From sequence record NC_048054.1: DNA of 64,000 bases. One strand, written 5' to 3'. A model generated the notes under the pieces. The model did no database searches, was not told the DNA's origin, and saw only the letters and a list, made by a program, of their open reading frames with translations. This document shows, piece by piece, positions 1 through 64,000 of this stretch (positions within the stretch are counted from its first letter, which is position 1; each line of letters begins with the position of its first letter). The position numbers and the translations under genes were made by a program.

Positions 1-1
1 T

Positions 2-907
2 GGTGCGTGGAAAGTAGATGACGCTCCGTTCCCGATCGAACTGAACGCTGGTGGCCATGCGTATATCGGTAGCGCCGAGCACCGTCAGTTCACCTTCATG
101 TACGACACGACTGCTGATGGTATGGCGGTGCTGCGCCCTGAGTGGAACACACTCAACCAGCTTGCTCAATACCCAGAGCAGAAAGGCCAGTACGCAGGTC
201 TGCGCGTACCGCCTGTGAAAGAACTGAAAGCGAACGTGCCTGACGCGTTTGATGAAGCAAGCCAGCTCGTTCGTAACCTGCTCGGTAACGCTGACTTCAA
301 GAGCGTACAATTGCCTCTGGCCGTTGCTGGCGATACCACGTTTGCTGCGAACGTACTGACTACCGATATGATTGGTGATCAGGACGATGTTCACACGTTC
401 TCTCTGTGGGCACGTCACCTGCTGTCTATCGGTATCTATGCTTACGCAGACGAAAGCGGCCTGCATATTCCAGGTCTGAACTACCACGAGCTGGAAGCGG
501 CTGTAGCGCAAGACGAACTCGGTGCGTTTGCTGGTATCAGCTTCGAGGCCACCAGCCGTCAACGTCAGACTCAGATGCTGACTGTGATCGCTGATGTGTT
601 CCCTGAACTGACCCGCTATGTGCTGGACTATCAGTTGCAGACTGGTCAGGATAAAATCTATCTGGCGCCAGAGCAGGACTTCGCACAGGCTCTCGACCTG
701 ATTCTGCATAAGCAGATTGAAGGCTACGATGACCAGTACGATCTGCTGATGCAGCAACTGGCGTACATCGACGACTGGTACAACTTCGATAACTCTATCG
801 TTCCTGTTCCGTTCACGCTGAAAGCTCTGGTCAATCCTGTGGAGTTCTGGGATGTGAACGTCGAAGAAACGTCTGTTGTGATCACTAACGGTTTCGTTAG
901 TCACAAC
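2..907 (+). mobile_element. Intein (blocks B, F, G visible) with degenerate LAGLIDADG-like region
   Basis: Block B-like YIGSAEHRQF (His codon 80-82); blocks F/G PVEFWDVNVEETSVVITNGFVSHN followed by Ser+1 (908-910); weak block C/E/H-like segments LLGNAD, FAANVLTTD, WARHLLSIGI. Confidence 0.8.
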
Positions 908-1441
908 TCTGACGTTCGTGTTCGTCTGGCTTCTCGTGCTGTGCCTCAGGGCTGGCCGACAATGAAAGACGCACCAGGTATCGTTGGTGAGAAGTCTGTA
1001 ACTGTTGAAGGTGGTACTGACCGCTATCGTTTCATTGCAGCCAAGACCATCAAGAACAAGATGGGTGGCATCCCGAACCAGCAGACTTGGTTACGTCTGT
1101 GGGAAGCTGACGGCAACGGTGAAGCGCGCGGCTTCGACCCAGTGTTCGATACATGGCATTACCTGAAAACTCTCGGCCTGATCAATGGTACTCGTAAGAG
1201 CTTCAAGATCAAAGCGCCGTGCCCGCTTGCATCTGATGTTAAGATGGATTGGGATGACTTCCGTACTCTTATCAACGGCAGCAAAGAACAAGTTGTCGGT
1301 GTGTGTAAGAAACTGAAAGTCAAACCTGCTGGCCTGCGTCTGTGGTGCTTCAAGTTCGTGCAGTCTGCAAAAGGCAACGAGATGTTGAAGAACGCTATCA
1401 GTAAGTCTGCGAAGACTTCTGATGACGATGACGACGAGTAA
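2..1441 (+). CDS. recA: RecA/UvsX-like recombinase, 3' part, interrupted by an intein (5'-truncated by the window edge)
   Basis: Frame is open from base 2, upstream of the track's ATG at 98. After the intein end (HN, 902-907) the C-extein SDVRVRL...KTIKNKMGG...GFDPVFDTWHYLKTLGLINGTRKSFKI aligns by eye with RecA ASVRLD...KVVKNK...[25 protein letters not shown] and ends in an acidic tail (DDDDDE). Walker motifs lie outside the window. Confidence 0.65.
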   Translation, partial: GAWKVDDAPFPIELNAGGHAYIGSAEHRQFTFMYDTTADGMAVLRPEWNTLNQLAQYPEQKGQYAGLRVPPVKELKANVPDAFDEASQLVRNLLGNADFKSVQLPLAVAGDTTFAANVLTTDMIGDQDDVHTFSLWARHLLSIGIYAYADESGLHIPGLNYHELEAAVAQDELGAFAGISFEATSRQRQTQMLTVIADVFPELTRYVLDYQLQTGQDKIYLAPEQDFAQALDLILHKQIEGYDDQYDLLMQQLAYIDDWYNFDNSIVPVPFTLKALVNPVEFWDVNVEETSVVITNGFVSHNSDVRVRLASRAVPQGWPTMKDAPGIVGEKSVTVEGGTDRYRFIAAKTIKNKMGGIPNQQTWLRLWEADGNGEARGFDPVFDTWHYLKTLGLINGTRKSFKIKAPCPLASDVKMDWDDFRTLINGSKEQVVGVCKKLKVKPAGLRLWCFKFVQSAKGNEMLKNAISKSAKTSDDDDDE

Positions 1442-1448
1442 TAAACGC

Positions 1449-1479
1449 GGGAGGGCTTCGGCTCTCCCTTCTTTTGTTT
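1449..1479 (+). terminator. Rho-independent terminator
   Basis: GGGAGGGC-TTCG-GCTCTCCC stem-loop followed by a T-rich tract, just after the recA stop. Confidence 0.85.
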
Positions 1480-1490
1480 AAGGAGAACAA

Positions 1491-1910
1491 ATGCGTACTC
1501 AAATCTTTACCGCAGATATCGTTAATCTCGAAACGGTGGCGATTGACGAAGAAGGTGTTGAAACCCGCACACCGACAATCGTGCCCAACGTCGAAGGTGA
1601 AATGACTGTTGGCGTTAACGAACTGATTGGTCTGTCGAACGGACTGACTGAGCCTACTGACTCTGATTGCCGTCTTATCATTGTCGTGTCGCCTGATGCA
1701 GAAGGTGCTTTCCGCGCTGAAAGCATGGTCAACTACTTCGACCCAATCGAGCGCGTAGCCGATATCGAAGCAGGTAACATCGGCACTTCATTGGGTATGC
1801 AGGTTGTTCGTGGCCTGCAGGGCGATCATCCTTATGTTGCTGTTGTCGAAGTGCGCGACGCAGACACCGTAGAGATCGTTCGCTACAATGCGTCTGTAGT
1901 AAAGCTGTAA
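1491..1910 (+). CDS. hypothetical protein (139 aa)
   Basis: ORF with AAGGAG RBS; no motif recognised. Confidence 0.8.
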   Translation: MRTQIFTADIVNLETVAIDEEGVETRTPTIVPNVEGEMTVGVNELIGLSNGLTEPTDSDCRLIIVVSPDAEGAFRAESMVNYFDPIERVADIEAGNIGTSLGMQVVRGLQGDHPYVAVVEVRDADTVEIVRYNASVVKL

Positions 1911-1917
1911 ACCAATA

Positions 1918-1941
1918 GTGGGAGTCATACTCCCACATTTT
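1918..1941 (+). terminator. Rho-independent terminator
   Basis: GTGGGAGT-CAT-ACTCCCAC then ATTTT. Confidence 0.75.
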
Positions 1942-1948
1942 CTCGCTT

Positions 1949-1999
1949 GATAGGCAATGCGCCACAAGCAAACAACCTAACTCGATAGGCAATGCGCCA
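1949..1999 (+). repeat. 16-bp perfect direct repeat, 35-bp period
   Basis: GATAGGCAATGCGCCA at 1949-1964 and 1984-1999. Confidence 0.9.
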
Positions 2000-2009
2000 G
2001 GAGTAATTT

Positions 2010-2711
2010 ATGAAAAAGATTCAAACTAACATCTTACCAACCGAAGCTCTGCATGGTCTTATTCACGGCTACGCGCGTCAGGCTAAACAACCAGACGCTG
2101 CAAGCAAGACGTTGTTCTACATTGACGTCACTGAGCGTGGTGCTAACGATGCACTGTACTCCATCCTTCGCCGTGATATTCCTTCAAACATCGTCGGTAC
2201 TGCGTATGATTCTATTGTTAGTTTCCGTGGCCATACAGCGCCGCCACAACTTCCTATCGTACTGTCCGAAAGTTTATTCCACATAAGTTTAGAGAGACTC
2301 GCCAGTTCGCTGGCAGGCATCTTTGATGCGCTCGGTCGTACAGTACATACTAACGACACTCAAATCACTATCTACGGCGAACCAGCAATCGAGAAACTTC
2401 TGGCGATTGTTCGAGACACTCAGTTTAAGAACTTCTTGGAAGTGTGCAATCCTGAGCTTGCCTGCGGTGATTTCGATCTACAGTCCAACATCACTGTGGA
2501 CAACTTTGTGTCTATGGCAATCGACCCTGATTTTGAAAAGCGTATTCCAGAGAGCCCTGGTACCACATACGCGTTTGGCCGAGACTTCATGTTCATGCAC
2601 TATGAAGACCTGCACAAAGTCATTCAACTGTTGCGCAAATATAAAAAGAATTGTACGCTGCATCCAGACTTAATGCGCTACTACTTCATGAACGTAATCT
2701 GTAAATATTGA
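2010..2711 (+). CDS. hypothetical protein, probable paralogue of 3859..4626
   Basis: AGGAG RBS; C-terminal KYKKNCTLHPDLMRYYFMNVI resembles KFKKNHRIIFHEDFRRLFFEEYI of the 3859 ORF. Confidence 0.8.
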   Translation: MKKIQTNILPTEALHGLIHGYARQAKQPDAASKTLFYIDVTERGANDALYSILRRDIPSNIVGTAYDSIVSFRGHTAPPQLPIVLSESLFHISLERLASSLAGIFDALGRTVHTNDTQITIYGEPAIEKLLAIVRDTQFKNFLEVCNPELACGDFDLQSNITVDNFVSMAIDPDFEKRIPESPGTTYAFGRDFMFMHYEDLHKVIQLLRKYKKNCTLHPDLMRYYFMNVICKY

Positions 2712-2759
2712 TCACCAACCGAACACAAATGCTGTGTGTAGTCTAGCCCGATTTGGGCA

Positions 2760-2792
2760 GGGGAGAGCCGGATGGCCTCCCCATTTTTTTTT
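2760..2792 (+). terminator. Rho-independent terminator
   Basis: GGGGAG(A)GCC-GGAT-GGCCTCCCC then A plus nine T. Confidence 0.8.
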
Positions 2793-2815
2793 GTCTACGC
2801 CAGCAGGAGAATCGC

Positions 2816-3814
2816 ATGTCTAAATCAAAATCAACGCCACAGACCTTCCTCGATCTATTCCTAAAGGACGTTAGAAAGTTTTTGCCTATGTTCGACAAAG
2901 GCTTAGATGCACACTTCTTAAAGTGCAAGGGAAAGCCAGGTACTTCTGGTGTCTCATTACATCAATACCTGAAGTGGTTAAGTCCTATCGCTAAACCGCC
3001 AGAGAATGCAAGCAAACTCTCTATAGTTATCTCTGGCTACCTGCATTACTTCTGGCAGTTGTCTAAACCTAACTTCGTGTTTGAGCCTGTGCTCATGAAT
3101 CACATGGCAGACTCAGATCTGCCTGAGAAAATACCTGCCGAAATTCTGCAACGCTTACCGTACTGGTGTCAGTGGATAACATTGCCTATACATCTGGCGA
3201 GCGCTGCACAGACGATGCAGTTAGACTTTGATGGTGCGTTTGTTGGTTACACCGAAATCGACAGGCGGCCTGCGCTGATTCTTGTCGCGCCCTTTGTTGC
3301 CTCTGACGAAAGCATCAAGACAAACGGCTTCACACCTTCGGTGACGTCATATGTTTACCTTGACGAGCCTGTTGACCACCTATCATTCATGAAGAATAGT
3401 CATTTGCTGAATGTCAGTGACCGAATGCCTGACAGATTCTTTCAGGAGTTGATGTTCAGCGTATACCACTACGTGACCAAGATTGTTAATTGTGTCATGT
3501 ATATCTGCTCGCAGCAACAAGCACTGTATCAAGAAGGTCATTCTCAGCCTAAGCCGCAGCGTTTAGGTAAGAGCTATCGCATCACGCCACCGAAAGATGA
3601 TCGCATTATCACGGTCGGCGCCGAGATGACCAAGATTCTCAAAGACTTCGAAGCAGAAGTCGAAGCGTGTACTCGCGCTTTCAATGGGCGTAAGCCGCAT
3701 ATACGGAAAGCGCATTACCACCACTTCTGGACAGGACCGAAAGTAGGAGTTCGTGTTCTTGTCTGTAAGTGGTTGCCACCAAGTATTGTTCGCGGCACTA
3801 TCGTAGAACAATAA
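2816..3814 (+). CDS. AcrVA2/FinQ-family protein
   Basis: Start revised to ATG 2816 (AGGAGA RBS). Motifs DLPEKIPAEILQRLPYWCQWI, NCVMYICSQ and RKPHIRKAHYHHFWTG...CKWLPPSIV match the remembered AcrVA2 motifs LPDDTPTSIFLNLPDWCVYV, YLLWLCVAE and RPHIRRGHWHGYW...RWQPAVFV. Confidence 0.7.
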   Translation: MSKSKSTPQTFLDLFLKDVRKFLPMFDKGLDAHFLKCKGKPGTSGVSLHQYLKWLSPIAKPPENASKLSIVISGYLHYFWQLSKPNFVFEPVLMNHMADSDLPEKIPAEILQRLPYWCQWITLPIHLASAAQTMQLDFDGAFVGYTEIDRRPALILVAPFVASDESIKTNGFTPSVTSYVYLDEPVDHLSFMKNSHLLNVSDRMPDRFFQELMFSVYHYVTKIVNCVMYICSQQQALYQEGHSQPKPQRLGKSYRITPPKDDRIITVGAEMTKILKDFEAEVEACTRAFNGRKPHIRKAHYHHFWTGPKVGVRVLVCKWLPPSIVRGTIVEQ

Positions 3815-3858
3815 CTTTATCTCAACTCCATGTATGGGCGTTATGCCCGGAGGCTATT

Positions 3859-4626
3859 ATGAAATCTCGTGTACAACATGCGTATATCCCTGATATGGGA
3901 TCGTTTGACCCTTACGTCCGCTCTCTGTGCCATATGGCGCGAGCACTGGAAAACAATGGCCTGAACTATGGCAAGTCAAAGCCTGTCGTAATCATCGGCA
4001 CTTCGAAACGCGTAGTTGAAGCCTACGTTAAGCAGTTGCTCAACACAAACAATCTACCGAACACCCTTATTTGCTTTGGCGTAGACGAGCCGCCTGTCAG
4101 CCATCGTGATTATACTTACGCTGGTGCCCATGTTGTGCTGATGCACGACCTGACGTATGTTTGCAGCGACACAATGAACAAGGTTGCCACACGCGTTCTC
4201 GAAATCATCGACAGCCTCAAACAGAAAGAAGGTGACACTGACCTCAAAAACAGTGAGCTGTCTTTGGTGTACTCGAACCCGCATTTGTGGTCTGCTATTC
4301 TTGACTACGGCGCCGCTTCTTTTATGAACATGGCTGGACGCAACATTGAATACCGAAGCGGTTTGGTTTCATCTATCGGCCTCGACGCGTTAATGAAGTG
4401 CGAAAGCAACCAAGAGTACCATGAGCTTCGTGCCGAAACTATTACGATCGGCCTGGAGTTCTTCTGTGTGCGTACGGACTACCTACTGTCTAAGGTACAT
4501 AACTTGCTGTGGTCGCTCGCGTGTGATGACTGCAAGTTCAAAAAGAATCATCGCATCATCTTCCATGAAGACTTCCGTCGCCTATTCTTTGAAGAATACA
4601 TCCTCAGGGACTTCAAGGGCTTTTAA
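3859..4626 (+). CDS. hypothetical protein, probable paralogue of 2010..2711
   Basis: Start revised to ATG 3859 (GGAGG RBS); C-terminal similarity to the 2010 ORF. Confidence 0.8.
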   Translation: MKSRVQHAYIPDMGSFDPYVRSLCHMARALENNGLNYGKSKPVVIIGTSKRVVEAYVKQLLNTNNLPNTLICFGVDEPPVSHRDYTYAGAHVVLMHDLTYVCSDTMNKVATRVLEIIDSLKQKEGDTDLKNSELSLVYSNPHLWSAILDYGAASFMNMAGRNIEYRSGLVSSIGLDALMKCESNQEYHELRAETITIGLEFFCVRTDYLLSKVHNLLWSLACDDCKFKKNHRIIFHEDFRRLFFEEYILRDFKGF

Positions 4627-4700
4627 GAATATTCTTAGCCTGCTCTCTAATTTCTATATGTTGGCAAGTAGTGCTGACGTAGAGTTATTGGAGAAATAAC

Positions 4701-4961
4701 ATGTGCGGTCGTAGCCTTATCAGGTTGAAGTACAACGCACGGTCCTCGAACTGGTGCAATAATAAAGTAAACGCTTGTAGTAAGCGGAAGGCGACCAACG
4801 TACAATGCGAAGATTTTCTGGCAGCAACGAAAAACTGCCGCAGTGTGCAAGAGTCGTCCAGTGTTGTTTCTTTCTTTGATGGTCAAGAGCTGGTTGGTCA
4901 GGCTGTATGGCATGAGATAGAAGGCGACAATACACTTCAATTCCGGTTGCTACTTGCTTAA
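4701..4961 (+). CDS. hypothetical Cys-containing protein (86 aa)
   Basis: GGAGA RBS; ends just before a terminator. Confidence 0.6.
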   Translation: MCGRSLIRLKYNARSSNWCNNKVNACSKRKATNVQCEDFLAATKNCRSVQESSSVVSFFDGQELVGQAVWHEIEGDNTLQFRLLLA

Positions 4962-4965
4962 CGAT

Positions 4966-5003
4966 AAAAGGGCTTTCAGATATTCTCTGATGGCCCTTTT
5001 CTT
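4966..5003. terminator. Rho-independent terminator, possibly bidirectional
   Basis: AAAAGGGC...GCCCTTTT inverted repeat with A-tract and T-tract flanks. Confidence 0.75.
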
Positions 5004-5059
5004 ATTCTAACGCTAATTTTGACCTGTCAATACACACAAACCGAACTCGGGGTACTCAC

Positions 5060-6598
5060 ATGTCTTTGATTAAAATCGAAGGCGTTGCATCCACATCTGC
5101 TCCAACCAAAGCGCAGAAAGATGCCGCCGTATATCTGTTTGGCTCTAAGGGTCATTCAATTGTCGCAGTGCTCGACAAATTCAGTCGCGCCAAAGAACTG
5201 CGTACTGCTCACCTTGACGGTCTGCTCAAGCTGATGAAAGAAGGCGAAGATGATGATATCATCAAATTCGGCGCATCTGCTTTGGGCAAGAAAACCATCC
5301 AGAACGCCAAAGCGTTTGCTGTTGCGAAAACTCTGGCTGCCTCTATCAAGGCGCTGAAACTGATTCGCGTTCCGATGAAGTGGATCGATGGTCACTCCGA
5401 TGTGGCTGCTGCTCGCGCACAGGAAACCAAAGAGATTCGCGCACGTCGTACTGCGGGCAACAAACCTGAGAAGCCGATCAAGCTCGACAACCCAGGCGCA
5501 CCTGAATCAAGTACGGTAGACAGCAAAGGCACAAAAGAACCTTCCGCTAAAGAAGCGAAAGCATTCGCTGAAAGCCTGACTAAATCTCTGGGTATGGACT
5601 TCAAGGTAGTTCGCGGTGACGCTATGGCGGAAGATCCGCTGCGCTACGAAGCAACAAATCCCGATGACCTGTCGGCCGTAGCCAGTTTTAGTATTACGCC
5701 TCCGTTCGACGGCCTCCCAGCAGATATGAAATCTAGCGACAAACCTAAGTGGCGAATCGCAATGACGTATCGTGACGGCAAAGTTCGTATTGCAGTTCTC
5801 GGCACTACGTTCAATGCTGCGGCCGCCAAACGTGTCATCACTAAAGAGAATCAGGCGCGTGTTAAGGGTGCAACTAAAACCACGAAAGGCAAAACACCGG
5901 CACAGCTTGCTTCGCTTGTTGAGACTAAGACTGCTGCATCCCTGAGCAAGTTAGGTACCATTGATAAAAATGCCTTCCTCTCAGGTTTTGCTGAAACAGT
6001 AGGCAAGAAGCTGGGCAAAGGATATGTCGTTGGTGTAAGTGGCACTGGTCTTATTTTGCGTCTTGATGACGGCAATCGCGGTCCTCGTGTTTGGTTGAAT
6101 CTGACCGATGGTGGCTGGACCTTTACTTCTGTTGAAGGTGGTGCAGGTGACAAACAGGAAGAGTCTTTTGGCAGTAAATTCAAGATCGCTGATCTTGTCA
6201 AACGCACCAAAGCATGGCTCAAGTCTCCGAAGTTGAAGGCCGCAGCTCCTGCCAAAGAAGCATACACACCGTCAGGCAAATCTGATGTGACGCTGGTGGA
6301 TGAACTGGCAGAAGTGACTGCACGTAAGATCGCTGCGAAGCCATTACAAGCGCGTGAGGAATATTTCAATGCGCTGCGTAATACTCTGCATTCTAACCTG
6401 CGTAACTCTGTGGTCAACACAACGTCCGACGGTGTTACCGTTGCGCTTGGCAGCAAGCTGTATACGATCCGCCTGTCAGATAACGCGTGGACTATTCAGA
6501 CCGGCGCTACTGGCAAGCAGAAGAAAATCGGTGCAACGTTCGATATCGTTGACCTGCTGGGTATGATGGACAAGAGCATTCTGCGTCCTATAGCATAA
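5060..6598 (+). CDS. hypothetical Ala/Lys-rich protein with three similar C-terminal domains; possibly virion-associated
   Basis: Standalone gene between two terminators; three segments end in W-x(n)-G-x-x-F (LGTTFN, FGSKFK, IGATFD). Virion location is a guess. Confidence 0.8.
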   Translation: MSLIKIEGVASTSAPTKAQKDAAVYLFGSKGHSIVAVLDKFSRAKELRTAHLDGLLKLMKEGEDDDIIKFGASALGKKTIQNAKAFAVAKTLAASIKALKLIRVPMKWIDGHSDVAAARAQETKEIRARRTAGNKPEKPIKLDNPGAPESSTVDSKGTKEPSAKEAKAFAESLTKSLGMDFKVVRGDAMAEDPLRYEATNPDDLSAVASFSITPPFDGLPADMKSSDKPKWRIAMTYRDGKVRIAVLGTTFNAAAAKRVITKENQARVKGATKTTKGKTPAQLASLVETKTAASLSKLGTIDKNAFLSGFAETVGKKLGKGYVVGVSGTGLILRLDDGNRGPRVWLNLTDGGWTFTSVEGGAGDKQEESFGSKFKIADLVKRTKAWLKSPKLKAAAPAKEAYTPSGKSDVTLVDELAEVTARKIAAKPLQAREEYFNALRNTLHSNLRNSVVNTTSDGVTVALGSKLYTIRLSDNAWTIQTGATGKQKKIGATFDIVDLLGMMDKSILRPIA

Positions 6599-6600
6599 TC

Positions 6601-6629
6601 AAAAGGGGTGGCTTCGGCTGCCCCTTTTT
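6601..6629 (+). terminator. Rho-independent terminator
   Basis: AAAAGGGGTGGC-TTCG-GCTGCCCCTTTTT. Confidence 0.85.
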
Positions 6630-6657
6630 GCGTCTATATGCCCTCAAATCTGCGAAG

Positions 6658-6713
6658 TCTGCAAATAATAGGCTGAAATAGCTCTTTATACGCATACGCG
6701 CCTATGATACAAT
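6658..6713 (+). promoter_or_regulatory. sigma70-type promoter with conserved upstream element
   Basis: TCTGCAAATAATAGGCTGAAATAGC; 32 nt from AGGCTG to -10 TACAAT (6708-6713) with TG extension. Confidence 0.7.
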
Positions 6714-6751
6714 ATATGCAGACGCTACACGTCGTAGCGCATACAACACTC

Positions 6752-6765
6752 ATGCTAAGGAGCAT
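6752..6765 (+). promoter_or_regulatory. SD-in-loop hairpin
   Basis: ATGC-TAAGGA-GCAT upstream of ATG 6769. Confidence 0.65.
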
Positions 6766-6768
6766 ACA

Positions 6769-7473
6769 ATGAAAGCAGCAGATTTTGACAAAGCATTCAA
6801 CGCGAAAGACGAAGCAACCTTAACCGCATACGCTGACAAGATTGTTGCGGCACTTAACGCTCTCGGTCGCTATGACCTGAAACTTAAAATCATCTTCGGC
6901 ACCGACCCGTACGGCGAGTGTCCTGATTTTGTGAACGACCCTAATGGTCTGCGCGTTATTCAGAATGGCGAAGAAATTTTTGATATCTACACGCCGACTG
7001 AAAAACAGGTTGAAGGCGATTCGTCAGATGTTTTCGTCTACGCTTCGATCACTGGCGTTGAGGCCGCGAAGTGGGGCAAAGATGTTTCAGACAATGACAT
7101 TGCCGAACTTGCCGCTGACCTGAACGAAGAAATCGAACGTGTCGGCCGCGTGTTCGATGAATCTGATCGTCAGATGCTGCAAAAACTCGCCGACACTTTG
7201 AACGCTCGCATGGATCGTACAGATGCGCGGGTGATCGTAACGAACGGCGCCGAAGACGATCTGATTCTTATGGTTGTCGGCTATGATGTAGAAGAAGATG
7301 AAGTCAGTGACGAATACGGCTTCTTCTTATCGCTGCCGTATACTGATGTAGAAGGTACCGACGAGAAATACAGTCTGCACTACGCTGGCTACCCTGGCGT
7401 GAACGACCACTCATACAGCTCTGCTGACCTCGACGAGATCTCAGAAGAAATCGAATCCCTCGACCTGATGTAA
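6769..7473 (+). CDS. acidic hypothetical protein (234 aa)
   Basis: First gene after the 6658 promoter; D/E-rich throughout. Confidence 0.85.
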   Translation: MKAADFDKAFNAKDEATLTAYADKIVAALNALGRYDLKLKIIFGTDPYGECPDFVNDPNGLRVIQNGEEIFDIYTPTEKQVEGDSSDVFVYASITGVEAAKWGKDVSDNDIAELAADLNEEIERVGRVFDESDRQMLQKLADTLNARMDRTDARVIVTNGAEDDLILMVVGYDVEEDEVSDEYGFFLSLPYTDVEGTDEKYSLHYAGYPGVNDHSYSSADLDEISEEIESLDLM

Positions 7474-7480
7474 TCTACAC

Positions 7481-7529
7481 AAAACTGGTCAAAAGCGCCA
7501 TAGCAATGTGGCGCTCATTATCGTATGAT
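7481..7529 (+). promoter_or_regulatory. sigma70-type promoter with conserved upstream element
   Basis: AAAACTGGTCAAAA; 32 nt to -10-like TATGAT (7524-7529); inverted repeat GCGCCA/TGGCGC in the spacer. Confidence 0.55.
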
Positions 7530-7577
7530 GTAATCTCTAGCGCAATGACGCGCTCAACACTGAAAGAGGCAATAACA

Positions 7578-7817
7578 ATGGCTGAGAAACAAGTAGTTCT
7601 TGATCTGATCGCAGACGTGGCATCACCTACAGAAGTTATCTTTGAAGATGGTCAATCGTCTAATGAGTGGCTGGCGCCATACGATCTGCGTCTGACCGTG
7701 TCGCAGAACGAAGGGCCGAACGGCTACCCCGAAGTGAACATCATCGGCGATGAAGACAATCTGAAACGCTTCTTGTCTGAACAAGACCTTGAAGGTTCGG
7801 TCGAAGAAGTGAAGTAA
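7578..7817 (+). CDS. small acidic hypothetical protein (79 aa)
   Basis: Start revised to ATG 7578 (GAGG RBS). Confidence 0.8.
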   Translation: MAEKQVVLDLIADVASPTEVIFEDGQSSNEWLAPYDLRLTVSQNEGPNGYPEVNIIGDEDNLKRFLSEQDLEGSVEEVK

Positions 7818-7826
7818 AGTTGTTTG

Positions 7827-7853
7827 AGCGGGGCTTCGGCCTCGCTTCTTTTT
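7827..7853 (+). terminator. Rho-independent terminator
   Basis: AGCGGGGC-TTCG-GCCTCGCT then TCTTTTT. Confidence 0.85.
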
Positions 7854-7873
7854 ATTCTGCCTGAGATAAAACG

Positions 7874-8377
7874 ATGAAAACATCATACCTGATTATTCGC
7901 CTCAACGCCAAAGATATGTATGACCGTGAATTTTTAATGCGCGGCTTTAACGCAAAACGCATTGAGAAAGTTATCGGCGTTATCGCTATTGTAGGTGAAG
8001 GCCTGCTGACCGATGATTCTAAGATGTACCACCTGTCGCGTGTCGATATCAACCTGCTTGAGTCAGATACTCAACAAAGCTGGGCGCGTTTTAACTGGTC
8101 ATGTATTGACGACAACCTCATTGATTCTGGTATGCGCCGTTTGCCGACTGAGTTGCGCGATAGAATTACGGCGATGCGCACTAATCGCATTTATTGCGAA
8201 GTCGATACGGCTATACCAGAAGCGTTTCGTGATTGCCATACTAAGTTTGTGTATAAGTCACGCCCCGCACGTCTGTCGGTCAGTGACGAGAAAACAGGTA
8301 CGCTCGACGAGTTCACTGTAGAAGAAATCGTAGCTAACCTGAAGACGCGCATTAAAGGCGTCACCATCGCTTTCTAA
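7874..8377 (+). CDS. hypothetical protein
   Basis: 167-aa ORF; no motif recognised. Confidence 0.8.
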   Translation: MKTSYLIIRLNAKDMYDREFLMRGFNAKRIEKVIGVIAIVGEGLLTDDSKMYHLSRVDINLLESDTQQSWARFNWSCIDDNLIDSGMRRLPTELRDRITAMRTNRIYCEVDTAIPEAFRDCHTKFVYKSRPARLSVSDEKTGTLDEFTVEEIVANLKTRIKGVTIAF

Positions 8378-8439
8378 TCATCGTTTGACTGTGGCGTTAC
8401 GGCGCCACTTACTTCACAATCTAATCGAGAGAACATGCC

Positions 8440-9054
8440 ATGAATCTTATCAAAACTTTCTTCGCCAAACGCTCTTACGCTTCTCTGGCTGCTGGTAACT
8501 TCTCAATTGACGCCAAGCATGTACAGGAGCTGGTCGAATGTGAGTGCATGATCGTACACGTTGACACTGGCCATCGTAATGCGTTCGCGTTAAAGAACAT
8601 CTCTATCACACCTATCGACGAGCACAACGTTCGCATTACGTTCGATCCGCTGACCGACGCACACGCAATGCCTGTGACTGTCATGCCGAAAGATTTGAAA
8701 GGCAGCATTGATGTGTACGACATGTACGTAGAAGACCTGAAAGACGTACCGCGTTTCAACGTATCAAGTGACGCGTCAGGCAACAACCCAAACATTCTGT
8801 CGCTTGACCTTGAGAGTCGCCAGCGTTTCGTTCAATACTTCGGTGGTATGTGTACGCTGACTGACCTGTGCCTGACGCTGCACGACAAAGGCATTCACGT
8901 TGTCGATATTCACCATAACGTGAAGCAGCACGATCACGGCGTTGGCGTTTTCACTCAGCGCTACCGCACGGCATTCGAACTGAACAAAGACAACGGCATC
9001 AAACGCCACAACGATGACTTCCCTGTTCTGGCGCGCATGACCGTATTAATGTAA
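8440..9054 (+). CDS. hypothetical protein
   Basis: 204-aa ORF; no motif recognised. Confidence 0.8.
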   Translation: MNLIKTFFAKRSYASLAAGNFSIDAKHVQELVECECMIVHVDTGHRNAFALKNISITPIDEHNVRITFDPLTDAHAMPVTVMPKDLKGSIDVYDMYVEDLKDVPRFNVSSDASGNNPNILSLDLESRQRFVQYFGGMCTLTDLCLTLHDKGIHVVDIHHNVKQHDHGVGVFTQRYRTAFELNKDNGIKRHNDDFPVLARMTVLM

Positions 9055-9063
9055 ACACACATT

Positions 9064-9086
9064 GCCTCGCATTGAGCGGGGCTTTT
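9064..9086 (+). terminator. Rho-independent terminator
   Basis: GCCTCGC-ATTGA-GCGGGGC then TTTT. Confidence 0.65.
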
Positions 9087-9102
9087 CTATTTGGAGAATG
9101 CT

Positions 9103-9363
9103 ATGATTTACGAACGCGAAGAACTCGAAGACATGCCTCTCGATGTGCTTTATCATCTGGCGAGCGCCAAAGGTCTTCTGGACGATCTGGACGATGATGA
9201 CGATGCGCCTGATCGTGAAGTGCTGGTGGGCATGATTCTGGACGCCCAGAATGAAGACGAACAGGCAGAGCAAGATGCTGCCGACAAACAACGCGCCGAA
9301 GATGATCGCGACCCACGTATCAATCGTCGTGATGGTCAAGACGGCTCGGACGACTACTGCTAA
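9103..9363 (+). CDS. small acidic protein with Rho-N/HeH-like helical module
   Basis: Start revised to ATG 9103 (GGAG RBS); LEDMPLDVLYHLASAKGLL...DREVLVGMILDAQ follows the Rho N-terminal pattern L-x-x-M-x-L-x-x-L-x-x-L-A...R-x-x-L-V-x-x-I-L. Confidence 0.6.
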   Translation: MIYEREELEDMPLDVLYHLASAKGLLDDLDDDDDAPDREVLVGMILDAQNEDEQAEQDAADKQRAEDDRDPRINRRDGQDGSDDYC

Positions 9364-9367
9364 CACA

Positions 9368-9395
9368 AGGGCTGCCATTGCTGGTGGCCCTTTTT
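9368..9395 (+). terminator. Rho-independent terminator
   Basis: AAGGGCTGCCA...TGGTGGCCC followed by TTTTT. Confidence 0.75.
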
Positions 9396-9441
9396 CATTT
9401 CTGTAAATATCTCGTACACAAACAACAATGCGAGATATACA

Positions 9442-9810
9442 ATGCGCCGCTTCGTTATCGTCTTCAACGTCAGTCAGGCAGAGCTTGATGACCGCCGCTT
9501 CTTTCAGTCTAAGTTCAATATCGTTTCGTCACTGCGCCGCGCTCGCTGCGTCTTCCTCGTCGTTCGTGAAACCAAACAGGTGCTGTGTGTTTCAGAACTG
9601 ACCTATCAACCGAGCGTCGAGCCTGGCATTCGTCAGGTAGACTTCGATGCGCCGCGTGACGTAACAGCATACGTGCTGCCTTTCGCAGAACTCACCACAG
9701 CGATGATCAATAACTCGCAAGACCCGAGCATTCGTTACTTCGGCCGCAGCCTTGATATGGATATGGACCAGGCCAAACGCTTTCACACTCAACTGGAGAT
9801 TGTCCCATGA
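9442..9810 (+). CDS. hypothetical protein
   Basis: 122-aa ORF downstream of a TCTGTAAATA motif (9400). Confidence 0.75.
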   Translation: MRRFVIVFNVSQAELDDRRFFQSKFNIVSSLRRARCVFLVVRETKQVLCVSELTYQPSVEPGIRQVDFDAPRDVTAYVLPFAELTTAMINNSQDPSIRYFGRSLDMDMDQAKRFHTQLEIVP

Positions 9811-10052
9811 GTCAGACACTAGGCGCCTCGCTTGGCGCTCGCTTCGCTGTTACTTCTCAGGCCAACATTGAGAAGCGTAAGAAGCGCGATCCCAAAAACA
9901 GAACGCTGAGTTGTGCCGCTACCTCAGCGCAGCATGATGCTGTTGGTATACTGGCGAATAAACTCAACGTGTCTCGCTCTCGTGCAGTAGAGATCGCAGT
10001 TGAAGAACTGTTGGCTAAGCATGGCGTTAAGGTGCAGACCGACAATGAGTGA
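9807..10052 (+). CDS. ribbon-helix-helix (CopG-like) DNA-binding protein
   Basis: RTLSCAATSAQHDAVGILANKLNVSRSRAVEIAVEELL fits RHH beta-strand, helix A, S-R-S turn and helix B. Confidence 0.65.
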   Translation: MSQTLGASLGARFAVTSQANIEKRKKRDPKNRTLSCAATSAQHDAVGILANKLNVSRSRAVEIAVEELLAKHGVKVQTDNE

Positions 10053-10407
10053 CACGCACATCTACTGCAAGCTGTATGGCGTCCAGCACCGCTTAAAGAT
10101 CACGGCGTTCAACTTCATGAAGCAGCCGAACATGATCACGGTTGATTCGTCTGACGTGCTCAAGATGCTGCCGCTGATTAATGTCGGTGCAGCATACGAT
10201 ACGTACACGCCGTACAACGTACTCAAAGCTGGACGTGCTGACTTCAAAATCAAATTGATCGAGCGCACTGATGCGAACGTCTGGCGCTATGAGTTCGAAG
10301 ACTATCGTGGTCAACGCTTCGAAACGTACCTGATACGGAGACACTATGAAACGCCTCGGGATTGTAACGGTGTTGTCATTAAAGGACAAACAACCCAAAT
10401 CATGTGA
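10045..10407 (+). CDS. hypothetical protein
   Basis: Start revised to ATG 10045, overlapping the upstream stop. Confidence 0.75.
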   Translation: MSDTHIYCKLYGVQHRLKITAFNFMKQPNMITVDSSDVLKMLPLINVGAAYDTYTPYNVLKAGRADFKIKLIERTDANVWRYEFEDYRGQRFETYLIRRHYETPRDCNGVVIKGQTTQIM

Positions 10408-10981
10408 CCTCGATATCACGCCTGTATCGAAAGACGAAGAATGGGGCTCGCTGAGTCCCTTTCATTTAGGTCCGTGCAGAACGCCAGATGGCGTCATGTT
10501 TCACAACATGGAAAACTTGTGGCAGTACAGCAAGGTCTATGAAGAACATCTCGTCAATTCGAACGATCTATTTCACGGCGAGATTGCTGCCGACTGGTGG
10601 GCGTGGCATTTGAAAGGCAGTATGACAAAACAGGCGCATCGCTATCCTATGGGAAAAGGCCAAAAGGCTCTGTTCTCTAAATGGGGCGACTTGCGCCTTT
10701 CTTACGTTGCCGCACGAAAACAGATCTATGTGCCTGAGTACGCAAAGCTGGTGGTGCAGCAAAAGATGTTCAAACGTTTACTCAAGGAGTATAAGAAAGG
10801 CGCTCACATAGTTTTGCGCGACTATGACACCTACGATATCCAGAAGGCATATCCAGACGCACGTAGTCCCTGGATATCTGCCATTCAAAACAACAATGCT
10901 AAATTCGGACATGCGTTCGTTATTGCATTGGCCTTGCTCTTCCACGAACGACCACTATGGTACAACCAATGGGTGATATGA
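10346..10981 (+). CDS. NADAR-superfamily-like protein (putative ADP-ribose processing)
   Basis: GGAG RBS; LSPF...HNMENLWQYSKVY resembles the NADAR E-x-x-[YFW]-Q-x-x-K motif; also ARKQIYVPEY and GHA near the C-terminus. Confidence 0.5.
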   Translation: MKRLGIVTVLSLKDKQPKSCDLDITPVSKDEEWGSLSPFHLGPCRTPDGVMFHNMENLWQYSKVYEEHLVNSNDLFHGEIAADWWAWHLKGSMTKQAHRYPMGKGQKALFSKWGDLRLSYVAARKQIYVPEYAKLVVQQKMFKRLLKEYKKGAHIVLRDYDTYDIQKAYPDARSPWISAIQNNNAKFGHAFVIALALLFHERPLWYNQWVI

Positions 10982-11286
10982 AATACGAAGCCTGCATTGA
11001 TCTGTTCGAGCGTCAAGGTAACATGAACCTGCCTGTGCTTCCTAAATGCGAGCTACAGGCGACTCTATTTGATCGGTACACGAAGACGCGAATACCTGTT
11101 CGCTTCAACGCCACAAACGTGATCAAAGTTAAAGGCGTTACTTGTGGTAGTTTGCAGATCTTTGATAGCGTTAACCTTATTATCTGGTCATCGTTCGATA
11201 TTGGTCGCTTTACTTTATATATCGAACGGGTACGCAAAACAGACGAGCGCACAGAAGCCCTACAATCAGATGAACTCTGCAAATAA
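10978..11286 (+). CDS. hypothetical protein
   Basis: Start revised to ATG 10978 (ATGA overlap). Confidence 0.7.
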   Translation: MKYEACIDLFERQGNMNLPVLPKCELQATLFDRYTKTRIPVRFNATNVIKVKGVTCGSLQIFDSVNLIIWSSFDIGRFTLYIERVRKTDERTEALQSDELCK

Positions 11287-11331
11287 CTGGTCAAAATAGC
11301 CATTCTTTTTAGTACCAGTCTATGATATAAT
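11276..11331 (+). promoter_or_regulatory. sigma70-type promoter with conserved upstream element
   Basis: TCTGCAAATAACTGGTCAAAATAGC; 32 nt to perfect TG-a-TATAAT (11326-11331). Confidence 0.8.
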
Positions 11332-11361
11332 AAAAGCGAGCGCTATTGCTCAAAACAACAC

Positions 11362-11375
11362 AAGCTGAGGAGCTT
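11362..11375 (+). promoter_or_regulatory. SD-in-loop hairpin
   Basis: AAGC-TGAGGA-GCTT upstream of ATG 11379. Confidence 0.65.
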
Positions 11376-11378
11376 AAC

Positions 11379-11696
11379 ATGTCATCTTCTACTACTCTGA
11401 CTTTCATCTTCCCAGAACTGACCTCTCTGGAAGTTTCTATCGGTAACGGCGTTGTCCCCCACTATCTGGGAATTGCCGAGAACATGGACAAGACGTTTAG
11501 CGATGTTAAGGCGCTGCGTTTGATGCAAGACTCGAACGTCGTAGGCGTTATGAGCCGCTTCGATCAGTCATTGCTTAATATGCTGATCGCTCGCCACGAA
11601 ACGCACGAACATATTCGTTGTCGTGACGCCATTGAGAACGGCACCGAGCATTTCCCATCTACCTGTCTCTACCTGAAGGTAGCGCACCACCGCTAA
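11379..11696 (+). CDS. hypothetical protein
   Basis: Start revised to ATG 11379. Confidence 0.8.
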   Translation: MSSSTTLTFIFPELTSLEVSIGNGVVPHYLGIAENMDKTFSDVKALRLMQDSNVVGVMSRFDQSLLNMLIARHETHEHIRCRDAIENGTEHFPSTCLYLKVAHHR

Positions 11697-11741
11697 GATT
11701 TGTGAAGGGCCTTCGACGAGGGTCCTTTGAAAATCAAACCA

Positions 11742-11757
11742 TGTTCTGAGGAGAACA
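11742..11757 (+). promoter_or_regulatory. SD-in-loop hairpin
   Basis: TGTTC-TGAGGA-GAACA upstream of ATG 11761. Confidence 0.7.
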
Positions 11758-11760
11758 ACA

Positions 11761-12114
11761 ATGCCAGCAACTGAATTGCCTATCGACGCTCGCGCTTTTG
11801 ATGACCTGAGCAATAGCAACTTCCTGCAGGTCTGCAATGCAATCTCTTTCTGTGTGTCTCGTGGTGACCTTGAGTTTCGTCATCATATCAAAGGCCGTCA
11901 CATTGACGTTGCATACCGAGCTGGTGGCCATAACACTTTCGGTATTAGCACCATCCGCATCCTGATGCCGTCAGAAGTTCTGCGTGAAGATATCGTAGAA
12001 GACTTCGAAATCATTCACGGCGATGCAGTCATTCAGATTGAACGCCAGAAAGATTCGTTCTCGACGTTGCAGCGTATCGCTGGCGCAGTCGAAGCGTGTA
12101 TGCCTAAAAAGTGA
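11761..12114 (+). CDS. hypothetical protein
   Basis: 117-aa ORF with strong RBS. Confidence 0.8.
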   Translation: MPATELPIDARAFDDLSNSNFLQVCNAISFCVSRGDLEFRHHIKGRHIDVAYRAGGHNTFGISTIRILMPSEVLREDIVEDFEIIHGDAVIQIERQKDSFSTLQRIAGAVEACMPKK

Positions 12115-12161
12115 TTGTTGCTCGCAGGTTCTTACGAGAGCCTGCTGTCAACATAACCCCA

Positions 12162-12177
12162 TAAGCTGAGGAGCTTA
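12162..12177 (+). promoter_or_regulatory. SD-in-loop hairpin
   Basis: TAAGC-TGAGGA-GCTTA upstream of ATG 12180. Confidence 0.7.
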
Positions 12178-12179
12178 AC

Positions 12180-12584
12180 ATGAAACAATATCCACAACGT
12201 GGTCAAGTATACACGCTGAAAGAAATCGAGAACGACCTCGAACTGCGTGACAGCCCGTTCCTGCGTTTCGTCCCGCAGAAAGTGCGTTACATCGGGATGC
12301 CTGCCGGTGTGCAGGTTATCCAGCAATCTCATATTGCTAACCTGTCTGAACTCGAAGGCTGGGCAGACACTAAGTGGTCCTTCGTTCGTGAGACCGACGA
12401 GTGGATTCCACTTTTCCGCGCTGTGGACGATGCTGAGATCGAAGCGCTGTGTGTCATTGAGCCTGACGTGTCCGAGTTCCGCTCTGACAACACGTTGTTC
12501 GTTTACCCTAAAGGTACTGAGTGCAAACAGTATGACGGGTATGACGAAGAAATTCACGGTGAACTGCTGGAACGTGACGAATAG
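12180..12584 (+). CDS. hypothetical protein
   Basis: 134-aa ORF with strong RBS. Confidence 0.8.
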   Translation: MKQYPQRGQVYTLKEIENDLELRDSPFLRFVPQKVRYIGMPAGVQVIQQSHIANLSELEGWADTKWSFVRETDEWIPLFRAVDDAEIEALCVIEPDVSEFRSDNTLFVYPKGTECKQYDGYDEEIHGELLERDE

Positions 12585-12591
12585 TAAACAA

Positions 12592-12622
12592 GGGATGCCC
12601 GCATTGGTGGGTGTCCCATTTT
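12592..12622 (+). terminator. Rho-independent terminator
   Basis: GGGATGCCC...GGGTGTCCC then ATTTT. Confidence 0.75.
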
Positions 12623-12641
12623 GCATTCAAGGACTAATCCT

Positions 12642-13094
12642 ATGGAAATGTTTGATCGCTCAAACGTGATTAAAGCAATCATGCGTAACCTGAAAGATGC
12701 GCGGAGAATAGAAGACATACGCACGTTCGACGACAAGGTATACTTCAAAGTTAACGGCGTAGGCTACTTTGTCACTGGTAACTATCCTAATCTGAAAGTT
12801 GTATCTCGCGGTCAGTATGACCAAGAGATGATGAACCAACTCAACTATGTTTATAGGCGCAAGAAGGGTGTAGAAGAAGATACGCCAATGCGCATAGCAC
12901 GTACCACTCGCAATCTTACGCTTACGCAGATAGCAAAAGAGCTTGGTATGGACCCAGGCAATCTGAGTCGAATCGAACGAGGTATGCAGATACCTTCTAT
13001 GGAACTGGCGGAACGTATCGCCGCGTATTTCGATAACACAATAACAGCAATTCAAATTTGTCATCCGACTTATAAGGGGAATCCAAATGCTTGA
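12642..13094 (+). CDS. XRE/Cro-CI helix-turn-helix protein with an N-terminal domain shared with the next gene
   Basis: C-terminal MRIARTTRNLTLTQIAKELGMDPGNLSRIERGMQIPSMELAERIAAYF is a typical XRE HTH. Start uncertain (12642 or 12648). Confidence 0.8.
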   Translation: MEMFDRSNVIKAIMRNLKDARRIEDIRTFDDKVYFKVNGVGYFVTGNYPNLKVVSRGQYDQEMMNQLNYVYRRKKGVEEDTPMRIARTTRNLTLTQIAKELGMDPGNLSRIERGMQIPSMELAERIAAYFDNTITAIQICHPTYKGNPNA

Positions 13095-13626
13095 CCAAAT
13101 CACTCACATCGTCCAAGTGATGATGACCAGCCTGAAAGACGTTCGTGAAGTAGAGCAGGTTAACTTCATTGGCAATCAGGCAGTACGCTTCCGTGTCAAA
13201 GGCAAAGTCTTTGACGTGCGTGGCCACTACCCACTGTTTTCTGTTCATGAAATTGAAGGCGCTTGCATGTCTGGTTCGAAAGCTGCCTATGAAATCGAAC
13301 GCCAGATGAATGGAGGCCCGATTGAAAGCCAGGACAGCGAAGACTTCGCGCATGACTCGCACGAAGAAGCTGTGAACGACCTGCTGTGCAATCACGTTGA
13401 TAGTATGTGTGAAGAACGTGTACGCGCATACAATGAAGAATGCGGCGGTCCTGATTTAGACCCAATCAATGCGCAACGCGTTTGGTTGAAAGCGCACTTC
13501 ATTCATATCAGCGCGGAAATTCCAAGCATGTTGGAAACCGTAATGTTTATGGAAGGCAAAGAGCGTTACGAGCAACTGCGTAAAGCAATCAAAGAGATTT
13601 ACTCACCTAAACCAAAAGTAGCCTAA
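13087..13626 (+). CDS. hypothetical protein; N-terminal domain paralogous to 12642 ORF
   Basis: LKDVREVEQV...FRVKGKVFDVRGHYP versus LKDARRIEDI...FKVNGVGYFVTGNYP. Confidence 0.8.
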   Translation: MLDQITHIVQVMMTSLKDVREVEQVNFIGNQAVRFRVKGKVFDVRGHYPLFSVHEIEGACMSGSKAAYEIERQMNGGPIESQDSEDFAHDSHEEAVNDLLCNHVDSMCEERVRAYNEECGGPDLDPINAQRVWLKAHFIHISAEIPSMLETVMFMEGKERYEQLRKAIKEIYSPKPKVA

Positions 13627-13638
13627 GAGGAAATAGAA

Positions 13639-14079
13639 ATGAGCGAAATAGATATTCTGATCCGTGAGTTCGAACGGGCGTATCTCAAGTCACTGTCGTC
13701 GCCTTGGGGAAACGTTGCGTATCACGTTCACGACCTTCACCCTGAGATGAAGAACTTCCGAGTGTACTTGCGTTTTCGCACCCAGTTCCAGTGTCTCTGG
13801 AATCGCCCTGTGTTAGTGCTGTCAACTATCGACGTGACTAACCCAGGCCAAGGCGAGTTCTCGAAGTTACTCGCACGTACCAAAGAGATGTGTCGGCAAC
13901 GTGACTGGATTCTCCAGATCGAAAACGTTATAACGCCGAAGTTCAGAAAGTTTCTACAGCGTGGTGGATTCAAGCCGTTTGGTATTGACGCCGAAGTACC
14001 GTTCGGCAGTCTCTACTGGTTCCACGACGAAACAATCCCAACGCAGTGTGCAATGTACCGACAGGAGCGTTCACTATGA
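13639..14079 (+). CDS. putative GNAT-fold acetyltransferase
   Basis: VLVLSTIDVTNPGQGEFSKLL (motif A-like) followed by LQIENV and KFLQRGGF (motif B-like). Confidence 0.5.
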   Translation: MSEIDILIREFERAYLKSLSSPWGNVAYHVHDLHPEMKNFRVYLRFRTQFQCLWNRPVLVLSTIDVTNPGQGEFSKLLARTKEMCRQRDWILQIENVITPKFRKFLQRGGFKPFGIDAEVPFGSLYWFHDETIPTQCAMYRQERSL

Positions 14080-14519
14080 ATATCTGGTGGCCTTCAATCG
14101 CTATCGGCTTGTTGCCGCTCGCTACATGCTACGCCGTGTTCCCGTGGTTTCGTGCTGCCGTGAATCGCCGTCTGACATTCAAAGCGTTTGACTATGACGC
14201 GCTTGATGACATTCTCTCTGGCAATATGCCTGAGCGTTTGCGCATTAAATGTTTGCAGGCGAGCTACAGTTCGAACGATGGCGATCACACGCACGTGGAC
14301 ATTTATCCGTATAAAGAGAACACGGCCGTGATTCGCATTGCGATGGATGATGACTTCCCCATCGCCAGAATGTTTCGTGATGTATTGATCAATAACATCA
14401 CCGCACTGTGCCTGAAAGGTCGCAAGCTGCCTCTGATTACGATCAATCAATCGACGTACCAAGTGCTGGGATATCAGCACGACAACTACTATCTCCATAT
14501 TTACGTGGAGCATAAATAA
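14076..14519 (+). CDS. membrane-anchored hypothetical protein
   Basis: Start revised to ATG 14076 (AGGAG RBS); hydrophobic N-terminus IWWPSIAIGLLPLATCYAVFPWF. Confidence 0.75.
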   Translation: MNIWWPSIAIGLLPLATCYAVFPWFRAAVNRRLTFKAFDYDALDDILSGNMPERLRIKCLQASYSSNDGDHTHVDIYPYKENTAVIRIAMDDDFPIARMFRDVLINNITALCLKGRKLPLITINQSTYQVLGYQHDNYYLHIYVEHK

Positions 14520-14528
14520 GGGACTATC

Positions 14529-14828
14529 ATGGTCACCCAACAACAACTCAAAGAGTTTTCTGCATTGCCCTCTTTAGACAGGAAAGTGTTTCTGCGTAGT
14601 ATGCAAGTAGAGATGTTGGGTGCTCTCCCTGAGGTCGAAGCGATTGTGCGCGAGATGTTGTGTCGCGCCATCGTGGTAGACGTATCCCAAGCGGAGATGG
14701 CACTCCTTGCAGCACGTCAAATGTGTGAGAACAAGGACGTAAAGAAAGCCATTGACGATTTACTTTTATTCGCGGCTCGTATTCATGATGCCGCTGACGA
14801 TACCTTATTTCTTGGAGATATAGCATGA
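14529..14828 (+). CDS. hypothetical protein
   Basis: 99-aa ORF within the operon. Confidence 0.75.
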   Translation: MVTQQQLKEFSALPSLDRKVFLRSMQVEMLGALPEVEAIVREMLCRAIVVDVSQAEMALLAARQMCENKDVKKAIDDLLLFAARIHDAADDTLFLGDIA

Positions 14829-15880
14829 ACACAATTTCTGGTTCCGTAATTGATGAAGATGTTCTGGACTGGCTTGATAACTTTAGCTCGCACGACCAGC
14901 GTAAGATTGCTGACACGATCAACGCGATTGCTTATGCGCACCGTACCGAGCTGTCTATTCCAAACATGCTGCATGACGAAGACATTGCTGCACTGTCTCA
15001 TGCCGACCTGTTCACCATTCTGTCGCTCGCTGCGCCGAATGCGAAGTACGACCTCACGTTGTCTAACGTGCAACTGCTTGGTCTGGCTATGAGCGCCCTG
15101 GGCGTCATCGACTACAACCTGCCTGAGTTGAACAGCCCTATCATGATCAAACGTACCTTTGCCGACGAGCGCCGCAAAAATATGCTCGGTGGAGATAGCT
15201 CTCGTGGTGATGTGATTAAAGCACTCAATCAGTGGATATGCGGTATGCGCGATATCGACCTGACTCACGCAGGCACTGATTATGCGCCTGATATCCCAGG
15301 CATGTATTTGTGTCTCGACGAGCATGAACAGATTCGCTATGGCCGTCTGTTCCGTAACAGCAGCGATGGTTGGACATTCTGTGAATCGCACGAGAATAAT
15401 GGCGCTACTGTTTGGTATGATCGTCAGACAACGCACCTCAAGGAAGATGACCTGCCGATGACTTTGCTTAGTCATTGGGTGCTGGTGGCTGAGTGGTATA
15501 GCCCGAACGAACGTGCTGCACAAAAAGCAATCCCGATCGGTATCGTAAGCGACACACATCGTATCTTTATGTTTCTGCGTAGTCTCAGCCCGCATGTGAA
15601 AGCAGAGCTGGTAGCTCACTTCAAAGGTGTGCTTGACCATAAAGAGCCAACGTCTGTTGACGGTATTGGTCGCCTGACTGAACACGACTGGCGAACGGCA
15701 GCAATCGCAGTTGCCGATGACGCTAAAATGCCTGAGGGTGTTAAGAGCTGGTCAGAAGTAAACGCGTGGGTGTGCTTCGTTGCTGTTGCAGAAGCGCTTG
15801 GCTTTAACTTTGAAACTCGTCAGTTTGACCCGCAGTTTGACTATCAGGCAAATGACGATGCACTGGAAGAAGATGAATGA
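14825..15880 (+). CDS. hypothetical protein
   Basis: 351-aa ORF, ATGA-coupled. Confidence 0.8.
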   Translation: MNTISGSVIDEDVLDWLDNFSSHDQRKIADTINAIAYAHRTELSIPNMLHDEDIAALSHADLFTILSLAAPNAKYDLTLSNVQLLGLAMSALGVIDYNLPELNSPIMIKRTFADERRKNMLGGDSSRGDVIKALNQWICGMRDIDLTHAGTDYAPDIPGMYLCLDEHEQIRYGRLFRNSSDGWTFCESHENNGATVWYDRQTTHLKEDDLPMTLLSHWVLVAEWYSPNERAAQKAIPIGIVSDTHRIFMFLRSLSPHVKAELVAHFKGVLDHKEPTSVDGIGRLTEHDWRTAAIAVADDAKMPEGVKSWSEVNAWVCFVAVAEALGFNFETRQFDPQFDYQANDDALEEDE

Positions 15881-16086
15881 ATAGAAAGATGATTGCCTGG
15901 GCAGCTTTGGTGATCTTCTGCGTGGTGGGCGTGGTAGCTTCCACTGTCGCACTCAATCACTACAACTTCCTGTTGAGCACGTTGCTCACAATCGTATTTG
16001 GCGTTGGCCTCGTTATCTGCGTGAAGTGCTTAGACGCGGCCACATGGGATTACTGCGTTAAGAAAGGAAAAGAAAAGAATGGCTAA
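15877..16086 (+). CDS. small two-TM membrane protein
   Basis: Two hydrophobic stretches and a basic C-terminus. Confidence 0.7.
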   Translation: MNRKMIAWAALVIFCVVGVVASTVALNHYNFLLSTLLTIVFGVGLVICVKCLDAATWDYCVKKGKEKNG

Positions 16087-16612
16087 ATCACTTGGCGTTT
16101 ACCTGACGTATATCTTGCGTCATAAGCCACAAGATATCGGCATCGCAATGGACACTCAGGGTTGGGTGTCTGTGCATGAGCTGCTTGAGAAAGCGCGTTA
16201 TGTAAAACCAGTCACTCTGGAAACACTGACCGCCGAAGTGGAGTCAGACAACAAAGGTCGATTCGAGTTCAACAAAAACAAAACGCGCATACGTTGTGTT
16301 CAGGGTCACTCGGTTGAGCATGTGCTTTTGAACATGCAGGAGTGGACAGACTGGTCGCCGTTGTATCATGGTACGGCAGAAAAGAACATCTCGTCTATTC
16401 AGCATGACGGCATTCTAAAACGCAAACGCAAGCACGTCCATCTGAGCAACGATCTCGAAACTGCTCGACGTGTTGGTCAACGTCATGGCGTACCTGTTGT
16501 GTTCCAGATTGATACACTGTCCATGATTACTCACGGCTATAAGTTTTACCGTGCGGAGAACGGAGTCATCCTGACCGAGTACGTTCCTTCCCGCTACATC
16601 CGACTGGTGTAG
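16079..16612 (+). CDS. kptA: RNA 2'-phosphotransferase (Tpt1/KptA family)
   Basis: YILRH, GWVSV, DNKGRF, IRCVQGHS, LYHGT, RKHVHLS, VVFQID and FYRAENGVILT: all hallmark Tpt1 motifs are present. Confidence 0.95.
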   Translation: MAKSLGVYLTYILRHKPQDIGIAMDTQGWVSVHELLEKARYVKPVTLETLTAEVESDNKGRFEFNKNKTRIRCVQGHSVEHVLLNMQEWTDWSPLYHGTAEKNISSIQHDGILKRKRKHVHLSNDLETARRVGQRHGVPVVFQIDTLSMITHGYKFYRAENGVILTEYVPSRYIRLV

Positions 16613-16614
16613 TT

Positions 16615-17028
16615 ATGGAGAAGACGTACATGACACACTGGGGATCGCGCTATGTGAGATCTCCCACAGGCAAGTGGTACTCGGTTCATGGGCGTGAGGG
16701 TGCATGGGTAACGAATCGCTACGGCACCTCATTCTATCGTAGCGGCTCCGAAGTATGGCGAGACATATCTCCTGCCTCTTGTAGGAATCTGGAGCGTGAG
16801 TTACTCAAACGAACTCGCAGTGACTTCAAGGATAGTAAGAACAAGTACAATCAGTGGGGCAAGGTAGTGCTGACGATTGCTCGTCAGTCAGAAGAAGAAA
16901 AGAATCCCCACACGTCAGAGCTTGCTGAGATGCTCGAAGCGCTTAGACAGACTTTCTACGGACAGAAGGTACAGCAACTAAGCACAATTCTGGACGAAAT
17001 AGGTCTTACAAGCAGATATCGTTCGTGA
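16615..17028 (+). CDS. hypothetical protein
   Basis: 137-aa ORF. Confidence 0.7.
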   Translation: MEKTYMTHWGSRYVRSPTGKWYSVHGREGAWVTNRYGTSFYRSGSEVWRDISPASCRNLERELLKRTRSDFKDSKNKYNQWGKVVLTIARQSEEEKNPHTSELAEMLEALRQTFYGQKVQQLSTILDEIGLTSRYRS

Positions 17029-17077
17029 TATAATAGAGATGAACGCTAGACACTCGTTTAGCTACTTACATGAGGAT

Positions 17078-18571
17078 ATGTATATGAAAAAGATTAAACA
17101 CGCTTTCCGTCTGACTGACCTGGTTAATATCGAAAAAGTCGATACCGTTGATTATTCCCAATTACACCACGGTAAACGTGCTATCATTGTTGGTCGTGAG
17201 TCTGACTGCCAGATGTATGACCTGCATATCGAAGGTGTTGGCGTCCACCACATGCAGTACCCAGAAGAATGTCTGTCGCTTATTAAGCGCAATCAGGGTG
17301 AGATGCTCGACAAGTGGGAAGCTGGTAAGTACGGCAAGAAGAAAAAGGTTGAACGCAAGATTCCTGACGTGCTGCGTAACTTCACTGCTATCCTGCCTGT
17401 GACCTGCAACGCCGATTGTTCATTCTGTCCTGAGAAAGAGATGGAGAACAAAGCGTCGCAGAAAGAGTGGCTGGACAAACTGATCGCTGCGATTAAGACT
17501 CACGGTCATCGCGTTGATCACGTATCTATCTCTGGTGGCGAACCTACACTGCGTATGAAGTACCTGTTCGAAACGATCGACCAGATTCAGACCAAAGCAC
17601 ATATGTATAAAGTTGGTCTGACGTCGAATGGTCAGTTCCTTGAGAAACCTAATCAGTTGCTGACATTCCTTGACCTGAACACCAACGAGATGTTGGAAAG
17701 CAAACTGTCGCATCTGAATATCAGTATGCACTCGTTCGACCGTGAGAAAGCAAACAAGATCATGGGCGTTAATTATACGTGGACTCTCGAAGACTTAGCC
17801 CGCTTCCGTCGTCAGTTAGGCCGCAAGCTGAGTTTCCACATCAACTTCGTTATCAACGAACAAAACATTGATAACATCGAGTGGGAGTTCCGTCAAGCCA
17901 ACGAGTTCATGAAAGAGAACCAGTGGATTGACGTTGTGTTCCGTGTTGACTACAACAACAAGAAGCTGAACAAAGAACTGCGTAAGTACGGTCTGGCGGT
18001 ACAGGCTGCGCGTGAAGCAAAACGACCACGCGATAAGAGCATCAAGTACACGCCTCCGAAAGTTAAAGAGCCTGCGCTGATCAGGCTGTTTAACTCGATC
18101 TTCGACGGTAGCTTCTACGATGACTTGACCGAAGAGACTATGCCTGGCATTGGTGATACGTTCACAACTGCATGTCCGTCCTGCTTCACTCACCGAAGCA
18201 CTGACTTGGGTAATAGCTTCGCCTACCTGAAAGCGTCTTCATACGAACCGAACGAAGACGAAGAAGAATACACCGAGATGGTGTTCCACATGGACGGCGG
18301 CCTGTACTTCGACTGGTCACGCAAAGAGCCTGTACCTGAAATGAAGGCGAAGACTAAAAAGTCGAAGCGCTTCGACTTCGAACAAAAGGCAGAGCATGAT
18401 GAACCTAATGGTGCTGCGCTTAAACTTGAACACGGTAAGAAAGCCAAACCTGTTCGCGTTAAGAAAGTCAAGAAGACTGAACCACAAGGCTACCCAGATA
18501 GCTGCAACTATCCTTCTCCGTGCAGTTACTCGCGTGGTTCGTCTTGCAGTTTCGGCAGCGGCATGTGCTAA
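17078..18571 (+). CDS. radical SAM enzyme with N-terminal extension and Cys/Ser-rich C-terminal tail
   Basis: CNADCSFC (CxxxCxxC), ISGGEPT, LTSNG, LNISMHS. Start 17078 or 17084 (GAGGA RBS). Confidence 0.9.
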   Translation: MYMKKIKHAFRLTDLVNIEKVDTVDYSQLHHGKRAIIVGRESDCQMYDLHIEGVGVHHMQYPEECLSLIKRNQGEMLDKWEAGKYGKKKKVERKIPDVLRNFTAILPVTCNADCSFCPEKEMENKASQKEWLDKLIAAIKTHGHRVDHVSISGGEPTLRMKYLFETIDQIQTKAHMYKVGLTSNGQFLEKPNQLLTFLDLNTNEMLESKLSHLNISMHSFDREKANKIMGVNYTWTLEDLARFRRQLGRKLSFHINFVINEQNIDNIEWEFRQANEFMKENQWIDVVFRVDYNNKKLNKELRKYGLAVQAAREAKRPRDKSIKYTPPKVKEPALIRLFNSIFDGSFYDDLTEETMPGIGDTFTTACPSCFTHRSTDLGNSFAYLKASSYEPNEDEEEYTEMVFHMDGGLYFDWSRKEPVPEMKAKTKKSKRFDFEQKAEHDEPNGAALKLEHGKKAKPVRVKKVKKTEPQGYPDSCNYPSPCSYSRGSSCSFGSGMC

Positions 18572-18585
18572 TAAGGAAAACTAAA

Positions 18586-19203
18586 ATGGCTACTCAAAAA
18601 GAAGTAAACGATTTTCTGATCGAGTTCGAAAAGAACTATGGTCTCTCTATCCCTATCACGGACGAAGACGAGTTTGGCCTTAACGTCCTTGAGCAAACCA
18701 ATCGTGGCTCCTTCATCGCCTATCTCGATGAAGATGTGTTTGACATGTACGACCAGGAAGGTGAGTTTGACGAAGACGAGGATGACGATGTTATCGACGG
18801 CGAGGATGAAGAAGCCGTGCTTGATCGCATTGATGCGCAGCTTGATCGCTCGCACGTCTTCCGCGTCCTGTACCTGGCGCTGAAAGACTGGCAAGGCACT
18901 ATCAAAGAACTTGAGATGGTGATGTTCGACGTTATGGAAGAGATGGATATTCTCGAAGAACACCCAGAGGTTATCACGGAGCCTTTGGCCACCATCGTCG
19001 TTTCACAAGATGACCTGAAAGCTCTGGCAGACATTGTGCGTGAATACACAGGGCCAGAAACGCATCGTCTGTACGGCATGTTGACTGTGCGTAAGTTGCA
19101 ACGTCTTGCTGCCGGCCGACCGTTCCCTGAGAAGTTTGCTCGACTCACTATTACGAGTAGTGCGTTTGAACTTACCGAAGCGCTGACCGAGCTTGGAGAA
19201 TAA
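18586..19203 (+). CDS. acidic hypothetical protein
   Basis: Start revised to ATG 18586 (AAGGA RBS); D/E tract. Confidence 0.8.
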   Translation: MATQKEVNDFLIEFEKNYGLSIPITDEDEFGLNVLEQTNRGSFIAYLDEDVFDMYDQEGEFDEDEDDDVIDGEDEEAVLDRIDAQLDRSHVFRVLYLALKDWQGTIKELEMVMFDVMEEMDILEEHPEVITEPLATIVVSQDDLKALADIVREYTGPETHRLYGMLTVRKLQRLAAGRPFPEKFARLTITSSAFELTEALTELGE

Positions 19204-19204
19204 C

Positions 19205-19561
19205 ATGCGTTGTAACTATTACTATGACAGCCCGTTTTTCTATGGGCTTATCGTGTGGCGTAGACGCCTTGCTGTTGTTGGCGCAATGCTGATTGCTATT
19301 CTGATTATGCACGGTCGCTCCGCGCCTGCTGTCGAAGACATGTGGTTCTGGACTGGCATCATCTTTGGCATCGTTGGTGGTGTGTGCTATATTCGTATGT
19401 GGTCCTATGAGTGCTACCTGCTTGCTGCAATGGGTCCGCTAGATAACAGTACCGTTATCGGTTCGTTGAACTTCGATAAGATCGAACGACGCCACGCTGT
19501 CTGGTACGAAAAGAAGTTCGGTCGCAAGCCACCTAAAACTAACACATGGAGTATCGACTAA
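19205..19561 (+). CDS. two-TM membrane protein
   Basis: Start revised to ATG 19205; two hydrophobic helices. Confidence 0.7.
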   Translation: MRCNYYYDSPFFYGLIVWRRRLAVVGAMLIAILIMHGRSAPAVEDMWFWTGIIFGIVGGVCYIRMWSYECYLLAAMGPLDNSTVIGSLNFDKIERRHAVWYEKKFGRKPPKTNTWSID

Positions 19562-20040
19562 TGCCACGCATGTTCACTGAGACTCACCGCAATAAGCATT
19601 TCCGTGATCGCAACCATCCTGAGTATCACGGTGATGTGTGCGAGCGCATTCATCTTGAAGGTATGGAAACGCTGAAAGATCTGAAATACTATCAGGCTGC
19701 AATTGCGTTGAAGCGCCGTAGCTCCCCGCATCGTGTGCGTCGTACTGTTGAATCCCAAACATGGGATCAACTGTGTCAGTCCAGAGGAGAACGACACGAT
19801 ATCTCCTATCTGCGCTCTATGGTCAAAGCAACGGCCGCGCGTATGAAGGCAATTCGTGTCGCATACACCGAAGAGCATTCAAAGCGGCACAATCAACCAC
19901 TGCGTTTTGAAGTGAAAGACGCAGATGGTAATCGCGTTGATTTGTTCGTGACATACGATGCTGCCAACCACTGTAAACTACGCTCAGGGCTTGGTGCCAC
20001 ACTCAATCGCTACGAGGAAAAAGAAATAAAATGGCTGTAG
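19561..20040 (+). CDS. hypothetical basic protein
   Basis: TAATG overlap with GGAG RBS favours 19561 over 19546. Confidence 0.75.
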   Translation: MPRMFTETHRNKHFRDRNHPEYHGDVCERIHLEGMETLKDLKYYQAAIALKRRSSPHRVRRTVESQTWDQLCQSRGERHDISYLRSMVKATAARMKAIRVAYTEEHSKRHNQPLRFEVKDADGNRVDLFVTYDAANHCKLRSGLGATLNRYEEKEIKWL

Positions 20041-20294
20041 GTTTTGTCAAAGACGATGGTGTGAACGATACCATCGAAACAAACGTGCTGAACGAGATTG
20101 ACCGCGCTCGTTCAGAACTTCAAGGCGTAGGCTCCGACTACTGCATCAACCCTGATTGTGGTGAAAAGATTCCTGTGATGCGCAAACTCGCCATGCCGAA
20201 TGCGCGTTACTGCATTAACTGTCAAGCAGCGCACGACGGCACTGCTAACGTCGGCTACAATCGCCGTGGTTCAAAAGATTCCCAGCTGAGGTAA
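20031..20294 (+). CDS. ybiI: DksA/TraR-family C4 zinc-finger protein, YbiI-like
   Basis: CINPDCGEKIP..RK.AMPNARYCINCQ; the C-terminus GYNRRGSKDSQLR matches E. coli YbiI as I remember it, and the N-terminal GFVKDDGVND parallels GWANDDAVNE. Confidence 0.85.
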   Translation: MAVGFVKDDGVNDTIETNVLNEIDRARSELQGVGSDYCINPDCGEKIPVMRKLAMPNARYCINCQAAHDGTANVGYNRRGSKDSQLR

Positions 20295-20296
20295 TT

Positions 20297-20725
20297 ATGG
20301 AAACTAAAGTAACGCAGACTGCTACTGAATGGCGCGTTAAGGTAACGCAGAAAGATCAGCCAAGCAACACGTTCACTGATGTGTATCGCTCCGAAGAGGA
20401 GTATCAAAAGTGGATGGACTTGCATAAGAACGAATACACCGTAGAAGTGAACGTTGTTCAAACGCTGACTATCGAAGTGAAGAAAGGCACCTACCCTGAC
20501 GTTCAGCCTGTAATTGATCCGAACGTGACGTATTCACTTGAAGCGTTCGTTAAGACCGCCAATGACTGGGTGGTTATTCGCAGTGGTATCGCAACACCAG
20601 AAGAAGTTACTGGTCTGGTTGACCGTCTTAACCTCAAGTACAACAAGCCAGAGTCTGCTACTCATTTCCGTGTTGTGCGTGTTGTGCGTAGCGAAGTAGA
20701 AGAATTGTGGGGAGAGATGTGGTGA
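20297..20725 (+). CDS. hypothetical protein
   Basis: 142-aa ORF, GAGG RBS. Confidence 0.8.
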   Translation: METKVTQTATEWRVKVTQKDQPSNTFTDVYRSEEEYQKWMDLHKNEYTVEVNVVQTLTIEVKKGTYPDVQPVIDPNVTYSLEAFVKTANDWVVIRSGIATPEEVTGLVDRLNLKYNKPESATHFRVVRVVRSEVEELWGEMW

Positions 20726-20907
20726 ACGAAGAAGAACATAAACAGTTCCTCGAACGCTTAGGTAAGCGTAGCGAAGAACTTGCTGAACCATACTCACGCT
20801 GTGAAGACTGCCGTACACCTCTCAAAGAAGGTGAAGTGTATGGCGAGTGGGATGACCTGTGTGAGAACTGCTGTGCTGACCGCGAAGACGAAGGGGAGCC
20901 GACATAA
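20722..20907 (+). CDS. small C4 zinc-finger protein
   Basis: CEDC...LCENCC; GTGA overlap with GGAG RBS. Confidence 0.65.
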   Translation: MNEEEHKQFLERLGKRSEELAEPYSRCEDCRTPLKEGEVYGEWDDLCENCCADREDEGEPT

Positions 20908-21224
20908 TGCTACGTAAACTTTGGATAGCTATGGGATTCATATTCCCTACTGTTGCTGATGCTATGCGTAAACGTCAGGCATGTACGCGCATTGGCTACA
21001 CCAGTTACTGCGTTATGAACCGCGCAGGATTTGCTGAGGCATTCACGCATCACTTGCATGAGTATCGAAACGCCAGCGACTCTCTGGCTGTGCTTAACAA
21101 AAACAAGCATGAGGCTGTAACGGCAAAAGCACAGCGTATGGAATATCCGTGTGTTGTCGTCTTTGTGGAAGATGACTTCTCAACGATTGCAATTGATGCG
21201 CCTACCATGGAGCGCCACGTATGA
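20907..21224 (+). CDS. hypothetical protein
   Basis: 105-aa ORF, TAATG overlap. Confidence 0.7.
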   Translation: MLRKLWIAMGFIFPTVADAMRKRQACTRIGYTSYCVMNRAGFAEAFTHHLHEYRNASDSLAVLNKNKHEAVTAKAQRMEYPCVVVFVEDDFSTIAIDAPTMERHV

Positions 21225-21418
21225 CTCATGGAAAACTGACAGAGGCGGAACTTGCAAGCCTACGCTTCAAACTTAAAGTGCGTGAGGAGCAACGCCCTCT
21301 ACCTGATACACACGCGATGCCTGACCCTAAGTTCGACACGCATCGTATCGACCCGCGCACCGACATGATCGTTGGCGATATCAAACACCACTTTCCACCA
21401 AAAGGTAAAGCGCAATGA
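21221..21418 (+). CDS. hypothetical protein
   Basis: 65-aa ORF, ATGA overlap. Confidence 0.65.
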   Translation: MTHGKLTEAELASLRFKLKVREEQRPLPDTHAMPDPKFDTHRIDPRTDMIVGDIKHHFPPKGKAQ

Positions 21419-21768
21419 AACTGACAAAACTGCCGCGTTACTTATGGCTTACTGGTAAGCAGGTGCAATACTTCTTTAAGTTGCTTAAGGCGAATCGTGA
21501 CCTAGCGAATATGGAGCATGAAGCAGATGTGCTCAAAGCGCTGCATGATCTCACCGAGCGTGATATGAAGAATGGCACTAACATTTGCATAGAGGTGCTT
21601 TCATTCTTTCAGGAGTTGAAGCGCCCGCGTGGTGTAAAACACAATCTACCCTACTTGTGGCCGAAGCGTGATCTAATTCGTCTGCTCAACAAGAACGGCG
21701 TTGCAGTAGGTCCCGTGCCGAATTACTTTGTAGCACTCCATCAACTTGTAGACAAAGGGTTTAAGTGA
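21415..21768 (+). CDS. hypothetical protein
   Basis: 117-aa ORF, ATGA overlap. Confidence 0.7.
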   Translation: MKLTKLPRYLWLTGKQVQYFFKLLKANRDLANMEHEADVLKALHDLTERDMKNGTNICIEVLSFFQELKRPRGVKHNLPYLWPKRDLIRLLNKNGVAVGPVPNYFVALHQLVDKGFK

Positions 21769-22487
21769 TGAACCACCATGAACATTTGGACGCAATCAAA
21801 CAAATCACTGTTGACCAAATTCAAGCGTTCTCTGGCATCGCCCAAGTGATGCACGAACGGGCTCGCATTCAACCTGAATTATTTACCGAAGTGTGGCAGC
21901 GTACTGTGTGCGACCAGCTTGGTCTGAACTATGACTACTGGCTCTACTATAACGAGCTGTCCAACTTCATGGAGCTCGGCATGGTACCATACATGCCTGT
22001 GTTGCAAATCGCAGTGACTGCTTTTGTCGGCGCTGATGTGCGCGAGACAGTAGATCGCTTTTCTCGATACGATAAAGAGTTGGTTGTGTCTGCCTATGAA
22101 GTAGGCAACGAGTGGGTGCTCGACAATCATCGTCTGATTTGTACGTGTCGTGCTATCGACTCTCTGATAAGCCTCTACGCTACGCACATGCTGGAGATTG
22201 ACGAGCAAGAGGTGAATCGTTGCATCGCGTACCCAACAATGCCGAACATGCCGCATCAATTTGTTGAGATGTACAAGCTGATTGATGAAGCACGTATGGT
22301 TGTTGATGGCAAATGGCGCTCACCTCTGCGTTATTTCCATTCCAGAGAGCGGGATTATCTTTGGAACTATCCGCCTAATATGTCAGACTTCCAGAACGTC
22401 ATCATTAAGACTGACTCTGGTACAGTCTATCTTACTGGCGCACCTAAGCGTGGCGACACTAACGCAAACCATTTACGTTCAGTCTAA
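21765..22487 (+). CDS. hypothetical protein
   Basis: 240-aa ORF. Confidence 0.8.
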   Translation: MMNHHEHLDAIKQITVDQIQAFSGIAQVMHERARIQPELFTEVWQRTVCDQLGLNYDYWLYYNELSNFMELGMVPYMPVLQIAVTAFVGADVRETVDRFSRYDKELVVSAYEVGNEWVLDNHRLICTCRAIDSLISLYATHMLEIDEQEVNRCIAYPTMPNMPHQFVEMYKLIDEARMVVDGKWRSPLRYFHSRERDYLWNYPPNMSDFQNVIIKTDSGTVYLTGAPKRGDTNANHLRSV

Positions 22488-22496
22488 GAGGCAACT

Positions 22497-23126
22497 ATGA
22501 ATACGACAATTCAATTTCTCATGGATGAGAACGAGATAGAAGATGCACTCACCTCGTATCACACTGACCCTACCGATGAAAACAAACGTCGTGTGATTGA
22601 AACGATTTTGAGTGAAGCGAAAAACGCACCCAAACCAAACGTAGCACCTGAGCCACACAGAATTATATTCGTGCCGTCTTTGTCTACACTCAGAAGCGAA
22701 CCTGCTCTCAAGCCATTCGCTACTTTCAGCGGAGAGTTTGATAAGACCCTTATGGCCACTGCTAAATTGGCCAAGCGTGTTGTAGACAGAATACACGAAG
22801 CAGGTAGTTCTGCCGTGTATGTTCGATTCGATCCAGAAGAATGGTACTCGTACCGTATTCCTATTCTCTGGGGATTCTATGATTTGGCATTAGAATCCAA
22901 AACGCTGGACGGCATTGATTCGTCCATGCGTGACCTTATGCGTAAGGTTGGTAATCTACCTTTGGACGAAGATGTTGAAGTCTTCTACAAAATGATTAAT
23001 CGTTATGTGATTGAGGGTGAGCACGAAGGTTGTCTGCGCTCCATCACTCAAATGGTGGACACTCAGTTCACGCGCAACCTGCCTCAAACCAAAACTGAAA
23101 TTGAAGAAGAGGGTGAAGAAGAATGA
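22497..23126 (+). CDS. hypothetical protein
   Basis: 209-aa ORF, GAGG RBS. Confidence 0.8.
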   Translation: MNTTIQFLMDENEIEDALTSYHTDPTDENKRRVIETILSEAKNAPKPNVAPEPHRIIFVPSLSTLRSEPALKPFATFSGEFDKTLMATAKLAKRVVDRIHEAGSSAVYVRFDPEEWYSYRIPILWGFYDLALESKTLDGIDSSMRDLMRKVGNLPLDEDVEVFYKMINRYVIEGEHEGCLRSITQMVDTQFTRNLPQTKTEIEEEGEEE

Positions 23127-23494
23127 TCAGACAAATGCCATTGCAGCTTTTAAGCAAAGATCCAGATGTAACAGCACAATCGACCGCAGCGCGTCTCGGC
23201 CTCACTAACTATACGATAATCGTTCGTGGTGATTGGCAACTGATTTGCGGCAATGGTGCAGATCGTAAACCTCGCATCGCACTTATCGGTCCTTATAAAA
23301 TCAATCCTGATTTGACCGGTGTGCATATTCTGACTCATGCTGGCTTCTCTGATATTGACGCACTGCTGGCTCTCGGTCTGCATCGCAATGACTTCCGCAG
23401 TATGCAGAAAGAACACCGTGCCCGCGTCAAAGCTGTAAAAGAACAGAAACGCATGGGCAACACTACCGCACTCGACGATATCAAGGGGAAGTAA
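23123..23494 (+). CDS. hypothetical protein
   Basis: 123-aa ORF, ATGA overlap. Confidence 0.75.
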   Translation: MIRQMPLQLLSKDPDVTAQSTAARLGLTNYTIIVRGDWQLICGNGADRKPRIALIGPYKINPDLTGVHILTHAGFSDIDALLALGLHRNDFRSMQKEHRARVKAVKEQKRMGNTTALDDIKGK

Positions 23495-23495
23495 G

Positions 23496-24254
23496 ATGAA
23501 ACAGTTATTCGTAGGCAGCCATCCAAACACCGTTCGCTTTTCTGATCTCGACAGCCGTGACCGCATCTGTGAGATTCGCGCGATGATCGCCGACGCGTAT
23601 CGCATGTTGCGTGATTCAATTGGCGAGCAAGCCAAGAACGAAACGAATACCTTCCACGGTCCGTGGCTTGTGTTTCGTAATCTCATGAACGATCACCCTG
23701 CCGCTTGTCTGGAAGAGTTCCGCCATGCGTCTATCTACTTCGATGCAGATACAGAAGGCAAGGTAACTGAGATTGCTGACCTGATTGAACAGCACATCGA
23801 ACTTTCGCGTGAAGCCCTGAGCCTGAAAGGTGTGCACCAACATCAAGCTGACGCGATGATCAGTGTTCAACCTGATACGGCTACGCGTGAAGTAACGTTG
23901 CGTGTTGGTCTCGGCAAAACGCGCAGCAATAACCCGCATCTCATTTTGGCTGATAGCGTTCGTCACTACATCGATCTGGCTTCCACTGCTGCATCGACGT
24001 TCGAGTTCTGCGTCCTGCTGACCAAGAAACTGGACTCTGACGCTCACGATAACTACGGCGAGATGACGCACGACGAGATGGTAGATTGCGTACATGACCT
24101 GATTCTCGGCTCGTCCAAGAGCGTGAAGTGCATCCGTGAGCTGATCATGAGCAGTATTAACGAATTGTCTATGCCGTATTCTCAATTCGTTTCTGGTCCT
24201 AAGTTCGATGACGAACAGGCGGCTGACGATGAAAACTTTGCGTTGCGTGGCTAA
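23496..24254 (+). CDS. hypothetical protein
   Basis: 252-aa ORF. Confidence 0.8.
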   Translation: MKQLFVGSHPNTVRFSDLDSRDRICEIRAMIADAYRMLRDSIGEQAKNETNTFHGPWLVFRNLMNDHPAACLEEFRHASIYFDADTEGKVTEIADLIEQHIELSREALSLKGVHQHQADAMISVQPDTATREVTLRVGLGKTRSNNPHLILADSVRHYIDLASTAASTFEFCVLLTKKLDSDAHDNYGEMTHDEMVDCVHDLILGSSKSVKCIRELIMSSINELSMPYSQFVSGPKFDDEQAADDENFALRG

Positions 24255-24432
24255 ACGTTATTGGCGCGAGGCGATGATACTGATTGTGTTGGTTGTCATC
24301 GCTTTCGCTTTACCTTACTTCGAAGTACGCAACCCTACGCTGACTATGCTGGTGGCTGTTATCGTGGCTGTGTACTTCCTCGCTACTTGGGCATGTAAGC
24401 CTAGTTACGGAAAAGACAATGAGAAAGAATGA
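24247..24432 (+). CDS. small two-TM membrane protein
   Basis: Two hydrophobic helices; start uncertain (GTG 24247 or ATG of MILIV). Confidence 0.6.
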   Translation: MAKRYWREAMILIVLVVIAFALPYFEVRNPTLTMLVAVIVAVYFLATWACKPSYGKDNEKE

Positions 24433-24970
24433 AATCGTACTGAGCGCCGAAGAGATTGCAGACGGCATTGAGAAGATCAATCACGCACTGCTGCAAGTTG
24501 GTCTGCGTTGTAACGAAGGTGATGTTGGTTACGAAACTGTGTACACCGATGATCGTGGTGAAACGCAGGGCGGCTGGTACGCCGAGTTCGATAAGAAGTC
24601 CCGCGACAAACTGCGTGAATCAAAGAAAGTGTCATGGCGTAACTGCGGCATGATTAGCGGCGACACGCTTGATAGCATTCTGCGTACTGCGGCCAGTCTG
24701 AAATTCCGTAACTACGGCAAAGAGCCTAGTCCTACTCAGATTAAGAAGGTGGTGCACATGATGACCAAAGAAGGTGCAACTCAGAGAGCGCTTGAGATCT
24801 ACAACTCAGCTCGGCCTTTGTCTGACGATGACCTCAAGCTGTGTATCGAACACTTCCGCACTCTGGAAAACTTAATCAAAGTTGACCCGATGTTGAAGCT
24901 GGCGCAGCCTTATGTTGTAAACAACCTGTATCAACTCGAAAACTATTTGCAAGCACGTAAGAGCAAGTAA
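24419..24970 (+). CDS. hypothetical protein
   Basis: 183-aa ORF ending before a terminator. Confidence 0.8.
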   Translation: MRKNEIVLSAEEIADGIEKINHALLQVGLRCNEGDVGYETVYTDDRGETQGGWYAEFDKKSRDKLRESKKVSWRNCGMISGDTLDSILRTAASLKFRNYGKEPSPTQIKKVVHMMTKEGATQRALEIYNSARPLSDDDLKLCIEHFRTLENLIKVDPMLKLAQPYVVNNLYQLENYLQARKSK

Positions 24971-24976
24971 CAATCA

Positions 24977-25002
24977 TGGGAGGCCCTTAACGGGGTTTCC
25001 CA
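24977..25002 (+). terminator. putative terminator hairpin
   Basis: TGGGAGGCCC-TTAAC-GGGGTTTCCCA; weak U-tract. Confidence 0.55.
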
Positions 25003-25028
25003 TTAGTCATTTCTGGAGCAAATTTCGC

Positions 25029-26009
25029 ATGAGATTCGGATTCGCCTGTAAGCTGCTTGACGCAAACGACAAACAACCATACACCAACAAGAGCCTTAGC
25101 TATAAACACTTCTCGGCGCTGTCTGCACCTGACCAGCACGATAAACTTATTGCTGTTGTCACGCACAATCTGACTTCGCTACTTAACATGATCAAACACG
25201 TTGGTCGTCTGCGTACCGATCTGCGTATGTTCCGAATCACAAGTGAGTTACTTCCTTTGTACACTCACCCAAAAGTGTTCCACATGTACATGCGCCATGA
25301 CGTCGCAGCCCTAACCGAAAAGATGTTAGCACTCTGTGGTGCGGCGGCTCGTCGTCTTGACGTTCGCCTCTCTTTTCACCCAGGTCAATTCACTGTGCTC
25401 GCGTCTGATCGTCCTGACGTTGTGGAAAATTCAATTCGTGAACTTGAGTACCATGCGTATTGTGCCTACCACATGGGATACGGTCGACGCTTTCAGGACT
25501 TCAAGATCAACATTCACCTCAGTGGTAGACTTGGTGCAAAAGGCTTTCGTGCATCACATTCGAAACTTTCTGACCACTGCCGTAAGATGTTAACCGTAGA
25601 GAACGACGAGATCACTTCCAGTCTCGAAGATTGTTTAGAGCTGGCAGACATATGCCCGATCGTCCTCGACATTCATCATCACTGGGTTATGACAAACGAA
25701 TACATACAGCCGACCGATGATCGTGTTAAGCGTGTCATTGACTCTTGGCGAGGTGTTCGCCCAACTGCTCACTACTCTGTGTCTAAGCCAGAGTTCGTGC
25801 CGTCTCGTGGTCTGCCTGATCAGAATAAGCTGACCGCTAATCGTATGCAGCTACGCGCACACTCTGATTACTACCACAACGACGACGTAAACGACTGGGC
25901 CCTCAGCTTCACTGATTTTGACCTGATGTGCGAGTCAAAAGCGAAGAATAGAGCGCGAGTCAAATTGGCGTGTTTTAACGTCAACTCTGCAAATAAATGG
26001 ACAAAATGA
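25029..26009 (+). CDS. uvsE: UV damage endonuclease (UvsE/UVDE)
   Basis: RFGFACK, FRITSELLP, RLSFHPGQF, ELEYH, INIH, LTVENDE, VLDIHHH, HSDY, DLMCESKAK. Confidence 0.95.
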   Translation: MRFGFACKLLDANDKQPYTNKSLSYKHFSALSAPDQHDKLIAVVTHNLTSLLNMIKHVGRLRTDLRMFRITSELLPLYTHPKVFHMYMRHDVAALTEKMLALCGAAARRLDVRLSFHPGQFTVLASDRPDVVENSIRELEYHAYCAYHMGYGRRFQDFKINIHLSGRLGAKGFRASHSKLSDHCRKMLTVENDEITSSLEDCLELADICPIVLDIHHHWVMTNEYIQPTDDRVKRVIDSWRGVRPTAHYSVSKPEFVPSRGLPDQNKLTANRMQLRAHSDYYHNDDVNDWALSFTDFDLMCESKAKNRARVKLACFNVNSANKWTK

Positions 26010-26042
26010 GGCTTGTTTGCGATATTCGACCTGTGATACACT
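25986..26042 (+). promoter_or_regulatory. sigma70-type promoter with conserved upstream element
   Basis: TCTGCAAATAAATGGACAAAATGAGG; TTGTTT -35-like; 33 nt to TG-a-TACACT (26037-26042). Confidence 0.7.
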
Positions 26043-26097
26043 GTTTATGAGCACTTTCGCTCGTTTTTCTCATATAACTAGACAGAGGAAATAAGAC

Positions 26098-26400
26098 ATG
26101 TTCACAACAACTACTCTCGCAACCAAAGCACCTGTTGTTCAGTCCGCCAACCATTCATTCGGTATTACAGGTATCACACCTACCAACCGTATCTCCTGCA
26201 TTTGGCCTGGCGCTCTGGAAGTTCCTGCGAATATTAAACGTTGGTGCCGTGTTAACGAAATCACCAACGACCTTGATGCTTACATGCGTGTTCGCTTTAA
26301 AGGTCGCCGCGCAGATATTCTGAACCTGGTGACTAAACACCTCGCTCCGAATAATCCTGAACTGGCGGTTCGTATTCTCGCAACTATTACTGAGGCGTAA
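26098..26400 (+). CDS. hypothetical protein
   Basis: 100-aa ORF, GAGGA RBS, first gene after the promoter. Confidence 0.8.
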   Translation: MFTTTTLATKAPVVQSANHSFGITGITPTNRISCIWPGALEVPANIKRWCRVNEITNDLDAYMRVRFKGRRADILNLVTKHLAPNNPELAVRILATITEA

Positions 26401-26401
26401 A

Positions 26402-26665
26402 ATGAAAGTCCAATGTTTGGAAGCCGTATACGGTACTACGAATACCAATACTCCGTTTGTGGAGAAACGTGGCTTCCGTCCTGTCGAATCAAAATATCTC
26501 GATGGTACGGAGGTTAGATTACAACGGTTATCACACGATATACATGAACGTGTGATTGTGGGTTATGACCGCTTTGGTCGTGCTGTGTATGGAACACAAG
26601 TACCACAATCGACGTTCGAAGTGCGTGACAGCAAGGAAAGCGAACCGAATAAAACGGCGCCCTAG
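26402..26665 (+). CDS. hypothetical protein
   Basis: 87-aa ORF, GAGG RBS. Confidence 0.7.
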   Translation: MKVQCLEAVYGTTNTNTPFVEKRGFRPVESKYLDGTEVRLQRLSHDIHERVIVGYDRFGRAVYGTQVPQSTFEVRDSKESEPNKTAP

Positions 26666-26738
26666 CAAGCTCACAACCAGAAGCCATAGAATAACCAACA
26701 ATAAATTCATGTGCTGACCTATCGTGGGGTGTCTTAAA

Positions 26739-27116
26739 ATGATCGTCATTTGTAACAGTTCAAAACAGTTTTGTGCTGATCGTCTGGCACACGGGGATGC
26801 TTTTGTTTTTGGTAAAACTCGCATGTTGTTACGTGCGGACTTTATCGTCCTGACCGACAAAAACAATTGCTTCTATGTAGTACGCAAATCTGATGTTGTT
26901 TGGGCTCCCGAGCTTACGGGTGCGACGCATGTGATTAAGATCCGGGCGTTCGCCCAGATTAAGCCATTTGAACTCAACGCAGCATGTCCACAGTTCAATA
27001 GTCGCGTATTCGGAACAATCGCTTTCCGCAATCCGCACTTCGAACACAGACTGAATAGTCTGAAATATGTCGAGACAAACTTCGGAGGTTTACATGGCAC
27101 GGTATCATGTGTTTAG
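26739..27116 (+). CDS. hypothetical protein
   Basis: ATG 26739 preferred; start uncertain. Confidence 0.55.
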   Translation: MIVICNSSKQFCADRLAHGDAFVFGKTRMLLRADFIVLTDKNNCFYVVRKSDVVWAPELTGATHVIKIRAFAQIKPFELNAACPQFNSRVFGTIAFRNPHFEHRLNSLKYVETNFGGLHGTVSCV

Positions 27117-27345
27117 CGCGACCCATAGATATTACGGCGAAGCATACGAAGGTACGTGGCTGAAAGAGATTACACTCAACGGCCATCAAGTTACCTCAGC
27201 CGAGTTTAAAGACTTCGAGAGCGCAAAGGAATGCGCGGACAAGCTGCATGAGGTTTGCGATATAGGGTGGATCGTATACAACGCCTTCTCTGAAAGAGCG
27301 ATGTACGATACCCGCACAGAGCAAGGCGAGTCTGTAAATACATAG
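27094..27345 (+). CDS. hypothetical protein
   Basis: Start revised to ATG 27094 (GGAGG RBS). Confidence 0.75.
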   Translation: MARYHVFSATHRYYGEAYEGTWLKEITLNGHQVTSAEFKDFESAKECADKLHEVCDIGWIVYNAFSERAMYDTRTEQGESVNT

Positions 27346-27419
27346 CAGCCTCGCCTGCACCTATTCTTAATGTGGCGCTTACGGGCAACACACAAATTCA
27401 CTATCTAATGAGGTTCAGA

Positions 27420-27932
27420 ATGAAATTCACTTCCATCGCTATCGCACTGGTTATGGCCGCTTCTTCCGCTAACGCTGCAAACTACAAAGCTCCTGCTCCA
27501 GCTGCGGGCATGGAGTCTTCTGGTATGTCTATCTCTGACAAGCTGGACGACTCCTGCCAAACCAAGCTGGCTCAGGCCATTGACCTGCGTGGTGCCGTTG
27601 TTGACTTTGCCGTGTCGCGTGACGCTATCGACACTGTGCCGCTCTGGCCTCTGGTCTGTGCGCCGACTGTTGAAACCAAATCAATCAACGTTGAGCGTAC
27701 AGGCGCTGACCTGACGATCACCTACACCAACAACGATGTGAAGATGCCAAAACTTACTTTGGTGTTGCAGCGCGTTAAGTCTGAGAATGACGATGATGCA
27801 CCTGCGTATCAGATCGTTCAGGTCGGAGATATGAATGCGATGGGCTACGAAGAACAGTCCGCCGTTAAAGATTGGCTGCTTGATTGCTATGCTGCCACTA
27901 TTCAAGATGACATGGTGGCGGTGCTGAACTAA
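27420..27932 (+). CDS. secreted/periplasmic protein with Sec signal peptide
   Basis: Start revised to ATG 27420; MKFTSIAIALVMAASSANA-A has the n/h/c regions and an A-x-A site; two Cys in the mature part. Confidence 0.75.
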   Translation: MKFTSIAIALVMAASSANAANYKAPAPAAGMESSGMSISDKLDDSCQTKLAQAIDLRGAVVDFAVSRDAIDTVPLWPLVCAPTVETKSINVERTGADLTITYTNNDVKMPKLTLVLQRVKSENDDDAPAYQIVQVGDMNAMGYEEQSAVKDWLLDCYAATIQDDMVAVLN

Positions 27933-28219
27933 TGAAAGGAAAGAAGTTAGACGTATTCCTGCAACAACGCACGGCGATAAACAAGGTAGCTTCCAGTCCG
28001 CAAGACTGGCAGACCTATAAAGAAATGCTGTTGAACATACGGCTCGCCGTTGCTGTTGAACCACGACCCGATGCTGCGGTACGGCACTTAGCTCGTACTT
28101 GGCACGCGGAAAAGAAATATGCGCTCCCTGTCTGTCAGGCTACGCTTCTTAAACTCATGACGTTGAAGAAAGCGAACCAAACGCTTGAAGAAATGATCGC
28201 GCTCTACATTGGACCTTGA
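27932..28219 (+). CDS. hypothetical protein
   Basis: 95-aa ORF, TAATG overlap. Confidence 0.75.
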   Translation: MKGKKLDVFLQQRTAINKVASSPQDWQTYKEMLLNIRLAVAVEPRPDAAVRHLARTWHAEKKYALPVCQATLLKLMTLKKANQTLEEMIALYIGP

Positions 28220-28234
28220 GGAAGGACAGAAACA

Positions 28235-29407
28235 ATGAACGATATCGCCAGTATTGCCCGCAGCATTTTCGAACGTGGTACTATCGAGCAACGTGATGCG
28301 TTACGCGCAGTTGCGAATACCGTACTCGTGCCTTCCATGCGACTCTCCTATGAAGTCGCCGAACCTACGGTTGAAGAAACGTATCGCCTCCTTGAAGGCA
28401 TCGCGTTCACAGGCGACGGCAAGATGATGCTGCCTGGTGACGAGATCTATGCGCTCGATTCTCTTTTGAACAAAGAGTGGAAGAAGACTTTCTTCGAAGC
28501 TGTTGCGAACATGACGCTTACCATGTATTGCACAGACCCGCATACCGCAGGCAAAGGCTTCTGGCCTAAGAGCAACAATGATTGTTGCGAGTTTATTACG
28601 CGGGCCTTTATCTGGATGCTCACTCAGCACGGTCTGACCAATATTCTGGTGCGTGATACGAGCGTCGTAAGTCATACGCGTCTGCCGCAGTTTATCATTG
28701 CGTTGCAGACAGAAGGTAAAGATGATGGCTATGCGCGTCATTTCAGTTTGTATGATCCGTATTCTGATTCAGGCAATATCACTGTTTCTAACTTGTGGTC
28801 TGAGGAATACAAAGCTGCCAGAGTGAGTGAGACTCTTGCAGGCCGTCCGCCTGAATACGATGCGGTTCGCCATATGAATTTCGATGATCTTGCAGATCTG
28901 TGTGAGCGACTGGAACTCATTGCAGTGAAGTCTGACTCGAATTGCGATTGTGACGACGATGACTGCGAATGCGACGAGCTGGTAACTCGCCATGACCTCG
29001 ACCGCGACCCAGATGATCTGCGTGAAATCTTCTACGCCAAGTATGGCGACCCTGACGACGAAGGCGTTGTCGATGAAGAAGACTGGATCACAGGCGCTTC
29101 ACTCATGGAAGTTGAAATCAATCTGCCGATTGTCACTCTGCACAAGCCCGTGCCTAAAACGAATATGCCAAGATCTGGGCATATGAAAATGAAAAAGCCG
29201 ATGGCGAAATCGACTAACAAGAGTCGCGTCGTTTTGAACCACGACCAGCAGATTTGGCATGAGCTGGATGAAAAGCAAGAGTTCGGTGATCGCCGTTTTG
29301 CTATTACTCTCGTATCACGTCATACGTGCGGCATCAATCGCCCTGTCGCAACGAACAACGAAGCGCTGGCTATCGCATACGCCCTGTTAGCGTTAGACAG
29401 CAAATAA
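28235..29407 (+). CDS. hypothetical protein with a Cys/acidic insert and a helical module
   Basis: 390 aa; MNFDDLADLCERLEL...CDCDDDDCECDE...DPDDLREIF. Confidence 0.8.
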   Translation: MNDIASIARSIFERGTIEQRDALRAVANTVLVPSMRLSYEVAEPTVEETYRLLEGIAFTGDGKMMLPGDEIYALDSLLNKEWKKTFFEAVANMTLTMYCTDPHTAGKGFWPKSNNDCCEFITRAFIWMLTQHGLTNILVRDTSVVSHTRLPQFIIALQTEGKDDGYARHFSLYDPYSDSGNITVSNLWSEEYKAARVSETLAGRPPEYDAVRHMNFDDLADLCERLELIAVKSDSNCDCDDDDCECDELVTRHDLDRDPDDLREIFYAKYGDPDDEGVVDEEDWITGASLMEVEINLPIVTLHKPVPKTNMPRSGHMKMKKPMAKSTNKSRVVLNHDQQIWHELDEKQEFGDRRFAITLVSRHTCGINRPVATNNEALAIAYALLALDSK

Positions 29408-29452
29408 CTGGTCAAACTAGCGCTTCAATTCGAGGCGCTTTTCTGCTATAAT
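29400..29452 (+). promoter_or_regulatory. sigma70-type promoter with conserved upstream element
   Basis: GCAAATAACTGGTCAAACTAGC; 32 nt to TG-c-TATAAT (29447-29452); inverted repeat AGCGC/GCGCT in the spacer. Confidence 0.75.
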
Positions 29453-29519
29453 CATAGCTAGAGCAATATCGCTCTCAACGTCATTTTTAACCATACGTTT
29501 ATAACGGGAATTGTCATTT

Positions 29520-29822
29520 ATGTCACGCACTATTTCACGCAAGAAAGCAGTTAACCTCATGTCCACCACTTACAACGCGAAACACCCTGAGTACCTGCCG
29601 CGCCTGTTGGCCGAAGATATGGACTCGACTCACCTGTTTGAGTTTCGTGAAATGGTAATCGCCAAGATCCAATCTGGCGAAGACCCAACTAAAGTGGTCG
29701 ATGATATGATCGATACTGCAATCCGCGTCACTCAGGTTCGTCGTCGCACCAGCAATGATTATAATCCTAAGATCGCTGACGTGCTGACTGATGAAATGCG
29801 TGAGATGCTCCGTAACCTTTAA
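29520..29822 (+). CDS. hypothetical protein
   Basis: ATG 29520 chosen; start uncertain. Confidence 0.7.
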   Translation: MSRTISRKKAVNLMSTTYNAKHPEYLPRLLAEDMDSTHLFEFREMVIAKIQSGEDPTKVVDDMIDTAIRVTQVRRRTSNDYNPKIADVLTDEMREMLRNL

Positions 29823-29830
29823 GGATTAAA

Positions 29831-30385
29831 ATGAAAAGCTACGGTTACTTCTTCATTCTGAATCACATCGCTATGGCCGTAGATGCACCCGACAAGGACG
29901 TCGGGTTTAAAGCTCTGGTTGAACTGGATATGCTCAATCGCGCATCTATCTTTACGCGCCCTGACGCCGAGCCTCGCGCTGCAAAACTTGTACGCGATTT
30001 AACTCAGGCTATCTATCCACCTGCATCCGATATCCATCCGACTGTTGCGCAGCGTATGATGTTGGTGAAAGCGCTGCACGACGAAGAACTCGAATCTATC
30101 GTCGGCGGTATTCGATTCTTCGTGCCGTTTGCGTACACGAAAGAACAACTGACCGAGCAGTTCGGTTTCTTTGATAGTGGTGAGGCTCTTAACGTGCCCT
30201 ACTATCTGCGACACATGCTCATGGACGATCAAGCCGTCTTCCTTGACGGTAAGCTGACCAGCTTCGCGCATTCGTGTGCATATGGAGAAGTGACGCAGAC
30301 AGCCAGAACCTACGGTCTGCTTCCTGCTCAGGCTTATGGCAAGAACGATATCCCTGAGCAATTCAAACATCTGCCTCTGTTTTAG
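29831..30385 (+). CDS. hypothetical protein
   Basis: 184-aa ORF, AAGGA RBS. Confidence 0.8.
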   Translation: MKSYGYFFILNHIAMAVDAPDKDVGFKALVELDMLNRASIFTRPDAEPRAAKLVRDLTQAIYPPASDIHPTVAQRMMLVKALHDEELESIVGGIRFFVPFAYTKEQLTEQFGFFDSGEALNVPYYLRHMLMDDQAVFLDGKLTSFAHSCAYGEVTQTARTYGLLPAQAYGKNDIPEQFKHLPLF

Positions 30386-30397
30386 GAGACAACGCTC

Positions 30398-30856
30398 ATG
30401 GGAGTTGTTAAAGGCATAACCGCTACCACGTTCCCTTCTCGGGGACGTGACGAGGGCCAGAAGATTGCTCTCAAGACTCGCTGGGGAATTTATCCAGCGG
30501 TCATTGTGCGACAAGATAACGACCAGCCGTACAATGAGATATGGAAGATCGATGCAAAGAATCTTCCTCGTCGTTATTTCACCGAGAACGACGACCTGTT
30601 CGTGTCACGTCACTACATTGAGAACTACGCAAAGCATTCACCTATCTGTCCGAAGGGTGAGCATGAAGACCAGTTCGTTGATGTTGTGTTTGACTACGAC
30701 ACACAAAATAAATGCGAAGGCGTCGTTGTGACGCATCGTGATCTGCTTTTGGTAATTCTGATTACCACAGGCCCACATTCAGGTCGCTACGTTACTGGCA
30801 AAGAATGTCAGTATGCACCACGACCTCGCTCCACCAAAGAACTTATCGACAACTAA
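30398..30856 (+). CDS. hypothetical phage protein with a tandemly duplicated beta-rich domain
   Basis: FPSRGRDEGQKI...AVIVRQD...RHYI and CPKGEHEDQFV...GVVV...GRYVTGKECQY look like two copies of one domain. Confidence 0.75.
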   Translation: MGVVKGITATTFPSRGRDEGQKIALKTRWGIYPAVIVRQDNDQPYNEIWKIDAKNLPRRYFTENDDLFVSRHYIENYAKHSPICPKGEHEDQFVDVVFDYDTQNKCEGVVVTHRDLLLVILITTGPHSGRYVTGKECQYAPRPRSTKELIDN

Positions 30857-30866
30857 GGATATAAGA

Positions 30867-31436
30867 ATGCAATTCAAAGTAATGCCAGACCTCGAACGTT
30901 TCCCTGACTTCATTATGCCTAAACGTGCTACTGCACATTCGGCTGGGTTTGACCTGTTTGCACAGGAAGATATGATCATCACCGAGCAAACAACTTTGTT
31001 TGAGTTGGGCTTTAAAGCAGCCGTACCTCGCGACTTTACTGGCGCTAACGATCAGGTTCCGAAAGAGTATGTAGGGATCATCTTCCCACGAAGTGGCCTG
31101 GGTGCTAAGTTCAACTGTCAATTGTCAAACACGCTCGGTGTTATTGATTGTGACTACCGTGGACAATGGATGGCCGCTATGCACCTAGGCGGTAAAGGCA
31201 CTAAGAGTGGTGCGCTCGAAAAAGTACGCGCACTTCTTCAACGTGTTGCACCTTCTGTTGCCGCTCTGGTCACGGGGCCTGATACGCAACTCGCGCTTCA
31301 CATCAAGCGTGGCGAAGCATTTGCACAAGTGCTGTTCTTCGAAGTACCTCTGATGGACATTGCGCAAGTCACCGAGCTGGACGACACTGAACGCGGTGAG
31401 GGTGGTTTCGGTTCCACCACACCTGCTCGTGGATAA
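30867..31436 (+). CDS. dut: trimeric dUTPase with insertion
   Basis: Motifs I AGFDL, II RSGLG, III GVIDCDYRG, IV GEAFAQ, V RGEGGFGST. Start revised to ATG 30867. Confidence 0.95.
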   Translation: MQFKVMPDLERFPDFIMPKRATAHSAGFDLFAQEDMIITEQTTLFELGFKAAVPRDFTGANDQVPKEYVGIIFPRSGLGAKFNCQLSNTLGVIDCDYRGQWMAAMHLGGKGTKSGALEKVRALLQRVAPSVAALVTGPDTQLALHIKRGEAFAQVLFFEVPLMDIAQVTELDDTERGEGGFGSTTPARG

Positions 31437-31446
31437 TCTGCTGATA

Positions 31447-31644
31447 GTGATTATCGCCTACTATATTGTGGGCGTTATCATATTCATTCGCGATCTATGC
31501 GAAGTCGCAGAAGACACGGTGCTCCGCAAACAGTTCAATGCGGAACTCGAACAGATCTCTAACACAGGTCTTGCGATTGAACTTATCCGTGTTGTGCTAT
31601 TCGTTGTGTTTATCCACATTCCTTGCTGGATATTCCGCGTATAG
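31447..31644 (+). CDS. small membrane protein
   Basis: Two hydrophobic segments; start uncertain. Confidence 0.5.
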   Translation: MIIAYYIVGVIIFIRDLCEVAEDTVLRKQFNAELEQISNTGLAIELIRVVLFVVFIHIPCWIFRV

Positions 31645-31702
31645 TGACGCTACTCACACGAGGAGCCTTACGTGGGTTCCTCATTATCGTAATATAAACA
31701 CT

Positions 31703-32017
31703 ATGGCAAAGAAAACTTATCTGCTACCTCGTGAGCGCCCAAGCCCGTTGCCTAATCTACGAGCCTATCTCGCGTTTCTCGCCCGGAAGCCTAATGCTAA
31801 TCGCGCAGTATTAGAATCGTATTGCAAAGCAAGTCTGGCACAAATGGCGCGCGGCCGTTTCTTTGTAGGTAAGCTCTTTGGCTACAAGGTGTATACGAAA
31901 TCGAACAAGCTCGCATACACGGTTGTGTGGATTGACCCATACAACTACGATTGTCTTGTTCTAAACCATCAAAGGAGAGAAGTAGAGTTTAAAAACCTTT
32001 ATGGCCTGCTTTTATAG
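31703..32017 (+). CDS. hypothetical basic protein
   Basis: ATG 31703 chosen; the track's upstream extension overlaps the previous gene. Confidence 0.6.
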   Translation: MAKKTYLLPRERPSPLPNLRAYLAFLARKPNANRAVLESYCKASLAQMARGRFFVGKLFGYKVYTKSNKLAYTVVWIDPYNYDCLVLNHQRREVEFKNLYGLLL

Positions 32018-32054
32018 TTAGGTCCTAGCGCCTTCACACTAGGGGAATCTTCCG

Positions 32055-32732
32055 ATGATAACTGTTCTTAACAATCGTACCGACGAGGTAATTAAACGCC
32101 TGAACGTAGCAGTATGGGTATGTGTCGCAATCATGTTTGCTGTCTTCATCGCAATCGTGAGTAACGCAAACGCCAGTATGTCTACAGGCCCTGACAACGC
32201 CATTGATCTTTCATCTTCCGTGTCACTCGATCCCTCCAATCGTGTGGCAACCAAATACAAGGAGATAGAAAAGGCAGTAGCCGCAAAAGAAGAACGAAGG
32301 CCCAAACGTTATGTAACGAGAGAGCGCCTCCGACAACTCTATGCGCACTTGCCGCATCCGTCTGACTTAGGCAAGCAGATTGATTTGGCCGCAGAGAAGT
32401 ACAACGTAGATGCAAAATTGCTTCTATCGATCTGCGTGTCCGAGTCGCATCTTCGTGCAAAGGTCAGGAACAAGTCCGGAGCTACAGGCCTGTGTCAAAT
32501 CATGCCTAAAATGCACGGACGTTCTGTACGGGAACTCATGGACTACCGAATCAATGTTGATCAGGCAGCCCAGATTGTTGCGTTACTAAACAAGCAGTGT
32601 AGAGGCAGACGCGCCTGCGTCATCCAAAGTTACAACACTGGTTGGGGAGCATATTTGAGAGGGGTACGTGCCCCACAATATTTAGCGAAAGTACAGACTG
32701 AGTATCGCCGCAAGCATACTCCATCTTCCTAA
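32055..32732 (+). CDS. soluble lytic transglycosylase (SLT family) with N-terminal TM helix
   Basis: AAEKYNVDAKLLLSICVSES (catalytic Glu), SGATGLCQIMP, NVDQAAQIV, SYNTG; TM segment VAVWVCVAIMFAVFIAIVSNANA. Confidence 0.9.
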   Translation: MITVLNNRTDEVIKRLNVAVWVCVAIMFAVFIAIVSNANASMSTGPDNAIDLSSSVSLDPSNRVATKYKEIEKAVAAKEERRPKRYVTRERLRQLYAHLPHPSDLGKQIDLAAEKYNVDAKLLLSICVSESHLRAKVRNKSGATGLCQIMPKMHGRSVRELMDYRINVDQAAQIVALLNKQCRGRRACVIQSYNTGWGAYLRGVRAPQYLAKVQTEYRRKHTPSS

Positions 32733-32747
32733 TAAGAGGACATAATA

Positions 32748-33434
32748 ATGAACATCAATATCACCACGCTGTACAAAATGCAATTCCAGTTACTGAAACC
32801 TCTGTCACCTCGTCAGGAGTATGCGCTTGTTGTGCTGCTCTGCGACAACGTGCAGGACGGTGATGTGGCTGCACTGGCACAAGTAATCGTTCGTGACTAT
32901 CCGCACGTTGCGCGTCTGTATGATGCGTTCGCTGCTGCCAACCAATACGAAAACGCTGTGCCGTTTATCGTGCCTGTGTTGAACTCCGAAGAAGTCACCG
33001 AAGAGATCTTCTGCATTCGTAATCACGCTCTGGTTGTTGCACCTGGCCTGCGCGATTCTCTGTATCAGGCTCTGACTCGCGTTGTAATGATGCGTGAAAC
33101 TCCTGATGAATTGCTGATGCGTGAAGGCGCTGAATTGATTCTGGTCCATGACGCTCTGCCGTTCTTACTTGGCCAGTTCGTTGACAGTATGCTCGACGCG
33201 TACAACTGTGGTGTGCTGCCTATGGTTATTCGTCCTACGAAAGACCAGCAGGCTATGCGTGATGATCGCCTGTTGTCGTTTGAGATGTTGCGCGACAACA
33301 ATATGTTCTCTGGGAGTCTGGACTTCACTAAAGCTCTACAGCCGAGCGAGAAAGCAAAAGCAATTGCTGCCCAGCTTATCTCTCGTCTGCGTGGTGTCAA
33401 GCCTGCACACGGCTTCGATGCAGTAGCACAATAA
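32748..33434 (+). CDS. hypothetical protein
   Basis: 228-aa ORF, GAGGA RBS. Confidence 0.8.
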   Translation: MNINITTLYKMQFQLLKPLSPRQEYALVVLLCDNVQDGDVAALAQVIVRDYPHVARLYDAFAAANQYENAVPFIVPVLNSEEVTEEIFCIRNHALVVAPGLRDSLYQALTRVVMMRETPDELLMREGAELILVHDALPFLLGQFVDSMLDAYNCGVLPMVIRPTKDQQAMRDDRLLSFEMLRDNNMFSGSLDFTKALQPSEKAKAIAAQLISRLRGVKPAHGFDAVAQ

Positions 33435-33441
33435 AACACAA

Positions 33442-33470
33442 CGGGAGACCTTAACTGGTTTCCCGTTTTT
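33442..33470 (+). terminator. Rho-independent terminator
   Basis: CGGGAGACC-TTAACT-GGTTTCCCG then TTTTT. Confidence 0.8.
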
Positions 33471-33502
33471 CATTTCTGCGCAAATTTTTTGAGACTACGA
33501 CA

Positions 33503-34444
33503 ATGACTAAAATGGCTGCTCTGCCTTTCGCTGATTCTGCCCAGCGTAACCGCTATTTCGCTGAGAGCATTCGCGCTCTTAAACTTAACTCTGTTTGGGA
33601 CTATGTTGTGTCAAACAATAACCCAAACTGGAAAGGCGATCCGTTGCTGCGCCATATGCACTATCACTCCACTGAGCACATGAAGCAGGTCACAGCTCTG
33701 GCTCTTTGGTTGTTGTACAGAGAATCGCAGCATACGTGGCAGTATGATGCAGGCGCATTGCCTTTGGCCGTTGCCTGCATGTTTCACGACATGGACCATT
33801 CACTCGGACGCCTCAATGATGAAGCTAATATTCGTCAGGCGCAGGATGCTTTTAGGAAGTATCTGACAGTGTGCGATGACGACCGCATCAAAGACCACGC
33901 GGAAATCATTCTCGACTTGATAGACATTACGCGGTTCCCTTACATGAAGAACCGTCAGCCGAAAAATCTGATCGAACGTTGCATTCGTGACGCCGATATT
34001 CTATATGGCATGCAGGACGATGCTCTGGATATCGTGATGTTCTCGCTGCGCCGAGAAGTGAATCGCAATGTAAATGAAAACGTTTACTTCCAGGCAGACG
34101 TGTGGGCACAAGGCCGCGTTGACTTCCTTCGCAGTGTTGAAATCTACTGCCCTACTGCTGATGCAATTATGGAGTGGCTGCTGTCAGAGGACAACGACCA
34201 CAATCATCAAGATCGAATCGACGACTGGATGGCACACGAAGTTAGTTTCCGTGATACGTTTGCACAGAAACTCGAAGTCAATGACGTGCTGTTCATCGAC
34301 ACTGAGGAAGACAGTACGCCTAAGCGCCGACTGATCAAACAGATTGAAGACATTGGTGAAGGCTTCAACGTCGTATTCGACGGTGATGAAGGTGTCTATC
34401 TGCGCAATGGTGAGGGTTGTGTGATCGTCGAAAGACGCAAATAA
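33503..34444 (+). CDS. HD-domain phosphohydrolase with C-terminal beta-rich domain
   Basis: YHSTEH...CMFHDMDH...IRDADI gives the H..HD..D metal-binding pattern. Confidence 0.8.
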   Translation: MTKMAALPFADSAQRNRYFAESIRALKLNSVWDYVVSNNNPNWKGDPLLRHMHYHSTEHMKQVTALALWLLYRESQHTWQYDAGALPLAVACMFHDMDHSLGRLNDEANIRQAQDAFRKYLTVCDDDRIKDHAEIILDLIDITRFPYMKNRQPKNLIERCIRDADILYGMQDDALDIVMFSLRREVNRNVNENVYFQADVWAQGRVDFLRSVEIYCPTADAIMEWLLSEDNDHNHQDRIDDWMAHEVSFRDTFAQKLEVNDVLFIDTEEDSTPKRRLIKQIEDIGEGFNVVFDGDEGVYLRNGEGCVIVERRK

Positions 34445-34489
34445 TAGGCTGAAATAGCCATACTGTCTAAAGTGCACCTGTGATAAAAT
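34438..34489 (+). promoter_or_regulatory. sigma70-type promoter with conserved upstream element
   Basis: CAAATAATAGGCTGAAATAGC (same variant as 6658); 32 nt to TG-a-TAAAAT (34484-34489). Confidence 0.7.
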
Positions 34490-34521
34490 ACGCGTAGACG
34501 CACTAACAAAGAGAAAACGAT

Positions 34522-35226
34522 ATGAAGCCGCTAAAACGAATCCCTCTGAGTTCGGACACAAACCTGTTTGCTATTAACGCCATAGTGCATATGACCGCAT
34601 TCCTATATCTGGACGTTACTGTGCATTCCGAACACTTCGGAGACAAAGAGATAATGTTACCAGTGCGTGTTAATCACAATGTGTCGCCGCACGAACGTCT
34701 GGCTGGTGTACAATATGCCGCGTATATACCTGTGCTGGCGTGTCATCCAACCTCGGACACAGAGTTTTATACAGAGCTTGGTTATACGGAAGTGAATGTC
34801 AAACACTTCACCATGGACTGCGCCAAATGTAGCCATTGGGCATATATAGGACTTTTGCCTGACGTGGCTGAGTCTGATATTAGAGATAAGCGTTACGTTG
34901 CTCCTCTGCGTGTGCATACAGTCCCGCATGAAAGAGGTATGCCTGAGGTATACAGACGTAACATCGTTCACGGCGCAGCGATACGCACTGACTACTTGCG
35001 TACTTCGGCTTTGGATAGTATTGATGACGAAACCTGGGAACAGCTACGGGCACGTCCAGATCACGGCACGTCGTGGTCGCAGTTCCTGGATTCTATCACT
35101 AATGGCCGATTGACTCCTAAGGACAATCTGTCCGAGTGTCTCGAAGACATTGACCAAGAGTTCATGCCTGAGCGTGTAGTTAAACGCCTGCGTCTGGCTC
35201 AAGCTGAAAGACGCATGAGAGGTTAA
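34522..35226 (+). CDS. hypothetical protein
   Basis: 234-aa ORF, first gene after the promoter; contains a CAKC motif. Confidence 0.75.
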   Translation: MKPLKRIPLSSDTNLFAINAIVHMTAFLYLDVTVHSEHFGDKEIMLPVRVNHNVSPHERLAGVQYAAYIPVLACHPTSDTEFYTELGYTEVNVKHFTMDCAKCSHWAYIGLLPDVAESDIRDKRYVAPLRVHTVPHERGMPEVYRRNIVHGAAIRTDYLRTSALDSIDDETWEQLRARPDHGTSWSQFLDSITNGRLTPKDNLSECLEDIDQEFMPERVVKRLRLAQAERRMRG

Positions 35227-35231
35227 TCATT

Positions 35232-35459
35232 ATGCACGATATATACAAGGTGAGTGCTGTCCTGTTCTACCTGCTTGGCGCTATGGCTTTCCTTGCACAT
35301 ATCGTTGGCTTCGTGAAGAACTGGATGAAGATAAAAGAGATGCGGCAGAAAGCACAGGCGAAGATTGCCAAAGTGAAAACGCCGCACGAACTGATTAGAC
35401 GCCGTTTGCGTAAAGCAGAAGAACGCGCACGGCATCGACCACGTAAACTGAGAGATTGA
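35232..35459 (+). CDS. small membrane protein with a basic C-terminus
   Basis: N-terminal TM segment followed by a K/R-rich tail. Confidence 0.7.
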   Translation: MHDIYKVSAVLFYLLGAMAFLAHIVGFVKNWMKIKEMRQKAQAKIAKVKTPHELIRRRLRKAEERARHRPRKLRD

Positions 35460-35461
35460 TT

Positions 35462-35770
35462 ATGGCTGAGATAACTATCGAACCTAAATTGACAAACAAA
35501 GTACGCAAGGCTCTTGAGACTTGCTGGAATGAAACAACCAATAGAAACGAAGGCCCGATAGCATTCTCGTTTCTCGCCTCATCTTTTGCCAAAGATGGTA
35601 AGCGCCTGTTCGAAGGTGAGTTGCGCCTGATCAATGCGATTCTGCGCGAAGCCATAAACATCAACCTGTATGGCTGGTACGTAGCAACTGTCCATAACAG
35701 TAAAAAGGGTGACATGCTGATATTCCAGCCTGTTGCTGACCTCGAAGATATCGTTGAACTGGAGCTCTAA
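35462..35770 (+). CDS. hypothetical protein
   Basis: ATG 35462. Confidence 0.75.
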   Translation: MAEITIEPKLTNKVRKALETCWNETTNRNEGPIAFSFLASSFAKDGKRLFEGELRLINAILREAININLYGWYVATVHNSKKGDMLIFQPVADLEDIVELEL

Positions 35771-36345
35771 TGGAACAGATTGATATGTTTGATACTCAGG
35801 GTGCGCATGAAATCTCCGAGTACACCGAACTTGATTCAGATCGTTTGCATCCATCTGTGGTTACGCGCAATGACCGTCGCGTGATTGCTGCGTTCGGCCA
35901 GCCTGTACTTAGTGATGAATATCTTGCTAAGTACCCAAGTATGCGTCCCGGTAAATTGAAGTTTCGCAAGAAGCTGGTTGTGATTCATGAGTTCGTGCTC
36001 GTCACGCACGATAAACTGAAAGCCAGTTTATTGAAAAAGCAGGGCGACGTGCGCCGTATGAGTAACGCCGATCCGCAGTACCTGATCAATGTGTACAACC
36101 ACACAGAGAAGGTAGCGCTGTTCCTGCGAGACTTTGAAGACTTCATGAGTCACTTCATGAATGCCCTTCACCTGTTTACCGTGGCAACTGTGTATGATGG
36201 CAGACTGCTGGTGTTTGCAGAGAACGGCGATCCGCTTGTTACCTCAGAAGAAACGCTGGCGATGCTCACCGAGATTGAGCACTTCATCAACAAAAGCAAA
36301 GTGTATCGCGTATACTCACAACACGCCATCTACCGTACAATCTAA
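35770..36345 (+). CDS. hypothetical protein
   Basis: 191-aa ORF, TAATG overlap. Confidence 0.8.
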   Translation: MEQIDMFDTQGAHEISEYTELDSDRLHPSVVTRNDRRVIAAFGQPVLSDEYLAKYPSMRPGKLKFRKKLVVIHEFVLVTHDKLKASLLKKQGDVRRMSNADPQYLINVYNHTEKVALFLRDFEDFMSHFMNALHLFTVATVYDGRLLVFAENGDPLVTSEETLAMLTEIEHFINKSKVYRVYSQHAIYRTI

Positions 36346-36397
36346 TCTAATCTATCAATCACTGCGGCGCTTACGGGTGTCGCATAGGAGAAACATT

Positions 36398-37999
36398 ATG
36401 TCATTCGATATGCGTCAAAACGTACTCATGGTTCGCTCTCTGATTCACGGCCAACCGTTCTACAATTTCTATAACGCCGAAGGTCTGGACTTCACCCTGC
36501 CTGGTTATCAACTCAAAGAGATCTATGATCGTCACTTCGAAGGTCGTATGTCAGGCGTCACCACTTACTGGGGATTCTCGAACAAGTCGAACTGTGAGTC
36601 TTTCGAGTTTGCAGAGAACGGTGATCTGTTGTGGCATGTTTCTCTGAATGCGACCTGTCATACGCTGCTTCCTCTTGAGATGGTTATAGGCCACGAAGGA
36701 TTTAACGTTATCAACGGTTTTGAGATCAGCGATCATAAACGTACCGTGATGAAGATTCACCAGAAAGCTGTTGGTCGCACTGTAGAGAACCTGACGTGGT
36801 TCCGCGACCTGTCTGAAAACCATATGCGCGAACTGCTGTGTTCACTTGGTCACGGCCCGCTGCGCATCGCAAAAGCAGACCGCGAAGAACTGATTAAGAT
36901 TCATCGTGACTGGCAGCGTAAGCATGACGAAGAATTTAAATACACGCACAATGCTTGCGGTATTGACCCTGACGATAAACTGCCTGCTGACCTGTATGAC
37001 GATCACGGCAAGTGGTTGCGTCAACGTCACATGGCGAAAGGCAAAACGCTTGAGATGATGGCCAGCGAGCTTGCTAATCTCGTTCGCATCTTCGATTTGT
37101 ACATCGGTGATGACGACTTCGATCATATGAATCCTGATTGGGATGAAGGTCTGCTTCGTGTTGCACAGGCTTATATCTACGGACCGAACGCCAAAGAGCG
37201 TTTCGATGCAGTGAAGTATGATCCGCAGTTCATTGTCAATGGCATCTATGCGCTGGCGAAAGACATGAACTGGATTCATGTTAACGAAGAATCTCAGGAC
37301 TATCAAGAGTCGCTGCTTCGTCGCCTGATGCAGGAATTGAAAAACGAAGTTGAGCGCCCTGACGGTGTGTTCGTTGTTGAAGACGGTCGGGTTCTGCTTA
37401 AGGCTGTGTCTGCTACTGCCGATACTGACGTGGTGGATGAGGTAGAAGAAGATGAAGACGCCGCCGCGGGAGAGGAAGCCGCAGAAGTGCGCACCTTCCT
37501 TGAAGGTTTAAGCGATAGCAAGTTGCGCCACTACGCGAAGTTGTTCAAGTTAGCGAGCAAAATAAAGCTCCTGAAAATGGATCATGCAGCGCTGGTTGAC
37601 CTGTGCGCTGATTACTGCGGGTCTAACTGGCCAGAAGATCTGGAAGAAGACGAAGCTGAGGCCGAGCCTGAGAAAGAACGCGAGCCTCGTAAATTCCCTG
37701 CAACTAGATCGGCCGATACGTATGACTATGTACGTATTCGTAAAGTTCTCGTTTGGCTGAAATTGCTTACTGGTAGTATGTCAAGCCGTGACGCAGACTG
37801 CTCCCGTGAAGATGTGGAGCTGAACCGCAAGAAAGCTGTAAGCGTTTTACGCAATGCAGTCAAAGACGGAAAACTGGACACACTGAAAGAGATTCATCTT
37901 AAATCTCTCGCATACGCTCTGACAAAGATGAAAGATGGTGATCGCTATCCGCGTGATACAGATTACCTGAAAGAGCTAATTAAACACGCACTGCGTTAA
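36398..37999 (+). CDS. hypothetical protein with HeH-like modules and acidic linkers
   Basis: Start revised to ATG 36398 (AGGAG RBS); LSENHMRELLCSLG...READ and LSDSKLRHYAKLFKLASKIKLLKMDHAALVDLC. Confidence 0.8.
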   Translation: MSFDMRQNVLMVRSLIHGQPFYNFYNAEGLDFTLPGYQLKEIYDRHFEGRMSGVTTYWGFSNKSNCESFEFAENGDLLWHVSLNATCHTLLPLEMVIGHEGFNVINGFEISDHKRTVMKIHQKAVGRTVENLTWFRDLSENHMRELLCSLGHGPLRIAKADREELIKIHRDWQRKHDEEFKYTHNACGIDPDDKLPADLYDDHGKWLRQRHMAKGKTLEMMASELANLVRIFDLYIGDDDFDHMNPDWDEGLLRVAQAYIYGPNAKERFDAVKYDPQFIVNGIYALAKDMNWIHVNEESQDYQESLLRRLMQELKNEVERPDGVFVVEDGRVLLKAVSATADTDVVDEVEEDEDAAAGEEAAEVRTFLEGLSDSKLRHYAKLFKLASKIKLLKMDHAALVDLCADYCGSNWPEDLEEDEAEAEPEKEREPRKFPATRSADTYDYVRIRKVLVWLKLLTGSMSSRDADCSREDVELNRKKAVSVLRNAVKDGKLDTLKEIHLKSLAYALTKMKDGDRYPRDTDYLKELIKHALR

Positions 38000-38034
38000 T
38001 TGTCCAACCATACCTAACATTGTAGGGAACAAAA

Positions 38035-38469
38035 ATGAAATTCGAACAAAACATTCTGGTAGTAAATCGTATTCAACTGGCTATGAACGACGAGCTGGTC
38101 AAGAAGCTGACTGATGCTGCGCGTGATGATCGTGGCGCCTCGGCTATGACACTGGGTTATGCGACTGCAATCGTCATGGCCAAACTCCAGCACAAGATCA
38201 CCTTTGCGTTGGCTGAGGAGAATCCTGAGGCCTGTGTTCGTGCTGAACTGCTCTGGACCGATCATGGCTCAGTCACCACAAGTGCGCTATTCCTCATAGC
38301 GTCCGCAGCCGACGAAGAAGTATTAAACCACGTCGAAGACCATGACTACCTGAACCATCTGCACACAATCAAACGTGTTGCAGAGGCGAACGGGTTTAAG
38401 CTCCATGTCTTCCCTGTGGCTGCTAACTTCCCGTTCAAGCGTACTGAAATCCCGGCTGATATGCAGTGA
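38035..38469 (+). CDS. hypothetical protein
   Basis: 144-aa ORF. Confidence 0.75.
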   Translation: MKFEQNILVVNRIQLAMNDELVKKLTDAARDDRGASAMTLGYATAIVMAKLQHKITFALAEENPEACVRAELLWTDHGSVTTSALFLIASAADEEVLNHVEDHDYLNHLHTIKRVAEANGFKLHVFPVAANFPFKRTEIPADMQ

Positions 38470-38477
38470 GGTGATCT

Positions 38478-38777
38478 ATGGCTGATAAACTGACGTTGGT
38501 ACCGAATGTCGCTATCGTCCTAAAGATGAACGAGCGCCGTTCCTTCTTGGGGCCGAAAGAAGATGGGTTTGTCTATCTGGCGAGCAAGGAAGCGCTCGAT
38601 AAATTCGAGGCGCATATCCTGCGTTACCGCAGCCGCGAAGAATACTCCGAGATAGACGAGCGTGAATTACGCGCTCTGACAGACGACGGTGTTCGGGCTT
38701 TGAGTCATGCAGTCAAAGAAGACCCAGAACGCCCATGGCTGTGGACAAAGACAGACTTCCGCAAGAAGCTCTGGTAA
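38478..38777 (+). CDS. hypothetical protein
   Basis: 99-aa ORF, GAGGTG RBS. Confidence 0.8.
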   Translation: MADKLTLVPNVAIVLKMNERRSFLGPKEDGFVYLASKEALDKFEAHILRYRSREEYSEIDERELRALTDDGVRALSHAVKEDPERPWLWTKTDFRKKLW

Positions 38778-38781
38778 GCAT

Positions 38782-38830
38782 AAAACTGGACAAAACAGCG
38801 GTAGTATCTGAAAGCGTCCTATGATACAAT
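38782..38830 (+). promoter_or_regulatory. sigma70-type promoter with conserved upstream element
   Basis: AAAACTGGACAAAACAGC; 32 nt to TG-a-TACAAT (38825-38830). Confidence 0.75.
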
Positions 38831-38864
38831 AGAAGCGTAGCTTGTGCTGCGCTTTTATAACATA

Positions 38865-38878
38865 TGTCTGAGGAGACA
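38865..38878 (+). promoter_or_regulatory. SD-in-loop hairpin
   Basis: TGTC-TGAGGA-GACA upstream of ATG 38884. Confidence 0.65.
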
Positions 38879-38883
38879 ACGAA

Positions 38884-39348
38884 ATGATGAACGAAACTCA
38901 AGCAACCCCATCTGATATCGAATTGCAGGACCGCATGATGGACGCCGCTGTCCAGAAAGTTATTGAACTGACCCCAGAGTGGATTGACGTGGCAGCCGCA
39001 GGCCTTCGCCTGTACCTGACCGTGTGTGACCAGCTCGGTGGCCCAATTCCTGAAATGCGTTTTGTACACAACAACCGTCCGTGCAAACTTCAATTCACTT
39101 TGAACGAAGTCGCCGAAGGTTCTGAGTTTGTTGCGAACGATATCGATCACGAAAAGCAGATGGAAATCTGTGAAGCGATTCTCGCTACAGCCGAAGCGAA
39201 CGAAAATGGTCACTCGCTGATGGACCTTGCGATTTGTTCTGGCCGCCTGTTTATGATCGGCTACGATGGTCTTGCTGGCACGGTTAGCAAAGTTTGCTTC
39301 CGCTTCGCCAAAAAGAACTACGTTATGAATCTGGTTGAGGCTAAATAA
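38884..39348 (+). CDS. hypothetical protein
   Basis: 154-aa ORF, first gene after the promoter. Confidence 0.8.
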   Translation: MMNETQATPSDIELQDRMMDAAVQKVIELTPEWIDVAAAGLRLYLTVCDQLGGPIPEMRFVHNNRPCKLQFTLNEVAEGSEFVANDIDHEKQMEICEAILATAEANENGHSLMDLAICSGRLFMIGYDGLAGTVSKVCFRFAKKNYVMNLVEAK

Positions 39349-39349
39349 C

Positions 39350-40045
39350 ATGAAACTCTCACCGTTTATGTTGAAACGCAGTAAGCTGGCTCCAGACGTG
39401 TTTGCGCTTGTTCGTGAAAACGAAGTGCTTGCCTCATTCAAACCCAGAAAGTTTCTGGAAGCTCTCCAGACTGTTGTAAAAGAGAACGGTCTGAAAGAAG
39501 TTGATGTTGTGTGGCGTGACGGCTCTCGCACTGTAGAGCATTTAGTTGTCGGACATATCCGTGAGCTAGTATCAACCGACACTATCATGAACCGATACAA
39601 CATGTGTCTGATGCTTCGCTCGCAGGGCATTGCGGCCAGTCTTGCTGTGCCTGTCGATATTCGCACGATGTATGATGGACACGGTCCGATGATCAGTGAG
39701 ATTCACATTGACCCTGAAATCGCTGACAAGCTGGCTGTAGCACTCGCACCAAAACATCCCCTGTACGAGGATGCGCATAACGGGTATGAGGATGAGGATG
39801 ACGCCATCGACGACGAGGACGACTTTAACGACGATGAATGTATCGACGACGAAGAAGACTTCGACATGGAAGATACTAACCCTGAAATCGAGCGTATGAT
39901 GATTTGCAGTTGGGGCTATCGTGCCGAAGACTGGGCAATCACCCTGAACGAAGATCAGGTTCAGGAAGTACATAGCCTTGAAGTTGGCGTTGACCCTGAC
40001 ATTGAACTGCCACTCGCACCTGATGCGAAGGACAAATACTTCTAA
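39350..40045 (+). CDS. hypothetical protein with acidic tract
   Basis: Start revised to ATG 39350. Confidence 0.8.
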   Translation: MKLSPFMLKRSKLAPDVFALVRENEVLASFKPRKFLEALQTVVKENGLKEVDVVWRDGSRTVEHLVVGHIRELVSTDTIMNRYNMCLMLRSQGIAASLAVPVDIRTMYDGHGPMISEIHIDPEIADKLAVALAPKHPLYEDAHNGYEDEDDAIDDEDDFNDDECIDDEEDFDMEDTNPEIERMMICSWGYRAEDWAITLNEDQVQEVHSLEVGVDPDIELPLAPDAKDKYF

Positions 40046-40236
40046 TGAAAACCACTAACGAAATGATCAAAGAGTTGCGACAACGCGGCGAGCTTGTTAT
40101 TGAAGAACGCCAGAAAGACGCAGTGCCAGACTTAACGTTCACGCTTGATTGTCTGTGCCTCACATACAAGAAGCGGGAAGTGGAAACAACCAAGCGCGGC
40201 CGCGTTATCACAATCAAGTTGACGAACATGCACTAA
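40045..40236 (+). CDS. hypothetical protein
   Basis: 63-aa ORF, TAATG overlap. Confidence 0.65.
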   Translation: MKTTNEMIKELRQRGELVIEERQKDAVPDLTFTLDCLCLTYKKREVETTKRGRVITIKLTNMH

Positions 40237-40251
40237 CAATCAGTTTGGCTC

Positions 40252-40340
40252 GCCCGTCCAGAAATGCTCACCCCCAATGAGGCGCCCTTCGCAGAGGCGT
40301 GACGACGCGGGTCCTTTTTGAAGCGTACTGAGTAGTGCGC
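40252..40340 (+). ncRNA. candidate structured RNA element (three-way junction)
   Basis: GCCCGTC/GAC(GC)GGGT encloses hairpins CTCA/TGAG and CGCCCT/AG(A)GGCG, followed by CCTTTTT and a further hairpin GCGTAC/GTGCGC. Confidence 0.35.
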
Positions 40341-40361
40341 TGCATAAAGTACCTAAAACCA

Positions 40362-40375
40362 AACAGGAGGCTGTT
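40362..40375 (+). promoter_or_regulatory. SD-in-loop hairpin (tetraloop variant)
   Basis: AACAG-GAGG-CTGTT upstream of ATG 40377. Confidence 0.6.
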
Positions 40376-40376
40376 A

Positions 40377-40859
40377 ATGAAGTTCAACGAAGCAAGTAAA
40401 GACGCACAGGTCATTCTCATGGGTGGCGCACTTGCAGGTGTGATTGAAGTCTTCGGACGCGACGAAGAAGACGAAGGCAAAAAGCTGATCGAAACGGCAT
40501 TGCACCAGATAGGTCTGACGTTCGACGAGTTCCGTGTGCTGATGACCGATATGGTGCCTGAGGTCGAAGCAGAAGTTGAAGCGATTCTCGGCGAGCATAA
40601 AGCTGTACGTGCTGCTGACCCTGACGATGACTTTGAAGATCCAGAAGATCTTGGTGTCTGCGTCGAATGCGATCATCCTGTCGAGGATTGTGTGTGCGAG
40701 CACGATGATGAAGACCTCGACACTGCGGAAGAACGTCCAGGCAATCTCAACGACGACGGCCGCACCGACGAAAACGGTTGGCAGAACCTCGACGAGGGTG
40801 AAGATGAAGTTTGCTTCGCCTGCCACAAAGAGCACTGCGAATGTAATCGTGTGGGGTAA
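40377..40859 (+). CDS. acidic protein with two CxxC...CxC motifs
   Basis: Start revised to ATG 40377; CVECDHPVEDCVC and CFACHKEHCEC. Confidence 0.8.
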   Translation: MKFNEASKDAQVILMGGALAGVIEVFGRDEEDEGKKLIETALHQIGLTFDEFRVLMTDMVPEVEAEVEAILGEHKAVRAADPDDDFEDPEDLGVCVECDHPVEDCVCEHDDEDLDTAEERPGNLNDDGRTDENGWQNLDEGEDEVCFACHKEHCECNRVG

Positions 40860-40863
40860 TCAA

Positions 40864-41079
40864 ATGAGCCGACGTCCTACACAAGATGAAGTGAACGGCC
40901 AGATAGCTGCCGCCGAAGAACAGCGCTACAATGAGCGTGAAGCGCGTTATGCTGATATGTCAGATGACGATCTACGCGATGCTCTGTTGGAGCAGGGTCT
41001 CGTTTTTGTCGAAGGCGACGACGTAGACGACTACAGCCGACAAGACTGTATCAGACTGCTTATGGCGAGCGGCTACTGA
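40864..41079 (+). CDS. small acidic protein with HeH-like module
   Basis: Start revised to ATG 40864; MSDDDLRDALLEQGL...YSRQDCIRLL. Confidence 0.7.
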   Translation: MSRRPTQDEVNGQIAAAEEQRYNEREARYADMSDDDLRDALLEQGLVFVEGDDVDDYSRQDCIRLLMASGY

Positions 41080-41082
41080 GCA

Positions 41083-41132
41083 TAAATCTGGACAAAATGA
41101 GGATTGTCTCAAAACAGCGTCCGTGATACAAT
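41083..41132 (+). promoter_or_regulatory. sigma70-type promoter with conserved upstream element
   Basis: TAAATCTGGACAAAATGAGG; TTGTCT-17 nt-TACAAT (41127-41132); 32 nt from TGGACA. Confidence 0.8.
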
Positions 41133-41138
41133 ATAGAG

Positions 41139-41310
41139 ACAGCGAGACATGTTCTCTCTGTGATGTGCCTATAACGTTTTGACCGTGTGTTTATCTTTTC
41201 CCGGGCACACGGTCCTTTTAAAGCCGCTTCCTGTGAGGCTGTTTTAAAAAGGGTTCGATACCCTTTGAGCGCGTCGGGCTTTACGCGGTTTCCGCCTGCC
41301 GTGCTCTCAT
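41139..41310 (+). ncRNA. candidate structured non-coding RNA or long 5' leader
   Basis: About 195 non-coding nt after a strong promoter with five consecutive hairpins, including a 12-bp stem (41181-41192/41203-41214) and a T-arm-like AAGGG-TTCGATA-CCCTT (41249-41265). Confidence 0.45.
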
Positions 41311-41333
41311 GCTAAACCGCAAAGGAAATAGAT

Positions 41334-42065
41334 ATGCCTACTACTTCACGCCCTAAGACAGAAGACAAATTCTCCCGCGCTCGCGCCGCTAAGAACTCGC
41401 CAAAGCGCGTTAAAGGCAAAAAGCAGTCTGATCGTCCAGAGAATCTGAGCGAGAAGAAACGACCAACACCACGCGGGCCATCTTCCGCTAAACCTCGTCA
41501 ACTGCCTCCGGGATATGGCTTCAAGTCTAAGGCTACAGGTGAACGTGCGCCTGACCCGTCACGCAAAGAGTTCGCTGCCAAAAATAAAGTGCGCGATGAA
41601 GAACGCGTGTTCAATTTGGTTCACGCAATTCTTTCTGCGTGGAAAGCAGATGTGGGGAACGCCGAGCACACGGCAGCCTCAGCTGGCATCATCAAAGTGT
41701 CACGTCGTAAGATTGAAGGCGCCTTGCGTGACCTCAAGAATACGCGCTTCACTAAGATCCCGACGCTCATTAATGACGTCCTCGTGTATAACGAAGTCTG
41801 CAATGAGTTCGGTCAGTGGGTGTACGTCGAGCATGATTCTCCTGATTGGATTTTCGTTCGACTGCCTGAAAACAGTACGCAAGTGATTCGTGCTGATATC
41901 AGTTCCGACCGTAGTGGCGAAACGTCTGCTGCCGTGACGACTTCTGTTGAGGTACTGCTGGATAATACTTACCTCGAAGACGATGAAGAGGAGATTCCTG
42001 AGAACGTCGAATATGACGACGAAGATGAATCTGACGCCAACGAAGAAGAGGATGAGGAAGAATAA
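41334..42065 (+). CDS. hypothetical protein with basic N-terminus and acidic C-terminus
   Basis: K/R/P-rich first 80 aa; D/E tail. Confidence 0.85.
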   Translation: MPTTSRPKTEDKFSRARAAKNSPKRVKGKKQSDRPENLSEKKRPTPRGPSSAKPRQLPPGYGFKSKATGERAPDPSRKEFAAKNKVRDEERVFNLVHAILSAWKADVGNAEHTAASAGIIKVSRRKIEGALRDLKNTRFTKIPTLINDVLVYNEVCNEFGQWVYVEHDSPDWIFVRLPENSTQVIRADISSDRSGETSAAVTTSVEVLLDNTYLEDDEEEIPENVEYDDEDESDANEEEDEEE

Positions 42066-42514
42066 TGACCACTTCTATTCGATCAGCCTCAGAAACAGCC
42101 GCAATGATCATTGAAAACGTTTCTCTGTATTCGCAAGAGAAGGCGCATGAGCACACGCTGCCGCGTTTTAAAATGTCAGATACGGCGATACGTCGAATCT
42201 CTGGACATGTTCGCTTCCTGCCTGAAAGCTATATCGAGCAACTCACCTTCGAGTTGCGGCAACTTGATTGGCTGATGGCTAGATATGACTCTGGCATGTT
42301 TATCTTCATGGGGTATGCAGTTGCAAAGAACTGGACGACACTGACGGCAAAACGAGTAGTGCCGAACGACGACCTCACTCTTGAGTACGATACTTGGACG
42401 CTGCCTGAGTTACAGGGTTTCGCCCAACGTAACGACTTTTTGCAGCCTGGTGAAGAAGGTTTCCATAACAGAGATGCACTGATTCGCGCCATCATTAAGG
42501 GCGAGACTCACTGA
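42065..42514 (+). CDS. hypothetical protein with C-terminal Rho-N/HeH-like module
   Basis: YDTWTLPELQGFAQRNDF...NRDALIRAII. Confidence 0.75.
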   Translation: MTTSIRSASETAAMIIENVSLYSQEKAHEHTLPRFKMSDTAIRRISGHVRFLPESYIEQLTFELRQLDWLMARYDSGMFIFMGYAVAKNWTTLTAKRVVPNDDLTLEYDTWTLPELQGFAQRNDFLQPGEEGFHNRDALIRAIIKGETH

Positions 42515-42531
42515 CTCTGAGGAGTAATCGA

Positions 42532-42684
42532 ATGAAACGACCTACTAAGCGTGTTGAAGTAGAAGACCCAGACATTGCTAAGATGCGCAAGCGCCTGGTG
42601 TCTGCGAAAATCATCAAGCCAGAAGCTGCTGCAAAGCTGTCTAGCAATGATGTAGTGAAGCTGTTCACGTATTACAGCGCATAA
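42532..42684 (+). CDS. 50-aa protein consisting of a single helical module (missing from the ORF track)
   Basis: GAGGAG RBS; MKRPTKRVEVEDPDIAKMRKRLVSAKIIKPEAAAKLSSNDVVKLFTYYSA, then a 10-bp hairpin. Confidence 0.75.
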   Translation: MKRPTKRVEVEDPDIAKMRKRLVSAKIIKPEAAAKLSSNDVVKLFTYYSA

Positions 42685-42693
42685 GCAATAACG

Positions 42694-42723
42694 AGCAGGG
42701 CAGTGAAATATAGCTGCCCTGCT
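42694..42723 (+). other. strong hairpin without U-tract
   Basis: AGCAGGGCAG / CTGCCCTGCT perfect 10-bp stem. Confidence 0.7.
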
Positions 42724-42740
42724 ATCTGCGAAGTATGCAG

Positions 42741-42790
42741 AAAACTGGACAAAATCGTGGTTGTTATCTGACGGCCACCTATGCTATAAT
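42741..42790 (+). promoter_or_regulatory. sigma70-type promoter with conserved upstream element
   Basis: AAAACTGGACAAAAT; TTGTTA-18 nt-TATAAT (42785-42790) with TG extension; 33 nt from TGGACA. Confidence 0.8.
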
Positions 42791-42827
42791 AGATTCAGAC
42801 GCAATAGTGCGTCACACACAAAAACAC

Positions 42828-42841
42828 ATACTGAGGAGTAT
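42828..42841 (+). promoter_or_regulatory. SD-in-loop hairpin
   Basis: ATAC-TGAGGA-GTAT upstream of ATG 42847. Confidence 0.65.
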
Positions 42842-42846
42842 TAATC

Positions 42847-44478
42847 ATGGCACGTATCGAAACTAGCACTAACCTGGTTGGCAAAACTATCGTCCTGCTG
42901 AACGGCACCAAATCTAAAATCGAAGATGCAATCGCGTCTGGTTATAAAGTGAAGGGCCTGACCAAGCGTATCGCCACCCGCTGCATCATCAAAGAAGGCT
43001 CTCACTTCCGCGAAATCGAGCGCATGAACATGAGCCAGCTGGAAGATACAGGCGAAGGTTATGTTAAGCTGAAAGATGCGAAAGCGTCTGGCAAGAAAAC
43101 TGCCAAGAAAGAAACAGCCGCGCCGAAAGCGTCTGGTAAGAAAGCTGGCACCAAGAAAACTTCTGGCAAGAAAGATGCCAAGCCGTCGAAAGACAAAGAG
43201 CCGAAAGTTCGCCGTAAATCTTCCGAAGAGCAATCCGAAGATTACCAGAATCTGGCACACGCTATCATCAAAGGCGGCAAAGCCAAGCCTGCTGTTGAGA
43301 TCGAAGCTGTAGACGAAGCGCTGACCGATAGCGTAGCGAAACGCCTCGCCGACTACGTGCTTAACTCAGACGTTGCGCGTGTTTGTGCTGACAACAAAAC
43401 GCCGATCGCTAACGCACTGGACGTTACTTACGGTGCCGAGTATGCGCCTGAAGGCAACGTGCTCCAGATTACTCTGAACCTGCAATATGCGGCGCCTGTT
43501 AAAACTGTTGCTGCTGCGCCTGAGCTGGACGAAGCTGTTGCGAAACGTGCTGCCAAGCTCGCTGCTAAGAAAATTGGCAAAGTGTTGGCGAAAGCAATCA
43601 AAGCTGCGTTCGACCTCGAAGATGCGAACGACCTGCTGCCAGGCACCGTGCTGACTAACGACGGTACTGAGTTCGTGTTCGTCGGTGAGTCTGCGAAACA
43701 TGCAGGCAAAGCGCTGATGTATAGCGCCGATACTGACGGCTTCAAATCATTCGGTGCCGACAAACTGGCCGACTTCGAAATCGTCGCTGATGAAAGCGAA
43801 GAAGAGGAAGACGAAGATGAAATTGAAGACGAAGATGAAATCGAGGAGGAAGAAGAAGAGGAAGAATCCTCCGAAGACGAAGAAGACGGTGAAGAAGACG
43901 ATGGCGAAGAAGAAGACGGCGAATCGCAAGATGCCGAATACGAGTTCGTCGCAGTCGATGCCGATCAACTTGAACTGGTTAATAAGAAAGTAACCGCTAA
44001 GTATCACGCCGCTCTGGCTGAACGCTTCGGTGTTGATGAAGAGGCGCTGGCCCCTGGCCTGATGCTGACTGATGGCGAAACTACTTTCGCTTACCTCGGC
44101 TGCGATAGCAAAGGTGGTCTGCTGGTTATCGACCTGTCTGACGATGCAGACGAAGATGATAACGTGCTGGTGTATAGCAAAGCCGATATCAAAACTCTGA
44201 CCGACTTTAGCCCTGTGATCGATAGCGGTGAAGCTGACGATTCAGAAGAAGAAGACGGTGAGGAAGAAGACGGCGAAGAAGAAGACTTCGAAGAAGATGG
44301 CGAAGAGGAAGATGACGAAGAAGAGGAAGACGACTTCGAGTTCAACGACCTGCCGTCCGAAGATCTGGAAGACCTGTCTGATGACGAACTGCGTGACCGC
44401 GTAGTTGAAGCCGGCCTGACCACTGTGCGCAAAGCTGAAAACATGACTGCTGCACAACTGCGCAAGCTGCTGAAATAA
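42847..44478 (+). CDS. modular acidic protein (shared N-domain, Lys-rich linker, two repeated beta domains, D/E tracts, C-terminal HeH-like module)
   Basis: Repeats LLPGTVLTNDGTEFVFVG and LAPGLMLTDGETTFAYLG; C-terminal LSDDELRDRVVEAGLTTVRKAENMTAAQLRKLL. Confidence 0.9.
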   Translation: MARIETSTNLVGKTIVLLNGTKSKIEDAIASGYKVKGLTKRIATRCIIKEGSHFREIERMNMSQLEDTGEGYVKLKDAKASGKKTAKKETAAPKASGKKAGTKKTSGKKDAKPSKDKEPKVRRKSSEEQSEDYQNLAHAIIKGGKAKPAVEIEAVDEALTDSVAKRLADYVLNSDVARVCADNKTPIANALDVTYGAEYAPEGNVLQITLNLQYAAPVKTVAAAPELDEAVAKRAAKLAAKKIGKVLAKAIKAAFDLEDANDLLPGTVLTNDGTEFVFVGESAKHAGKALMYSADTDGFKSFGADKLADFEIVADESEEEEDEDEIEDEDEIEEEEEEEESSEDEEDGEEDDGEEEDGESQDAEYEFVAVDADQLELVNKKVTAKYHAALAERFGVDEEALAPGLMLTDGETTFAYLGCDSKGGLLVIDLSDDADEDDNVLVYSKADIKTLTDFSPVIDSGEADDSEEEDGEEEDGEEEDFEEDGEEEDDEEEEDDFEFNDLPSEDLEDLSDDELRDRVVEAGLTTVRKAENMTAAQLRKLLK

Positions 44479-44548
44479 GATCGACCTGTAATACGAAAAC
44501 TTGAAGTAAGATGCGGTTCAGACAGAGCCGCATCTCTGACAACTAAGC

Positions 44549-44562
44549 TGATTGAGGAATCA
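44549..44562 (+). promoter_or_regulatory. SD-in-loop hairpin (tetraloop variant)
   Basis: TGATT-GAGG-AATCA upstream of ATG 44567. Confidence 0.6.
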
Positions 44563-44566
44563 CACT

Positions 44567-45799
44567 ATGTCAAACGCAAATGCAAACCTGTTGAATGCCC
44601 GTGTACGTCGTCTGGATGGCACCACCACTTTCATCAACAAAGTAAACGCTAACGGTTATAGCACCGACGCGAAAGGTCCGCAGATTCCGGTGAAGCGTAT
44701 CGTGCTTGCTGGTAAAACTCTGAAAGAGATCGAACAGCCGTATGCGAAAGCCGAGCACGTTCTGATTGACGGCATCACCGTTAAGCTGAACAAGCGCCAG
44801 CAGAAAGATCTGCGCAACGACGAAATCGACGTTGACACTATCAAGCCTGACTTCGGCAATCTGGTCTACATCGACCCTGAGACAGGCAAGCCTGCTGTGA
44901 AAACTGCGAAAGTGAAAGGCGGCGTGAAAGCTACCCGCGAACGTAACAAAGACAAGCGCACCAAGAAAGAGCGTAAAGCAGAAGTCGCCGCATCGAAAGA
45001 CGAAATCGACGTACTGCCGTCTGATAAAGTTGATCGTAAAACTGAACTGGCTGGCATCATCGACGCAACCATCGCCGACGCGAATACGAAAGACCGTCGC
45101 AAGATGTTGAGCGAAGCGTTTGACATGGACTGGAAAGATGTGAAGAAACACGGCGGTGCTGGTGTTATCAAACACATGGGCCGCAAAGCTGCACAGACCG
45201 CAGTGAATCGCCTGAACGCCAGCGTAACGCAAGACACGTTCATCAAGCAGATGCCTGTCGCGTTGAAACGTCTGATTCAAGACGGCGCCCTGACGTTGAA
45301 TCGTTCGCAGATTGAGCGCGTACTTAGTGCGCTTGACCTCGACGTGAAATTCTACGATGTTGCCATTCAAACTCTGATGGGCAACCTCAAGCTGACTCTC
45401 GATAAGTCCATCGAGAACCCGAAAGTGAAATCAAAGAAGGCAAAGCATAAACTCGCCGTGCCTACTTACGCGTCTGAAAAGGAAATCAGCAAACGCATCC
45501 GCAAGATGACAATCAAGCTGATTAAGCCGAGCAAGAAAGATATGCCCGCGCTGAAAGAGCACTCGAAAGCATCGAAAGCGGTTATCGCTAAAAAGCTGGG
45601 TATCAAATCTTCTGACGTGAAGCGCGGCCTGATCGTGTACAAGCCGAACGGCGTTGAGTTGATGTTCCTGACTTGCGATATGACGGGTCCTGTCTTCATC
45701 GACAAAGACGGTGCCGAGAGTGTGATGGCCCATGCTAATGTGGACAGCACTTTCAATCTGACCCTGGGCAAAACTTCTGAACTGGACGCCAGCGTATGA
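44567..45799 (+). CDS. Lys-rich paralogue of 42847 ORF
   Basis: Start revised to ATG 44567; N-domain NLLNARVRRLDGT...GY...IPVKRIVLAGKTLKEIE versus NLVGKTIVLLNGT...GY...IATRCIIKEGSHFREIE. Confidence 0.9.
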   Translation: MSNANANLLNARVRRLDGTTTFINKVNANGYSTDAKGPQIPVKRIVLAGKTLKEIEQPYAKAEHVLIDGITVKLNKRQQKDLRNDEIDVDTIKPDFGNLVYIDPETGKPAVKTAKVKGGVKATRERNKDKRTKKERKAEVAASKDEIDVLPSDKVDRKTELAGIIDATIADANTKDRRKMLSEAFDMDWKDVKKHGGAGVIKHMGRKAAQTAVNRLNASVTQDTFIKQMPVALKRLIQDGALTLNRSQIERVLSALDLDVKFYDVAIQTLMGNLKLTLDKSIENPKVKSKKAKHKLAVPTYASEKEISKRIRKMTIKLIKPSKKDMPALKEHSKASKAVIAKKLGIKSSDVKRGLIVYKPNGVELMFLTCDMTGPVFIDKDGAESVMAHANVDSTFNLTLGKTSELDASV

Positions 45800-46176
45800 C
45801 AAACAACGAAATCGTTTTGTCTGGTGTGTTTGCGCAAATCTATTCGCGGCTGACAACGGCCGCGATACTGAAAACCTACGTGTATTACTCTGACCTGTCG
45901 CCTGCTGTGTTCGGTCTCCAGCTCAATGTGAGCACTGCACAATACCACGCGCTGTGGGAATTTGTTGTAAAGACCATGCGACTTGATATAGCTAACGGCC
46001 GCCCACCGTTAGCTGCGCTCTACGTATCACGGGCAAACGACGAGAAGGCTCCTGCGAAGAAGTTCTTCTCTGAATACTACAAGCTCACTGGGAAGCGCCT
46101 GACACTTGATGAATGGCAAGCACTCGTTGAACATGTGTGGAAATCATATGAGCCAGATCTTCGGGAGCCATCATGA
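45796..46176 (+). CDS. hypothetical protein
   Basis: 126-aa ORF, ATGA overlap. Confidence 0.75.
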   Translation: MTNNEIVLSGVFAQIYSRLTTAAILKTYVYYSDLSPAVFGLQLNVSTAQYHALWEFVVKTMRLDIANGRPPLAALYVSRANDEKAPAKKFFSEYYKLTGKRLTLDEWQALVEHVWKSYEPDLREPS

Positions 46177-46634
46177 AAAAGTCGAAAGTTGTAATTAGTC
46201 GTGGCGGCTACAGGCCGTCTTCACCAGAAGAAGCTCAGAAGCTGGTAGCTGAGTTTATTCTGGGTACTATCGGTGTTAACCCTACTGTTATCAGCCAGCA
46301 AATGTTGTTGAACATTGCGAACTACAATTACCTGACGTCTATCGCTGACACAGGTAAGGCTAATCAAGCGAACCAGAGCGCATTGCATAAAACTGTAAAA
46401 GAACTTAATGCGTTCTGTAGATTGCACAAGATTCCACTGGGATTACTAATTATGCCGCATACGTCGGACAGTGATTATGCTGGTGACGAGGTTGTAGCGA
46501 TTCCTTGGGAGCATGTGCGCACAAACGCATTGAGCCAGTCTGCCATCGAATCTCTGTTTGAAGTAGTTGTAGCCGATGGTTATCCGCAGTTTGTGACTGA
46601 TGCGAAAACAGTAGAGGGATACAATGTTTTATGA
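46173..46634 (+). CDS. hypothetical protein
   Basis: 153-aa ORF, ATGA overlap. Confidence 0.75.
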   Translation: MKKSKVVISRGGYRPSSPEEAQKLVAEFILGTIGVNPTVISQQMLLNIANYNYLTSIADTGKANQANQSALHKTVKELNAFCRLHKIPLGLLIMPHTSDSDYAGDEVVAIPWEHVRTNALSQSAIESLFEVVVADGYPQFVTDAKTVEGYNVL

Positions 46635-47904
46635 CCACGTATTCAACCACGACCAGAGACAGTTGCTCTTGTCGGTGGCTGAATCTAAATATCTGGTGCG
46701 GCTCGACTGCCCCGACTATTTGAAAAAGTCGAAACATGCAATTGAAGTTCGGCACACAGTAACCAACCGCGGCGAACAGCGTCGTAGCGGTACAATCACA
46801 ACTGCATTCGTACCTCGCATTCATTCCGCAACCGTTCAGCGGCTTGTTCGTGAGGTGCGTGATACCCAGAGCAAAAGCGCATCGTCCAGTCTGGCCGCGC
46901 TATTTGAGCTGGGGCTTGGTGTACCGAAGCAACATGACATTGCGGTGTACCTTAAAGACTACTGCCAGGAAAACGATAAGAAGGGTGTGGGTATCAAGTA
47001 TATCCGCAAACTGATTAACGAATACCACCGCAAGCATCGTCATAGCTTCGCGGGAAGTCGCTGGTTGATGCCTGCCGCATATACGGCGAACATGCTCAAC
47101 ATGCAGTCTTTCATTCATCTGAAAGAAGACGGCTATGCGAACAAGGTTAAAGTGCCTGACGGTATTCCTGTCGTGTTCATCTACCAGAACACGAATCATG
47201 AGCAAGCCACATTTACTTTGTGTGACGCATTCACGATAAGCCCGCTTGGTTATCCAATGCCGTTCGCACAGATAGCGTTACGACCTGAGTTCAAAGCTGC
47301 ACCGAAAGAGTTCAAGTCGAAAGCGTTGCGTGGTAAGAGCATGTATGCAATGGTCATGGGCATGGTTTACTGGACAGAAGGCGATTCTGTTTCTAACTTC
47401 CGTGAACTGCAAGATATCGACGACGACCCGTACCTGACGCTGCTGTCAAATGACAAGTACGCTGATCGCCGTAGCCCTGAATATCAGGCGCTGCTGGATG
47501 AACGTGTTGCGTTGAACGAGCAAGCACCGAAGTGGAACGCAGTGATTGCCAAGTACGGTAACACGACTCGAACGCTCAAGCCAGAGCAAGCCGAGAAACT
47601 CCAGAAAGCTAACGACTTCTTCCAGAGGCGTAAAGAGTTCATGGATGCTTTCGACAAGTTCGAGAAGAAAGAGAACCACCACGCCGCGAAGAAGTTCGCT
47701 GCTGCCCGTGCTCTGTTTGCTGCCGTAGATTGTGGTACTATCATGGACCGCAGTACGTACATGTCGGTATCGTCTGGTCTTGACGATGTGAATAAAATTC
47801 TCACTCGGTGGGGATTCACTACAGTCAACACTGTTAATAGTAGTTTGAAGAAGTCTATCCTTACTTACGACCGCAAAGGCGCAAGTCGCGTCTGGTCGCT
47901 GTAG
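46624..47904 (+). CDS. hypothetical basic protein
   Basis: 426-aa ORF, GAGGG RBS. Confidence 0.8.
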   Translation: MFYDHVFNHDQRQLLLSVAESKYLVRLDCPDYLKKSKHAIEVRHTVTNRGEQRRSGTITTAFVPRIHSATVQRLVREVRDTQSKSASSSLAALFELGLGVPKQHDIAVYLKDYCQENDKKGVGIKYIRKLINEYHRKHRHSFAGSRWLMPAAYTANMLNMQSFIHLKEDGYANKVKVPDGIPVVFIYQNTNHEQATFTLCDAFTISPLGYPMPFAQIALRPEFKAAPKEFKSKALRGKSMYAMVMGMVYWTEGDSVSNFRELQDIDDDPYLTLLSNDKYADRRSPEYQALLDERVALNEQAPKWNAVIAKYGNTTRTLKPEQAEKLQKANDFFQRRKEFMDAFDKFEKKENHHAAKKFAAARALFAAVDCGTIMDRSTYMSVSSGLDDVNKILTRWGFTTVNTVNSSLKKSILTYDRKGASRVWSL

Positions 47905-47910
47905 ACAACC

Positions 47911-47926
47911 TTATCTGAGGAGATAA
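47911..47926 (+). promoter_or_regulatory. SD-in-loop hairpin
   Basis: TTATC-TGAGGA-GATAA upstream of ATG 47932. Confidence 0.7.
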
Positions 47927-47931
47927 CACAA

Positions 47932-50900
47932 ATGTCTAATAATAACCTGGGCGCTGCTGCAACATTCGGCACTGAGACTCAACGCCAGATTGCTGACGAA
48001 CAACGTCGTGCTAATTCGTCTGAGTCCGGCCACATCAACAAATGTACCATCGTCGTTCTGACTTCGCTTAACGCACACGGCCGCTTCTCTTACATGAGCG
48101 CCAGCGAGCAACTGCATGAACGTCCGATCGAAGGCAAAGTGATGGATCGTCTGCCGAGCCTGATCGAACGCGCATCGGGTCCTTCGACCGACCAAAACAG
48201 CGCGTACTACATTCTGCATCCGAACAATGGTGTGCCTACTCGTATTGACGAGCGCATCAAAGTGGGTGAAGGTGATGCAGTCATCGTTTCGTATACTGTA
48301 AATAAAGCAGTGTCAGAGATGCACGGTAGTCTGTCGCTTGCTCTGTTCAGTGCTGGCGAAACAGATCTCGCAGACCTCGCAGCCGAGTTTGGTGTTCACT
48401 CAATCTCGATTGTCGAAGAAAGCAAAGCTGGTCCGTACATTCGCGCACTGGCTACGCAGGTGGAAAATCTGCAAACTGTAAATATCACGAGCATTGATGA
48501 AACTGACGGCGCTTTCGATAAAGCAGTAATCGACTACAGCGCGTTGCCGGCCAATCCTGTTACTGTGCTGTCCGGCGCTGTGCGTACTTTCATCATGCAA
48601 ACCATTAGCGGCGAGATCGTTGCTGCAATTCCAAATAACGGAGAACTGAACGTGAAACAACCTACCAACGCAACGCCTGTTAACCTGAACGAAGACTTCG
48701 ACGCAGAAGACGAAGTTGTTGATCAGCAGGAAGACGGCGAAGAAGAAGTTGCGGCCGGCACGGATCTGTTTGGCTACAAAGCGGAAACGCTGTCTGTTGA
48801 ACAAATGTCCGAAGCGCTTGAAGCTATCGGCTATACCCTGGACGCGATGAACGAAGACGGCATCCGTGAATCGTTCGAAACTGAACAGGCCATCTGGCTT
48901 GAAAAAGGCGAAAGCGCCGAAGACGACGAAGAAGAAGTTGACGGCGAAGCTGATGATGACGCCGAAGACGAAGAAGAAGCGGACGAAGAAGTAGAAGAAG
49001 ACTTCGACGCTGTTCAATTCCTCGCTTCTGTGCTGGTGGCCGAAGAGCTGGACCGCGCCGGTCTGAAAGTTCTGGTTCGCACTCAGGATATCACGGTGAT
49101 GAAGAAAGACACCGTTGAAACTCTGACTGCGAAGTTGCTGGAAGTTGTTGAAGGTGCGACTGAGCAGGAGATGATTGAACTGCTGAACACCTTCGTCGGC
49201 GCTCTGCAAGAGCACGAAATCGCCTGCCCTAACATGCTGGCCGCTCTGTCTTCTGATGAAGAAGACGAAGAAGATCTGGACGAAGAAGAATCCGATGAAG
49301 AAGAATCGGAAGACGACGAGTCCGAAGACGGCGAAGAAGAAGACGAAGATGAAGTGCAGCACCAGATTGACGCTGTTACCGATCCTCTCGACTACTTCCA
49401 GTTTGCTGGTGGTATGCTGACTGCCGAACAACGCGCCGCTGCTGTTACTGCTATGGGCGAAGACGCATCAACGATGACCATCGTTCAGGTAATGAAAGCG
49501 TTCACCCGCATTCAGGGTCAGGCCAACGAAGAAGTTGAAGCCGAAGAAGTTGAAACCTCTAACGCCGAGCAAGTTGTTGAACTGCTGCGCCAGTACGACG
49601 ACGCTACCATTCAGCACGTAGCTGAAAGCCTGGGCATTCTGGTCGATGAATGCGAAACCGCTGACGAAATGATCGAAGCGATCATTAACGGCGGTAGCGA
49701 AGATGACTTCGCTGCTGTTGAAGAAATCGCAACCAACTACGGTGTTGACCTGTCAGAGATTGCTGATGAAGACGGTCTGTCGTTTGTTGACGCGCTGCTG
49801 GCAGTGCTGCCTGAGTTCCTGGCTGATGACGAATCTGCTGATCAGGAAGACGAAGGCGAAAGCGAAAGCGACGAAGATGAAGAAGCCGACTTCGTGGAAG
49901 AAGAAGACGAAGAAGAAGACAGCGCCGAGCAGTCTGCTGAGTCTGAAACTAACGATCATCTGAAATTCGTTAAAGACGTTGACACTACCAACTCTGTCGG
50001 CCCGATGCTGTCTGTCGATATGGACCAGACGCTGATCATCAACTTCACTCTGACTGACGGCAACACCTACGGTCCGATTGAAAGCGAACTGTCCGACGTG
50101 AACGGCTTCAACTATCGCTACCCGTTCAATCTGGGTAAACCGGGTAAAGCGCCTGGTTCAATGCACCTGCCAGCCCAGTCTATTCTGGATATTCTGGAGC
50201 GCGTTGGTACTACTCGCTTCCTCGCTAACCCGAAAACGTTTGACATTGAAACGTGGGCAGAAAGTCTGGAGCAGACTATCAAGCAGGACCTCGATGCTAA
50301 CCTGTACGCTGGCCGCATCGAAGACGGCATGGACCCTACCGAAGCGGGTCTGATTGTTGGTGACTTCATCGACGAAGAAGAAATGGCTCAGGCTGCTGAG
50401 ATGGGCTATCTCGACGAAGACGGTCTGGACGAAATGCAGGGTGATCATCTGCCGCTGGCTAGCCTGTACAGTGCTAAGTCTCGCGTTCGTCCTGTTCAGG
50501 TTGACACCGCACACGTTGCGCTGCACACCACTGTGATGAACGTAGCTGTCCCAGGCTTCTGGGGTGACTCCGAAGTTTCGCGTCTGGTGCAGGCCGCTGT
50601 TAACCGCGTTATCTCTCTGGCTGAAACAGTCGAAGGTATCAAAGTGTACGCTGGCTTCACTATGGAGTCCGCTGCTCTGCTGAACAACGACCGCCTGTTC
50701 GAAGCGCTGACCGCACTGCGCGCCATGGAAAACGTACAGTCCTACTCTGCTGCTGACGCTGCAAACTTCGACGATGCCGAAGACGTGATCGAAGTAGCAA
50801 GTGCGCTGGACTCTCGTGACCTGCCTCTGGCTGTGCTGTCTGGTGGTCTGGCCGCTGCAACGTTCGACAACGGCGGTGACCTGACCGTGCTGGTGCTGTG

Positions 50901-50955
50901 TTCTCCTGAGGACGAAGACGACGAGTCCGCAGAAGACGAAGGCGACGACGAGTAA
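47932..50955 (+). CDS. large acidic modular protein (1007 aa)
   Basis: Globular-looking N- and C-terminal regions separated by several short helical modules and D/E linkers. Confidence 0.9.
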   Translation: MSNNNLGAAATFGTETQRQIADEQRRANSSESGHINKCTIVVLTSLNAHGRFSYMSASEQLHERPIEGKVMDRLPSLIERASGPSTDQNSAYYILHPNNGVPTRIDERIKVGEGDAVIVSYTVNKAVSEMHGSLSLALFSAGETDLADLAAEFGVHSISIVEESKAGPYIRALATQVENLQTVNITSIDETDGAFDKAVIDYSALPANPVTVLSGAVRTFIMQTISGEIVAAIPNNGELNVKQPTNATPVNLNEDFDAEDEVVDQQEDGEEEVAAGTDLFGYKAETLSVEQMSEALEAIGYTLDAMNEDGIRESFETEQAIWLEKGESAEDDEEEVDGEADDDAEDEEEADEEVEEDFDAVQFLASVLVAEELDRAGLKVLVRTQDITVMKKDTVETLTAKLLEVVEGATEQEMIELLNTFVGALQEHEIACPNMLAALSSDEEDEEDLDEEESDEEESEDDESEDGEEEDEDEVQHQIDAVTDPLDYFQFAGGMLTAEQRAAAVTAMGEDASTMTIVQVMKAFTRIQGQANEEVEAEEVETSNAEQVVELLRQYDDATIQHVAESLGILVDECETADEMIEAIINGGSEDDFAAVEEIATNYGVDLSEIADEDGLSFVDALLAVLPEFLADDESADQEDEGESESDEDEEADFVEEEDEEEDSAEQSAESETNDHLKFVKDVDTTNSVGPMLSVDMDQTLIINFTLTDGNTYGPIESELSDVNGFNYRYPFNLGKPGKAPGSMHLPAQSILDILERVGTTRFLANPKTFDIETWAESLEQTIKQDLDANLYAGRIEDGMDPTEAGLIVGDFIDEEEMAQAAEMGYLDEDGLDEMQGDHLPLASLYSAKSRVRPVQVDTAHVALHTTVMNVAVPGFWGDSEVSRLVQAAVNRVISLAETVEGIKVYAGFTMESAALLNNDRLFEALTALRAMENVQSYSAADAANFDDAEDVIEVASALDSRDLPLAVLSGGLAAATFDNGGDLTVLVLCSPEDEDDESAEDEGDDE

Positions 50956-50968
50956 TATCGTCTGATTG

Positions 50969-50995
50969 AGCGGCTCGAAAGGGCCGCTTACTTTT
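50969..50995 (+). terminator. Rho-independent terminator
   Basis: AGCGGCTC-GAAA-GGGCCGCT then TACTTTT. Confidence 0.8.
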
Positions 50996-51012
50996 CTCGG
51001 GGATCTGTAAAC

Positions 51013-51843
51013 ATGACACAAGAAGTAGATCACGAAGCTAACATCATTCAGATGCTTAGTAGCCGTGACGATAAAATCCGTGAACTGACCAACGAGCTTG
51101 AAGAAGCTGTTGGTGATAAGAAAGATGTGGAGAACGTCTTAGAGGACACAGTGCGCGGCAATACTGTGCTGCGTGTCGCACTCAGACGTAAAGTACGTCA
51201 ACACGCCGTTGAAATCTCACTGCGCGATGAACGCATTCGTGAAATCACTGGATTCTGCAACGAGCAGACCGAAGAAGTTCGCACACTGAAAGCTGAACTC
51301 GAATCTGTAAAGAGTAAACAGAAGCAAGCGAATCCTCTGCCGTTTGCCCTGCATATGATAATGTGTGCTGGTATTAGCCACTACCATAATGTCGTACAGC
51401 AACTCGCACACGGATCTGTAAACCGTGAAACGAACAAAGTGGCCAGAGCGCTTGCTGATTTGAACCGCACCGACGTGGTAGTCAAACAGCCTTCACTGTA
51501 TCGCTCTGTCGCAATGTATTGTTCTGCTGTTGGTGCCGACGCTCCTGCAAGCGCTGCTCTACTTGCCGAACTCAATAACTACATTCGAGCGAACATCGAC
51601 CTGTTCCTCAAAGATACCCAGTACGAACAGTCACGTAAAATGTTACACTGGGTGTGGGAGGCGAAGAACAACTCTGCTCATATGGGCTTCGCCGCACGTA
51701 ACATCTGTCAGGCCTTCGACTGGTTGCCTATCGCATTTGAGAGCGATGCTATTGACCATCTCGAAGATGACGATGATTACGAAGAATTGTTCTGTGAAAC
51801 ACTTCTGAAAATTTGTACGCATCTGATTCGTGATAGCTTTTAA
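51013..51843 (+). CDS. hypothetical protein with N-terminal coiled coil
   Basis: Heptad-rich first 105 aa; TCTGTAAACA directly upstream. Confidence 0.8.
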   Translation: MTQEVDHEANIIQMLSSRDDKIRELTNELEEAVGDKKDVENVLEDTVRGNTVLRVALRRKVRQHAVEISLRDERIREITGFCNEQTEEVRTLKAELESVKSKQKQANPLPFALHMIMCAGISHYHNVVQQLAHGSVNRETNKVARALADLNRTDVVVKQPSLYRSVAMYCSAVGADAPASAALLAELNNYIRANIDLFLKDTQYEQSRKMLHWVWEAKNNSAHMGFAARNICQAFDWLPIAFESDAIDHLEDDDDYEELFCETLLKICTHLIRDSF

Positions 51844-51943
51844 TAATCTGTAAAAGTTACCTGCAATCGAAACTGTAAACACTAATTGAAGTTCGAACCG
51901 AGCAACAAGCTCACACTTTATAAAATCCCGGAGCATTAAACAA

Positions 51944-52489
51944 ATGGCTAAAGTAACTAAAGGCACTTCACTGGCACCTACCCTGGCATCTCGCATCGCT
52001 AAAAAATCTGGTTCCATTAGCACCTCTAAAGTGAAGCCTGCTGAACTGCCGCACGACATTCTGATCGAAACAGTTCAGGCTGTTGAGCTGATTGGTTTCA
52101 TTACCGACCGCACCGATAACAGCGTGACCATTCGTCATAAAAAAGGCCACGGCTCTTCTGCGCAGATCATCTCAACCTTCGGTCCGAACCAAATCCTGTC
52201 TATCCTGGGCGATGCTGGCCAGCACGGTAGCGTTACTGCTCTGGTTAACGCGCCGGTTCGTGAGTACAAAGGCTTCACCGTCAAATACGTCGGCGCCATG
52301 ATTCACGCAACCTCTGTTGAAACTGGCGAAGTGATTCACATCAACACCGCACTGCCTGGCTTCAACGTTCGTCCTACTGTAAACGAAAACGCGGCCGCTA
52401 AGAAGTATGGCACCGCTGCTCCAACCAAAGCTAAGAAAGGCGATAAATCTGACAAGCCTGCGAAGCTGGTAAAGAAAGTAAAAAAGTAA
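51944..52489 (+). CDS. hypothetical beta-rich protein with Lys-rich termini
   Basis: GGAG RBS; basic N- and C-terminal tails; preceded by CTGTAAA motifs. Confidence 0.85.
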   Translation: MAKVTKGTSLAPTLASRIAKKSGSISTSKVKPAELPHDILIETVQAVELIGFITDRTDNSVTIRHKKGHGSSAQIISTFGPNQILSILGDAGQHGSVTALVNAPVREYKGFTVKYVGAMIHATSVETGEVIHINTALPGFNVRPTVNENAAAKKYGTAAPTKAKKGDKSDKPAKLVKKVKK

Positions 52490-52638
52490 TAAAGTCTGAC
52501 GAAGACTTTTAACTGACTTTCTGAAATCTGTAAACATTAAGTATGCAGCGAGATAAAATGTTCTCGCTGCCTGTCTCTCGAAATCTGTAAATCTTAATTG
52601 AAGCAACGTCGCTTCTAATCAAACAGGAAAAACAAATC

Positions 52639-53460
52639 ATGGCTAAAGCTGCTAAAGCAACCGTTAACACCGCATCTCTGGTTCTGGCTAAAATGCTGGG
52701 TGTTGTAGTAGAGAACGCGACTGACAAAGAAATCGCTGCGCTGCTCACCTCTGCCGGCCTGACCGTGTCTGGTGGCAAAGTTGTTAAAGCTGACAAAGGC
52801 GGTAAAGCTGCTAAAGGCAAAAAGTCTAAGGCACCAACCGTTGCTGAAATCGTCGCTGCTGTGAAAGACGAAGAAGAACTGGATATCTCCGGCGTCGATG
52901 AAGACACTCTGCGCGAAGCAGTTGTCAAAGCCAAACTGTCTACCGCCAAGAAAGCTAAAGCGCTGGACGAAGACGAACTGCGCGAACTGCTGAACGATAA
53001 CCTGGGCGGCGAGTCCGAAGAGGACGAAGACGAAGACGAAGAAGAGGACGACGAAGACGAGGACGAAGACGACTCGGACGACGAAGATGAAGACGGCGAC
53101 GACGACGAAGACGAAGACGACGAAGACTCTGATGATGAAGAAGAGGACGACGAAGACGGCGACGACGACGACGACGAAGACGAAGACGACGAGGACGAAG
53201 AAGAGGACGACGAAGACGAAGATGAAGACGAGGACGAAGATGATGAACTCGACCTCGATTCACTCGACGAAGACGAACTCCGCGCCCTGGTAATCGAACA
53301 CAAGCTGGCCACCGCCAAAAAGGCGAAGAAAATGGACGAAGATGAACTGCGCGAACTCTGCGAAAGTCACTTCGGTGGTGAAGACGACGAAGACGACGAA
53401 GACGAAGATGAAGACGACGAAGACTTCGACGATGAAGACGAAGACGAAGACGACGAATAA
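52639..53460 (+). CDS. hyperacidic low-complexity protein with two HeH-like modules
   Basis: AGGA RBS; basic N-terminus; two copies of DED(T/E)LR...KL(S/A)TAKKAK..DEDELREL flanking an ~80-residue near-pure D/E tract. Confidence 0.9.
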   Translation: MAKAAKATVNTASLVLAKMLGVVVENATDKEIAALLTSAGLTVSGGKVVKADKGGKAAKGKKSKAPTVAEIVAAVKDEEELDISGVDEDTLREAVVKAKLSTAKKAKALDEDELRELLNDNLGGESEEDEDEDEEEDDEDEDEDDSDDEDEDGDDDEDEDDEDSDDEEEDDEDGDDDDDEDEDDEDEEEDDEDEDEDEDEDDELDLDSLDEDELRALVIEHKLATAKKAKKMDEDELRELCESHFGGEDDEDDEDEDEDDEDFDDEDEDEDDE

Positions 53461-53678
53461 TATCTTCTGACCGGCGCGCCCCTCTAGTTCTCTGTGAATG
53501 AGCGAGGGGCAAATATTCGAGTTAAAATGATTCGAATATTTTTGTAAAAAGTTTCAAAATTCCTTGCAGACGTATGTTGAATATAATAATGTACGTCTAC
53601 AGGGAAACAAACCTGAACAAATTTATCTTTCATCCAGCGGTGAAAACGCCGCATCAAAAACAAAGTAAGGAATATCGT

Positions 53679-54215
53679 ATGTCTAAGAAAGCAATCAGCG
53701 GCCTGAACAAAGAAATCCGTGCCCTGGACAAATCTGAAAAAAATCTGGTTAAAACTGCTGCCAGCCTGACCAAAGAAGCCGAAGCGATCGCACAGCGCCG
53801 CGCCGGTCTGACCGCTCAGGTTGAAGCTCTGTCTGCTGACGGCGCTGCTCCTGCTAAAGCGACCAAAGCTGCTAAACCAGCGAAAGCTGAGAAAGCCGCT
53901 AAGCCTGCTAAAGCAGAAAAAGCTGGTAAGAAAGCGAAAGCTGAGAAAGCCGAAAAGCCTGCTAAGGCCGAGAAAGCTGGTAAGAAAGCTAAAGCAGAAA
54001 AACCTGCTAAAGCTGAGAAAGCCGCTAAACCTGCTAAAGCAGACAAAAAAGCAAAAGCTGAAAAGCCGGCCAAAGCTGATAAAAAAGCTAAAGCCGAAAA
54101 ATCTGCTAAGCCTGCGAAAGCAGACAAAGCTGCCAAGAAAGTGAAAGGCGATAAAAAAGCCAAAGGCGGCAAGCAGAAAAAACAAGAAGAAGATTTCGAC
54201 TTCGAAATGGAATAA
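53679..54215 (+). CDS. histone H1-like (AlgP/Hc2-type) Lys/Ala/Pro-repeat protein
   Basis: Start revised to ATG 53679 (AAGGA RBS); N-terminal coiled coil, eight PAKA(E/D/T)K repeats plus KKAKAEK repeats, acidic EEDFDFEME end; no TM segment. Confidence 0.8.
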   Translation: MSKKAISGLNKEIRALDKSEKNLVKTAASLTKEAEAIAQRRAGLTAQVEALSADGAAPAKATKAAKPAKAEKAAKPAKAEKAGKKAKAEKAEKPAKAEKAGKKAKAEKPAKAEKAAKPAKADKKAKAEKPAKADKKAKAEKSAKPAKADKAAKKVKGDKKAKGGKQKKQEEDFDFEME

Positions 54216-54248
54216 GCAAGTAATCGCACACTAGCGGTCACTTGATCG

Positions 54249-54280
54249 AAAGGGCAGCGCTGACGAGCGTTTGCCCTTTT
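54249..54280 (+). terminator. Rho-independent terminator
   Basis: AAAGGGCA-GCGC...GCGT-TTGCCCTTTT. Confidence 0.8.
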
Positions 54281-54312
54281 GTCTTATCTACACGAATTTT
54301 CGAGGTAATGCC

Positions 54313-54813
54313 ATGTCTGCCGAACATCTGCTTAACGACGACCTGCCCGACGACACTAAGCCGTCAAAACAAGCTCCAGAAAAACCTTCCTACTACGACC
54401 TGATGACGCTACGCCTTGAAGCTGGCGTCCGCCTTGCTCGTTCCCTCAAAACTCTGTGTGACGCTAACGTCCTACCTACGTCTGGTGGTGGCTCGACGCT
54501 TCTTGCTGCTGCTCTCGATGTAGCTGAACGCCACTTCGCTGATATCTGCATGGGACTTGTGCCAGTTCGTGACGGCACTGACGTATGCACAATCAAAATG
54601 CGTGAAGACCTTCCTGCGTGTGTCGAAGCCTTTCGTATTGTTGTTATGGAACATGCGCAACGTGAAGCCCTTGAGCGTGAGTGCCGCAACATGATCGCTG
54701 ACGGTAACGGCTTCAAACTTCTCACTCAGCCTCAAGTGCTGCACATCGAAAACAAACACGTCTGTGACGAAAACTGCGATCACAGAAAAGATGATTACCA
54801 GTGGAAATGCTAA
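54313..54813 (+). CDS. hypothetical protein
   Basis: Start revised to ATG 54313 (GAGGT RBS); C-terminal HVCDENCDH. Confidence 0.8.
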   Translation: MSAEHLLNDDLPDDTKPSKQAPEKPSYYDLMTLRLEAGVRLARSLKTLCDANVLPTSGGGSTLLAAALDVAERHFADICMGLVPVRDGTDVCTIKMREDLPACVEAFRIVVMEHAQREALERECRNMIADGNGFKLLTQPQVLHIENKHVCDENCDHRKDDYQWKC

Positions 54814-54837
54814 TACTAACCTGATAGGATTGAGACA

Positions 54838-55578
54838 ATGGGCCAGAAACTGTCTGAACAAATCAACCGCTATTTTAATCTCATGGAAAAAATCCGTGAG
54901 CAAATGTACCGCGTCCTGCCAGTCAGTGATCGCTATCTGTGTGTCGTAAGTTTCAGCACACAACTCCAGGCACTCCAGTGTGTACTGGTGAGTAAGGCCT
55001 CGTTAATGGAAGCAAAGCTGATCGAAGGGCTAACGGGTCAAGAGCTGGTGACGTATGGCCAGTACCTGCGAACTGCCGAAGAGTGGGTTGCTAACGGTAT
55101 GCAGGACGATTATCCGTTCACTCAGGACAAAGACGTGTATGCCGAGTACCGCAGCCTGACGCGCGATGACTCTCAGCCTGTACCTGAAATGGACGACGAA
55201 GAAGACCTCGACGAACAAGAGCTGGATAACCTGCGCACCTCAATTCTCTGCTCAGACAAAGCCACCCTGATGCAGATGTATGCAGATGAAAATCTCGGCA
55301 CAAAAGCCAAAGCCGCTGACATGGATGCGGAGCAATTGCAGGAAGCTCTGTGTGAACACTACGGTCTTAACCCTGATGTTCCTGTCAGACTGGTCGATGT
55401 TGTTGGCGAAATGGTTAAGCGCATTGAAAGCCTTCCGAATCATGCTGCCCTCAAAGAAGTTGATCTCCTGACTAAGGAAGAACTGCTTAGTCTCGCAGAC
55501 GCGTGGGACATTGAAAAGACAGCGCATGAGCACACTATGCGCTCTCTTGTTAAGGGCTATCTGCTGCGCCGTACCTAA
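54838..55578 (+). CDS. hypothetical protein with C-terminal HeH-like modules
   Basis: SDKATLMQMYADENLGTKAKAADMDAEQLQEALCEHYG and LTKEELLSLADAWDI. Confidence 0.8.
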   Translation: MGQKLSEQINRYFNLMEKIREQMYRVLPVSDRYLCVVSFSTQLQALQCVLVSKASLMEAKLIEGLTGQELVTYGQYLRTAEEWVANGMQDDYPFTQDKDVYAEYRSLTRDDSQPVPEMDDEEDLDEQELDNLRTSILCSDKATLMQMYADENLGTKAKAADMDAEQLQEALCEHYGLNPDVPVRLVDVVGEMVKRIESLPNHAALKEVDLLTKEELLSLADAWDIEKTAHEHTMRSLVKGYLLRRT

Positions 55579-55585
55579 TTCAAAC

Positions 55586-55641
55586 TCTGCAAATAACTGG
55601 ACAGATTGCGGGTATATAAGAATAGTCTTATGTGATATAAT
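55586..55641 (+). promoter_or_regulatory. sigma70-type promoter with conserved upstream element (topoisomerase operon)
   Basis: TCTGCAAATAACTGGACAGA; 32 nt to TG-a-TATAAT (55636-55641). Confidence 0.8.
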
Positions 55642-55715
55642 AGCGTCAGACAAGCAGTGTCTGAAATTGCTAATATCGAGTAGTCCACACGATACTCACT
55701 CAGGAGAATACGAAA

Positions 55716-57746
55716 ATGGCCAAAGCGCCTAAAGCTGCCAAAGTTAAAAAGAAAACGGGAGATGGGTCCGAACAAGAAGGATTCATGATTGCCGAAGGCC
55801 TTGATGGTATTCGTCTAAATCCCGGGATGTACATGGGGGAACGCGGTGCCGATATGGCTTACCGTGCGGTTAAAGAGCCAGTTGATAACGACTATGATGA
55901 ATACATCGCAGGCCGAAACAAACTTATCGAAGTGGTCATCGACTACGATAACGACCTGAACGTTGTTGCCGATATGGCGAAAGGTATTCCGACCGACTTC
56001 AAGAAACTGAAAGACGGTTCGAAAGAAACGATCATGACCGCAGCGTTTAGCCGAGCACACGCTGGTGGTAAGTTCGACGATAAAGCATATAAGACCTCTG
56101 CTGGTACTCACGGCGTAGGCGTTGCAGCACTGAACGCAATTTCAAGTCGCCTGCGTGTATGGTCAATGTACAAAGGCGGTTGTGCGTATCAGATGTGGGA
56201 GTGCGGTGTCGCCAAGTCAGGCAAAGACCCGAAACAGGTTAAAGCAGTAGACAAAGATGTTATGAGCCTACTGCGTGAAAAGAAACACAGCAAGTACGGT
56301 ACGATTGTCGCATGGACTCTCGACCAGACTGTTGTGTCTGCTGACGTACAGCGCGGTAAGAAGCTGCCGAAGAACTATCGTCACGCTGCGCCAGACCCAG
56401 CACAGCTTGGTTCATGGTTGCGTAATATGTCTATGCTCAACCCAGGTCTTGAAGTCCGCCTGACGTTGATCAAGAAAGGCAAGCGCAAAGAGTTCACCTT
56501 CCTCAACAAGAAAGACTTGGCACACGTTGTTAAGACGATGGTTGAAGAACGCGAGCTTGGCTCAGTTGGTAAGCCGTTCATCTTCAAGAACGACAACATC
56601 ACCGCTGCGCTGACATGGACCGACCATGCAGACACAGACAACTTCCTGTCTTTCGTTAACACCAGCCCGACAATTGACGGCGGCTGGCACGTTGTTGGTT
56701 TCCGTGATGCGTTGTTCGAAGCAATTAAGCCTTTCATGAAAGAGCCGAAAGGTAAGAGCAAGAAGAAGCAGGGCTTCAAACAAGAAGACTTGCTTATCGG
56801 CCTGACTGGCATGTTCGACTGGCGTATGCACGGTGCTCAGTACACCTCGCAGGTTAAAGACAAGCTGGCGAGCCGTGTCGAAAAAGAAGTGTACGAAATG
56901 CTGAAAGATGCTTTCGTGAAATACTTCAAAGAGAATAAGAAGGTCGCAACCACGATCATCAAACGCGCCGAAGCGATGAACAAAGGCCGTGAAGAATTGT
57001 CGGCTGTCGTGAAGTCGATGGCAGACACGAAGAAAAAGCTGAAAGGTAACGCACTGCCTGCTGACCTCGTAGTCGCCAACAAATGTAAGCCGCATGAGCG
57101 TGAGCTTGTCGTGGTGGAAGGGGACTCTGCTGGTGGTACTGCGAAAGATGCGCGTAACCCTGACTATCAGGAAGTTATGAAAGCTGGCGGTAAGCCGCTT
57201 AACGGTCTGAAAGCGTCACTGGCTGATGTGCTCAAGCACAAAGAAGTGCAGGGCATGTTGGTATCTATCGGTGCTGACCTGAAATCGTTAGACCCGAAAG
57301 CAGAAGCGCCTCAACTCAGCACGAAGAATCTGCGTATCGGCAACATCCTGTTCCTTGCAGATGCTGACCCTGATGGCTTCCACATCAACGTGCTGTTCCT
57401 GGGTGTTATCTATCGTCTGCTGCCTGACCTGATGAAAGAAGGGCGTGTGTGGATTGTAGACGCTCCGCTGTACAACGTCATTCACAACGGCAAGCACTAC
57501 GGTGGCATGACCTTTGAAGAATGCCGCAAGAAAGCACCTGCTGCCGTGAAAGACAAAGATATCATTCGCGCAAAAGGTTGGGGTGAAGTTGAGCCTGACA
57601 TTCTTGAAGCGATTGCATTCAATCCGAAGACGCGCCGACTCATTCGTGTTAACCCGTTTGAGAACGCTGAACAAGAGCGTTTCTTCCGCGGCGTTGTAGC
57701 AGAAGATGCAGTGCACCGTCGTCGTTTACTTGGTCTGGAGAGCTAA
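55716..57746 (+). CDS. gyrB: type IIA topoisomerase ATPase/TOPRIM subunit (GyrB/ParE-like)
   Basis: GHKL motifs [29 protein letters not shown]; [30 protein letters not shown]. Confidence 0.95.
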
Positions 57747-57747
57747 C

Positions 57748-59394
57748 ATGGCAGTTAAGCCGAAGAAAGTTAAAGTCGTGAAGAAAGCGACTGCGGTAGC
57801 GAAGCCCGCTAAGGTGAAAGTCAAATCGAAAGCTGTTGCTGTCGATGACATGCCGAAGAAAAAGAAGAAAAGCGAAGTATCGGTTGCAGGCGCTATCACT
57901 TCCCTCTATCCGATGCTTGGTCAGGACGAGGCCAACATTCGTGATGAAGGTCTTGCTGACTATACGCGCCGCGCTCTTGGTGTGTATGGCTCTTACGTTG
58001 TTGAAGACCGAGCTATCGCTGACTATCGTGATGGCCTCAAGCCAGTTCACAGGGCGCTACTCTGGTCCATGTGTGACTTGAGCTTGCGTCCAAGTTCTGC
58101 GTTCAAGAAAGCGGCTCGTACTGTTGGTGACACAATCGGTAAGTATCACCCACACGGTGACCAAGCGTGTTACGGTGCGATGGTGACGATTGCAAACACA
58201 GTGCCTCCTGCTGTAGCTGGTCAAGGTAACTGGGGCCGTCCTGATGACCCAGCCGCAGCAATGCGTTACACAGAAGCGCGTATGTCGAAGTTCACCGGTG
58301 CGTTCCTGCTCGACCCTGACTATCTCGAAGTTGTGCCACGCGTACCGAACTTCTCAAACGATCTTGAGATACCGCTGTATCTGCCTGCGCTTATGCCGTA
58401 CATGTTGTTCAACGGCTCAGTACCTGCACCAGCATATGGTGTTAAGTGCGGTAACCCGTCGTTCAGCTTTACGTCTGTCAGTAAGGTCGTGTGTGAGATG
58501 CTGAACGGCAAAGAGTACACAGCGAAGAAGCTGGCCGATGCTCTTGAGATTCGTCATGAGTTCGGTTGTCTGGATGTGTCGTCTGATGAAGACCACTTCC
58601 AGCTTATCTCTACAGGCAAAGGCAAAGTGACGTATGAGCCAGTGATGAAGATTGACGAGAAATCGAAAATCATCACCGTTCAGACGTATGTGCCTGGTGG
58701 CATGGCGAACACTGCTGGTATCACGAAGAAGCTGGAGAAGATTGCAGAGTGGCAAGGTGTTGTCTCTGCTGCTAACGCCTCTGGTAAGAAGAACAAGAAC
58801 GCGGGCCCGTATGGTGCGGCGTTTGAGATCAAAGTTCGTGGCTCAGAAGACACGCTGTATGAAATCGCAAGCAAGGTGCAGAAGGAAATCACCGCAGCGA
58901 TCAACTACACGTTGGGTGTAACCATTCGTCGTGCTGACGCCAGTAACAAGTTCAAGTACCTGAACTACCTCGAATACTTCAAAGCGTGGATTGCGTACCG
59001 CATCAAGCTGGAAGTTCGTATGCTGGAGAACAAGCTGGCGAAAGCGGAGCGAGCGTTGCACATTCAGCAAGTCTATCTGTGGGCAGTGGACAACATGGAC
59101 AAACTGCTTAAGGTGCTGCCGAAAGTTCTGGTTGCATCTGACCCTGACGCAACGCTTGCGAAGCTGTGCAAGATTCCTGTTGATGATGCGAAAATCATCC
59201 TCGACCGTCAGGTGCGTAAACTGGCTAAACTGGAACGTGCTGGTCTGCTGGCCAAGATTAAAGAAATCAAGGCCGAGATTGCTGAATACAAAGGCGGTCT
59301 GAAAGAACCAGGCAAATACGCTGCGGCAAGCACTGCTGTAAAAGTTAAGGCGTATCTCAAGTCTCCAGACGATAAGCTGCCTGTAAGTCTTTGA
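57748..59394 (+). CDS. gyrA: type IIA topoisomerase breakage-reunion subunit (GyrA/ParC-like), no C-terminal pinwheel
   Basis: Start revised to ATG 57748; [35 protein letters not shown] (catalytic Tyr); 548 aa including a Lys-rich N-terminal extension. Confidence 0.95.
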
Positions 59395-59422
59395 GAAATC
59401 TGTAAATACAACTAAGCATATT

Positions 59423-59468
59423 CCTGGACGAAACGTGGTTGTATCAGAATAGTCTTATATGATATAAT
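59423..59468 (+). promoter_or_regulatory. sigma70-type promoter with conserved upstream element
   Basis: CCTGGACGAAA; 32 nt to TG-a-TATAAT (59463-59468). Confidence 0.75.
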
Positions 59469-59475
59469 GGTACTG

Positions 59476-59710
59476 TTGAGTAGAGCTGTCTATCGGGAAA
59501 TAGACAGCCTGCTCCTAACTCAAACTGGAGGAAATAGCTGCACAGCGAAATCACACTCAGGCATTAAAAATAAACCGAGCTTAAAAAGCCGAACCGCCTG
59601 ACCTCGGACATATAAACTGAGGCAGAGCAATACTATAATCGACCCAAGTAATGCTAATATGATATCGTATCGGCATTCGAAGTGTCGCTAGGACTGGCAA
59701 CAATGGTCCT
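59476..59710 (+). ncRNA. candidate structured non-coding RNA or long 5' leader
   Basis: About 265 nt without a substantial ORF after a promoter; hairpins GCTGTCTAT/ATAGACAGC nested in TTGAGT/ACTCAA, TCAGGC/GCCTGA, CCTCGG/CTGAGG, CGGCATT/AGTGTCG, AGGAC/GTCCT. Confidence 0.4.
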
Positions 59711-59740
59711 CAACTCTTAATGAAGTTTGGAAATCCATAG

Positions 59741-61015
59741 ATGAAAAATCAGGTAAGCAACCTTAAAGCTGGTTTAGAGAAGGTTAATGGAACATTGGCC
59801 TCCCTCCGTTCAGGCACCAATTTGAAACGCCAGCACGTTGTTGATTCATTATGTCAGCCGGCCTCCGTACTGGCAGACCTGATCAAGGCATTAAAGAGTA
59901 ATACTTATAAGTCGTACCCCGATGTACTGCAATTGCGTGATTCTGTACGCGCAACCTGCACCACCTGCCTAAGCCTGTCAGAACAAGTGGCCGCTAAACG
60001 CATCAAGCCACGCGAACTGATGGAAAAGCTCGGTGAGATTGTGAAGTCGTTTGAAGCCGACGTGTCGTTGGCGAAGTCTTGTCTAGGTTATCTGCCTGAA
60101 TCGCGCAAAGTCGTAACGCTCGACGATGTGAAGATGAACGCAGACGGTAGCACCGATCTGGATTCATTCCAGAAAGTTGCGGAAGAGATCTACGAACAGG
60201 AATCGAATGACAAAGCTGTACGCCGTGAGCAACGCGAAGATGCTGCGACTGCTAAAACAAGTCGTGTGCTCAAGCGCCTCAAGGACACGTACGGACACAA
60301 AGTCCCGAGAACGTTCAAGAACGCTATTCAGATAGTCCAACTTCCTGTGATGGCTCGATTCGGTACACTCGCCATGAGTCCTGAGTCGTTATCGCGCATG
60401 GGTTTCAAAATCGAAACTGCTGGTCTGCACTCAACCCCAAGTTCAGACTTAGGTATCATCTTTGAAAACCAGCTCCTGCTTTTCTTTCGCATGTCCGACG
60501 CGAAAGGTATGGCAGAAGAAGCCGCGAAAGATCACAAGATGCTCGATGGAACCCTCGTAGAACGCAAACGTCTCCAGAAAGAACGCAACGCAGAACGCCG
60601 TGACCTCAAGAAGCTCAATCAGCTTTTGGAGCAGGCGAAGTCGCTGAAAGCTCGTCGTGCCCTCCGTGAACAAATCACAGAGACACAAGAGAACATCGAC
60701 GAGATCACTGCGAAGCTGGACTCTATGGAAACAAAAGTCCGTGCGAGTAACTCCAAAGAGCGCGTGTATCGCCAGATGAAGACCTCAAACGATCACGCGA
60801 TGTTAGACTACCTTAACCCTATTGTCGATATGCTCAATGAAAAAAGCAGTTCCACGCTCGGTCTGTTCACCACCATGCCGTTACGCGGCGTGATGAAGGA
60901 CAGCGATGTGCATTGTGCTTGGCTTATGGAGAAATCAGCTATCAACTTGTTGCTGCGCCATACGGGCGGCGACGTGAAGTTGCAGAACTGGTTCCTGCCG
61001 TGGACAAATGGCTAA
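59741..61015 (+). CDS. hypothetical coiled-coil-rich protein
   Basis: 424-aa ORF with heptad-rich segments. Confidence 0.85.
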   Translation: MKNQVSNLKAGLEKVNGTLASLRSGTNLKRQHVVDSLCQPASVLADLIKALKSNTYKSYPDVLQLRDSVRATCTTCLSLSEQVAAKRIKPRELMEKLGEIVKSFEADVSLAKSCLGYLPESRKVVTLDDVKMNADGSTDLDSFQKVAEEIYEQESNDKAVRREQREDAATAKTSRVLKRLKDTYGHKVPRTFKNAIQIVQLPVMARFGTLAMSPESLSRMGFKIETAGLHSTPSSDLGIIFENQLLLFFRMSDAKGMAEEAAKDHKMLDGTLVERKRLQKERNAERRDLKKLNQLLEQAKSLKARRALREQITETQENIDEITAKLDSMETKVRASNSKERVYRQMKTSNDHAMLDYLNPIVDMLNEKSSSTLGLFTTMPLRGVMKDSDVHCAWLMEKSAINLLLRHTGGDVKLQNWFLPWTNG

Positions 61016-61550
61016 CAACGATAACCGACTACCGGCGGTGACGAAAGGTGATTTATCGCAGTGTATCATCTGCATGAAGTTCAGTAGATCGATTCACTAT
61101 CACCATACCGTTCCCCGCTCACTGGGAGGCGAGCTTTCGCTTCAAATCCCAATAGACGGTGACTGCCACACAACGCTTCACGCAAAAGCAGAAGCTGTGG
61201 TAGCGAAGTTAGCAGGCAACCGTAAGCAACCTATCGGTACGTTCTGGGATGACCCAGACGCCGAACGTAGAGCACAAACGTGGCTAGACATTCTGGTAGA
61301 TGCTATGCTCAACCCACCGGTACAGCCAGGACAGAAAGAAGTCCTGCTGCCGATGATTAAGGTCGACATGGAAACCAGACATGCGCTAGAACTTCTAAAG
61401 CGCGACACGCCTGGCATTACTAATATGAGCCAAGTGTTGCGGTACTGCATTGAGACAACATTGAAATCAAAGGGGTTAAAAAATGGCGAATCCAAAAGTA
61501 CGCACTCTGGACATCAAGGCACTCGTAAAAAGCGAACTCACTTGTGGTGA
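61008..61550 (+). CDS. HNH-fold domain fused to a C-terminal ribbon-helix-helix
   Basis: CIICM...HYHHTVPRSLGG...QIPIDGDCHTTLH; C-terminal MIKVDMETRHALELLKRDTPGITNMSQVLRYCIETTL. Confidence 0.65.
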   Translation: MANNDNRLPAVTKGDLSQCIICMKFSRSIHYHHTVPRSLGGELSLQIPIDGDCHTTLHAKAEAVVAKLAGNRKQPIGTFWDDPDAERRAQTWLDILVDAMLNPPVQPGQKEVLLPMIKVDMETRHALELLKRDTPGITNMSQVLRYCIETTLKSKGLKNGESKSTHSGHQGTRKKRTHLW

Positions 61551-62355
61551 CTGCCGCGGGCTGACTCGTGATGCCTTGTTACCGACTGCCGAAAAGCCAT
61601 GTGCTACACAAGGTCAGTTAGCAGATTCTAAGATCTGCAAGCACTATCGCTCTGACAGCCAATCGCTGACCGAGCTGATGACCGAGCATGGCGATACGCT
61701 GGTGGCTCTTTTTAACACGTTCCGTAAAATGTCGGACAAAGACCTGCGCGTTGTCGCTGGTATGCTGCTGTCTGAATCTAAAACTCGTCGTCATGGCGTG
61801 AAGATGGGACAAGCTGTATTTGTTCGTTATCGTGGTCGTGAGACACGCAACTACCTGAACAACTTCATGGCAGCGCGTGTGCTGGACGTTGACGATGATT
61901 CGATTCGCCTTATCTCCGAGAAAGGTGATATCGTTCTGACTTACGCCAACAACGGCTTCAATGGTCCGTCCGTATATACGAAGAAGCAATTTGCTAAACT
62001 GCGCACAGAGATGATCAAAGCTGGCAAGCTGATCGACCCTGAGCAGGAGATCAAAACCGCTAAACGTAATCTTCCACAAGAAGACAACGTTAACTTCTCC
62101 GCACCAAGTTCACTCGATGGCTTCGCTATTCCTCTCATGGAGGATGTGACGAAAGGCCGTGGTGGTAAGCGTAAGGGCAAGAAGACCCAGACGCTGGTGG
62201 ACATTGTGTCTATGATCGAGAACGGTCACGACATGGGTGCAGAGCAGGACGAGTCAGGTGTAATGACTCTTGGTGGTAACTCCTACAAGTCTAAAGAGAA
62301 GAAAAAGAAACTCCGTGTCGGTAAGAACGGTGTTGTCGAACTCGGCGACCTGTAA
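61483..62355 (+). CDS. hypothetical protein with N-terminal Cys4 motif
   Basis: TCGDC...KPC...KICKHY; AAGGGG RBS. Confidence 0.8.
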   Translation: MANPKVRTLDIKALVKSELTCGDCRGLTRDALLPTAEKPCATQGQLADSKICKHYRSDSQSLTELMTEHGDTLVALFNTFRKMSDKDLRVVAGMLLSESKTRRHGVKMGQAVFVRYRGRETRNYLNNFMAARVLDVDDDSIRLISEKGDIVLTYANNGFNGPSVYTKKQFAKLRTEMIKAGKLIDPEQEIKTAKRNLPQEDNVNFSAPSSLDGFAIPLMEDVTKGRGGKRKGKKTQTLVDIVSMIENGHDMGAEQDESGVMTLGGNSYKSKEKKKKLRVGKNGVVELGDL

Positions 62356-62409
62356 TTAAGATCTGAGCACAGCATACCTTCAAACTATACGAACAGGATC
62401 TCGGAAAAC

Positions 62410-63549
62410 ATGATCACAGAAGAATTAGGTCTTAATGCTTATCTGGCACAGCGTCTGGGAATTGAGGAATCCTCAGAGGCGTTCCAACGAGTATACGCTG
62501 CAACGATTCGTTATATTGGCAGCGGGTATAAGTCTATCGCGGGTTATCACCGCGACTTGCAAGCAGCCGTTGATTTTAAGCAGTACGAATTTACTGCTCC
62601 TGACTTGCGTATTGAGATATCTTCCATTTGTCGTTTCACGTTGAAGATGCGTTTCTTCGTGCTGGCTGTTTGCCTGCACAAGAACCCGAAAGAAACAGTT
62701 TTGAAATACGCCTCGTATGGCCTGTCGAAGCGCGAAGCCGTGTTAGCATGGAACTTGGTGCTGAAAGACGATGCGAAGCGTACACAGATTCGTCGTTGTG
62801 CGAAAGCGCGAGCGAAATCCAAAGGTGGTCTTGATATCACTATGGTCAGTAGCAATGAATTGCGCTTGCGCCTTGAGCAGTCTGCTAGCCTGTTCGGTGA
62901 GATTCACCGCAGCGCCAAGCGTCTGGTCAGAAAGAAATTGCAGTGGGTGTCAGTAAGCCACAACATTCCTATCGCGGACCTTACCTGCGATATCATGTGT
63001 AAGGTCTTGCTGTCGTATTATCAGTCTCTGCCAAATCGTTTTAGTGAGGGCCACCAGCTTAACTACTTACGTGCGTCACTGACGAACCGCATTAACAACA
63101 TGAACAACTACTACGGCGCTGAGAAGCGCAAGCGTATGAAGAAAGTGGGCGAAGACAAATACGAGATTGTGGTTATGTCTGACAATCAGATGTGGCACAA
63201 TCCAGAAGATGATTCGTCTAACTCTTATGAAGACATGTTGGGTGAGGATGCTCGCGTACACACCGAGCAGATGGAAAACAATCTGACCATCAATCGTCTT
63301 CTGGAAGATTCAGAGGGAACGAAACGCCACAAGCTGTATCAAACGGTACTCGGCCGTGATTGTGCCGAGTTCACCGAATATCTGCGTGAGAACGGAATGC
63401 TTAAACAGACCATGACGTGTGCCACTCAGTGGATAATGTCAAAGCCTACGAAGTTCATACGCAAGACTCTGGCCAAGTGGCTGGAGGTTAGCGTTGATGC
63501 TGTAACAGGCGGTCTTGAAACATTACGTGGATCATTACAGGTAGCATGA
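62410..63549 (+). CDS. putative divergent sigma70-family RNA polymerase sigma factor
   Basis: Region 2-like IADLTCDIMCKVLLSYYQSLP...LNYLRASLTNRINN; region 3-like DDSSNSYEDMLGED; region 4 HTH-like TLAKWLEVSVDAVTGGLETLRGSL. Confidence 0.5.
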   Translation: MITEELGLNAYLAQRLGIEESSEAFQRVYAATIRYIGSGYKSIAGYHRDLQAAVDFKQYEFTAPDLRIEISSICRFTLKMRFFVLAVCLHKNPKETVLKYASYGLSKREAVLAWNLVLKDDAKRTQIRRCAKARAKSKGGLDITMVSSNELRLRLEQSASLFGEIHRSAKRLVRKKLQWVSVSHNIPIADLTCDIMCKVLLSYYQSLPNRFSEGHQLNYLRASLTNRINNMNNYYGAEKRKRMKKVGEDKYEIVVMSDNQMWHNPEDDSSNSYEDMLGEDARVHTEQMENNLTINRLLEDSEGTKRHKLYQTVLGRDCAEFTEYLRENGMLKQTMTCATQWIMSKPTKFIRKTLAKWLEVSVDAVTGGLETLRGSLQVA

Positions 63550-63938
63550 GGGGTCACCATATAGTTATGCAAGCACCAATCATTAACACTGACGTAGAGC
63601 GCTGCGCTCTCGCCCTGTTCACTCGTCCGCAGCTCGACGAGGACTATAAGCGTACCGTGTTGTACCTCGTGTATAAGACTGTAAATCGTAATGGCATGAT
63701 GCAAGTCAATCGTCTGGTGTTTGAACTCAGCCAGAAGTATGGACTGAACAAAGAGGACGTGAAGTCTGCTATCAGTGCGCTCAAAGCGCCTGCGGCATTC
63801 AACTCGCTTTCTGTGTTCGTGCCTCGTGCAGATCTGAAAGCTAACCGTGTATGTCGTGTCAATTCAAATGAAGCGATTGAAAACTGGATTGCAGAAGTAG
63901 AATCGACTCGACCTCATATCACCCGCTTGTTGCAGTAG
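63546..63938 (+). CDS. hypothetical protein (possibly winged-helix-like)
   Basis: ATGA overlap; VNRLVFELSQKYGLNKEDVKSAISAL helix pair. Confidence 0.7.
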   Translation: MRGHHIVMQAPIINTDVERCALALFTRPQLDEDYKRTVLYLVYKTVNRNGMMQVNRLVFELSQKYGLNKEDVKSAISALKAPAAFNSLSVFVPRADLKANRVCRVNSNEAIENWIAEVESTRPHITRLLQ

Positions 63939-63946
63939 GGGCGTAA

Positions 63947-64000
63947 ATGGAAATGTTTTCGCTTGGCCTGGAAGTTCGGGCCATTCGAACTATAACGAAC
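63947..64000 (+). CDS. 5' start of an ORF truncated by the window end
   Basis: AGGGG RBS then ATG GAA ATG TTT (MEMFSLGLEVRAIRTITN), open to the window end. Confidence 0.55.
   Translation, partial: MEMFSLGLEVRAIRTITN

Follow-up and report, generated by a model that had tools for sequence, protein, structure and literature searches.

The tail of linker histone H1 is a disordered polycation rich in Lys, Ala, and Pro, and its acidic chaperone, prothymosin-alpha, is a disordered polyanion rich in Asp and Glu (D/E). In E. coli SSB and T7 gp2.5, a disordered linker ends in a short acidic segment that includes an aromatic residue and acts as a docking motif. Lys/Ala/Pro (K/A/P) repeats bind DNA in H1 tails and in the proteins Hc2 and DdbA (PMC2848022, PMC3643593), and the number of repeats in Chlamydia Hc2 varies through tandem repeats in the DNA (PMC2848022). 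Among phage proteins, acidic DNA mimics are a common anti-restriction strategy (PMC3439906); Gp44 of SPO1, anchored on DNA, inhibits RNA polymerase by means of a flexible DNA-mimic domain (PMC8208478); and SPO1 Gp27, a modular protein, concentrates DNA-transaction machinery by phase separation, a process that matters in SPO1 development (PMC13401047).

The window analyzed here, 64,000 nucleotides in length, is the final 64 kb of Dickeya jumbo phage vB_DsoM_AD1 (NC_048054.1). A sequence-only reading of this DNA had singled out an H1-like protein adjoining a prothymosin-like polyacidic protein, and both genes are annotated coding sequences of NC_048054.1 on the plus strand, the polyacidic gp320 at 52639–53460 and the polybasic gp321 at 53679–54215. 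With gp319 (51944–52489, plus strand) they form a trio, whose members are all annotated in databases as hypothetical proteins or misnamed. The surroundings are a nonstructural arm of the genome with RecA, dUTPase, endonuclease, and topoisomerase genes, and terminase and portal genes follow ∼12 kb downstream of the trio on the same strand. The same reading had described 41.3–55.6 kb as a charge-polarized block, which is accurate for gp307, gp309, gp312, gp313, gp316, gp317, and gp319–gp321, all strongly charged and including two very large acidic neighbors of the trio (gp317, net −193; gp312, net −78), but not for gp310, gp314, gp315, gp318, and gp322, which are ordinary in charge. Long reverse-strand open reading frames (ORFs) over the repeats (e.g., a Ser-rich frame at 52509–53318) were discarded as frame artifacts of GAA/GAC repeats. 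Searches with gp317 to gp323 against Pfam, PHROGs, NCBIfam, and PADLOC returned only PHROGs that carry no function and sub-threshold compositional matches.

The gp321 product (178 aa, 30% K/R, net +28; PHROG 38087, without functional annotation) ranks first among the 327 ORFs in Lys content. Its N-terminal 54 residues (53679–53840, plus strand) are a heptad coiled-coil region conserved in 57 phage records, with a hydrophobic periodicity of 3.5 residues (power 0.73 at period 3.5 versus 0.24–0.29 at 3.0 and 4.0) and only weak coiled-coil matches in Pfam; this region is probably an oligomerization domain. Residues 55 to 168 (53841–54182) form a K/A/P/E repeat region of net +31, composed of 44 Lys, 39 Ala, and 8 Pro among other residues and encoded by DNA with 27- and 54-nt tandem repeats. 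Exactly eight PAKA(E/D/T)K units were counted, so the predicted layout of a coiled coil followed by eight such repeats was borne out. In composition, this region has the Lys/Ala/Pro-rich character of a linker histone tail, and it shares with proteins of the AlgP/Hc2 type tandem Lys-rich repeats of variable copy number. The last ten residues (169–178; 54183–54212) make up an acidic-aromatic tip, whose two Phe (F-x-F) do not vary among 12 phages, PaBG and NCTB being two of them. A winged-helix domain of the linker histone H1/H5 type was not detected in gp321 (no Pfam match at E ≤ 0.1 and no PDB H1 chain at E ≤ 1), a PDB sequence search with gp321 gave nothing significant, and residues 1 to 60 had no match at E ≤ 0.01 in a large protein database, for which a query of this size is too short.

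A hairpin with a 12-bp stem and a 17-nt loop lies in the gp321 leader (53563–53603, plus strand), ∼75 to 115 nt 5′ of the start codon, and is present as a single copy in each genome. Covariation supports the stem: 91.7% of cells are paired, 4 of the 12 pairs are changed on both sides, and none of 500 shuffles reaches the score; RNAalifold returned 17 pairs, five of them compensatory, with conserved G-U pairs, and Rfam contained no matching family. A fold of the AD1 sequence by itself pairs the hairpin flank with the Shine-Dalgarno sequence; the consensus fold of ten phages lacks this interaction, which was dropped. Such a leader could be an RNA-binding autoregulatory site; among sequence matches that carry a name, gp321 has only those to a ribosomal protein L23, in its Lys/Ala-rich extension, and they score far under the cut-off. 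Both observations would suit a reading in which the resemblances in the trio are compositional and its three genes have unrelated functions (e.g., RNA- or ribosome-associated). We regard this as highly improbable, given the fixed gene order, constant net charges, and common terminal motifs found in 22 genomes (see below).

The gp320 product (273 aa, 48% D/E, net −105; PHROG 30618, without functional annotation) has the highest D+E fraction of the 327 ORFs (0.48 versus a proteome mean of 0.12, sd 0.05), and its family amounts to 11 clusters among 5.8 billion proteins. It opens with a basic part of net +8 (aa 1–66; 52639–52836), in which two predicted helices and a Lys-rich linker come after the start MAKAAK. 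A helical module A (aa 67–124; 52837–53010; AlphaFold2 [AF2] pLDDT ∼90) and a module B (aa 205–247; 53251–53379; AF2 model), each predicted as three short helices, are internal duplicates of one another (62% identity over 34 aa, E 4e-7). Between them lies the D/E tract (aa 125–204; 53011–53250), in which 74 of 80 residues are Asp or Glu and the longest pure run is 29 residues; the tract is encoded by GACGAA-type tandem repeats and predicted to be disordered (AF2 pLDDT <55). This agrees with the earlier description of a nearly pure acidic tract of ∼80 residues between two modules. The protein ends in an acidic tail (aa 248–273; 53380–53457) whose final 14 residues, a single Phe included, are invariant in close relatives. 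Directly 3′ of the stop codon, a GC-rich hairpin (53479–53509, plus strand) is kept in relatives and may be a terminator or processing site.

The modules had been called HeH-like. Small helical modules are indeed predicted, but neither Pfam nor Foldseek confirmed the label: the sole signal of HeH/SAP/LEM type was a sub-threshold Pfam match of module B to Ish1 (E 0.028, score 15.2 versus a cut-off of 26.6), the isolated modules otherwise matched no SAP, LEM, or HeH family at E ≤ 10, and a Foldseek comparison of the gp320 AF2 model with the PDB retrieved no SAP, LEM, or HeH entry. No Pfam, NCBIfam, or PADLOC family was assigned to gp320, profile searches of the PDB with gp320 and gp319 gave nothing significant, and the AF2 models of both proteins had no PDB match at E ≤ 0.001. 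Membership of gp320 in the prothymosin/parathymosin family found no Pfam match, and the PDB profile search yielded sub-threshold compositional hits only. Homology to histone H1 or prothymosin, as the sequence-only reading would have it, thus finds no counterpart in the Pfam and PDB searches, and gp320 has folded modules; the comparison with this eukaryotic pair is a compositional analogy only.

The first member of the trio, gp319 (net +14), has a basic disordered N-terminal tail, an all-beta core (aa ∼37–146; AF2 pLDDT ∼90), and a Lys-rich C-terminal tail. Its fold had no match in the PDB, and in BFVD it retrieved relatives from the same phage group only; as modeled, the beta domain is novel. 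Homologs of gp319 are present in PaBG and NCTB, and some orthologs end in an acidic-aromatic tip.

The three genes occur in identical order in 22 of 22 related genomes (20 of 20 loci anchored on gp319, plus the distant PaBG and the marine phage NCTB), which represent at least seven genera together with uncultivated genomes; hosts of the lineage are Dickeya, Erwinia, Yersinia, and Pseudomonas, and one member is marine. Co-conservation and synteny across related jumbo phages, proposed earlier as a check on the pair, therefore hold, with the pair being part of a trio. Net charges are near constant across the genomes (+11 to +16 for gp319, −84 to −106 for gp320, and +26 to +32 for gp321), even though lengths differ among gp320 homologs (150 to 294 aa) and repeats have been reshuffled. 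Sequence does not change in the helical modules, in the F-x-F tip of gp321, or, among close relatives, in the final 14 residues of gp320, whereas the low-complexity tracts vary; the D/E tract differs in length among gp320 orthologs and is almost missing in one, P0003.

This conservation bears on a reading in which gp320 is a flexible DNA mimic directed at the host: tethered to DNA by its basic N terminus, it would use its disordered acidic tract to occupy the DNA-binding surfaces of such host proteins as RNA polymerase, nucleoid proteins, and restriction or defense nucleases, and gp321 would act separately, for example in compacting the host nucleoid. The architecture of gp320 parallels that of SPO1 Gp44 (PMC8208478), acidic DNA mimics are common in phage anti-restriction (PMC3439906), and the nonstructural location and the replication-class motif described below fit intracellular action. 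The searches, however, gave no similarity to Ocr, ArdA, or Gp44, with no Ocr/ArdA-type family or fold for gp320 in Pfam, PHROG, NCBIfam, PADLOC, or fold comparisons. Strict adjacency and near-constant charges in 22 genomes are not predicted for targets in such diverse hosts, and a tract of variable length, nearly absent in P0003, also speaks against a host-directed mimic, which we consider unlikely.

Upstream of gp319 and gp320 lie copies of a promoter-like motif, A(T/A)CTGTAAA, two before gp319 (51846–51879, plus strand; the second within a 26-nt element shared with gp320) and two before gp320 (52526–52591, plus strand); gp318 also has it. The exact motif is absent upstream of gp321, which has its own leader, and a variant noted there was set aside because its TGTAAA core is not conserved in relatives. 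Genome-wide, the motif has 33 sites, all co-oriented with their genes, against approximately one expected per 50- to 64-kb segment. The motif stands 28 to 45 nt upstream of the genes for DNA polymerase, primase, clamp loader, SSB, and sigma factor and also precedes a ParB-like gene, and no site in the genome precedes a capsid, sheath, tube, or tail gene. These positions suggest a putative replication-phase promoter class, although the annotators of Lu11 labeled the motif “middle/late”, without transcript data. A generic scan for sigma-70 promoters and terminators performed no better than on shuffled sequence.

The same data argue against the trio being plain virion fiber components, an outcome that the sequence-only reading had named as refuting its proposal: the genes lie in the nonstructural arm, and the motif of gp319 and gp320 precedes replication rather than capsid or tail genes, so that neither a virion-type location nor late-gene signals are seen. 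A more specific structural role would have gp321 packaged with the DNA as a charge neutralizer and gp320 ejected or acting like a scaffold. Large myoviruses do have acidic scaffolds and internal proteins that are basic, the terminase and portal genes lie ∼12 kb away on the same strand, and the “middle/late” label of Lu11 would agree with this role. The head module on the other strand, however, has its own acidic scaffold-like protein with a polyacidic tract, gp140, and the late arm has its own K/A/P protein, gp184, which is encoded near the connector gene and is more strongly basic than gp321. The promoter-like motif is missing from capsid and tail genes, and the PaBG homologs gp124 to gp126 are not among 14 proteins identified from PaBG virions (PMC7412058). 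The latter is weak evidence, as that survey was shallow and Lys-rich and D/E-rich proteins yield few usable tryptic peptides. Overall, a head-internal or packaging role appears distinctly improbable.

Topoisomerase II subunits gp324 and gp325 (55716–59394, plus strand) each carry a Lys-rich N-terminal extension. The Lys-rich tails attributed to them earlier are real and clade-wide, although N-terminal on both subunits rather than C-terminal. The further proposal that they form one module with the trio did not survive comparison across the clade, since linkage does not reach beyond an enterobacterial subgroup and NCTB: ∼13 kb separate topoisomerase II from the trio of PaBG, and no trio is present upstream of the topoisomerase genes of Lu11, PaBG, or Motura, which rules out the module as a clade-wide rule and leaves the topoisomerase as context. 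Lys-rich N-terminal tails are also present on clamp loader, ParB-like, and terminase proteins. A terminal tag consisting of an acid run and then a Lys run occurs on exactly three of the 327 ORFs, namely DnaB, the clamp loader, and SSB. The SSB tail is a block-polyampholyte of ∼150 aa that is kept even at 36 to 38% core identity; an SSB-anchored scan of IMG/VR gave six loci and was swamped by poly-Asp patterns. Acidic-aromatic tips are borne by gp321, gp320, and some gp319 orthologs.

These tags raise the possibility of a shell-less, charge-coded replication compartment, in which gp320 (perhaps with gp317 and gp312), gp321, gp319, and phage DNA would form a complex coacervate that DnaB, SSB, the clamp loader, and topoisomerase enter through their acid-run/Lys-run terminal tags. 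Oppositely charged disordered proteins of conserved net charge, the long SSB tail, the restriction of the tags to three replisome proteins, and the nearby acidic giants gp317 and gp312 are consistent with such a compartment, and phase separation matters in SPO1 development (PMC13401047). The idea is, however, derived from composition, and charged tails may simply increase nonspecific affinity for DNA. The head module, too, has acidic tracts, and the one in gp140 indicates that a replication module is not defined by acidity alone. We therefore view the coacervate as doubtful, with a modest chance of being correct.

The reading that we favor, tentatively and at slightly less than an even chance, is that gp319, gp320, and gp321 are a non-virion trio that acts on DNA by means of charge in the replication phase of infection. 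Given the observed composition, architecture, co-conservation, constant net charge, genomic arm, and common promoter-like motif, a replication-phase electrostatic DNA-organizing system is the best reading, by analogy only; we infer DNA binding, mutual interaction, and timing. In this proposal, gp321 would be a multivalent polycation in which two or more long Lys/Ala/Pro tails, linked by the coiled coil, would bind DNA nonspecifically and bridge or coat it in the manner of linker histone and bacterial H1-like tails. Its polyanionic counterpart, gp320, would make specific contacts through its basic N terminus and small helical modules, while the D/E tract would compete with DNA for polycations and so buffer or release Lys-tailed proteins, gp321 and gp319 among them. 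The contribution of gp319 would be a folded beta domain flanked by basic tails, and the acidic-aromatic tips may be short docking motifs for a common partner. Several points speak against this proposal: gp321 lacks the exact promoter-like motif, Lu11 has that motif labeled “middle/late”, the terminase and portal genes are near, the head-module protein gp140 likewise has a polyacidic tract, and none of the searches linked the trio to a characterized family of DNA-binding or chaperone proteins.

In nucleus-forming jumbo phages, replication is compartmentalized by the phage, and the present locus bears on how other jumbo phage lineages organize 250-kb genomes in the cell, as this lineage pairs a constant-charge trio with similar charge tags on replisome proteins. 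If the trio organizes or shields replicating DNA, it would represent a simple, sequence-recognizable form of charge-driven genome organization in a virus and a natural test case for mutual regulation by disordered proteins of opposite charge. A coacervate, if real, would stand as an electrostatic alternative to the phage nucleus and its protein shell, and a host-directed mimic combined with a nucleoid compactor would still be a new pair of host take-over proteins.

Compared with described systems, the likeness to the E. coli SSB and T7 gp2.5 tip is found in the AD1 group on gp321, gp320, and some gp319 proteins and not on SSB, which in AD1 has a poly-Lys end instead of an acidic-aromatic tip. 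T7 Ocr and ArdA are, like gp320, highly acidic proteins, encoded by phages or plasmids, that compete with DNA (PMC3439906, PMC2731889), but they are rigid folded mimics with patterned charges, whereas the gp320 tract is predicted to be disordered and varies in length. In SPO1 Gp44, which acts in the infected cell, a DNA-binding N-terminal part is joined to an acidic, flexible domain and a tail that is disordered (PMC8208478). This layout is paralleled in gp320, which differs in its duplicated helical modules, much longer D/E tract, and obligate basic neighbors and has no sequence or fold similarity to Gp44. SPO1 Gp27 is a single transcription factor of a Bacillus phage; the present locus is a candidate multiprotein, charge-complementary system. 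Like gp321, the proteins Hc2, AlgP of Pseudomonas, and DdbA of Streptomyces (in its N-domain; PMC3643593) have a basic pI and short Lys-rich repeats in tandem whose number varies, and gp184 of AD1 is closer to these bacterial H1-like proteins than gp321 is. The repeats of gp321, in contrast, hold regular Glu or Asp, which lowers charge density, and its total net charge is constant; gp321 is also phage encoded, adjoins a polyacidic partner, and has in addition a coiled coil and, at its acidic tip, the F-x-F motif. As in H1 and prothymosin-alpha, gp321 and gp320 pair a disordered polycation with a D/E-rich polyanion of opposite net charge. The winged-helix globular domain of H1 is missing from gp321, which is unrelated to H1 in sequence and carries a coiled coil and an acidic-aromatic tip, and, unlike prothymosin, gp320 combines its acidic tract with a basic N terminus and folded helical modules and is joined by a third partner, gp319.

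The window matched Dickeya phage vB_DsoM_AD1 (NC_048054.1, 261,658 bp, genus Alexandravirus) with 100% identity; window positions equal record positions minus 197,658, and the window is thus the final 64 kb of the record. AD1 is grouped among the "hairy myovirus" or "Lupandier" phages, together with Erwinia phages Alexandra, Y3, and Yoloswag, the Dickeya JA phages, Pseudomonas phages PaBG and Lu11, and marine phage NCTB (PMC7412058, PMC6143709). The AD1 lineage is non-nucleus-forming. Gene content of the entire window is nonstructural (RecA, dUTPase, endonuclease, radical SAM, topoisomerase), and the structural genes of AD1 are found on the opposite strand at ∼44–160 kb. Terminase and portal genes are located ∼12 kb downstream of gp321.

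Coordinates and architectures of the adjacent genes gp320 (52639–53460) and gp321 (53679–54215), each annotated as encoding a hypothetical protein, were confirmed, including a near-pure D/E tract in the former and a coiled coil and eight PAKA(E/D/T)K units in the latter. The acidic protein gp320 comprises 273 residues (48% D/E, net charge −105), with 74 acidic residues among the 80 of its D/E tract (residues 125–204), and ranks first in D+E fraction among 327 non-overlapping AD1 ORFs (0.48 versus 0.12, SD 0.05). The helical modules on either side of the tract duplicate each other (62% identity over 34 residues, E 4e-7) and are predicted by an AF2 model as two confident three-helix modules (pLDDT ∼90) with disordered D/E tracts. 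The D/E tract is of variable length within the gp320 family and is nearly missing in P0003, and the P0011 orthologue carries one additional module; modules and final 14 residues are unchanged among close relatives. Residues 110 to 176 of gp323 (54838–55578) are weakly related to the same module (PHROG 30618, E 0.005), which may therefore be reused in this neighboring gene. The basic protein gp321 comprises 178 residues (30% K/R, net charge +28) and ranks first in Lys content among the same ORFs. Hydrophobic periodicity of 3.5 residues across positions 1 to 54 indicates a coiled coil. The repeats have been reshuffled between phages, and a C-terminal pair of Phe residues is unchanged across 12 phages. 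Long ORFs antisense to gp320 and gp321 were rejected as frame artifacts of codon repeats.

Co-conservation and synteny of gp320 and gp321 held across genera and, moreover, extended to a trio with gp319, the gene upstream of gp320. By tblastn, gp320 and gp321 adjoin in Alexandravirus, Sasquatchvirus (Y3), Yoloswagvirus, Snuvirus, Rivsvirus, and a Yersinia phage, and the gp321 N-domain is present in Salmondvirus (JA phages), where direct translation of JA11 yielded the same architectures for both proteins. PaBG and NCTB encode distant gp319 homologues, followed by a gene for a polyacidic protein starting MAKKK/MAKAKK and then one for a coiled coil with K/A/P repeats and an acidic-aromatic C-terminal tip, also seen in some gp319 orthologues; BLAST did not detect these gp320-like and gp321-like genes. 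An IMG/VR search anchored on gp319 returned 20 loci (five uncultivated), all 20 with the trio in the same order. Net charges at these loci, in PaBG, and in NCTB were +11 to +16, +14, and +11 for gp319-like proteins, −84 to −106, −93, and −100 for gp320-like proteins, and +26 to +32, +31, and +28 for gp321-like proteins, despite acidic-protein lengths of 150 to 294 residues. An all-beta core is confidently predicted for gp319; it had no match in the PDB, the fold being known only from this phage group. Database names given to gp321 orthologues in pEa_SNUABM_5 ("putative valyl-tRNA synthase"; L018 1501–2007) and NCTB ("Large-conductance mechanosensitive channel"; L009 7523–8107), and the noted similarity of PaBG gp125 (L008 6634–7086) to a ribosome assembly factor, are compositional artifacts. 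Linkage to the topoisomerase, which the sequence-only reading had placed in one module with gp320 and gp321, applies to the enterobacterial subgroup and to NCTB and is absent in PaBG; Lu11 and Motura have a topoisomerase with no trio upstream.

Conserved net charges, invariant terminal motifs, and fixed gene order argue for a joint function. The best-supported reading, favored tentatively at just under an even chance, is a replication-phase, charge-based DNA-handling system. Here gp321 would act as an oligomeric polycation coating or bridging DNA, gp320 as a polyanion rivaling DNA for polycations and positioned via its basic N terminus and helical modules, and gp319 as a folded partner with basic tails. 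The main rival, in which gp320 is a DNA-anchored DNA mimic directed against host proteins, as is Gp44 (PMC8208478), would draw on the same basic N terminus and acidic tract and must be set beside the near loss of that tract in P0003; we consider it unlikely. A condensate model of the trio is similarly unlikely.

Timing of the DNA-handling system is suggested by a promoter-like motif, A(T/A)CTGTAAA, with 33 exact sites in the AD1 genome (∼1 expected per 50–64 kb segment), each oriented as the local genes. Sites occur in the window at 2697, 46391, 48474, 51003, 51303, 51414, 51846, 51871, 52526, 52583, and 59398, and elsewhere in AD1 in segments L011 to L014. Most lie 28 to 45 nt before start codons of replication genes, including two DNA polymerases, clamp loader, primase, sigma factor, and SSB, as well as ParB-like and DNA methyltransferase genes. 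The motif stands directly before gp318 and, in duplicate, before both gp319 and gp320, and is absent upstream of capsid, sheath, and tube genes in the AD1 genome. Its core is a Lu11 feature annotated "putative middle/late promoter," and from position we read it as a promoter class of replication-phase genes, probably read with phage sigma factor gp237. One copy marks the upstream edge of a ∼1.4 kb stretch of the tail module without annotated genes, between gp114 (PAAR) and gp115 (L012 33502–34957; AD1 record 83502–84957). The region upstream of gp321 has no exact motif and instead contains a single-copy leader hairpin (53563–53603), which ten phages share, with covariation (91.7% of cells paired; both sides changed in 4 of 12 pairs; score matched by 0 of 500 shuffles). 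RNAalifold gave 17 pairs, five compensatory, with conserved G-U pairs that favor RNA of the plus strand. Rfam had no family for this hairpin, which could stabilize the mRNA as a 5′ structure or serve as a binding site for autoregulation. A GC-rich hairpin directly 3′ of the gp320 stop codon (53479–53509), kept in Y3 and JA11 and without a clear T-run, may be a terminator or RNA processing site dividing the gp320 and gp321 transcripts.

Charged extensions recur elsewhere in the AD1 proteome. A C-terminal acidic run, Pro, and Lys run end exactly three of the 327 ORFs, DnaB-like helicase gp001 (L011 34–1455), clamp loader gp205 (L014 22487–23776), and SSB gp238 (L014 45242–46516; AD1 record 195242–196516), and look like a common terminal tag of replisome proteins. 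The SSB tail is a block polyampholyte of ∼150 residues, with acidic and Lys/Ser blocks in alternation before eight final Lys, and is kept in uncultivated relatives at a mere 36 to 38% core identity, including a 312-kb genome. Lys-rich N-terminal tails, often starting MAK, occur on topoisomerase gp324 (clade-wide, variable in length), clamp loader, ParB-like protein, terminase, gp219, and gp319. Acidic neighbors gp317 (47932–50955; 1007 residues, net −193) and gp312 (42847–44478; 543 residues, net −78) each contain several D/E tracts; gp317 is kept in 57 phage records, drawn from the genera in which the trio occurs. Two counter-examples are encoded on the minus strand. gp140 (L013 5682–7676; AD1 record 105682–107676), between the major head protein and maturation protease genes, has a net charge of −125, a ∼130-residue acidic tract, and Cys-rich motifs. 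It resembles a scaffold or core protein, and its "ATPase" annotation is doubtful. gp184 (L014 8658–9347; AD1 record 158658–159347), in the late arm near a head-tail connector gene, has 26% Lys, K/A/P repeats, and hardly any acidic residues; it is a candidate head-internal DNA-binding protein. A virion-internal role of the trio, set against the replication-gene motif before gp319 and gp320, is quite improbable.

The sequence-only reading had likened gp321 to histone H1 and gp320 to prothymosin with HeH-like modules. Neither protein had a family in Pfam, NCBIfam, or PADLOC, and their PHROG matches (30618 and 38087) are function-unknown. The PDB yielded no linker histone for gp321, the sole match being the Lys/Ala-rich extension of ribosomal protein L23 (E 0.23), and nothing but acidic tracts for the gp320 profile (E > 0.09). 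A single subthreshold Ish1 match (E 0.028) was the support for the HeH label, and Foldseek with the gp320 model retrieved no SAP, LEM, or HeH structure. The H1/prothymosin likeness is accordingly a compositional analogy rather than homology, and AD1 has a second histone-H1/AlgP-like protein in gp184, which is more AlgP-like than gp321.
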